From Hyperthermus butylicus DSM 5456 (GTDB taxonomy: Archaea > Thermoproteota > Thermoprotei_A > Sulfolobales > Pyrodictiaceae), in NCBI RefSeq assembly GCF_000015145.1, contig NC_008818.1, forward strand, positions 1,440,001 to 1,472,000: a stretch of DNA of 32,000 bases, given 5' to 3'. Within the stretch, counting starts at the first letter, position 1, and each line of letters starts with the position of its first letter. A model generated the notes under the pieces. The model made no database searches and was not told the DNA's origin. It was given only the letters and a program-made list of their open reading frames with translations. This document shows, in pieces, positions 1-32,000 of the stretch. Both the position numbers and the translations under genes were made by a program.

Positions 1-609
1 TTCGACGTGAGAACCATAGTTGATGCACGCGAGATCGCTAGAAAGTACGGATTAGGCCCCAATGGCGCACTCGTAAAGTCTATGGAGTTTATAGCCGAAA
101 ACCTCGAAGCGATACTCTCGAAGATAGCATCCACAGATACAGACTACGTGCTGGTTGACACCCCCGGGCAGATGGAGGTTTTCCTCTTCCGCGACCTGGC
201 GTGGAGGCTCGGCGAGGGATTGAAGAAGATTAGCGAGCAGAGCTACGCGATATTCATACTTGACGCCTCGGTCATCAAGGATCCAGCTGACTACGCCTTC
301 CTGCTGGTGATGTCTACAGCTGTACAGCTACGCCTAAACCTAGAAACAGCCCCCGTCATAAACAAGGCTGATCTGGCTCCCAACATCGAGTTCAGGGGCG
401 ACATATGGAGGGATTACGCTAGGCTAAGCCGCATGCTGAAGGAGAGCCATACATTATACACAGACATGCTGCGCGATATAATGAAGGTCCTGCTGACATA
501 CAATAAGAGGGTTGAAGTACCCAGGGTCTCAGCACTCAAAGGTGAGGGCATGGAGGAGCTGCACCGCCTCATACTCGAGATGGGCTGTAGCTGCGGAGAC
601 CTAAGCTAG
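1..609 (+). CDS. GPN-loop GTPase (Npa3/XAB1/PAB0955 family), 5' end cut by window edge
   Basis: Frame 1 is open from base 1. Motifs: GLGPNGAL (GPN loop, nt 55-63), VLVDTPGQ (Walker B/switch II) and INKAD (NKxD G4). Confidence 0.85.
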   Translation, partial: FDVRTIVDAREIARKYGLGPNGALVKSMEFIAENLEAILSKIASTDTDYVLVDTPGQMEVFLFRDLAWRLGEGLKKISEQSYAIFILDASVIKDPADYAFLLVMSTAVQLRLNLETAPVINKADLAPNIEFRGDIWRDYARLSRMLKESHTLYTDMLRDIMKVLLTYNKRVEVPRVSALKGEGMEELHRLILEMGCSCGDLS

Positions 610-671
610 GCTCCGATTGACTCCAGGAAGCTGAAGCCCAGGTCCTCTTCCCTCCCCGCCCCCAGCCAAGC

Positions 672-1115
672 TTACGAGCTGCCAAGTACTACTCTATAGA
701 CACCCATGTATATTACACCATTATCAGCCACTACCTTTACCTTAGCCGTTGCCGTGTAGGGCAGGTCGCAGCCAGGCATGTAGGCCACCAACCTGTACTC
801 CCTGCCGGGTTGGAGGATGTTATCGGGTCCAGCACCGTATATGGTGTAGTTCTTAACTTCGCCATAGAACTCAACGTAGACGTGTAACACCTTCACTGGT
901 CTGCCTTCAACCCTGAGCGTCGCATTTAGTATACATGAGTCCCTGTATGCAACGGCGTCATATATGTAGAGTTGCTGGTTTGAGCTGTATATTGCAGCCG
1001 AGAATACGCCGGTCACCCAGCCAATAGCAGCTATAGCTATTACAACCGTAACTGCAACAATTATGATAACCGCTGCTAATGGATGTAATGCCCTCAATGT
1101 CTCCACTATCGCCAC
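672..1115 (-). CDS. small membrane-anchored/secreted protein with an archaeal class III (type IV pilin-like) signal-peptide-like N-terminus
   Basis: N-terminus MAIVETLRALHPLAAVIIIVAVTVVIAIAAIGW has a short charged leader and then ~25 hydrophobic residues. A beta-rich ~100-aa domain follows. An A/T box lies upstream. Confidence 0.5.
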   Translation of the reverse strand: MAIVETLRALHPLAAVIIIVAVTVVIAIAAIGWVTGVFSAAIYSSNQQLYIYDAVAYRDSCILNATLRVEGRPVKVLHVYVEFYGEVKNYTIYGAGPDNILQPGREYRLVAYMPGCDLPYTATAKVKVVADNGVIYMGVYRVVLGSS

Positions 1116-1154
1116 CCCAGCCGAGCCTAGGCATCTAGGCGTTCTTATTACACT

Positions 1155-1166
1155 AATTGGTTAATG
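1155..1166 (-). promoter_or_regulatory. candidate TATA-like box for the pilin-like gene
   Basis: TTAACCAATTAG on the minus strand, centred ~45 nt upstream of the ATG at 1115. The same spacing is seen at several other genes in the window. Confidence 0.3.
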
Positions 1167-1396
1167 CTATAGTAGAACCGCCAACCAAAAAAGTGTTATG
1201 TACTGCGTATGTATGCATTATGCCGATTTCCTCAAAAATGATGTAATATCTCTGTTACGCGATAATTATTTGTTCAAAACCTTATGCCTTGGCTGTAATG
1301 CCTTGACTTAGACGGTATTGTGCCTGTCCATGCTGATATGGTTTTCCTTACTCCCATACATGCCACTAGTATGAGTTCATGCATAGCTGTATGCAG

Positions 1397-1408
1397 CCTA
1401 GTACTAGG
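1397..1408. repeat. 12-bp perfect palindrome CCTAGTACTAGG flanked by ACTAGT hexamers (1365-1370, 1413-1418)
   Basis: Read directly from the sequence. It lies in the 476-bp divergent spacer between the pilin-like gene and coaBC. Confidence 0.9.
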
Positions 1409-1591
1409 GGATACTAGTTGCAGACGTAGTGTCTTACAGCGGAGGCATTGGGGCGTGTGGATCTGGAGGTCGGTGTGAATGCCTCGGTTCGTATGTGGTT
1501 CTATATGTGCGTGGTGGGTACTTGCTGCGACTGCTACGTGTTATCTTCTGTGGGGGAGGCTATAGGGGCTGGATATGGCTTGTCTTTATGA

Positions 1592-2881
1592 GTGGGTGCT
1601 CCAGGCGTGGAGGCTGGCGAATGGTTATGGGGTTATCATCCTAGCAGGGAGATCGTAGGCGAGTATGGGGGCGACCTTTCCGGCCGCTGTATAGCCCTCG
1701 GCGTTACTGGTAGTGTCGCGCTGTACCGCAGCATCGACCTTGCAAGACTGCTTATGAGGATGGGTGCTCGTGTCCGGGTTGTGATGACTCCAGCTGCTGC
1801 CGAGATGGTCTCCCCCGCTGTCTTCGAGTGGGCTACCGGCGAGCCCGTCGTATCCAGGCTCACCGGCCTCGTGGAGCATGTTACCCTTGCAAAGGTGTGC
1901 GATGCTGTACTCATTGCCCCGGCAACACTGGACATCATAGCCGAGATTGCAGGGTTTAGAGCATCGAAGCCCGTCTCGGCTCTTGCACAGGAAGCTGCCG
2001 GTCTCGGGAAGCCCGTGCTCATAGTGCCTGCTATGCATGGCGGTATGTGGAAGCGTGCATCCAAGCTTGCCGACGAGCTCGAGAAGCAGGGCTTTCACGT
2101 GCTTCGACCGATTGTTGAGGAGGAGCGGGCAAAGTATCCACCAGTCGAGCTCATAGCATGGTGGGCTGAAGCGATTATCTCCCGTGGCCGCGACCTTGAG
2201 GGGCTAAGGTTCCTAGTTACTGCTGGGCCTACAAGGGAGCACATAGATCCTGTAAGAGTCATCACGAACCCCTCCACGGGCCTCATGGGCGTCTCTATAG
2301 CGCTTGAAGCGGCTTTCCGCGGTGCAAGGGTAAAACTCGTACATGGCCCCCTGTCTGTCTATGTCCCGGAGGGGTGGAGGAACTATCTCGAAGAGGTAGT
2401 AGGTGTTGAAACTGCCGAAGAGATGATGGAGTCTGTCCTAGCACGCGTCGGTAGTGTTGACGTGGCTATATATGCTGCAGCTGTTAGCGACTACCAGCCC
2501 GTGGAGACTAGCAGGGTGAAGATCCCAAGCAGGAAGGGAGAGTTAACACTAAGGCTCAAGCCCACGCCGAAGATAGTTGCTAGGGCTGTAGAGGCTGCAC
2601 CAGGAGTAGTACATGTGGGCTTTGCAGCAGAAACCACGTCAAGCCTCGAGGAGCTAGTCAAGAAGGCTAGAGAGAAGCTTGAGGAGTACATGCTTGACGC
2701 TGTTGCCGCCAATAACGTGCTGGAGCCGGGAGCAGGGTTCGCCTCAGAGACCAACCACGTGATAGTGCTTACCTGGAGGGGCGAAAAACTAGAGATACCA
2801 CATATGCATAAGAGGCTTGTGGCACGGCGCCTTCTAGACATTGTTGCTAGGCTTGCTAGGAGCGGTGCTAGGCCCCGCTAG
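1592..2881 (+). CDS. coaBC: bifunctional phosphopantothenoylcysteine decarboxylase / phosphopantothenate-cysteine ligase
   Basis: N-terminal flavoprotein domain: IALGVTGSVALYRSIDLARLL...PAMHGGMW. C-terminal DFP domain: LVTAGPTREHIDPVRVITNPSTGLMG...AAAVSDY. GTG start at 1592; an in-frame GTG at 1607 is an alternative. Confidence 0.9.
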   Translation: MGAPGVEAGEWLWGYHPSREIVGEYGGDLSGRCIALGVTGSVALYRSIDLARLLMRMGARVRVVMTPAAAEMVSPAVFEWATGEPVVSRLTGLVEHVTLAKVCDAVLIAPATLDIIAEIAGFRASKPVSALAQEAAGLGKPVLIVPAMHGGMWKRASKLADELEKQGFHVLRPIVEEERAKYPPVELIAWWAEAIISRGRDLEGLRFLVTAGPTREHIDPVRVITNPSTGLMGVSIALEAAFRGARVKLVHGPLSVYVPEGWRNYLEEVVGVETAEEMMESVLARVGSVDVAIYAAAVSDYQPVETSRVKIPSRKGELTLRLKPTPKIVARAVEAAPGVVHVGFAAETTSSLEELVKKAREKLEEYMLDAVAANNVLEPGAGFASETNHVIVLTWRGEKLEIPHMHKRLVARRLLDIVARLARSGARPR

Positions 2882-3535
2882 TTTTGCGGCTGCTGGTAGT
2901 GATCTGCGTAGGATGTATACGCCGAGGTAGACGAATGGCGTATCAAGCACTGCTACTAAGACCTTCCACATCCACTGACCGAGTATCAGCTTCAATAATA
3001 CATCGTTTGGCACAACACCATAGAATGCTAGTGTTATGAAGGTGACCGTGTCTATTAGCTGGCTAACAATTGTGCTAGCATTATTGCGGAGCCAGAGCCA
3101 CTTACCCCTGGTAACCCTCTTCCATACATGGAAGGCCCACACGTCGTGGCTCTGGGAGATAATGTAGGCAACTAGGCCCGCCACTGTAACCCGGAGAGCC
3201 GGCATGAACGCCTTACTATAGAGATCCTGCATATCCGGCATTAGAGGCGGCATATAGTAAGCAGCGAGGATGAGCAGTAACGATGCTACTGCAGCTACGA
3301 GGCCTGCAGCAACAAACATCTGTGCAATCCTCTTTCCATAGACCTCGCTTACCATGTCGGTTATCGGGAACGTAACTGCATACGCTAGGAAGCCTGCTGG
3401 GAGCACGAAGCCCCACAAAGTTACCAGCTTTACGCCAGCCGTAAAGTTGGCAACAATCACTGCTGTAACGAAAATCGCTAGCAGCACGAGTATCGAGCGT
3501 AGGGGGACCATTTGCTTCCACTCCTGGACCTCCAT
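2834..3535 (-). CDS. VUT/YhhQ-family (DUF165) queuosine/archaeosine-precursor transporter
   Basis: Multi-TM protein with family motifs FPITDMVSEVYGKR and LRNNASTIVSQLIDTVTFITLAFYG. Confidence 0.8.
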   Translation of the reverse strand: MEVQEWKQMVPLRSILVLLAIFVTAVIVANFTAGVKLVTLWGFVLPAGFLAYAVTFPITDMVSEVYGKRIAQMFVAAGLVAAVASLLLILAAYYMPPLMPDMQDLYSKAFMPALRVTVAGLVAYIISQSHDVWAFHVWKRVTRGKWLWLRNNASTIVSQLIDTVTFITLAFYGVVPNDVLLKLILGQWMWKVLVAVLDTPFVYLGVYILRRSLPAAAKLAGPSTAPSKPSNNV

Positions 3536-3552
3536 GCCTCATCGCCCTGCTT

Positions 3553-4371
3553 CTACATTCTGCCTACACCCTTCACCCCGTGACGCCTTATGTAGCTCTC
3601 CTCTACCCATCTATGGACAGCATAAGCCGCAGCAAACATGGCGGCCGCAATGAGTGCCGAGAGAATGAGCTCTGTTCTAAGCCCAAGGTATGGTTCTAGG
3701 CCTGTTGCACCATAACGTATTATTTCTACTGCATGAGAGTATGGGGTAGCTATTGCTATCCACCTTATCGGCTCGGGGAGCATAGCTACGGGAGCAGCAA
3801 TACCCCCGATGAGGAAGAGGAGGAAGTCTGTTACGTCAAGTAGTGTACCTGGGATGTTTAGTCTAAGGCCTAGCGCGGCCAAGAGCAGGCCATAGCTCAG
3901 CGCCATTATAGCCATTGTAGCTAGTCCGTATACCAGCAGCAAGGGGTGCTTTACGAGCGAGGGCTTCTGTCCCGCGATGTGGCGTACGAGCATGTAGAGC
4001 AATGGCAGCATAATCGCTGTTTGTCCTGCAACAGTGATGAGGCGCCCCGAGAGGAATAGTGCTATGCTAGTATTGTGGAGCATGAGTTCCTCTACAAGTC
4101 CGACATTCACGACAAACCATATTGTCCAGCCTGCGGTATAGAGCACCGTGAACGTCATAATGTTCCAGGCTACTATACCCCAGAAGATGTGTGGCATCAT
4201 TTCTCCAAGCTTCTCGTTGGGCATGAATATTATGACACCGAGAACGTATATTGCAACCCAGAGAAACATGGTTAGAGCTGCATTTATGAAGCCATACTTG
4301 TACCTCCAGGTACGCAATGCATGAAGATAAACTATGGCAACGAGCTTATGGGGGAGACTAGTCGAACCCAC
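3553..4371 (-). CDS. ABC-2 type transporter permease
   Basis: Six-TM-like hydrophobic profile. Overlaps the upstream permease by 14 nt. Third gene of an ATPase-permease-permease operon. Confidence 0.75.
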   Translation of the reverse strand: MGSTSLPHKLVAIVYLHALRTWRYKYGFINAALTMFLWVAIYVLGVIIFMPNEKLGEMMPHIFWGIVAWNIMTFTVLYTAGWTIWFVVNVGLVEELMLHNTSIALFLSGRLITVAGQTAIMLPLLYMLVRHIAGQKPSLVKHPLLLVYGLATMAIMALSYGLLLAALGLRLNIPGTLLDVTDFLLFLIGGIAAPVAMLPEPIRWIAIATPYSHAVEIIRYGATGLEPYLGLRTELILSALIAAAMFAAAYAVHRWVEESYIRRHGVKGVGRM

Positions 4372-5170
4372 TCTTCTTCACCCAAGCTTCAACCCTCGCA
4401 ACTATGGGGGCGGATGCGGCATTGTACACGACGCCTAGGACGGCAAGCATGTAGAGCGCCGCCATAAGCGCTCTTCCCTCAAAGGTGCCCAGCGCTGCTA
4501 GTGAACGTGCAGCCTCCACAACATAGCGTACCGGGACTACGCGTGACACCTCTTGGAGGAGTTCCGGCAGCACTGCAACGGGGTAGAATACACCGGATAC
4601 GAGGAGGAGGAATGGCGAAATACTGCTAATCACGTTGCTCTCCTCCTTGACTATGAGGAGGAGGCTTGCAACGAGAACAGAGAAGCCAACCAAGGGTATC
4701 ATGCCAGCCAGCATGAGGAAGTAGATAGCGGCGACTATGCCCAAGCCGCGGAGCCCCTCGAAGACTATGGCTGCCGGCATCGCTGCTGCAGCCATTACGG
4801 CCGGGCTGAGTATTGCTGCCGGTATGCCGGCAGCCAGGAGCTGCTTGGGAAGCCTGGCTGGGGCAAGCGCGATGTATGTTAGGGTTCCGTTCCACCTGTT
4901 GTACAGCGTATAGCCCGCCACATCGTCTATTATGGCGACAGTCGACATCGCAATAACGCTAGCCGATAACAGGAAGAATACTGGGTTCTTCACACCCATC
5001 CTCAACGCGTATATGCGTGGATCGCCAAAGAGATAGCCTAGACCCAGCATGACGAGCATCATTAGGTAGGGCCAGAGCAGGAATGTAGCGAGCATTGCAC
5101 GACTATTCTTGAGCCATCTCGTATACGCGTAGAACTCGGCGCGGACCAACTGGAGGAAGCTTACAGGCAA
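4358..5170 (-). CDS. ABC-2 type transporter permease
   Basis: Polytopic membrane protein lying 19 nt downstream of the ABC ATPase. Confidence 0.75.
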   Translation of the reverse strand: MPVSFLQLVRAEFYAYTRWLKNSRAMLATFLLWPYLMMLVMLGLGYLFGDPRIYALRMGVKNPVFFLLSASVIAMSTVAIIDDVAGYTLYNRWNGTLTYIALAPARLPKQLLAAGIPAAILSPAVMAAAAMPAAIVFEGLRGLGIVAAIYFLMLAGMIPLVGFSVLVASLLLIVKEESNVISSISPFLLLVSGVFYPVAVLPELLQEVSRVVPVRYVVEAARSLAALGTFEGRALMAALYMLAVLGVVYNAASAPIVARVEAWVKKSGFD

Positions 5171-5189
5171 GCCCCTCAGCCTCCCCCTC

Positions 5190-6227
5190 CTAGGCCTGCT
5201 CGCCGCGCCTCGTTAGAGCTATGAACACGTCCTCGAGTGTCGGCTTGCCAACCTCTATACTCCTAACACTATAACCCAGCCCTGAGAGGACTGCCACTAC
5301 CCTCGAGATAGTTTCTTCTTCCTCGCCAGGCTTAACCAGTACGCGTAGACGAAGATTGTTTGATCCCTCCTCCTCTTCTACACGTAGGTTCCTGGTTCCC
5401 AACGCTTTAGCGATCCCCTCTTCGAGCCCAGTTAGGGAGGTTGCCGCAGCACGATGAGCCCTAAACCTCACTGTGACGGTTACGCTCTTCGCAACCATAC
5501 CCTTTAGCTCGTCGGGCGAGCCTATTGCAGCTATGCGTCCCTCGGATATTATTGCAACGCGGTCGCAGACTATCTCGGCTTCAAACATGTTGTGCGTCGT
5601 TATGAGTACCGCCTTCCCGTTTTCGCGGGCCAGCCTTATGAGCAGCTCGCGAATCCTCCGGGCGGATGGAGGGTCCAGGCCCAGCGTGGGCTCATCGAGG
5701 ATTAGTACTGGAGGATCGTGGAGTAATGCTCTTGCAAGTGCTAGGCGCGCCTTCATCCCGAGCGAGTACTCCTCATAGAGCTTGTTCACGGCGCCTAGTT
5801 CGTCTAGCCCCACGAGCCTTACAGCCCTCTCAACAGCCTCGTCGAGCTGCCTCCCCCTGAGTCCCCGCAGCATGCCGAAGTAGCGTAGGTTTTCCCTGCC
5901 GGTTAGCTTCCAGAAGAACCCCCTCTCAACGCTCAGCACAACGCCTATCCGCTCCCTAACCCTTACAGGCTCTGAGACGACGTCGTAGCCGGCAACCGAT
6001 GCAGTACCCTTGTCGGGTAGAAGTAGCGTAGAAATAATCTTCACAGTCGTTGTTTTACCTGCACCGTTCGGGCCTAGGAGGCCAAAGACCTCGCCCCAGC
6101 GCACTGTAAAGCTTACACCGCGGAGAGCCTCGACCACCCTCTTTACCCGTTTGAGGAAGCCCCTCCTCTCCCAGGTGGTGTAGCGCTTCACCAACCCATT
6201 AGCGATGATGGCGTAGCCCGAAGGCAT
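5190..6227 (-). CDS. ABC transporter ATP-binding protein (ABC-2/DrrA-like, with C-terminal extension)
   Basis: Walker A GPNGAGKTT, signature YSLGMKARLALARAL, Walker B VLILDEPTLGLD, H-loop TTHNM. Confidence 0.9.
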   Translation of the reverse strand: MPSGYAIIANGLVKRYTTWERRGFLKRVKRVVEALRGVSFTVRWGEVFGLLGPNGAGKTTTVKIISTLLLPDKGTASVAGYDVVSEPVRVRERIGVVLSVERGFFWKLTGRENLRYFGMLRGLRGRQLDEAVERAVRLVGLDELGAVNKLYEEYSLGMKARLALARALLHDPPVLILDEPTLGLDPPSARRIRELLIRLARENGKAVLITTHNMFEAEIVCDRVAIISEGRIAAIGSPDELKGMVAKSVTVTVRFRAHRAAATSLTGLEEGIAKALGTRNLRVEEEEGSNNLRLRVLVKPGEEEETISRVVAVLSGLGYSVRSIEVGKPTLEDVFIALTRRGEQA

Positions 6228-6265
6228 GACTGCGACATCCGGGCGCCAACATCCCGTAGCGGGCC

Positions 6266-6277
6266 CTAATTAAATGG
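6266..6277 (-). promoter_or_regulatory. candidate TATA-like box for the ABC-2 operon
   Basis: CCATTTAATTAG on the minus strand, centred ~44 nt upstream of the ATG at 6227. Confidence 0.35.
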
Positions 6278-6381
6278 AGGGTCTATGAGTGGGCTCGGAA
6301 TGGGGCCTCGGGGTGGGACCCGCCGGCTCATCCAACACGATGCGCCCCAGCCATCGGGGGCTGTCGCCGGCGCGGTGGCCA

Positions 6382-7245
6382 CTAGGCTCTATTCTCGGGG
6401 CCTCCTCTTTTACTCGTCGCAGCTGAGCGAGCCTCCGCTATGCCAACGTGTATCGTCAGTTCTATACCCTTGACTGCAAGGGTGTCGCGAAGCTCATCTG
6501 CTAGGAGGTCTGCTATGTCGGGGGTCATCCTCTCATCTATTGGCACTACAACTATGTCGCCCTCGTAGCGTCCCTCGTCGAGCCTACGTATCTTGATGGA
6601 TACTGGCCGGAGGCCCCGCAGCCGCGCCTCCCTCTCCACGACCTGGTACACGGTCTCTGGTGCCGCCCGGTCAGATATCATGTCTATGAGTAGGCTGTAG
6701 GCCTCCCTCGCTTCGTGGTATATGTAGGCTAGTATGATGAAGCCCCCCGCGAGGTCTAGGAGGTAGCTCACGCTGTGGCCTAGAAAGCTGCTAATAGCCG
6801 ATACAATACTCTCGAAGACCTCGCTAGCAGTGAAGCCCGCGTAGACCCTCAACACGGGGTCTATGCCGCGGGCAGCTACGATAGCTAGTGCATAGAGTAG
6901 GCCTCCGATGGCTGCAGCAAGGGGGCTACCTATCTCCACCTCGTAGCCCGAGATGCTGTCTAGGAGGGCTAGTGTTGAGAAGCCAGCTACGTACATGTAG
7001 GCTAGCAGGCTGAACAATGTGCCCCCATACTTTAGGCGCACGTGCCCGTAGGGGTGGTCAACGTCTGGAGGCTTCTTCGAAGCCCAGTAGTAGGCTAGAA
7101 CCCCTGCCAACGCGACAAGGTTTGCTATACACGTTGCAGCATCTACTAGTAGTGCACGGCTACCATAGGCTACGCCAGCTATCTTAACTATGGCTCCAGC
7201 TACCGCACCTGCTACCGCGACGTGGAGACGGTACCGGCGCACCAA
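6382..7245 (-). CDS. cation diffusion facilitator (CDF) family metal efflux transporter
   Basis: TM helices followed by a cytoplasmic alpha/beta C-terminal domain. Motifs: SRALLVDAATCIANL and DVDHPYGH. Confidence 0.85.
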   Translation of the reverse strand: MVRRYRLHVAVAGAVAGAIVKIAGVAYGSRALLVDAATCIANLVALAGVLAYYWASKKPPDVDHPYGHVRLKYGGTLFSLLAYMYVAGFSTLALLDSISGYEVEIGSPLAAAIGGLLYALAIVAARGIDPVLRVYAGFTASEVFESIVSAISSFLGHSVSYLLDLAGGFIILAYIYHEAREAYSLLIDMISDRAAPETVYQVVEREARLRGLRPVSIKIRRLDEGRYEGDIVVVPIDERMTPDIADLLADELRDTLAVKGIELTIHVGIAEARSAATSKRGGPENRA

Positions 7246-7287
7246 TGCTTAAGCCTCCAAGCCGCCTGGTAGGTGGCCAGCTTAGGG

Positions 7288-7295
7288 GTTATAGG
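7288..7295. promoter_or_regulatory. central A/T box shared by divergent CDF and GH130-like genes
   Basis: GTTATAGG sits mid-way in the 89-bp spacer. It is ~46 nt from the start at 7245 (-) and ~44 nt from the GTG at 7335 (+). Confidence 0.3.
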
Positions 7296-7334
7296 CTGCC
7301 AGCCGCACTAGCAGCACAGCAGGATTGATAAGCC

Positions 7335-8408
7335 GTGGCTAGTGGGAGTAACAGCTTCTTCCCCCTTGCTGAGGGTGCAGCTGAGGCTGCCTCAGCTAGG
7401 CGCCCGGAGACCAGGGATATTGTTCGCCGGCTGGGCGTCATACCGCCGGAGAGGATAACGATTACGAACTATCCCGTGGCGCGCCCACTAGCGGTATTCA
7501 ATGCCGCGCTAAGCGTCGAGGAGGACAACGCAAGGATATACGCGAGAATAATAATGGGCTATTACCTCTACATCTCAGCTATAGCTGAGATAAACATACC
7601 CCTCGAGGACATCAATGATGGTAGTGTGGGTTGGCGCAACTACGCTGCGGCCATAGTTGTTTACCCGTCAACACGCTACGATGTATGGGGCACCGAGGAC
7701 CCGAGAGTATTCAGGCTCGACGAAAAACTATACATGGTTTATACAGGTAGAACAGTCAACTACTTCAGGCAAGGCGCGGAGAGGGAGCGCACCCTCCCCG
7801 TCGCAGCAGTAATGGAGGAGAATGGCTGGACGAAAAAGGCGGTATTCGTGCTACCCCCGGGGCTCCGAAGGCATCTTATAAGCGATAAGAACGCCTTCCT
7901 CGTGAGGGTCGGCGGCGACCTCCTGCTATTCCACAGGCCGCACATGGACGACAATAGGTTCTACCTCGCAGTGAGTAAGGTTGAAGAGCTCCCGCATACG
8001 TGCAGTAGCGGTATCTGCGAGATCGAGGTTAGGGATACTGTTTGGGTTCTACCGCAGGCACCCTTTGAGACAAAGATTGGCTGGGCAACACCGCCAGTCG
8101 ATGTGGCAGGAGACACCGTGATAGCCCTAGCACATGGCGTCGACCGTGAAATTGGCGTTTACCGCGTCTTCGCGGTTAAGCTACGCTACAGCCGGAAAAG
8201 GGGCATCACAGTGGAATCCGTGACCCCAACATACATCATGGAGCCCAGGGAGATATACGAGGTGTACGGCGACAGGCCCTACACCATATTCCCCTGCGGC
8301 GCCTGGAGAGTAGACCGCGACACCGTACTGCTAACCTATGGCGCAGGAGACTACGTAGTCGGAATAGGCTCCCTCAACATCAACGAACTCATAGATATGC
8401 TCGAGTAG
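7335..8408 (+). CDS. GH130/DUF377 (PH1107-related) glycosidase or glycoside phosphorylase-like protein
   Basis: VFNAALSVEEDNARIYARI and WGTEDPRVFRLDEKLYMVYTG are typical of the five-bladed beta-propeller GH130 family. Confidence 0.7.
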   Translation: MASGSNSFFPLAEGAAEAASARRPETRDIVRRLGVIPPERITITNYPVARPLAVFNAALSVEEDNARIYARIIMGYYLYISAIAEINIPLEDINDGSVGWRNYAAAIVVYPSTRYDVWGTEDPRVFRLDEKLYMVYTGRTVNYFRQGAERERTLPVAAVMEENGWTKKAVFVLPPGLRRHLISDKNAFLVRVGGDLLLFHRPHMDDNRFYLAVSKVEELPHTCSSGICEIEVRDTVWVLPQAPFETKIGWATPPVDVAGDTVIALAHGVDREIGVYRVFAVKLRYSRKRGITVESVTPTYIMEPREIYEVYGDRPYTIFPCGAWRVDRDTVLLTYGAGDYVVGIGSLNINELIDMLE

Positions 8409-8432
8409 CCCCGGAAACTCGAAACAATAAAG

Positions 8433-8699
8433 TCATTTGTGCACAGGGACTACGCATCGGTCAGCATCGACGTCTGGTACCAGTATCTTAAACTTAATGA
8501 TAGCCATCTCTTTTCCCCGAAGCCAGCTTTCAAGGAGAACGTAGATTTCGTTGGCACTGTATAATGGCGGCTGTGAGGAATCTACGGTTTGCGGGGGACA
8601 TCTGTACCACCATTTTATTGAATAAAGCCCGGATATATGTATCGTTCCTAATCTTTGAACTATAAATGATTTGTATTTGTAGATCATAGAATAATACAT
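8433..8699 (-). CDS. hypothetical 88-aa ORF in an AT-rich spacer (doubtful)
   Basis: It is the only ORF in the 296-bp low-GC spacer and starts 5 nt after the vapC stop. Composition is atypical (Y/K/I-rich) and there is no recognisable motif. Confidence 0.2.
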   Translation of the reverse strand: MYYSMIYKYKSFIVQRLGTIHISGLYSIKWWYRCPPQTVDSSQPPLYSANEIYVLLESWLRGKEMAIIKFKILVPDVDADRCVVPVHK

Positions 8700-8704
8700 G
8701 TTGT

Positions 8705-9103
8705 TTATATCGTGTATTCTTCTACTGCTTTTATGATATCGGGGTCGTTTGTTACTGGTTTTGCTTTACGGTTTATGCACTGAGCTGCTATGAGCGAGTC
8801 GAAGTAGTCTATTCCCTCTTTCTCGGCTAGCTCTACGGCGAGGGCGAAGTCTGCCGGTAGTAGTGGCTCTACGGTTTCCTCGTTTAGGATTGCTGCCAGG
8901 AGCTGCCATGTGTCCCGGCGCTCGCTAGGGGTGAAGCCTCTACTCTTCATCAGTAGGTCTAGCTCTATGAGTGCTGCCTGTGATACTCGGCGGCCCGGGT
9001 TCAAGCTCTCGATGAGCCTTGCAGCCTCCTCGTGGAGGGGATCGTCGGGGTTTAGGTAGGCGACGAGGTATACTGTGTCAATTATCTCTCTGGTCTGCTC
9101 CAC
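8705..9103 (-). CDS. vapC: PIN-domain ribonuclease toxin VapC
   Basis: Acidic PIN residues in IIDTVYL, ALIELDLL, YFDSLIAAQC and VTNDPD. Lies directly downstream of, and overlapping, an AbrB-type antitoxin gene. Confidence 0.85.
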   Translation of the reverse strand: MEQTREIIDTVYLVAYLNPDDPLHEEAARLIESLNPGRRVSQAALIELDLLMKSRGFTPSERRDTWQLLAAILNEETVEPLLPADFALAVELAEKEGIDYFDSLIAAQCINRKAKPVTNDPDIIKAVEEYTI

Positions 9104-9359
9104 GCTTCATCATCTCCTCTAGCAGCCGTGTAGCTTCATGGTTTTCCTCTCTCCAGCCCTTCATCTTCCTGCGGAAGGCCTCTGCTACCCGCTCGTAGAG
9201 CTTGTCTAGCGGCACCAGCTCTATCACGCCGTCGCTCCTAACCCTTACTAGGAGCCGGGAGCCCTCCCGCAGCCCCACCGCGTCCCTTACCTCGCGGGGT
9301 ACCAGTAGCCTTCCACGCGAGTCAAGCCGCACAATCCGTGCCAAGACGCTGCCTCCCAC
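9078..9359 (-). CDS. vapB: AbrB/SpoVT-family antitoxin VapB
   Basis: Swapped-hairpin motif RIVRLDSRGRLLVPREVRDAVGLREGSRLLVRV. I prefer the GVG start GTG at 9359, because an AATAAAA box (9381-9388, minus strand) lies ~26 nt upstream and implies a leaderless mRNA. The longest ORF extends to the ATG at 9446. Confidence 0.8.
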   Translation of the reverse strand: MGGSVLARIVRLDSRGRLLVPREVRDAVGLREGSRLLVRVRSDGVIELVPLDKLYERVAEAFRRKMKGWREENHEATRLLEEMMKRGADQRDN

Positions 9360-9380
9360 TGGTCTAGGTGTAGCCCACAG

Positions 9381-9388
9381 TTTTATTG
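9381..9388 (-). promoter_or_regulatory. candidate TATA box for leaderless vapBC
   Basis: CAATAAAA on the minus strand, centred ~26 nt upstream of the GTG at 9359. Confidence 0.35.
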
Positions 9389-9539
9389 GCTTGTGGGCTC
9401 TCCCTCTACGGGCTGCCCACTGTAGCGTGTTGCTACCCTGCAGCATAGCGTATATGCATAGGCTTATGGGTAGCCTTCAACAGTGTAAGTCCCGGCCCAC
9501 GCTAGGGCTGCCGCAGGCCCTCCCAAAGGGGATGCCTCG

Positions 9540-11096
9540 TTGGCCGGGTCTAGTGGTAGGTGCCTGCTCGCCTTCTTTGGTGGCTCGAGGCAGGAGCTTC
9601 TGGGCCTGTTGTCGCTTGCCGTCAGGGTTTGGGAGACTCTCGGCACAGACCACGTCTATGTTGCTGGCGGCCGTAGTGTTGAAGCCGTCATGAATGCTGC
9701 AGAGGCTCTGCGCAGCTATCTTAGAGCCCAGGATGTTGATGCTTCCGTGGAGTTTGCAGGCGCCATTAGTGGGGACGACCCGGTTAACGCTATACGCAGG
9801 CTTGTAGCTGGATTACGTGGGAAGTGCGGCTTCCTTGTGGTGTCACCATCACCGGCTAGCCGTAGGCTTGCTACCGCTGTTGGGCTTGCTGCAAGGGGGC
9901 TACCTGAGCCGCAGGGTGTGGCAATTGTGCTTCTCGACTTTCTCTGGGGGCCCTGGAGCGGGCTCCCCTACCCCTACGTGCCCCGCGCTGTGGAGCCACT
10001 CCTGGTCCTACCGCCCACGGGCCGTGAGGCTCTCTCCGAGCCACGCAAACCCGCTATGGCGAGGGGCGATCTCGTATCTAGGGGCTGTAAAGACCCGGGG
10101 CTGGGTGGACTGCCACCTCTACGGTGCAGAGTTGCAGAACTCGCGAGAAGGCTCAACGCCGCCACTGTAGGCGCACACGTGTACATAGAGCATGAGAGGG
10201 TATGGATACGGTGCAACTGTCGTGCCGCGATAAAGCTCTCCCTGAACAATACCGTGCACCGGATCAATCTTGGCGACCCGTGTAGCCATGAGGCGTGGTG
10301 TAGCGCAGCAGCGAGGCTCGCCGAGCTTGTCGAGCACGTGCTCCCACAGCTTTACCAAAGCCGCCACGGTGGCCGCCACAGCCTTGAGGGTCTGGCACAA
10401 CAGCTGGCGCTGTTTACGGGGCTCCGCCGCATAGAGCCCTGTAACCCTAGCGGAGAGGAGCTGGGCTCAGCAAGAACAATTGTTGATACTAGCCTCGTCT
10501 ACGCCGGGATACACAACTACGCCTACACTGGCGCCAGGATATTACTACCTTACTGCGCCATAGTGGAGGTTACGAGGAGGTATGCAGAGTCCGCGAAAAG
10601 GACCGTGGAGCCCCTGGAGGGTCTCACCGACCTCCTGGCCTACACGGCGCTGGAGGAGCTAGAGTATGCAGGCGCCTCGGTAGCCCCGTCCCCGGCGACA
10701 GATTGCGACATAGCTATACCAGACATAGACCCTCTCATCCTCAACGGCACAGTACTAGCCACGAGGGATACGGGTGCTGCGAGCTTCTGGCAACGCCACC
10801 CAGCATCAAGGATAGCAGCAGGCATAGCCCTGGTACACGATGCCGAGCAGGGCTGCAGAAGCCCACCACGTGGCATGGAGCACTATGCTGCGCGGAGAAC
10901 CGGAGAGAACTGCCAGGGGAGCCGGCTAGGGGCTTCGTGGGCCTCCTACGCTGTGCTCCAGGCCTTGGTGGCGCTCAAAACACTTGAGAGGATAGATGCA
11001 GAGAGAATGGGTAGGGGGAGGCTCAGCGTGGAGATGGTAGTGGACTGCGGCGATGGCGCTGTGGGGGTGCAGGTGCCGGCCCTGCCGGTGGGCTAG
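9540..11096 (+). CDS. 518-aa multidomain protein: tentative Csa3/CARF-like Rossmann N-domain, Cys-cluster middle region, C-terminal PIN-domain nuclease
   Basis: aa 7-135 show a beta/alpha alternation (CLLAFFGGSRQELLGLL; HVYVAGGRS..AAEALRSYLRAQ; GFLVVSPSPASRRLATAVGLAA). aa 196-254 carry C..CxC..Cx5C. aa 312-420 carry the PIN quartet: IVDTS (D316), VEV (E343), TDCDIA (D388/390), ATRDTG (D410). TTG start with GGGGAT 7 nt upstream. Confidence 0.6.
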   Translation: MAGSSGRCLLAFFGGSRQELLGLLSLAVRVWETLGTDHVYVAGGRSVEAVMNAAEALRSYLRAQDVDASVEFAGAISGDDPVNAIRRLVAGLRGKCGFLVVSPSPASRRLATAVGLAARGLPEPQGVAIVLLDFLWGPWSGLPYPYVPRAVEPLLVLPPTGREALSEPRKPAMARGDLVSRGCKDPGLGGLPPLRCRVAELARRLNAATVGAHVYIEHERVWIRCNCRAAIKLSLNNTVHRINLGDPCSHEAWCSAAARLAELVEHVLPQLYQSRHGGRHSLEGLAQQLALFTGLRRIEPCNPSGEELGSARTIVDTSLVYAGIHNYAYTGARILLPYCAIVEVTRRYAESAKRTVEPLEGLTDLLAYTALEELEYAGASVAPSPATDCDIAIPDIDPLILNGTVLATRDTGAASFWQRHPASRIAAGIALVHDAEQGCRSPPRGMEHYAARRTGENCQGSRLGASWASYAVLQALVALKTLERIDAERMGRGRLSVEMVVDCGDGAVGVQVPALPVG

Positions 11097-12991
11097 CGAC
11101 GGTCAAACTTGAAGGGTGATATGTAGTCGCCCCAGCGGCTCTGAGCCTCCTTAAGCCTCTCCTTCTGCTTCCTCAACACGTCGAAGAGCACCTTGGGCGT
11201 ATCGGGTATCTGCTCGTACACCTTCCACACCCTCTCTATCTTTGCTAGGTGCTGGGGCACTCTCAGCATGAACTCCTTCTCGTACCGGGACTCTGGATAA
11301 TCTTTCCCAAGGTGCTCCTCGAATAGCTTCACCAGATCCTGGTAGACCGGTATCAGCCCGGTGGGAGTTCGTACGGCATCTACGTCGCCGTGGACGCGTA
11401 GCTCCATCCACTTCAGCCAAACCCTCTTATCAACCTTCTCAGCTATGTAGCGGCCCTGCTCGTCCCGGAGGAAGTAGTTGACGCTGAATATCCTGGGCAG
11501 CTTCTCGACCTTTTCTGCAAAGTCTAGGTGCAGCTGGATAAACTTGCCTATGGAGATTGGTAGGAAGTCCAGGATGGCGAATGGGTTTAGCTCCCGAACA
11601 CCCGCCTTCTCGAGTATCGCAGCAGTCTTCTCAGACTCCAACGCCGCGGCCTTCGTTATAATGCCGTGTACCCAGTCAAAAGCCTCCTCCACCGGGACCC
11701 AGGTGTCAGGATCCCTGCCGCCAAAGATCATCGCGCTAATGGGTACGCCCATCGGGTCGTCGACCCGAGGGTCTAGGTTGGGTAGGCTGCGGAGCGATAT
11801 GGTGAACCTTGCATTGGGGTGTGACGGCGGTACCTCCCTGCCGTTTTCGTCCTTCTTGCCGGGCCACCAGCGGCCAGCATAGTTTAGGCCGGGCCGGGGC
11901 TCGCCCTCCTTGCCGTTCCACCAGACCTCGCCATCATCGGTGAGCAAGACATTTGAGAATATTATCTCGTTGCTTGGGTCTGTTAGGAGCTTGTAGAGTA
12001 CCGGGTCGTCCCGGGGGTTGACACCGTCAATTATGCCGAACATACCCATCTCTGGATTTACGCCGTGGGGTACGCCGTTGACGGGCTTTATGATTGCTAG
12101 GTCGTCGCCTACAATGGTGTCGGAGATGAAAGCCGTTGAGGTCTTGCCACAGCCTGCTGGGAATGCGCCTGTGAAGTATGTAAGCCTCCCGCCAGGGCCA
12201 CGGACACCGACTATGAACATGTGTTCGCAGAGCCAGCCCTCCAGGTAGCCCTTGTATATACAGAGGCGGAACATTAGCTTCTTGAGGCCTATAGTGTTAC
12301 CCCCGTACTGGGTGTTAACACTGTAGACAGTGTAGTCGTGGAGGTCTACGTATATCCTCCTTTTATCGATGTTCTTGCTCCAGCCATTCTCGCCCCGCTC
12401 CCCCGCAGAGTGTATGAACCGGGCATAGAACAGGTTGGGAGCCTTCTCCACGAACTCGTCGTAGCAGAGACGGTAGAGTATGTTCTCGTTGTGAGCCACG
12501 TAGGCCGAGTCGGTGATCTGTACAGCGTGGAGGGTAAACGGCGACCTCTTAGGCCCGAAACAGTAGAAGCCTATGAACATCTCGCGACCGCGCATAATGC
12601 CGCGTAGCAGCTCCCTGATCTCAGCCAGTCCCTTGTCCCGGTCGTAGGTGTTTATGAAGGGTATCTTCTCCCCGCCTGGCAGCAGGATGCGGGTATTCTT
12701 ACGATCCCTCGCAATATCCCGAGGCCCGTCAAAGTGCACCGTATGCCTGGGATAGCGGGTCGGGAGTTCCTCACGGTTACGCAGCGCAGCCTTCCTCACA
12801 TACTCAAAGTCTTCCTCACTCGTGATAAGGTAAACCATGGCTGGTTCGGTAACCCTTATGACATCCGCTATCCAGCGGTGCAGCTCCGGGTCACGGATAC
12901 GCAGAAGCTTCTCCAGCATATCCCGGCTCATCCGCGCCTCAAGGACAGCCATATAGTCGTACTCTTCGTCAAGAAGTCGGGTCCTAGGCAC
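11093..12991 (-). CDS. pckG: phosphoenolpyruvate carboxykinase (GTP)
   Basis: 632 aa with the kinase-1a P-loop FPAGCGKTS and archaeal GTP-PEPCK-like sequence throughout (YFLRDEQGRY, RFTISL). Confidence 0.95.
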   Translation of the reverse strand: MPRTRLLDEEYDYMAVLEARMSRDMLEKLLRIRDPELHRWIADVIRVTEPAMVYLITSEEDFEYVRKAALRNREELPTRYPRHTVHFDGPRDIARDRKNTRILLPGGEKIPFINTYDRDKGLAEIRELLRGIMRGREMFIGFYCFGPKRSPFTLHAVQITDSAYVAHNENILYRLCYDEFVEKAPNLFYARFIHSAGERGENGWSKNIDKRRIYVDLHDYTVYSVNTQYGGNTIGLKKLMFRLCIYKGYLEGWLCEHMFIVGVRGPGGRLTYFTGAFPAGCGKTSTAFISDTIVGDDLAIIKPVNGVPHGVNPEMGMFGIIDGVNPRDDPVLYKLLTDPSNEIIFSNVLLTDDGEVWWNGKEGEPRPGLNYAGRWWPGKKDENGREVPPSHPNARFTISLRSLPNLDPRVDDPMGVPISAMIFGGRDPDTWVPVEEAFDWVHGIITKAAALESEKTAAILEKAGVRELNPFAILDFLPISIGKFIQLHLDFAEKVEKLPRIFSVNYFLRDEQGRYIAEKVDKRVWLKWMELRVHGDVDAVRTPTGLIPVYQDLVKLFEEHLGKDYPESRYEKEFMLRVPQHLAKIERVWKVYEQIPDTPKVLFDVLRKQKERLKEAQSRWGDYISPFKFDRR

Positions 12992-13028
12992 GGCTCAAAC
13001 CCGCGCAAAGAAGGTACAATTGTGGGGC

Positions 13029-13040
13029 ATTAATAAAAAT
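13029..13040 (-). promoter_or_regulatory. candidate TATA box for pckG
   Basis: ATTTTTATTAAT on the minus strand, centred ~44 nt upstream of the ATG at 12991. Confidence 0.4.
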
Positions 13041-13240
13041 CCGTACACCACAGCAAAAACGGTGGCAAAACTCAAGACGTACTAGCAGGTCTCCCTAGAA
13101 TTGTACTGATAGCTCCTAGAGCTTAAGCTGGCACTGCTGACTAGTAGTGCTGTCGTGTCACGCAGCAGCTCTCTTATTATTGAGCCTAGTGTCTGGCCAA
13201 AGTCTGGCTGTAGAGCGGTCTGACGGAGAGTGGTTTAGCC

Positions 13241-13813
13241 TTGGCCTACACGTTGAACGATCTCTCATGGCTGTTTAGGAAGCTGCAGGAGCATGGCATA
13301 AAGGGCGTTGTCATTGGAAGCACGGTAATTGAGCTGGCGCTAAGGCGGAAGTCTTTCGAGGATGACGTGGACGTATTTGCGTTGGAACCTAGCCCCCTCA
13401 TAGAGGAGGACTTCTACCGCTCGGTAGCCGAGCGGGAGGACTGGCAGGTCAGCTACACAGCGCTCGGCACCCCAAAGTTCATAGTAAAGCTGCCCTCCGG
13501 GGAGGAGGTCATAGTGGAGTTCTACGAAAACATCCACGACTTCTACGTGCCACCCGAGATACTGGAGCAGGCCCCGAAGAAGAGTATTGGCGGTGTGGAG
13601 ATCCGGGTGATAAGGCCTGAGGACTATATAGTCCTCAAGGCTAAGGCCGCCAGAGAGCCCGACATCGAGGATCTAAGGATAATCAGGGAGTACATAGACG
13701 AGGGTAAGCTCAAGATAGACGAGAGGATAGTCAAGAGGGACATAGAGCTGCTACCCGAGGAGGAGCAAGGCTTCGTCGTAAACAAGCTCCGTGAACTAGG
13801 CTTCCGCGTCTAG
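13241..13813 (+). CDS. minimal nucleotidyltransferase-fold protein (MNT/DUF2204-like), solitary
   Basis: hG[GS]-x(n)-D-h-D pattern: VVIGSTVIELALRRKSFEDDVDVFA. A later segment, IRVIRPEDYIVLKAKAAREPDIEDL, is typical of archaeal NTase families. TTG start. Confidence 0.7.
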   Translation: MAYTLNDLSWLFRKLQEHGIKGVVIGSTVIELALRRKSFEDDVDVFALEPSPLIEEDFYRSVAEREDWQVSYTALGTPKFIVKLPSGEEVIVEFYENIHDFYVPPEILEQAPKKSIGGVEIRVIRPEDYIVLKAKAAREPDIEDLRIIREYIDEGKLKIDERIVKRDIELLPEEEQGFVVNKLRELGFRV

Positions 13814-14185
13814 GCCGCACAGAAAGCATCCCCTAGCTCCCAGAGTTTTAACCCAGGCAAGCCAGGCCTTGCCAGCGATTACTAGGGCTAGGCTTGCCTC
13901 GAAGCGTGTTATAGCTTGTAGAAGATATTGCAGGATTAGCACTGTGCCATTCTTGCCCACTTCCAGGAATCGCGTCTTGAAGCCCTCGGTGAGACCGACC
14001 TACGGGAAGATCGGGAGGCCGGATAACTGCTGAGACTAGGCCTGGTGCATGGGACTGCTTGGTGAGTATTGTGTTGAGGGTTTCCCCGCGTTAGGCACGT
14101 ACTGCTAGACTGGGTTTACCGTAGTAAAGCCCGGGGCTTGTCTCGATTTCTGCTAGCCGTCTTGCTGCCTAGCGGGAGCTAGTTG

Positions 14186-14194
14186 CTAATATTT
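14186..14194 (+). promoter_or_regulatory. candidate TATA box for the PGI/PMI gene
   Basis: CTAATATTT, centred ~44 nt upstream of the TTG at 14234. Confidence 0.35.
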
Positions 14195-14233
14195 CCTGGC
14201 TAGCTGGGTGCCCTGTGTACCTGGTGTGCTAGC

Positions 14234-15262
14234 TTGCCGGGTAGGCTTTACAGATTCTACCTGGATGAGTGGGCTGGCGCAGCACGCTCTGCTTATGCTG
14301 CTGGGGTTTCGCTAGGGCTTTCGCCAGGCTATGCCTGCGTGGACACTGTTGTTGTCTGTGGTATGGGTGGCAGTGGGGCTGCCGGAGACTATCTTGCCCA
14401 ATTGTCAGCCCACTATGGCGGTGTACCCATATACGTTGTGAAGGCTGCATCTGTCCCGGGCTGGGTCGGAAGCAAGAGCCTCGTCTACGCTGTGAGCTTC
14501 TCTGGCAATACGAGGGAGACGCTCGAGTGCGCAGTGAAGGCCTACCGGCAGGGGGCTAAGCTTGTCGCTGTTACGCGTGGCGGCCTACTGGGGAGCTGGG
14601 CAAAGAGACACGGCGTGCCAGTGGCGTTTATCGGGGAAGCGCCCGCGCCGAGGGCTGGCTGGCCAAACCTATTCTACACGATGCTGGGAAGCCTTGAGTC
14701 CCTGGGACTGCTTAGGCTGCCGCGTAGCGAGGTCGAAGAGTCCATAGAGCTGCTGGGCTTGAGGGAGGATGCGGAGACTGAGGCCGGGAGGCTTGTAGAC
14801 TGGCTCGGCACCGTTGCCGGGGGCTGGCTCTCCATAGTCGCAGCTGAACCATACTACCCGGCTGCTGTGAGGTTTAGGAGCGAGCTGGCGGAGAACGCAA
14901 AGCTGGCTAGCGATGCTAGCCAGGTGCCGGAGGCAGGACATAACATCATCGTGGGCATGGCCGGGAGGAGGGATACCGCACTGCTCATACTGGACCCGGT
15001 AGAGGAGCCCTGGACCACGATACTGAAGGGCTTCGCTGAGGCCGTAGGACCGGCCTCGAGCTACACGCTAAGACTACGCGGTAAGGGCATGCTGCCAAAG
15101 CTTGTCTGGGCCACGTGGATAGCGGGGCTATCCTCAACACTCTACGCGGAGAGGCATGGCCTGGATCCGGAGGCGATACCGGCAATAAAGGCGTTTAGGA
15201 GGCTTGTGGAGGAGAAGACTAGCTGGGGCCAGCAGGCCATTAGGGAGTCCGAGAAGAGCTAA
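14234..15262 (+). CDS. bifunctional phosphoglucose/phosphomannose isomerase (crenarchaeal PGI/PMI, SIS domain)
   Basis: VVVCGMGGSGAAGDYL and SFSGNTRETL SIS motifs. Size (~340 aa) and layout match the PGI/PMI family described in Aeropyrum and Pyrobaculum. Confidence 0.85.
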   Translation: MPGRLYRFYLDEWAGAARSAYAAGVSLGLSPGYACVDTVVVCGMGGSGAAGDYLAQLSAHYGGVPIYVVKAASVPGWVGSKSLVYAVSFSGNTRETLECAVKAYRQGAKLVAVTRGGLLGSWAKRHGVPVAFIGEAPAPRAGWPNLFYTMLGSLESLGLLRLPRSEVEESIELLGLREDAETEAGRLVDWLGTVAGGWLSIVAAEPYYPAAVRFRSELAENAKLASDASQVPEAGHNIIVGMAGRRDTALLILDPVEEPWTTILKGFAEAVGPASSYTLRLRGKGMLPKLVWATWIAGLSSTLYAERHGLDPEAIPAIKAFRRLVEEKTSWGQQAIRESEKS

Positions 15263-15322
15263 GCAATGGGGTATTGAAGGTGGATATACTTATTATGGGA
15301 GGCACTGGCACAGCCCCACTGC

Positions 15323-15592
15323 ATGGAGGGGTTAGGGATAATGCCCAGCGAGTACCTAGCCCAGCTACGCGACCTCATTAAGCCAAAGCTCCAGGAGAAG
15401 GGCCTAAAGGCCCTCCTAGTGGGCTCGACGCTGAAAATAGTAAAGGACGGCGAGACCGTGATGAACATATCTGATAAGGGTGAAATAGTCGAGCTAACCT
15501 TCAAGGGGAAGAAGTACACCTATGACAAGTGGTACACCAAGCCTGAGCACCTAGCAGCCACGATTAAGACCACGTTAGAACATCAGCTCTAA
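15323..15592 (+). CDS. hypothetical small protein (89 aa)
   Basis: Balanced, protein-like composition. An A/T box ATATACTTATTAT (15285-15297) lies ~30 nt upstream. No family recognised. Confidence 0.5.
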   Translation: MEGLGIMPSEYLAQLRDLIKPKLQEKGLKALLVGSTLKIVKDGETVMNISDKGEIVELTFKGKKYTYDKWYTKPEHLAATIKTTLEHQL

Positions 15593-15636
15593 CCGAACCA
15601 GGCACATCGTTGTCATCCACAGTTCTTAAGCAAATG

Positions 15637-15641
15637 TTTTT
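15637..15641 (+). terminator. oligo-T tract, candidate archaeal terminator
   Basis: TTTTT lies 45 nt after the stop at 15592. Confidence 0.25.
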
Positions 15642-16025
15642 AAAGTCCAATTGAGCCAGCTCCTTCTCCATACACAACTCCGTAACCGCCAATATCACCG
15701 TCCCTCATTAGCGTAAATAGGCTCAAACAGTCACCTACCACATTACGCAAATCATGCTACACTATGCAACAGCGAACGGCTGTTTGATGCAGGACCCCAA
15801 GATATCACAACAATCAGTTAAGTACTACGCTATTGTTTGTAGGCAAGGTAATACTACAGTCATAGCGGTTCTTCACAGAGTCTCTCGTTGTGCTCCTCGC
15901 GGTTGGTGGAGTCAGACACTTAAGCATCCAATCTTACGAGGACGAGGCTCCACGAGTGTACACGCCATGCAGGAGCTGGCAGTGGAACACTATGACTACT
16001 CGCGAATGAAGAGCCAGTCTTCAAC

Positions 16026-16397
16026 GTGCCAAGGCTCGGCAAGAACCACCTGCGAGCAGGACAGGACCACGAGCTGATAATGATAAGGCCTGACGGCCGC
16101 CGTGTCTACCTCTGGCATCCATGGGAGAAGAACATACAGCTAGTAGACCCCTACATCTACACAGACATGATATCCATAAAGATGTACCTCGACAAGCTCC
16201 AAGAGGTGTTCGGCGAAGACCCAGAAGACTACAAGAGCATATGGTACTACTACCAGCCCATAACACACGTACGATCTCAGGCAAAGAGCCAGCAATCAAC
16301 ACCTTTTTACGCATCATCCCAAACCGCTAGCATATCCACAACTCCTACCATTCAAGCCTACACCCATAGAGTGGACAGGAGCATAAGTTCTCGGTAG
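16026..16397 (+). CDS. hypothetical protein, possibly the 3' part of a frameshifted gene
   Basis: Protein-like stretch HELIMIRPDGRRVYLWHPWEKNIQLVDPYIYTDMISIKMYLDKLQEVFGEDPEDY. The frame is open back to 15996 and overlaps the end of the frame-1 ORF 15754-16077. Sits in a low-GC island. Confidence 0.35.
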   Translation: MPRLGKNHLRAGQDHELIMIRPDGRRVYLWHPWEKNIQLVDPYIYTDMISIKMYLDKLQEVFGEDPEDYKSIWYYYQPITHVRSQAKSQQSTPFYASSQTASISTTPTIQAYTHRVDRSISSR

Positions 16398-16431
16398 GTT
16401 AAGTTATAATGCTGCAATGGGTAGTAAAGAC

Positions 16432-16989
16432 ATGCCCAGGCAGCCTAGGGGTGCAGTATAGGCTTGCAAGAGTGGAAGCCCGTCGTACATGACGAGTTTA
16501 CCGGAGAGACGAGATGAAGGCTGAGAAGGGACTGGTTCGGTACTATTGAGGTTGACGATGGGAGAGCGTTACTGTGTACCGGTCCAAGCGAAGCTTTGTA
16601 CTATTCTAATGCAGAGATTGCCAATGGAGAGTTTGATTAGCTGCCCTGAGAGCCCTCGTCGTCATTGAACTCGCGCCAGCATGACCGGGCTTCACTATGG
16701 CAGTATGGGGATTGGCTTCTGGAGAGGTATAAGGCTGTGGATGCTCCTCTCAACAATAGCCAAGCCCTTGGTACCAATAAATATCGTCTCCACCAGGCCT
16801 GTCATGCTTGATATAGAGCTGCAAGAGAGGCATGTGTACCGTGTAGAATACATCGGTGATAGAGCGAGATTCCTAATTGACGGCAGGCTTGTTGCCGAGC
16901 TGCCTGCAAGGCCTGGTAGAATGAGGGCTTATGCTTGGATAGACAGTGTCGTCTTCATGGCCGGGGCGGGATGCTGTGATGGTCTATAG
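16432..16989 (+). pseudogene. decayed gene for a ConA-like lectin/glucanase (DUF1080/LamG-like) jelly-roll protein
   Basis: TTATAAT box (16404-16410) sits 25 nt before the ATG at 16432. The reading frame then breaks: frame 1 to frame 3 near 16450, in-frame TGA 16515-16517, TAG 16638-16640, TGA 16647-16649, and back to frame 1 near 16670. Conceptual product: EWKPVVHDEFTGE..DWF..IEVDDGRALLCTGPSEALYYSNAEIANGEF..HYGSMGIGFW..HVYRVEYIGDRARFLIDGRLVAEL. Confidence 0.45.
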
Positions 16990-17057
16990 GCATGTCACGC
17001 AGAAGGTTCGCGAAAGGGTGTGCCTGGAGCTGGACTGGGCAAAGATATACGTCCGGG

Positions 17058-18515
17058 CTAAGCCAGGCCTAGCTTTTCTAGCACTTTTGCAGCTTCCTCC
17101 TCTACCTGGGGGTCGGGCTCGACTTCCTCTGGCCAAGCCTTCCCCCCATACTCCTCGGGGAGCTTCCTGGTTGCATCTATGCCTAGCTTGCTGCCGTAGC
17201 CTGGTACTGGGGTTGCTGGGTCTAGCTGGTCTGTATGGGTGCCAGGTACCACTACGACGTCGCGCTGGGGGTCCACGTGCGCTGCTACCGCCCATAGCAC
17301 CTGGTTGAGATCGTGAACGTTTATGTCCTCGTCAACCACTATGATTATCTTGGTTAGCGCCATCTGGCCTAGGCCCCACAGGGCCATCATGACCTTCTTT
17401 GCCTGGCCCGGGTAGGTCTTCCTTATCGAGACTATCGCTACGCCCTGGAAGACTCCGTACTCCGGCATGTTTATGTCTACTACTTCTGGGAGTAGGGTAC
17501 GGATTACTGGTAGGAATATCCTCTCGACAGCCTTGCCTATATAGGCGTCCTCTAGCACTGGCTTACCCACAACCGTGCCCACATACACCGGGTTGCTTCG
17601 GATCCACATCCTCTCCACGGTCATTACGGGGAACTTCTCCGTGGGCTTGTCATAGTAGCCCCAGTGGTCGCCAAAGGGGCCCTCCTCGGAAAGCCTGCCG
17701 GGCTCCACGTAGCCCTCCAGGACTAGCTCCGAGGATGCTGGGACAGGGACGCCATTGGGCAGCCGGTATACCTCTACGCCGCGGCCAGCCATGACACCAG
17801 CGAAGAGCAGCTTGTCGAGCGGATAGGGTACCGGCATGACGCCCGCCAGCATTGCAGCCGGGTCCGAGCCCACCACCACTGCTACGGGTAGGGGCTCGCC
17901 ACGCTTCGCGGCTTCAAGATATGCATGGCGTCCCCTCTTGTGGAGCTGCCAGTGGATAACCAGCTCCCGCGGCGGCCTGAGCATCACCCGGTACACGCCT
18001 ATGTTCGTTACACCAGTGGCGGGATCTACTGTGTAGACTTGGCCAAAGGTTATGTAGCGGCCTCCGTCGCGTGGCCAGGACTTAAACGCTGGTATCGACG
18101 ATACATCAACCTTCTCACCCTCAACGACTGTTTCCTGGAAGGCTGCACGGCGCACCAGCCGTGGCGTATAACGACCCAGATCCATTACCTCCTTTAGGCT
18201 GCGCAGCTTACCTCCAAGGGTCATCGGCGGCTGGCGCCAGGCCTGGGAGACGAGCCTCCACCCTATCTCCTCAAGGTTCTCCACGCCAAGGGCTAGCTTT
18301 ATCCTCTCCAAGGAGCCGAATATGTTGCCCGCAACACGCCAGCCAGGGTAACCCTTTACGTTCTCGAAGAGGAGAGCTGGGCCACGCCGCTCCATAACCC
18401 GGCGGAGCACCGCAGGTATTTCAAGCACCGGGCTTAGCGGCTCCCGGATCCTGCGCAGCTCTCCCCTCTCCTCGAGCACCTCGAGGAATTCCCGGAGGTC
18501 ACGTGGAGCCTGCAC
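17058..18515 (-). CDS. UbiD-family (prFMN-dependent) decarboxylase
   Basis: Full-length UbiD-like sequence: DLREFLEVLEERGELRRI, NIGVYRVML..IHWQLHKRGRHAYLE, GPFGDHWGYY. GTG start 6 nt after the upstream ABC ATPase stop. Confidence 0.9.
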   Translation of the reverse strand: MQAPRDLREFLEVLEERGELRRIREPLSPVLEIPAVLRRVMERRGPALLFENVKGYPGWRVAGNIFGSLERIKLALGVENLEEIGWRLVSQAWRQPPMTLGGKLRSLKEVMDLGRYTPRLVRRAAFQETVVEGEKVDVSSIPAFKSWPRDGGRYITFGQVYTVDPATGVTNIGVYRVMLRPPRELVIHWQLHKRGRHAYLEAAKRGEPLPVAVVVGSDPAAMLAGVMPVPYPLDKLLFAGVMAGRGVEVYRLPNGVPVPASSELVLEGYVEPGRLSEEGPFGDHWGYYDKPTEKFPVMTVERMWIRSNPVYVGTVVGKPVLEDAYIGKAVERIFLPVIRTLLPEVVDINMPEYGVFQGVAIVSIRKTYPGQAKKVMMALWGLGQMALTKIIIVVDEDINVHDLNQVLWAVAAHVDPQRDVVVVPGTHTDQLDPATPVPGYGSKLGIDATRKLPEEYGGKAWPEEVEPDPQVEEEAAKVLEKLGLA

Positions 18516-18521
18516 AGCCCT

Positions 18522-19238
18522 CTAGCCCTCCCTACGCCTCGCAGCCCTGCTCAGGGCCTCGTATAGAGCTGCTGGCCTCTCCCCCGGCGGCACATCTCGC
18601 AGATCAACTACTGCTTCGACCCGGGTCGGCGGGTTGGTGAGCACGTAGACGCGGTCAGCTATCCTAGATGCCTCGTCGAGGTTGTGGTCCACGAGTATCA
18701 CTGTCTTGCCGGAGGCTGCTATCCTCCTTATGGCTTCTCCGAGGCTCCTACGGGACTCCACGTCCAGGCCTGCTAGGGGCTCGTCTAGGAGGAGTATGTC
18801 GGGGCCAAGGACGAGCATCCTAGCTATGGCAGCTTTACGGGCTGTGCCCCCGCTAACCTCGCCAGGGTACTTGTCAAGATGCTCCACTATCCCCAGCATC
18901 CCTGCCACGGACTCCACAATCTCCATGGCTTTGCGGCGGGAAACGCCTCGGTATAGGAGGCCCAGGGCTATGTTGTCTCTTAGCCTCCTCCAGGGCAGGA
19001 GTAGGTTCTCCTGGAACACGAGGAGTACACGACCCTTCACAAAGACCCTGCCACGGTCGGGCTTCTCTAGCCCAGCGATTATCCTTAGAAGGGTTGTTTT
19101 GCCGCAGCCGTTGGGCCCGACGATACCCACTACCTCGCCCCGCCTAGCATAGACACTAACGCCCGCCAGCACGGTGATGCCATTGAAGCTCTTCCAGACA
19201 TCGGTAGCTTCTACTACTGTCTCGGCAGCGTCGCCCAA
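18522..19238 (-). CDS. ABC transporter ATP-binding protein (NitT/TauT family)
   Basis: Walker A GPNGCGKTT, signature VSGGTARKAAIARML, Walker B ILLLDEPLAGLD. Confidence 0.9.
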   Translation of the reverse strand: MGDAAETVVEATDVWKSFNGITVLAGVSVYARRGEVVGIVGPNGCGKTTLLRIIAGLEKPDRGRVFVKGRVLLVFQENLLLPWRRLRDNIALGLLYRGVSRRKAMEIVESVAGMLGIVEHLDKYPGEVSGGTARKAAIARMLVLGPDILLLDEPLAGLDVESRRSLGEAIRRIAASGKTVILVDHNLDEASRIADRVYVLTNPPTRVEAVVDLRDVPPGERPAALYEALSRAARRREG

Positions 19239-20020
19239 CGCTTTACACGCTCCTCAACCCTTTCGAGCACCAGCTTGTCCAGGAGCACCATTAGTGCTAC
19301 CAGGAGTAGGCCCCATGCAAAGACTCCCCGGGGCTCTGCCAGGCTATAGTACGTTGCTATCATGTAGCCTATGCCACCACTACTCCCAAACGCTTCTGCA
19401 ACAACGCTAATCCTAAGCGCAGCGCCAAGAGCTGCCCTGGCAGCACCTGCGAGCTGCGGCAGGAGGCTGGGCAGGAGGAAGTCCGTATAGGTGCGTAGCC
19501 TGCCCGCGCCCAGCATTGCTGCCAGCTCGTAGAGCCTAGGGTTTACCGATTCAAGGCCGGAGACTATGGCTGATAGGATTATGGGGAATGCTACGAGCCC
19601 TGCAACCGCTACTGGCGGGACTGGGCTGAGGACACCAAACAACATTACCAGGATGACTATCCAGACTAGCACCGATACACTCTGCACAACCGTGTTGAGA
19701 GCCCTGACCGCCTCCCTAGCAACTGGAGACAAGGTGTAGGCATAGCCTAGTAGCAGCGCTGCCGCCATGCCCGCTGCGAAGCCAAGCAACGTGCGGGATA
19801 GTGTTAGCCAGGTGCTCCACGCTATCCTCCAGAGTCCCTCCCCCGCAAGGAAGGCTAGGGCCTCGGCTGGGCTTGGGACCTGGCGGGGGTAAAGGATATG
19901 GGCTAAAAACCAGATTGAGCCGAGGCTGGCTAGGGCTATTAGCCAGCCTGCCAGAATGCCCCTTCTGCCAGCTGGTCGGGGCTTGAGGATATGTATCCTC
20001 CCCGTCTGGCCAGCTCCCAT
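19214..20020 (-). CDS. ABC transporter permease (NitT/TauT family, SsuC/TauC-like)
   Basis: EAA-loop YELAAMLGAGRLRTYTDFLLPSLLPQL. I prefer the ATG at 20020 (MGAGQTGRIH..). The longest ORF reaches 20092 but lies deep inside the SBP gene. Confidence 0.85.
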   Translation of the reverse strand: MGAGQTGRIHILKPRPAGRRGILAGWLIALASLGSIWFLAHILYPRQVPSPAEALAFLAGEGLWRIAWSTWLTLSRTLLGFAAGMAAALLLGYAYTLSPVAREAVRALNTVVQSVSVLVWIVILVMLFGVLSPVPPVAVAGLVAFPIILSAIVSGLESVNPRLYELAAMLGAGRLRTYTDFLLPSLLPQLAGAARAALGAALRISVVAEAFGSSGGIGYMIATYYSLAEPRGVFAWGLLLVALMVLLDKLVLERVEERVKRWATLPRQ

Positions 20021-21015
20021 ACCGCCAGTATGTTCTCCACCATAGGCTTTGACAGCGCCTCCGACTCCTCCATCTTCAGTCTCTGCCAGCAATACTCTGC
20101 AGCCTCCCGGCTCAGTCCATAGCCCTTAGCGAGAATGTCCACGGCTAGGCTCATATTGTTGTTCCAGGCGTGTGCAGCCTCGCTCCTTGCAGCCTGGAGG
20201 GCTTCGACGAGTTCTGGGTTTTCGCGTGCCCAGCTACCTCGGGCAGCATAGACAATCATTACGCCCTGGTCGCCGACGTGGCCCGGCCACTCCCTCCAGA
20301 GCTGCTCGTAGCTTACGAGTATCCTGCCACCATACTCCACCACAAGCTTCGAGACCAGGGGCTCCCAGAGAACAACAGCGTCAACGTCACCCCTCTCGAA
20401 GGCCTGCACAAGCTGTGGCGGCGGGGCGTCCACGAGTGTAAAGTACTCCTCAACGTCGATACCGTAGATAGCCTTCATGTAGGCCCTGAATATCGCGTAG
20501 GTACCGGTTGGCTTAAACACGCCTAGCCGAGCACCCTCCAGGTTCTCTATGGTCTCTGCCTCTACGCCAGGCCGCACGACTATAGCCTGGTTCTGGTAGA
20601 AGTCAACGGCTATTATCACTGCATCTGTGCCCTGCTCCCGGAGCTTGGCCACAAACTCTGCAGGTATAACAGCCACATCTATGTCTCCGCGCGCGAGCGC
20701 GTTTGCGAGATCTAGAGTCTTGGCGAAGTATAGTGTTTCAATCTGAAGGCAGTGCTTCTCATCCAGTCCCAAGGTCTCGATAACGTCTAGCGTTGATACC
20801 CCGCCGCGCAGCGTGCCAATACGAACCGTTTCAACCGCTGCGCAGTGCTGCTCCGCAGCTGTACTTGCCTGACCAGGCTGGCTGAGCTGTGTTCCACCAC
20901 CACCCCAGGAGACGAGGACAGCTGCAACAAGTGCGGCAGCTACCACTACCACGGCTACGGCAATGTACGCCCCGCGGCTCACGCTCGGCCACCCCCGGCA
21001 GCCCCGGTGCCCCAT
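19939..21015 (-). CDS. ABC transporter substrate-binding protein (NMT1/THI5-like, SsuA/TauA/ThiY type), N-terminally membrane-anchored
   Basis: N-terminal TM segment AYIAVAVVVVAAALVAAVLV. Type-II PBP pattern follows: GDIDVAVIP..LEGARLGVFKPTGTYAIFRAYM..ERGDVDAVVLWEP. Confidence 0.8.
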   Translation of the reverse strand: MGHRGCRGWPSVSRGAYIAVAVVVVAAALVAAVLVSWGGGGTQLSQPGQASTAAEQHCAAVETVRIGTLRGGVSTLDVIETLGLDEKHCLQIETLYFAKTLDLANALARGDIDVAVIPAEFVAKLREQGTDAVIIAVDFYQNQAIVVRPGVEAETIENLEGARLGVFKPTGTYAIFRAYMKAIYGIDVEEYFTLVDAPPPQLVQAFERGDVDAVVLWEPLVSKLVVEYGGRILVSYEQLWREWPGHVGDQGVMIVYAARGSWARENPELVEALQAARSEAAHAWNNNMSLAVDILAKGYGLSREAAEYCWQRLKMEESEALSKPMVENILAVWELARRGGYISSSPDQLAEGAFWQAG

Positions 21016-21036
21016 GGAGAGGCTAAAGGATGTAGC

Positions 21037-21606
21037 CTAAACGTTTCCCTTAACACTCCCACTCCTCCTGGCCAAGAGCCTGCCAGTCTTCTCAAACCCG
21101 CACCCCATCGTTTTGTCCTCGAGCCCTGGGAGGCTACAGCCCGCGACGAGCAAGGTGTAGGCAATAGCGTCCAACACCTCGCCGACAAGCTCCTCGTCGA
21201 GGAGCGGCTCGCCGTTAGCCTCGTGGAGCTCTATGCTCGGGTGCAGCCAGGCCCCGAGGGAGAGGTAGATGTGGAGGAGCCACCTCTTCCGGGAGCCATG
21301 CACGCCCCTCAGCTCCTTTATCATCGTTGCCGTGAAGCTTGCTGCAAACCTGCTCCTGTGCCGAATCCTTGCTAGCGCCTTTTCCCATTCGAGACCCTGA
21401 AGCCAGTAGTACGCGTATTGCACCGCCGCTTCGAAGGCTAGCCTTAATCTGGAGTAGAGGCAGAAGACGTCCCCGGCACCGTAGGCTCCTACTGCGCGCC
21501 TCAACGCTGTACACGCGAGCCCCGTAGCGCACTCCGAGCCACAGACAGCCTCCGCGAGGGCCTCGAGACAGCTCCCTGTAGGTCCGCCAGGAGGGGTACT
21601 ACTCAT
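21037..21606 (-). CDS. hypothetical alpha-helical protein (189 aa), first gene of the ABC/UbiD operon
   Basis: The ORF ends 21 nt upstream of the SBP start. Four Cys in the first 32 aa. No family recognised. Confidence 0.6.
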   Translation of the reverse strand: MSSTPPGGPTGSCLEALAEAVCGSECATGLACTALRRAVGAYGAGDVFCLYSRLRLAFEAAVQYAYYWLQGLEWEKALARIRHRSRFAASFTATMIKELRGVHGSRKRWLLHIYLSLGAWLHPSIELHEANGEPLLDEELVGEVLDAIAYTLLVAGCSLPGLEDKTMGCGFEKTGRLLARRSGSVKGNV

Positions 21607-21643
21607 TAGCCCTAGCCCAGAGCTATTGGAGATGGTTGGACTG

Positions 21644-21653
21644 GCCTATAGGC
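21644..21653. promoter_or_regulatory. 10-bp palindromic TATA-like element GCCTATAGGC in a 68-bp divergent spacer
   Basis: Centred ~26 nt from the iorA GTG at 21675 (leaderless geometry) and ~42 nt from the ATG at 21606 on the other strand. Confidence 0.35.
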
Positions 21654-21674
21654 TAGCCCCTCCCTGCCACGAGG

Positions 21675-23585
21675 GTGACGCAAGTATTGCATGGCTTGGC
21701 CTGCCCTGAGAATCCTTTGAAGGCACCGGCGGGCTGTCGCTACGCGCTCATGGGCAACGAGGCCATTGCACGGGGCGTGGTTGAGGCTGGAGCCTCGGTC
21801 GTGACGGGGTACCCGGGTACCCCTTCCTCCGAAGTTATTGAGACCCTGCAGAAGCTCGGCGATGGGCTTGACATCTACGTGGAGTGGGCTGTGAATGAGA
21901 GGGTGGCATTCGAGATAGCCTATGGCGCCGCCATAGGCGGCGCAAGAGCTATGGCCACGATGAAGGCGCCTGGTGCGAACGTCGCTGCAGACCCGATGAT
22001 ATCAGCAGCCTACGGAGGCGTTGACGGAGGCCTAGTAGTCCTCATAGCTGACGACCCCGGGCCACATACGACGCAGACCGAGCAGGATAACCGGTGGTTC
22101 GCGGAGCTGGCAAAACTGCCAATGATAACCCCCTCCACGCCGCAGGAGGCGAAGGACTTTACTGTTAAGGGGTTCGAGCTGAGCGAGATACTCGGCCTAC
22201 CAGTGCTCCTCCGCACTACCACTAGGGTAAACCATGCCGTTGGGGACGTTGTTACGGGACCCACTCGGGAGCCAGTAAGGTTCAAGCGGTTTGTTAGGCA
22301 GCCAGAGCGCTTCGTGAGAGCAGGCATGGCCTGGAATCTTGAGAGGCACCGGTGGCTAAACAGGACGCTGGCACAGACTGAGGATGCTGCAGAGAAGCTT
22401 GGGCTGAACATGGTGGAGGGGGGCGAGAACGCTGAGCTCTGCATCGTAACTGAGGGGGCCGCGTACAACTACGTTGTGGAGGCCCTGGAGAGGCTCGGCG
22501 CCCTGGAGAGGGTTAGGATTGTGAAGCTTGGCCTCCTCTACCCGGCGCCTCGCAAGCTGCTATCAAGCCAGCTGTCGCAGTGCCGCAGGGTGCTTGTGGT
22601 GGAGGAGCTTGACCCCTACGTGGAGCACGTGGTTAAGAGGGTTGCGTTCGACGAGGGGCTGAGGATTGAGGTTCTCGGCAAGGATGAGGGCTTATTGCCC
22701 CTCGAGGGCGAGCTGGATACTGCTAAGGTGCTAGCAGCCCTCGCCAAGCTGCTGGATGCTGAGCCCCCAGCGGTGGAGTCCGCGTCGCCGAGGAGGGAGG
22801 CTCCGCCGAGGCCTCCGCCGCTGTGTCCGGGCTGCCCCCACCGCTCCAGCTATCTCGCAATAATCCTCGGCATCCGGAGGGCCGGCTACCGGGTCGACGA
22901 GGTGCCAATCTTCGGCGATATTGGCTGCTACGCGCTGAGTGTGTATCCACCACTAAACGCTATATGGACCGAGCACAGCATGGGTGCGAGCATATCTATG
23001 GCTATGGGTCTCAAGCTGTCCGGGTACCCGAAACCTGTGGTTGCAACCATTGGCGACTCGACATTCTTCCATGCGGGGATACAGCCGCTGATAGAGGCTG
23101 TCCACAAGAGGGTAGACATGCTCGTGGTGATACTGGATAACGACGTCGTAGCTATGACGGGGCACCAGTCAACACCGGCCTGGACCAGGACCGAGACCGG
23201 CAGGCCAGCCAGGCCCGTGAACCTGGTAGACATAGTCAAGGCTATAGGTGTCGATAACCTTGCAGTTGTGGATCCATATGATGTTGACGGGATGGCTAGG
23301 GTTGTCGCGGAGTTTCTGAGGAAGCCCGGGGTAAACGTAATCATAGCAAAGCATCCATGTGCACTGCTCGAGGCTAGGCTGAAGGGCGTAGAGAAGGTCT
23401 ACACTGTGGTGCCGGAGAAGTGTACCAGCTGTATGGCTTGTGTGAAGGTTACGGGGTGCCCCGCACTCTACGTTACCGAGGACGGCAAGGTGGGGATAGT
23501 GGAGGAGGATTGTACTGGCTGTGGGCTCTGTGCCCGTTTCTGCCCCTACGGCGCCATAGTCGAGAAGCCAGCCGGTAGGAGGTGA
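21675..23585 (+). CDS. iorA: indolepyruvate:ferredoxin oxidoreductase, alpha subunit
   Basis: LMGNEAIARGVVEAG N-terminus and a TPP-binding region GDIGCY..GDSTFFHAG. C-terminal 2x[4Fe-4S]: CTSCMACVKVTGCP and CTGCGLCARFCP. Confidence 0.9.
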   Translation: MTQVLHGLACPENPLKAPAGCRYALMGNEAIARGVVEAGASVVTGYPGTPSSEVIETLQKLGDGLDIYVEWAVNERVAFEIAYGAAIGGARAMATMKAPGANVAADPMISAAYGGVDGGLVVLIADDPGPHTTQTEQDNRWFAELAKLPMITPSTPQEAKDFTVKGFELSEILGLPVLLRTTTRVNHAVGDVVTGPTREPVRFKRFVRQPERFVRAGMAWNLERHRWLNRTLAQTEDAAEKLGLNMVEGGENAELCIVTEGAAYNYVVEALERLGALERVRIVKLGLLYPAPRKLLSSQLSQCRRVLVVEELDPYVEHVVKRVAFDEGLRIEVLGKDEGLLPLEGELDTAKVLAALAKLLDAEPPAVESASPRREAPPRPPPLCPGCPHRSSYLAIILGIRRAGYRVDEVPIFGDIGCYALSVYPPLNAIWTEHSMGASISMAMGLKLSGYPKPVVATIGDSTFFHAGIQPLIEAVHKRVDMLVVILDNDVVAMTGHQSTPAWTRTETGRPARPVNLVDIVKAIGVDNLAVVDPYDVDGMARVVAEFLRKPGVNVIIAKHPCALLEARLKGVEKVYTVVPEKCTSCMACVKVTGCPALYVTEDGKVGIVEEDCTGCGLCARFCPYGAIVEKPAGRR

Positions 23586-23592
23586 GCCCGCC

Positions 23593-24201
23593 ATGGCCTG
23601 GAAGGTAAACATTCTCATAGCCTCTGTCGGGGGGCAGGGGGGACTTACGCTGTCCAGGGTTCTAGCAGCAGCTGCTGTCTACGCGGGGCTTAGCGTGAGA
23701 ACTGGCGAGACGCTAGGTATGTCCCAGAGGTTCGGCTCGGTAGTCAGCTACGTGCGGATCGGTGAGAGGGTTTACGCGCCGACCTTCCCACCGGGCGAGG
23801 CAGACTGCATGGTCGCCCTGGAGCTGACGGAGGCCGTTAGGAACCTGCACATGCTCCGGAGGAGCGGCCTACTAGTGGCAGCCGATACTGTGAAGCCGCC
23901 GGTGAGTGCTAGCCTCGACCAGACCCCCCACCCATCCAGGGGGGAGCTGCTGGCAGCACTGAGAGAGGCTGATGCGAGGCTCGTAGTTGTGCCGGCCCGG
24001 GAGCTGGCTCTGAGAACAGGGAACCCCCGGGCGGCAAATATGGTGCTGCTTGGTGTGCTCAACAAGCTTGCAGGCCTACTACCACACAGCGCCGTGGAGA
24101 AAGCTATCATCAACGTTCTGCGGGGCCGCCGCGGTGAAACTTCCGTCAAGGCTTACTGGCTCGGTGTAGACTATGCTGCAAGGCTGAGAGAATCATCCTA
24201 A
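23593..24201 (+). CDS. iorB: indolepyruvate:ferredoxin oxidoreductase, beta subunit
   Basis: NILIASVGGQGGLTLSRVL, the POR gamma-like domain. Starts 8 nt after iorA. Confidence 0.9.
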   Translation: MAWKVNILIASVGGQGGLTLSRVLAAAAVYAGLSVRTGETLGMSQRFGSVVSYVRIGERVYAPTFPPGEADCMVALELTEAVRNLHMLRRSGLLVAADTVKPPVSASLDQTPHPSRGELLAALREADARLVVVPARELALRTGNPRAANMVLLGVLNKLAGLLPHSAVEKAIINVLRGRRGETSVKAYWLGVDYAARLRESS

Positions 24202-24510
24202 AGCATGGAGGCTGTAACAGCTTCTCCCTGAGCCCAACCATAGCTATGACAATAGCCCTAAAGCCCTAATGCTATACAAGCCAGAGCCTCGATCCCATGA
24301 GCCATCACAGCTAAAGCCTTCAAGCCCCACTTACTAGTGGGCTCCTCCTCTATTGCTGAAGTAGCTAGCTACCACGAAACCGCAACCACCAGCAATTGAA
24401 AGCTATTGAGATTGATAGGCCCCTCCCTCTTAGCCAGAACTAAGCAGCATGCACGCCAAAGCCTAGCTAAAATACTCCTCATATAGGTACTCAGGATAGA
24501 ATGGCCTATA

Positions 24511-25458
24511 GTGCACACCGAGGGATTACCCTTGGAAAGCCATGCTGCTTCTAGCTCACGCAGGTTCCTCTTGCCCCTAGTTGCAGCTGTGCTGGTCACT
24601 GTTGCCCTCCTACTGGTTCCATCCCAGCTACACTATGGAGGTACAGGAGGAGACAGCGACGCCAACACTGAGAACTGCGTCCTGCAGGCTAGCCAGACCG
24701 GTAGCTTTACTCATGCCGGCATACACTACTATGGAGAGTGTAGTTTTAAACACTACGGTTTAGTATTACTGCAGCTTCCAGTGTAACGGGCTGGACCTCA
24801 AGGCTGTTCAGGAGATCCGCATAATTCTTGGTGAGGAGAACATAACCTTCAATCTCCCACAACTCGTCCGGGCTGTGAGTGTTGGCGGCATTATATACTT
24901 TGGTGTTGCACCGGGAACTGTACGGGATGGGGAGTACTAAACCAGTGTCGACCTACTATTGGTAGCGTACAATGAGACTACTGGTACCCGCTTTGAGACT
25001 AGTATGCGTGTTGAGTTACCGGAAAAGATTGTAGAGTATAGACCGTCGGTAGTAAAGCTAGCAGAGTACGAATACACGCTTAACAGCTCAATGCCAACGA
25101 TAAAAGTGAACATTTCAGAGGTCACTGGAAGGGAAGGAGCGTATTATGCCAGTATAACCCTCCAGGGTGAGGGCTATCTGAAGGTAACCTACATCGATGA
25201 AAAAGGCGCTACAGCCGGCTATATAGTCCAGCTAAGTGATCTGGGGTGGCCACGGGAAACCCTCAACATACCATTCATGGTGTCTGCAGCTTGTGGCGAG
25301 AAGCCAGCATGGCCCAAGGGCTGTTGACCTTTACCCTCATAGAGGGCGAAGCCAGGGCTACTGTAAAGATCTACCGGTCCGAGTACATAACACTGGTACT
25401 CGTATTCGAGGATGGGAGCGAGAAGCCGTTGTACCTACCAGTCACCAGCATGGACTAG
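24511..25458 (+). pseudogene. disrupted gene for a secreted/anchored beta-rich protein of unknown function
   Basis: CATATAGG box ~28 nt before the GTG at 24511, then a signal/TM segment RRFLLPLVAAVLVTVALLLV. The frame changes from 1 to 2 near 24765. There is an in-frame TAA at 24938-24940. The frame changes from 2 to 1 near 25320 (..AWPKG / LLTFTLIEGEARATVKIY..). Confidence 0.4.
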
Positions 25459-25476
25459 CAAACCCTCCACGCAGGG

Positions 25477-26235
25477 CTAACCGTGGGCCAGCAGCTTTCT
25501 AGCTTCCTCAACGAGTCTTGGCAGCACCTCACCCGCCCTACCTTTTAGGAATACATCAGCTATGGGGGTTACCGCTGACTCCTCTATGTTGACTTCGACC
25601 ACGTAGCCGCCATGCTGTTTCACGATGTGCGGGATATAGCCTGCAGGCATAACGACACCGCTGGTTCCAACCACGAGAATGCCCTGGCTAGACTCTGCAA
25701 GCTCGACCGCTGTTCTCCAAGCCTCCTCGGGTAGAGGCTCTCCAAACCAGACCACGTCGGGGCGCAGGAGGCCGCCACAGCGCGGACAGCGTGGCGGGAC
25801 CTCTCTTGGGGGCTCCCTGAATACCAGCTTGTAACTGCAGCGCATGCACCTGGCCCGCCAAATATTCCCGTGGAGTTCTACAACACAGTGCTGCCCAGCA
25901 CGCTGGTGCAGACCGTCAACGTTCTGCGTCACCACGCATCTTATGAGCCCGAGCCTCTCAAGCTCAACTAGCGCGTAGTGCGCGGGATTCGGCCTGGCCT
26001 TGTAGATTATCTCCATCCTCCACCTGTACCATTCCCAGACAAGCCGGGGGTTCCTCTCAAACGCCTCCGGCGTAGCAAGCTCTTCCGGCCTGAACCTCTC
26101 CCATAGCCCACCACGCCCCCTGAAGGTCGGCACACCACTCTCAGCCGATATGCCAGCCCCGGTGAACGCTATGAAGGGCCGATACTGTACAAGCAGCTCC
26201 GCAGCCCGGCGAATATCCTCCACAAGTCCAACCAT
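25477..26235 (-). CDS. cobB: NAD-dependent protein deacylase, Sir2 family
   Basis: [27 protein letters not shown], Zn ribbon CMRCS..CPRCGG, VVGTSG. Start preferred at the internal ATG at 26235 ([15 protein letters not shown]). The longest ORF reaches 26307. Confidence 0.9.
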
Positions 26236-26639
26236 AGGAAGCCATGCCTCCAAGAGAACACCAGTCCACGAGTAGCAGCCATATACCCCACGCAGCCCAA
26301 AGTACACCCTGGCTCCGCGGAGCAGGGCCGCTGCGTAAGACGGCCCGCTCGGGATGATGCGGAGCCGGGGTCTTCTCGCCCGCAGCCCATGCCTAGACCA
26401 TCAAACTCCATGCCTTAGCAGCCAGCCTAGCGTGGTAGGTGAACCTTGTAATCATGAGGACGTATAGGAGGAACCTTCTTAGGTGTTGCCACGGCCTAGC
26501 CATACCATAATCTGGTTTTGTTGCAGCTCTAAGTGTTCTGTTCATGGCAAGGTGTGCTATCACGTTATTTAAGGCATATACACTTGGTTAGTACCCCGTT
26601 CGCCACCTAGGCCTAAGCTAATTAGGTTAATTATGCATA

Positions 26640-28067
26640 TTGGTTAGCGGGGGTGTTCTCCTCGTGGACAACCATGGAGTTCAAGTCATCTACCCGGTTG
26701 CAGTTACTGTTGCTGGTGTTGATCCTAGTGGTGGTGCAGGCATTGCTGCCGACTTGAAGGCTTTCGCAGCCATGGGTGTTCATGGGGCTGTAGTTGTTGC
26801 CGTTGTCACTGTACAGGATACCCGTGGTGTTCGCCGTGTCCATGTGCTGCCCAGCTGGCTTGTAGAGGAGCAGTTGCAGGCCGTGCTCGAGGACTATCGT
26901 GTTGGGGCTGTTAAGACCGGGGTGCTGGGCTCCCGCGAGAATGTTGAAGCTATAGCTAGGCTCCTCCGCGGGCGAGACATCGCCCTTGTCGTGGACCCTG
27001 TGTATCGTGCTTCGGCGGGCCAGCTACTTAACAGTGATGATGCATTCAAGGCTATTGTGGAGGAGCTATTTCCACTGGCTAGCCTCGTTGCCCCGAACGT
27101 GCCTGAGGCCGAGAGGATTACGGGTACACGTATACGCAGTATCGAGGATGCGAAGAGGGCTGCCAGGATACTCGTGGAGGACTATGGTGCTAGGGCCGCC
27201 CTAATCAAGGGGGGACACTTGCCCGGCGAGCCTGTTGACGTGCTCTACTACGAGGATGTTTTCTGGGAGTTTAGGGGCGAAAGGAGAAGCGGCTGCAGCC
27301 ACGGCACTGGCTGCACCTTCACTGCCGCGTTAGCTGCTGGGCTTGCAAAGGGCTTGGACCTGGTCGAAGCCGTTGTGAGGGCTCGAAAGCTAGTCGAGGA
27401 GGCTATAGAGTACGGGTTCCGTGTTGGTCGCGGCGATTGTCCCGTAAACCCTCTAGCTGGGCTTGAGAGGGATGCTGAGAGGTACCGAGCCATAGCCGCC
27501 GTCGAGGATGCTCTTAGACTCCTCCTCGAGAATGCTAGCCGGGTAGCCCGCTACGCTCCCGAGGTAGGCATGAACATCGCCTATGCTATCGAGCCTCGCC
27601 TCGCCCGGAGCATCGGGGACGTCGCAGGTGTCATGGGGAGGATCGTGAGGTACGGCGATACATTGAAGCCCGTTGGTCCAGTGAGGATGGGTGCTTCCAG
27701 CCACATGGCCCGCCTGGTCCTAGCAGCAATGGAGCGCGACCCCTCGCTAAGGGCTGCACTAAACATTCGCTACGCCCCCGAGCTGATAGAGGCTGCTAGG
27801 CGAACCGGCTTGCGGGTCGTCTATGTTGATCGCCGAGCTGAGCCGGAGGAGGTGCGCAGAGTTGAGGGCGCCAGTATGAGGTGGCTAGTGGAGAGAGCCT
27901 TCGCTGTTGCCGGTGCTACGCCAGATGTAGTCTATGATACAGGGGATGTGGGAAAGGAGGCCATGATACGCATCCTAGCTCGCACACCGAGGGAGGCCAT
28001 TGAGAAGCTCTTGAGGATACTCGAAGCCCTGGAAGGGAGAGGAGGCATGGAGCAGGAAGAGGCATAG
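26640..28067 (+). CDS. thiDN: bifunctional hydroxymethylpyrimidine/phosphomethylpyrimidine kinase - thiamine-phosphate synthase (ThiD-ThiN fusion)
   Basis: ThiD part: VAGVDPSGGAGIAADLKAF...GCSHGTGCTFTAALAAGLA. The C-terminal ~190 aa are ThiN-like: PEVGMNIAYA, GRIVRYGDTLKPVGPVRMGASSHMA. Start uncertain: TTG at 26640 or GTG at 26664. Confidence 0.85.
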   Translation: MVSGGVLLVDNHGVQVIYPVAVTVAGVDPSGGAGIAADLKAFAAMGVHGAVVVAVVTVQDTRGVRRVHVLPSWLVEEQLQAVLEDYRVGAVKTGVLGSRENVEAIARLLRGRDIALVVDPVYRASAGQLLNSDDAFKAIVEELFPLASLVAPNVPEAERITGTRIRSIEDAKRAARILVEDYGARAALIKGGHLPGEPVDVLYYEDVFWEFRGERRSGCSHGTGCTFTAALAAGLAKGLDLVEAVVRARKLVEEAIEYGFRVGRGDCPVNPLAGLERDAERYRAIAAVEDALRLLLENASRVARYAPEVGMNIAYAIEPRLARSIGDVAGVMGRIVRYGDTLKPVGPVRMGASSHMARLVLAAMERDPSLRAALNIRYAPELIEAARRTGLRVVYVDRRAEPEEVRRVEGASMRWLVERAFAVAGATPDVVYDTGDVGKEAMIRILARTPREAIEKLLRILEALEGRGGMEQEEA

Positions 28068-28087
28068 CCCCGGCCTTATAGGAGCCC

Positions 28088-29527
28088 GTGGGTAGGGACT
28101 CTGTGGGGGTGCACCGGGTTACGGGTATCGTGCAGGAGCTTGAATCCATCCTTGGCAGGGGCAAGGTCTACGACGATCCAGCAGTGGTGGCACTCTACTC
28201 GCGCGAGCCCAGCGGCCTCGAGGGTTTTGGACTCGCTGTAGTCTTTCCGGAGACCGCCGAGGATGTCTCTAGGCTTGCAGCATGGGCCTATCGTAGGATG
28301 GTGCCGCTCTACCCGCAGGGTAGCACTACGAGCCTCTCCGGCTCTGCCGTGCCGGAGAATGGTGTGATAGTTAGCTTTGAGAGGATGAACCGTATCCTTG
28401 AGGTTAGCGTGCTTGACTCAGTGGCTGTTGTCGAGCCGGGTGTGAGGATAGCCGAGCTTAACCTCGAGCTCGCCCGGTACCAGCACATGTTCCCCGTGGA
28501 CCCGGCTAGCCAGGCTGTAGCAACGGTGGGAGGCGCCATTAACAGCGGCGCTGGCGGCATGAAGGGGGCAAAGTATGGCACGATGAGGGACTGGGTTAAC
28601 CAGCTCGAGATAGTGCTCGCCGACGAGAACGGTACGAGGATGACTATTGGCTGCCGGACCGTGAAGTGCCGACAGGGCTACGACCTGGTAAGGCTTATCG
28701 TGGGTAGTGAGGGTACTCTTGCACTTGTAACGAGGGCTGTGCTCCGGATAACACCGCTGCCCGAAGCTGCACCCACAGTACTAGGGTTCTTCGACAACCT
28801 GGGGGACCTTGTTGATGCCTTTCTCGAGCTGCGTAGCGCTGGTGTACAACCGCTCCTAGCCGAGTTTCTCGACGCTAGAACAGTATCGATAGCTAGGCGT
28901 GGACTCCCCGGCTTCGAGAACGTGGAGGGCCACATGCTGCTGGTTAGCGTGGAGGCTAACCGGGAGGCTGTGGAGCGTATCCAGGCCCAGCTGGTAAAGG
29001 TGTTCGAGTCCCACGGGGCTCACGGTATCCGGGTTGCAGGGGACCTAGGGGAGGCTGAGGAGAAGGGGTTGCTAGCGCTACGCCGCAGGCTCCTCCCCGC
29101 ACAGCTCGAGTACTCGCGGCGCTATTGGGGTGCACCAAGGGTGCAGGTGTTCATAGAGGATATTGTGGTGCCCCCATCAAGGCTCGTGGAGGCCGTGGAA
29201 ATGCTGAATCAGCTAACTGAGGACTACGGACTCCCCATGGTGCTCGGAGGCCATATAGGTGATGGAAACCTGCACCCCGCCGTAGGCTTCGACCCCGGAG
29301 ATCCGGGAGCGGCAAGCCGGGTCCATGCATGGTTTACAGAGGTTATGAAGCTAGCCGTGAAGCTGGGCGGAAGCGTTAGCGCCGAGCACGGGGTGGGGAT
29401 GCTGAAGAGGGAGGGGTTGAGGATTGAGCTTGAGAGGCTTGGCTCGCTAAAAGCCCTCGAACTCATGAAGGCGATAAAGAGGCTATTCGACCCCCACAAC
29501 GTGCTCAACCCCGGCAAGCTCTTCTAG
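28088..29527 (+). CDS. FAD-linked oxidase (GlcD / D-lactate dehydrogenase family)
   Basis: PCMH-type FAD-binding domain: PQGSTTSLSGSAVP, VEPGV. C-terminal motifs: GHIGDGNLHP, SAEHGVG, DPHNVLNPGK. Confidence 0.85.
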   Translation: MGRDSVGVHRVTGIVQELESILGRGKVYDDPAVVALYSREPSGLEGFGLAVVFPETAEDVSRLAAWAYRRMVPLYPQGSTTSLSGSAVPENGVIVSFERMNRILEVSVLDSVAVVEPGVRIAELNLELARYQHMFPVDPASQAVATVGGAINSGAGGMKGAKYGTMRDWVNQLEIVLADENGTRMTIGCRTVKCRQGYDLVRLIVGSEGTLALVTRAVLRITPLPEAAPTVLGFFDNLGDLVDAFLELRSAGVQPLLAEFLDARTVSIARRGLPGFENVEGHMLLVSVEANREAVERIQAQLVKVFESHGAHGIRVAGDLGEAEEKGLLALRRRLLPAQLEYSRRYWGAPRVQVFIEDIVVPPSRLVEAVEMLNQLTEDYGLPMVLGGHIGDGNLHPAVGFDPGDPGAASRVHAWFTEVMKLAVKLGGSVSAEHGVGMLKREGLRIELERLGSLKALELMKAIKRLFDPHNVLNPGKLF

Positions 29528-29530
29528 GCA

Positions 29531-29848
29531 GTGGAGGCGGCTGATATGGATGCTAGGGAGCGGCTAGCCAGCGAGGCTGGTAGATGCGCGTACTGCGGGT
29601 TCTGCGAACAGGCCTGCCCAACACTACCCTTGGGATCCCATCGGGGCTACGGGCCAAGGGGCCGCGTGCTACTCGCGAGGCTCCTCGCCGAGGATAAGAT
29701 AGAGCCCACAAGGGAGCTAGTAGCCTCCCTCTACACCTGCACGCTCTGCGGCGCTTGCCTAATCTATTGCCCCGCCGGAATAGATGTCGTCAATGTTGTA
29801 AGGCTAGCAAGGATGCTGGCTGCCGAGAAGCTCGTAGGGGAGGGTTAG
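29531..29848 (+). CDS. small 2x[4Fe-4S]-type ferredoxin-domain protein (GlcF N-terminal-like, no CCG domains)
   Basis: CAYCGFCEQACP and CTLCGACLIYCP. Starts 4 nt after the glcD-like stop. Confidence 0.75.
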   Translation: MEAADMDARERLASEAGRCAYCGFCEQACPTLPLGSHRGYGPRGRVLLARLLAEDKIEPTRELVASLYTCTLCGACLIYCPAGIDVVNVVRLARMLAAEKLVGEG

Positions 29849-30486
29849 CCATGAGACATGAACTTGTCTAGCCCCAGCTGCCTCCCCTCCCTCCTGGAGG
29901 CTTTCTCCAGCGCCTCAAGCCTCTCAAGTATGCTCTTTGGCGGCCGGGGCTTCTCACCCTTCAACAGCATTATGAAGAAGGTGTCCCTCACCGGCTCATA
30001 GACGAGCTTGAAGAACTTCTGGGGATCACGGAGAACCCATTCGGGGAACAGGGAGACATACTCGAGAGCCCCCCTCCATACCCTATCCCATGGCAGTAGC
30101 TTCCTAACCTTCAGCACCACCTCCCGGTCGAAATCGCGTGGTGTCTGCTCCTGTCCACCAATCACGAACCAGCCGCGAGGGCTCACCTGGACGCACTCTC
30201 CCAAAACCTCAACCATGCCCTCTGGACACTTTGAGCCAGGCCTCCTCTCGCGACTCCTCCGCAGCAGCTCTTCCAGCGTCACACTGTAGGCCCGGTACCT
30301 AGGCCCATAGTGCTTAGCCCATGCGTAGAATATGGCGCGGTTGAGGCCCCAGCTCTTAGCCTTCTCAAGATCTCCCCGCAGCTGGTAGTACCGAGCAGCC
30401 TGCAGCAGCGCCATAACCTGAAACCTCCCCAAGCCAGCAAGCCTTACAAGGTCCTCCGGCCGCGGCAACCCAGCCCCCTCCAACAC
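29845..30486 (-). CDS. hypothetical protein (213 aa) with an N-terminal helix-hairpin-helix-like motif
   Basis: EDLVRLAGLGRFQVMALL fits hxxhxGhGxxxxxxhh. The remainder is basic and aromatic-rich and matches no recognisable family. Confidence 0.55.
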   Translation of the reverse strand: MLEGAGLPRPEDLVRLAGLGRFQVMALLQAARYYQLRGDLEKAKSWGLNRAIFYAWAKHYGPRYRAYSVTLEELLRRSRERRPGSKCPEGMVEVLGECVQVSPRGWFVIGGQEQTPRDFDREVVLKVRKLLPWDRVWRGALEYVSLFPEWVLRDPQKFFKLVYEPVRDTFFIMLLKGEKPRPPKSILERLEALEKASRREGRQLGLDKFMSHG

Positions 30487-30640
30487 AGCGTAGAGAACAG
30501 GCTTGCCTCTGTATAGCTCTACATGTTGCTACGGGCTGACGCTGCACCATGAGAGCCCACTAAAACCCCCACGGCGCTCGTTGTAGAGATTCCGAACGAT
30601 TACATAAACTACCGCTTAGCTTTTAACCTGCGCGATAATG

Positions 30641-30647
30641 TTTAAAT
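30641..30647 (+). promoter_or_regulatory. TATA box TTTAAAT with an A/T-rich BRE-like flank (GATAATG)
   Basis: Near-consensus crenarchaeal TATA, centred 27 nt upstream of the in-frame GTG at 30671. Confidence 0.5.
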
Positions 30648-30670
30648 TTCAGCTTACGCTACTATATTGT

Positions 30671-32000
30671 GTGGACTATACTACGGATACGACCGCCAAG
30701 CTAGAGCTTCTAAGGGTGGGAGTTGTGGCGAGTCGTGCGGCTTTAATAGCTGGTATTGTTGTGCTTGTTGTTATTGTTGCTGGTATTGCGGTCTACTTTG
30801 CCTCCAAGCCTGAGGAGAAGCCTGCAGCACCAACCGAACAGCCAACAGAACAACCAACAACAACACCAACAGAAGAAAAGCCTACGGAGACCAAGCCCCA
30901 GCTACCACAGCTAACCGGCAACATAGAGGAGGACATTGTTAACATTGCAAACTACCTGATAGCAAACGGCGTCAAGGAAGTTAAGTTCACCGTCTGGGGC
31001 GCCGGTGACCCCAACAGCGTCCTTAGAACCCTGGCAATCGTCGAGGCTGCCTATAGGCTCAACAAGATACTAGAGGAGAAGGGCATAGACTTCAAGATCA
31101 TTATCGAGCAGGACTTCAAGCGTGGCGGCGGCGACCAGCTAGCAGAGAAGTTCGCCACCGCGTTCCAGAGCGCGGCCAATGCCGACATAATGGCTAACAG
31201 CTACAAGCACCTGGCAAGGTTTGCTGAGGAAGGCTACATACTCGACATAACACCATACGTTGAAGCCTACAAGGACTTCATAAGCGACTTCTACTCAAGC
31301 CTACTAGAGGCCGTCAAGTACAATGGCAAGTACTACGCCATACCACAGGACACAGAGGCTAGGCCACTCTACTGGAGGACAGACGTAGCGGCATGCATCA
31401 AGGAGAAGACCGGTGAGGACATCCTCGTAAACCTCTACGAGAAGGTTGAGAAGGGCGAGGTAACCTGGAAGGACGTCTACCGCTACGCCAAGCTAGCAGT
31501 CGAGAACGGCTGCAGCGAGTGGGGCGTACTGCACAGGAAGGGAAGCGCCCACCCAGACCTAATACAGTTCATATTCGCCTTCGGCGGCACACTATACGAC
31601 CCCAACACCAACAAGCTAGTCCTAGACGTGCCCGCTGTCTACAAGTGGCTGTACGTAGAGTGGAAGATGGCCCGTGACGGCCTCATACCAAAGGACATGA
31701 TGAGCTGGGACTGGGCAAAGCAGATACACCCAACAGTCGTCGACGGCAAGACGCTAGCCTGGATTGGCGGCACCTGGCACTGGACAGAGTGGCAGACCAA
31801 GCCATACCACACCGACCCGCAGACCGGCGAGAAGAGGCCACTAACAGCCGAGGAGGTCAAGAACTACTTCTACTACACGCTATTCCCGGCAGGTGAGCCC
31901 GGCCAGAAGCCAGTAACGCTAAGCCAGCCATTCGTGTGGTACATAGCTAGCAATGCTGGCAAGGACAACCCGAAGTACGACGAGCTCAAGGAGGCCTACC
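30671..32000 (+). CDS. sugar ABC transporter substrate-binding protein (family 1 SBP), membrane-anchored, 3' end cut by window edge
   Basis: The frame is open to the window end, which explains its absence from the ORF track. TM anchor AALIAGIVVLVVIVAGIAVYF, then Pro/Thr/Glu linker PTEQPTEQPTTTPTEEKPTETKP, then an SBP body (KFTVWGAGDP, YYAIPQDTEARPLYWR). Alternative starts are GTG at 30716 and GTG at 30725, which is preceded by GGGTGGGAG. Confidence 0.8.
   Translation, partial: MDYTTDTTAKLELLRVGVVASRAALIAGIVVLVVIVAGIAVYFASKPEEKPAAPTEQPTEQPTTTPTEEKPTETKPQLPQLTGNIEEDIVNIANYLIANGVKEVKFTVWGAGDPNSVLRTLAIVEAAYRLNKILEEKGIDFKIIIEQDFKRGGGDQLAEKFATAFQSAANADIMANSYKHLARFAEEGYILDITPYVEAYKDFISDFYSSLLEAVKYNGKYYAIPQDTEARPLYWRTDVAACIKEKTGEDILVNLYEKVEKGEVTWKDVYRYAKLAVENGCSEWGVLHRKGSAHPDLIQFIFAFGGTLYDPNTNKLVLDVPAVYKWLYVEWKMARDGLIPKDMMSWDWAKQIHPTVVDGKTLAWIGGTWHWTEWQTKPYHTDPQTGEKRPLTAEEVKNYFYYTLFPAGEPGQKPVTLSQPFVWYIASNAGKDNPKYDELKEAY

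Follow-up and report, generated by a model that had tools for sequence, protein, structure and literature searches.

Architecture and proposed function of Hbut_1444, a CARF-PIN protein of Hyperthermus butylicus

The 32-kb stretch of the Hyperthermus butylicus DSM 5456 genome analyzed here (the window) encodes a large protein in which the initial annotation recognized a CARF-type sensor joined to a PIN nuclease, and the locus raises the question of what such a protein senses and cuts. Our analyses place it, with near certainty, in the archaea-specific CARF-PIN clade CARF_m3 (Crf10/Crf11). As for its function, we lean, with limited confidence, towards a cyclic-oligoadenylate (cOA)-gated RNase, and a role independent of CRISPR has to be weighed against this reading.

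Identity, start codon, and clade of Hbut_1444

The translated open reading frame is 100% identical to ABM81268.1 'hypothetical protein Hbut_1444' (UniProt A2BMQ7) of H. butylicus DSM 5456, a host of the archaeal kind to which Crf10/Crf11 belong. The initial annotation had described a 518-residue frame of normal GC content, and both points were confirmed (GC of 0.60-0.61 at the gene within a range of 0.50-0.615 along the window); the residue numbers it quoted (C196, C225, C227, C248, C254, D316, E343, D388/D390, and D410) are all correct. Hbut_1444 is a real gene, because its profile retrieves 128 of 1.84 billion cluster representatives at E<=1e-3, including 62 at E<=1e-30, and the majority are full length. 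Searches with the protein against Pfam and NCBIfam and a single-sequence search of the PDB returned no match, and PADLOC alone recognized it: the model PDLC01984 'CARF_m3--CARF_PIN' aligned residues 6-518 with positions 1-433 of its 433 positions at an E-value of 1.5e-195.

Two lengths of the protein are on record, 518 residues (ABM81268.1/A2BMQ7) and 495 residues (RefSeq WP_153801423.1). The N-termini of homologs and the start of the PADLOC model align at residue ~6, and the 23 codons that separate the two versions are part of the protein because they code for CARF strand beta1. The RefSeq model drops this strand, and WP_153801423.1, if expressed, would therefore have a defective sensor domain. 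The features of the gene and its neighbors are collected in Table 1.

Table 1 Coordinates of Hbut_1444, its domains, and the adjacent vapBC genes in the window.
Feature	Position	Strand	Remarks
VapC, PIN PF01850	8705-9103	-	E 8.5e-13
VapB, AbrB/MazE-type antitoxin PF04014	9078-9446	-	E 1.3e-8
Complete gene Hbut_1444	9540-11096	+	518 aa + stop; TTG start; CARF - middle - PIN - C-terminal; clade CARF_m3 (Crf10/Crf11)
N-terminal 23 codons	9540-9611	+	Left out of RefSeq WP_153801423.1 (495 aa, TTG start 9609-9611); code CARF strand beta1 (residues 7-13)
CARF domain, six-stranded Rossmann-like	9555-10013	+	Residues ~6-158; secondary structure, Foldseek, family profile vs PDB
Beta5-beta6 loop, most conserved non-catalytic segment	9939-9986	+	F134-x2-G137-P-W139-x-G-L-x-Y144-P145-x2-P148-R149
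Middle domain	10092-10454	+	Residues ~185-305; sub-model pLDDT mostly 80-92
PIN-domain nuclease (predicted)	10455-10844	+	Residues ~306-435; D316 (DTN motif), E343, D390, D410; C339/C389 pair
Variable low-confidence insert	10845-10922	+	Residues ~436-461; pLDDT <50 for 442-463; gapped in homolog alignment
C-terminal module	10923-11093	+	Residues ~462-518; long helix 462-490 + beta-hairpin 495-510; pLDDT 85-94

The clade has been described before. The 2014 CARF census named Hbut_1444 by its locus tag, placed it in a family labeled 'CARF_HTH_PIN', and flagged it as not cas-adjacent, and the 2025 CRISPR classification lists the clade as Crf10/Crf11, "CARF+PIN, archaea-specific, PIN predicted RNase", with the flags 's,e' and no 'r'. 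The 2014 and 2020 CARF censuses and the CRISPR-Cas classification of 2025 already cover the protein together with its architecture and the role predicted for it, and the initial annotation had overestimated the novelty of the CARF-PIN fusion. Named in the censuses since 2014 and possessing a distant homolog crystallized with cA4, Hbut_1444 is therefore an ordinary member of a known family and adds little as a finding. Only the corrected start codon, the co-varying cysteine pairs, and an HTH that could not be confirmed go beyond what is known of CARF_m3, with which Hbut_1444 otherwise agrees.

A CARF domain joined to a PIN domain through a family-specific middle domain

The AF2 model resolved the beta-alpha-beta ladder that had been read from residues 7-135 as a CARF-type domain, with the topology b1 7-13, a1 17-34, b2 38-43, a2 47-63, b3 69-75, a3 81-93, b4 98-102, a4 108-119, b5 126-133, a loop, and b6 150-157. 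By this topology, the domain is a six-stranded Rossmann-like CARF fold with a predicted hairpin of strands 5 and 6. Foldseek matched the model with a probability of 1.00 to the CARF domains of Card1 (6xl1), Cam1 (8t65), Sis0455 (7z56), and Sso2081 (7ygl). The family profile, over its positions ~30-124, matched CARF proteins exclusively in the PDB (Sso2081, E 7e-4; Can2, 0.011; SiRe_0806, 0.014; Csm6, 0.12).

After strand 4, Hbut_1444 carries S104-P-A-S107-R108 (family consensus [ST]-P-G-S-R), which resembles the CARF signature [DN]x[ST]xxx[RK], and a small or polar residue follows strand 1. The G-S-R of the family is aligned on G-R-K106 of Sso2081 in the profile search against the PDB, and in the hhalign alignment SPGSR falls on TPGRK, which is invariant in the SiRe_0806 family. 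Conservation was counted in the Hbut_1444 alignment of 92 relatives, in which S/T104 is kept in 86/92, S107 in 63/92, and R/K108 in 59/92 (~64% basic), and the position of S16 after strand 1 shows little conservation (G 23, S 18, and D 14 of 92). The strongest conservation of the CARF region lies away from R108, at S25/R29/E32 and in the loop of residues 134-149, where P145 is invariant (92/92) and W139 (91/92), Y144 (91/92), P148 (90/92), and F134 (83/92) are nearly so. The AF2 pLDDT is <50 in this loop, to which hhalign matched 'FGYVPF' in the SiRe_0806 family; it may form a ligand lid or a dimer contact.

The middle domain is modeled as a helix (193-208, with the motif LPPLR...N206), a four-stranded beta-meander (213-245), and two further helices (250-271 and 282-293) that end at G294, with N206 conserved in 92/92 and G294 in 88/92 relatives. 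Foldseek gave no separate match for this domain, and a profile restricted to the middle region found no significant match in the PDB (best E 0.038) or in Pfam. The initial annotation had suspected a Zn site formed by C196, C225-x-C227, and C248-x5-C254. The cysteines are present in Hbut_1444 but are not conserved as a cluster of three to four ligands: C196 is found in 21/92 relatives, C225 in 4/92, C227 in 56/92, C248 in 52/92, and C254 in 0/92. A Zn site at residues 196-254 is not supported by this pattern. Moderate conservation is limited to C227 and C248, and the cysteines vary together in pairs (C183-C196, C227-C248, and C339-C389), as disulfides would; judged from the alignment, the pairs may be disulfides.

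The third of these pairs lies in the PIN domain, where C339 adjoins E343 and C389 adjoins D390, and its two members co-vary strictly, offering a cheap and testable structural prediction at the active site. Three of the acids that had been proposed for this site, D316, E343, and D410, occur in 92/92 relatives, and the fourth position, D390, is D in 72 and E in 20, hence acidic in 92/92; the alternative acid D388, conserved in 6/92, drops out of the quartet. The fold of the domain was supported by Foldseek of a PIN sub-model (pTM 0.84), which matched 3ix7 with a TM(target) of 0.64, an rmsd of 3.6 Å, and a probability of 1.00, and further matched 5f4h/5yww, 1v8p PAE2754, and the SMG6 PIN (2hww). 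In the PDB search with a PIN-only profile, chain 3i8o (MJ1533) was found at an E-value of 9.2e-5 with all four acidic motifs in sequence register, and the PADLOC CARF+PIN models matched the PIN region at E-values of 3.9e-25 and 3.9e-12. By profile and fold, the closest relatives of the PIN domain are MJ1533 (3i8o, deposited as 'KH domain-containing protein'), Thermus thermophilus 3ix7, and the archaeal RuvB-like Holliday-junction helicase 5f4h; in contrast to Hbut_1444, these have other partner domains and lack a CARF domain. We take all three chains to contain PIN domains, and their deposited names do not say so. The CARF_PIN HMM, the profile matches to CARF proteins alone in the PDB, the Foldseek matches of both domains, and the 3i8o alignment bear out the fusion of a CARF sensor to a PIN nuclease with an intact active site.

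The insert that follows the PIN domain is longer in H. butylicus than in the majority of relatives. The C-terminal module beyond it retains Y470 in 64/92 and Q474 in 71/92 relatives and, as had been noted from the sequence, resembles nothing recognized: no library searched gave a match, including Foldseek of the sub-model. The authors of the 2014 census mark the C-terminal region of a sister family '????'.

The top Foldseek matches of the Hbut_1444 model were 9jxw and 9jxx ('SiRe_0806 in complex with cA4'), with an E-value of 4e-6, a probability of 1.00, and a collinear alignment over the whole length. SiRe_0806 of Sulfolobus islandicus REY15A (PDB 9JXW apo, 9JXX with cA4) is deposited as 'PIN domain-containing protein' and belongs to the family of SSO1365 and PH0177. 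Alignment of the two families by hhalign (probability 96.7%, E 3.2e-10) covered 299 columns from CARF alpha1 to the fourth PIN acid, and SiRe_0806 is a true distant homolog of Hbut_1444 across the CARF, middle, and PIN domains. The families have in common the collinear CARF - middle - PIN - C-terminal architecture and the landmarks [ST]PG(S/R)(R/K), (Y/F)xYVP(R/F), an invariant middle-domain Asn, DTN, E, D, and D. The 'extra modules' that had seemed peculiar to Hbut_1444 are thus common to a family with a cA4-bound crystal structure. In contrast, SiRe_0806 shares ~13% identity with Hbut_1444, falls into a separate family, and is ~100 residues shorter; it has neither W139/P145 nor the C339/C389 pair (S and G there). 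The Hbut_1444 profile reaches it in the CARF region only (E 0.014), and the PIN-only profile misses its PIN domain. In our literature search, no paper describing an effect of cA4 on SiRe_0806 was found.

Genomic neighborhood of the family

The 32-kb window contains no cas gene and no CRISPR array, in agreement with the initial annotation, and no tRNAs or Rfam families were found in it; Hbut_1444 thus neither belongs to a type III cas locus nor borders one. It is divergent from a vapBC pair, as had been noted, at ~95 bp from the longest vapB open reading frame. A related-locus search with a shallow alignment yielded six MAG loci, and the homolog search repeated with the 92-sequence profile returned the identical eight proteins; the related loci come from Desulfurococcales, Aeropyrum, or Acidilobaceae MAGs only. 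Eight of nine homolog loci are housekeeping neighborhoods without cas genes, and the remaining one (L009) is the only one with cas1-cas2, found together with a HEPN/MNT homolog near the family member. No gene partner is conserved across the homolog loci. The preference of most members for housekeeping neighborhoods bears on the role of CARF sensors outside CRISPR loci.

In the 2014 table, three of ten family members are flagged as cas-adjacent (I-A, I-A, and III-B) and seven are not. The 2014 genome table lists a Cas10 for H. butylicus (GI 124027594), and by GI numbering this gene lies ~700 genes from Hbut_1444. In the relevant part of that table, five of six family-bearing genomes have Cas10; Aeropyrum pernix K1, with the family member APE_2119.1, has none listed there.

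As a separate observation, a DUF2204 nucleotidyltransferase occurs within 2-3.5 kb in two homolog loci, a recurrence that is probably due to chance or residual synteny.

Proposed function and alternative explanations

Hbut_1444 is perhaps best explained as a cOA-gated RNase, a reading to which we give slightly more credence than to all others together. In the predicted mechanism, which extends to dimerization, ligand identity, allosteric activation, RNA substrate, and biological role, Hbut_1444 would act as a dimer, and the middle domain peculiar to the family would pass the signal of ligand binding on to the C-terminal PIN. The PIN domain would be a metal-dependent RNase that uses D316/E343/D390/D410 and, once activated, would cut RNA non-specifically and thereby arrest the infected cell. 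The same logic, in which a CARF sensor at the N-terminus controls a nuclease at the C-terminus, applies to the cOA-activated type III effectors Csx1/Csm6 (CARF-HEPN) and Can1/Can2/Card1 (CARF-PD-(D/E)xK), whose CARF domains match that of Hbut_1444 by structure and profile. Hbut_1444 differs from them in having PIN instead of a HEPN or restriction-endonuclease fold and in its middle domain, and, unlike Hbut_1444, they are experimentally proven and have genes that usually lie in type III loci.

The CARF and PIN evidence, with the PIN acids conserved in every relative, argues for the cOA-gated RNase, as do the homology to SiRe_0806, the Cas10 entries of H. butylicus and most family-bearing genomes in the part of the 2014 table cited above, and the occasional CRISPR linkage. 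The sole family member with any experiment is ST0035 of Sulfolobus tokodaii, assigned to the Hbut_1444 family by the 2014 table and described by Shah et al. 2018 as a 'CARF-PIN toxin'. It has 430 residues compared with 518 in Hbut_1444, and it adjoins a type I-A cas locus according to the 2014 table, whereas Hbut_1444 is not cas-linked. ST0035 showed weak crosslinking to cA4, which supports the proposal, and its RNase activity was not induced by cA4, which speaks against it. Further points against are the cas-free window with a distant Cas10, the housekeeping surroundings of the homologs, the listing of A. pernix K1 without Cas10, the incomplete conservation of a basic residue at R108 with the top CARF conservation elsewhere, and the low identity to SiRe_0806. 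A ligand, an activity, or a phenotype has been demonstrated for no CARF_m3/Crf10-11 member, and the result for ST0035 with cA4 was negative; the clade is therefore a legitimate biochemical target.

Much of this counter-evidence would be accommodated if the clade were a vertically inherited, CRISPR-independent RNase of stress or RNA metabolism whose CARF domain senses a ligand not made by Cas10, a possibility we regard as real though rather unlikely. Such a ligand could, for example, be a different nucleotide signal, or it could be RNA whose end carries a 2',3'-cyclic phosphate; PMC7790460 provides a precedent in the divergent CARF of RtcR, for which sensing of such RNA ends was proposed. The housekeeping context of the window and of the homolog loci, the normal GC, the missing defense partner, and the majority of members not adjacent to cas genes are consistent with such a role, and so are the family member of A. 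pernix K1, for which the 2014 table lists no Cas10, and the weak binding of cA4 by ST0035 without activation. The conserved S25/R29/E32 and the GPW..YP..PR loop, moreover, depart from the ligand loops typical of CARF domains, and a basic residue occupies the R108 position in 64% of relatives. Against a CRISPR-independent role stand the crystallization of the distant homolog SiRe_0806 with cA4, the placement of the clade among cOA-pathway sensors and effectors in the 2025 classification, the cas-adjacent members, and the prevalence of Cas10 in family-bearing genomes within that part of the table; no conserved neighbor indicates an alternative ligand or its synthase. In a more specific and still less likely form, the clade would not be a CRISPR accessory but a vertically inherited signaling RNase of Crenarchaeota, in which the S25/R29/E32 face and the GPW..YP..PR loop would sense a ligand other than cA4, and C339-C389 would staple, and possibly redox-gate, the PIN active site.

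It is improbable that Hbut_1444 is primarily a ring nuclease or cOA sink, with a CARF domain that degrades cA4 and ends type III signaling and a PIN of secondary importance. The best sequence-level CARF match of the family is indeed the ring nuclease Crn1/Sso2081 (Crf7), with G-S-R placed on G-R-K106 as described above; the ring nucleases Sis0455 and Sso2081 are also among the Foldseek matches, and in the 2025 table the related CARF+PIN clade Crf6 is flagged 'r' (ring nuclease). Crn1, in contrast, is a stand-alone CARF protein of ~180 residues without an effector, and the catalytic Ser that follows beta1 in Crn1, which would correspond to the variable S16, is not kept in the family of Hbut_1444. 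The 2025 table gives Crf10/Crf11 the flags 's,e' alone, and the 100% conservation of the PIN active site points to the nuclease as the selected function.

A transcription regulator of the Csa3 kind with an attached nuclease, in which the middle domain would be a DNA-binding (w)HTH, is very improbable. The 2014 table tags the family 'HTH', the initial annotation had raised the same idea as an alternative, and the first helix of the middle domain bears the conserved LPPLR...N206 motif. The HTH of the 2014 label was nevertheless not reproduced, and the search of the middle region for a nucleic-acid-binding HTH was negative: a Pfam search of 30 middle regions found no HTH family, the PDB profile search gave no significant match, and the modeled helix, meander, and two helices do not constitute a canonical wHTH. 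The 2014 authors themselves mark the equivalent region '????' in the sister-family alignment. Csa3, a CARF + wHTH regulator, has a Rossmann-like CARF N-terminus in common with Hbut_1444, whose C-terminus, in contrast, is a PIN domain. Csa3_N matches 1/92 family members, at an E-value of 0.006, and Hbut_0318 and Hbut_0646 are genuine Csa3 proteins of H. butylicus distinct from Hbut_1444. Thus, of the earlier 'Csa3-like CARF' assignment, the CARF part stands and the Csa3 part does not, the closest domains being those of Crn1/Sso2081, Card1, Cam1, Can2, and SiRe_0806 and no HTH being detectable.

The idea that Hbut_1444 works with the adjacent vapBC, as a partner or as its third component, is suggested by the short divergent spacing and by the PIN domains encoded on both sides, and it is effectively refuted by the absence of VapBC beside any homolog; the PIN domains of Hbut_1444 and VapC show no specific relationship (hhalign probability 0.2%), and toxin-antitoxin pairs are very abundant in genomes of this kind. 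Hbut_1444 was likewise rejected as a VapBC toxin itself, being a 518-residue multidomain protein divergent from vapBC with a PIN profile unrelated to that of VapC.

Identity and start codon of Hbut_1444

The open reading frame Hbut_1444 (ABM81268.1) lies in a window that is part of the 1.667-Mb H. butylicus chromosome, and its extent and residue numbers are all as the initial annotation described, with a normal local GC of 0.60-0.61 within the range of the window. Hbut_1444 is a real gene, since searching 1.84 billion proteins with the profile of its closest relatives yields 128 cluster representatives, of which 115 score E<=1e-10 and 62 E<=1e-30, the majority being full length (410-560 aa). 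The current RefSeq product (WP_153801423.1, 495 aa) starts at the TTG at 9609 and is shorter than the 518-aa form of the original GenBank call (TTG 9540), which is consistent with the homolog N-termini and the family HMM. The longer form is the correct one, because both the homologs and the PADLOC model start at its residue ~6, and its residues 7-13 make up strand beta1, the first of the N-terminal domain.

Searches of Pfam and NCBIfam, and one of the PDB with the single sequence, returned no match. The PADLOC model PDLC01984 (CARF_m3--CARF_PIN) was matched over its full length, with residues 6-518 covering positions 1-433 of 433 at E 1.5e-195, and region 311-432 was matched by two further PADLOC CARF+PIN models (E 3.9e-25 and 3.9e-12). 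The 2014 census (Makarova et al., Supplementary Table 1) lists Hbut_1444 under its locus tag, flagged as a toxin fusion and, on a reading of unlabelled columns, not cas-adjacent. These literature entries settle its identity as a CARF-PIN protein of the CARF_m3 family, of which we are nearly certain. The protein is already known from that census, from the naming of its clade in the 2020-2025 classifications and from a homolog with a ligand-bound structure; the initial annotation was right about the two main domains but set the novelty too high and erred on a zinc site.

Features of the window and of Hbut_1444 (window coordinates)
Feature	Position	Strand	Remark
GH130 mannoside phosphorylase	7335-8408	+	E 8e-84
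vapBC pair	8705-9446	-	divergent from Hbut_1444
Hbut_1444 ORF	9540..11096	+	518 aa, TTG start
N-terminal 23 codons dropped in RefSeq model	9540-9611	+	encode CARF strand beta1
beta5-beta6 loop F134-R149	9939-9986	+	W139, Y144, P145, P148 at >=98%
C183 codon	10086-10088	+	
C196 codon	10125-10127	+	
C339 codon	10554-10556	+	
C389 codon	10704-10706	+	
GTP-dependent PEPCK gene	11093-12991	-	convergent with Hbut_1444
DUF2204 gene	13241-13813	+	
Sir2-family protein	25480-26307	-	E 6e-55
Short-ORF stretches (<=123 aa)	15260-16950, 24200-25480, 30490-32000		GC 0.51-0.55

Domain architecture and homology to SiRe_0806

The N-terminal CARF domain was recognized correctly. The AF2 model of Hbut_1444 (pLDDT 74.6, pTM 0.77) contains a six-stranded beta-alpha-beta ladder, and in a Foldseek search of the PDB its first ~140 residues aligned with the CARF domains of Card1 (6xl1), Cam1 (8t65/8t66), Sis0455 (7z56), and Crn1/Sso2081 (7ygl/7ygh), each at probability 1.00. 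A profile of 92 relatives matches mainly CARF proteins in the PDB, all at profile positions ~30-124 (E 7e-4 for Sso2081, 0.011 for Can2, 0.014 for SiRe_0806, and 0.12 for Csm6), and its few non-CARF matches are at chance level (E > 0.1). The G-S-R following strand 4 in the family (S104-P-A-S107-R108 in Hbut_1444) pairs with G-R-K106 of Sso2081. Given these matches and this motif, the earlier label 'Csa3-like' is imprecise but not wrong in kind. Conservation in the CARF region peaks at S25, R29, and E32 of helix alpha1 and in the loop F134-x2-GPW-x-GL-x-YP-x2-PR149. The top-conserved non-catalytic residues of the family, which include these and N206 of the middle region, fall outside the classical CARF ligand loops; position R108 is basic in 59/92 relatives. 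The AF2 model is unconfident at residues 135-181.

The sub-model of residues 185-518 (pLDDT 79.7, pTM 0.84) matches 3ix7 (TM 0.64 on target, rmsd 3.6 A over 128 columns, probability 1.00), the archaeal RuvB-like Holliday-junction helicase 5f4h/5yww (probability 1.00), PAE2754 (1v8p), and the SMG6 PIN domain (2hww). A PIN-only profile matches 3i8o (MJ1533; E 9.2e-5) with four of four acidic motifs in register. The predicted PIN nuclease was thus borne out: D316, E343, and D410 are invariant among the 92 relatives and position 390 holds D in 72 and E in 20 of them, indicating at the sequence level an intact active site, while D388, proposed as an alternative to D390, is not conserved.

The modelled middle region (~185-305) comprises one helix (LPPLR...N206) with N206 invariant in the 92 relatives, a four-stranded meander, and two helices. 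Its own profile found no significant match in PDB (best E 0.038) or Pfam, and no separate Foldseek match to the PDB was obtained from the 185-518 sub-model; these searches did not reproduce the 'HTH' that the family was named for in 2014. The 2014 authors wrote the domain line of the sister family as 'CARF // ???? // PIN // ????'. The C-terminal ~462-518, a long helix plus hairpin, is modelled confidently and has no known relative.

For the full model, Foldseek ranked 9jxw and 9jxx highest (E 4e-6, probability 1.00, whole length aligned). Both are PDB depositions of SiRe_0806 of Sulfolobus islandicus, the first without cA4 and the second with it; our literature search found no paper describing this protein. 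Its sequence (GI 385775529), obtained from the supplementary alignment of 2014, equals the PDB chain over 417 residues, and the family alignment includes SSO1365, PH0177 and others. Profile-profile comparison of the two families (~13% identity) gave a probability of 96.7% and E 3.2e-10 over 299 columns, which start in CARF helix 1 and end at the fourth acidic residue of the PIN domain, with SPGSR/TPGRK, YPYVPR/FGYVPF, N206/N167, DTN/DTN, E343/E253, D390/D296, and D410/D320 (Hbut_1444/SiRe_0806) in register. By this alignment the families are distant homologs from one ancestral CARF-middle-PIN fusion, and the 'extra modules' earlier regarded as unusual are ancestral to both. SiRe_0806 is nevertheless not a member of the Hbut_1444 family itself; W139/P145 are missing from it, as is the C339/C389 pair, at whose positions its family has Ser and Gly.

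The proposed zinc ligands C196, C225, C227, C248, and C254 are not kept as a set: C225 and C254 are practically unique to H. butylicus, and C196, C227, and C248 occur in 21, 56, and 52 of the 92 relatives. Cysteines co-vary in pairs instead. C339, one helical turn ahead of E343, and C389, directly ahead of D390, do so perfectly with four independent joint losses, and the gains and losses of C183 and C196 also go together. Hyperthermophilic crenarchaea have many cytoplasmic disulfides, and since pairwise co-variation is the pattern expected of intramolecular disulfides in such an organism, the pairs look like putative disulfides.

Cysteine pairs in 92 relatives, with changes counted on a UPGMA tree
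Pair	Both	One	Neither	Changes
C339/C389	86	0	6	4 per site, 4/4 joint
C183/C196	19	3	70	10 and 9, 11 joint-state
C227/C248	44	20	28	12 and 13, 21 joint-state (weak)
C8/C96	11	8	73	4 and 7, 9 joint-state (weak)

Possible mechanisms and CRISPR linkage

We lean slightly towards a dimeric sensor-effector, in which host type III Cas10 would make cyclic oligoadenylate, the CARF of the Hbut_1444 dimer would bind it, and the ligand-bound CARF would turn on the PIN RNase to arrest the infected cell. The 2014 paper (Makarova et al.) records a Cas10 in H. butylicus (GI 124027594), which by GI numbering lies about 700 genes away from Hbut_1444, and its table lists 3/10 family members as cas-adjacent (I-A, I-A, III-B). 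Part of the 2014 genome table gives Cas10 for 5/6 family-bearing genomes; Aeropyrum pernix K1 carries the family member APE_2119.1 and has no Cas10 entry there. Counted against this mechanism are the limited conservation of a basic residue at R108 beside the stronger conservation of S25/R29/E32 plus the loop, the missing cas linkage of Hbut_1444, and ST0035, a Sulfolobus tokodaii protein assigned to the same 2014 family, for which Shah et al. 2018 (PMC6546367) report only weak crosslinking to cA4 and no gain in RNase activity. The same observations keep alive the main rival, a CRISPR-independent sensor RNase gated by another ligand, which we judge possible but clearly less probable; CRISPR-independence of the clade, if true, is the sole outcome that would raise the interest of Hbut_1444. 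A role as a ring nuclease seems improbable, and one as a Csa3-like regulator slightly more so. The genuine Csa3 proteins of H. butylicus are separate (Hbut_0318 and Hbut_0646).

Eight of nine homolog loci have housekeeping neighbourhoods and no conserved partner gene. The sole cas-adjacent copy, on a short MAG contig of an uncultured Desulfurococcales (L009, 18-3298), stands in the one-strand order cas1 (E 1e-64), cas2, HEPN, MNT, CARF-PIN homolog, within which the contig stops. Pol-beta-type nucleotidyltransferases are the only recurring neighbour: the DUF2204 gene 2.1 kb from Hbut_1444, its homolog in locus L001 (5935-6504, 3.5 kb from the member), and the HEPN-paired MNT (L009 1914-2249) directly upstream of the CARF-PIN homolog. 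This recurrence is probably chance or residual synteny.

Neighbouring genes in the window

No cas genes, as had been noted, and no CRISPR arrays, tRNAs or Rfam RNAs were found in the window; the low-GC short-ORF stretches likewise gave no tRNA or Rfam family. Hbut_1444 is surrounded by genes of housekeeping type (CoaBC, transporters, GH130 phosphorylase, PEPCK, DUF2204, PGI, UbiD, 2-oxoacid:ferredoxin oxidoreductase, Sir2, and ThiD-ThiN). The 3' ends of the PEPCK gene and Hbut_1444 share 4 bp (11093-11096), where their stop codons meet, so that a terminator has no space between them. The adjacent vapBC pair is real, and Hbut_1444 is very unlikely to be its partner: vapBC is conserved beside the homologs at none of nine loci, and its PIN is unrelated to that of Hbut_1444. 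The vapB ORF (122 aa) is probably over-extended, because its AbrB/MazE domain begins only at residue 38; vapC and vapB overlap by 26 bp. Sir2 domains are found in defence systems too; the Sir2-family protein of the window looks like an ordinary stand-alone deacetylase.
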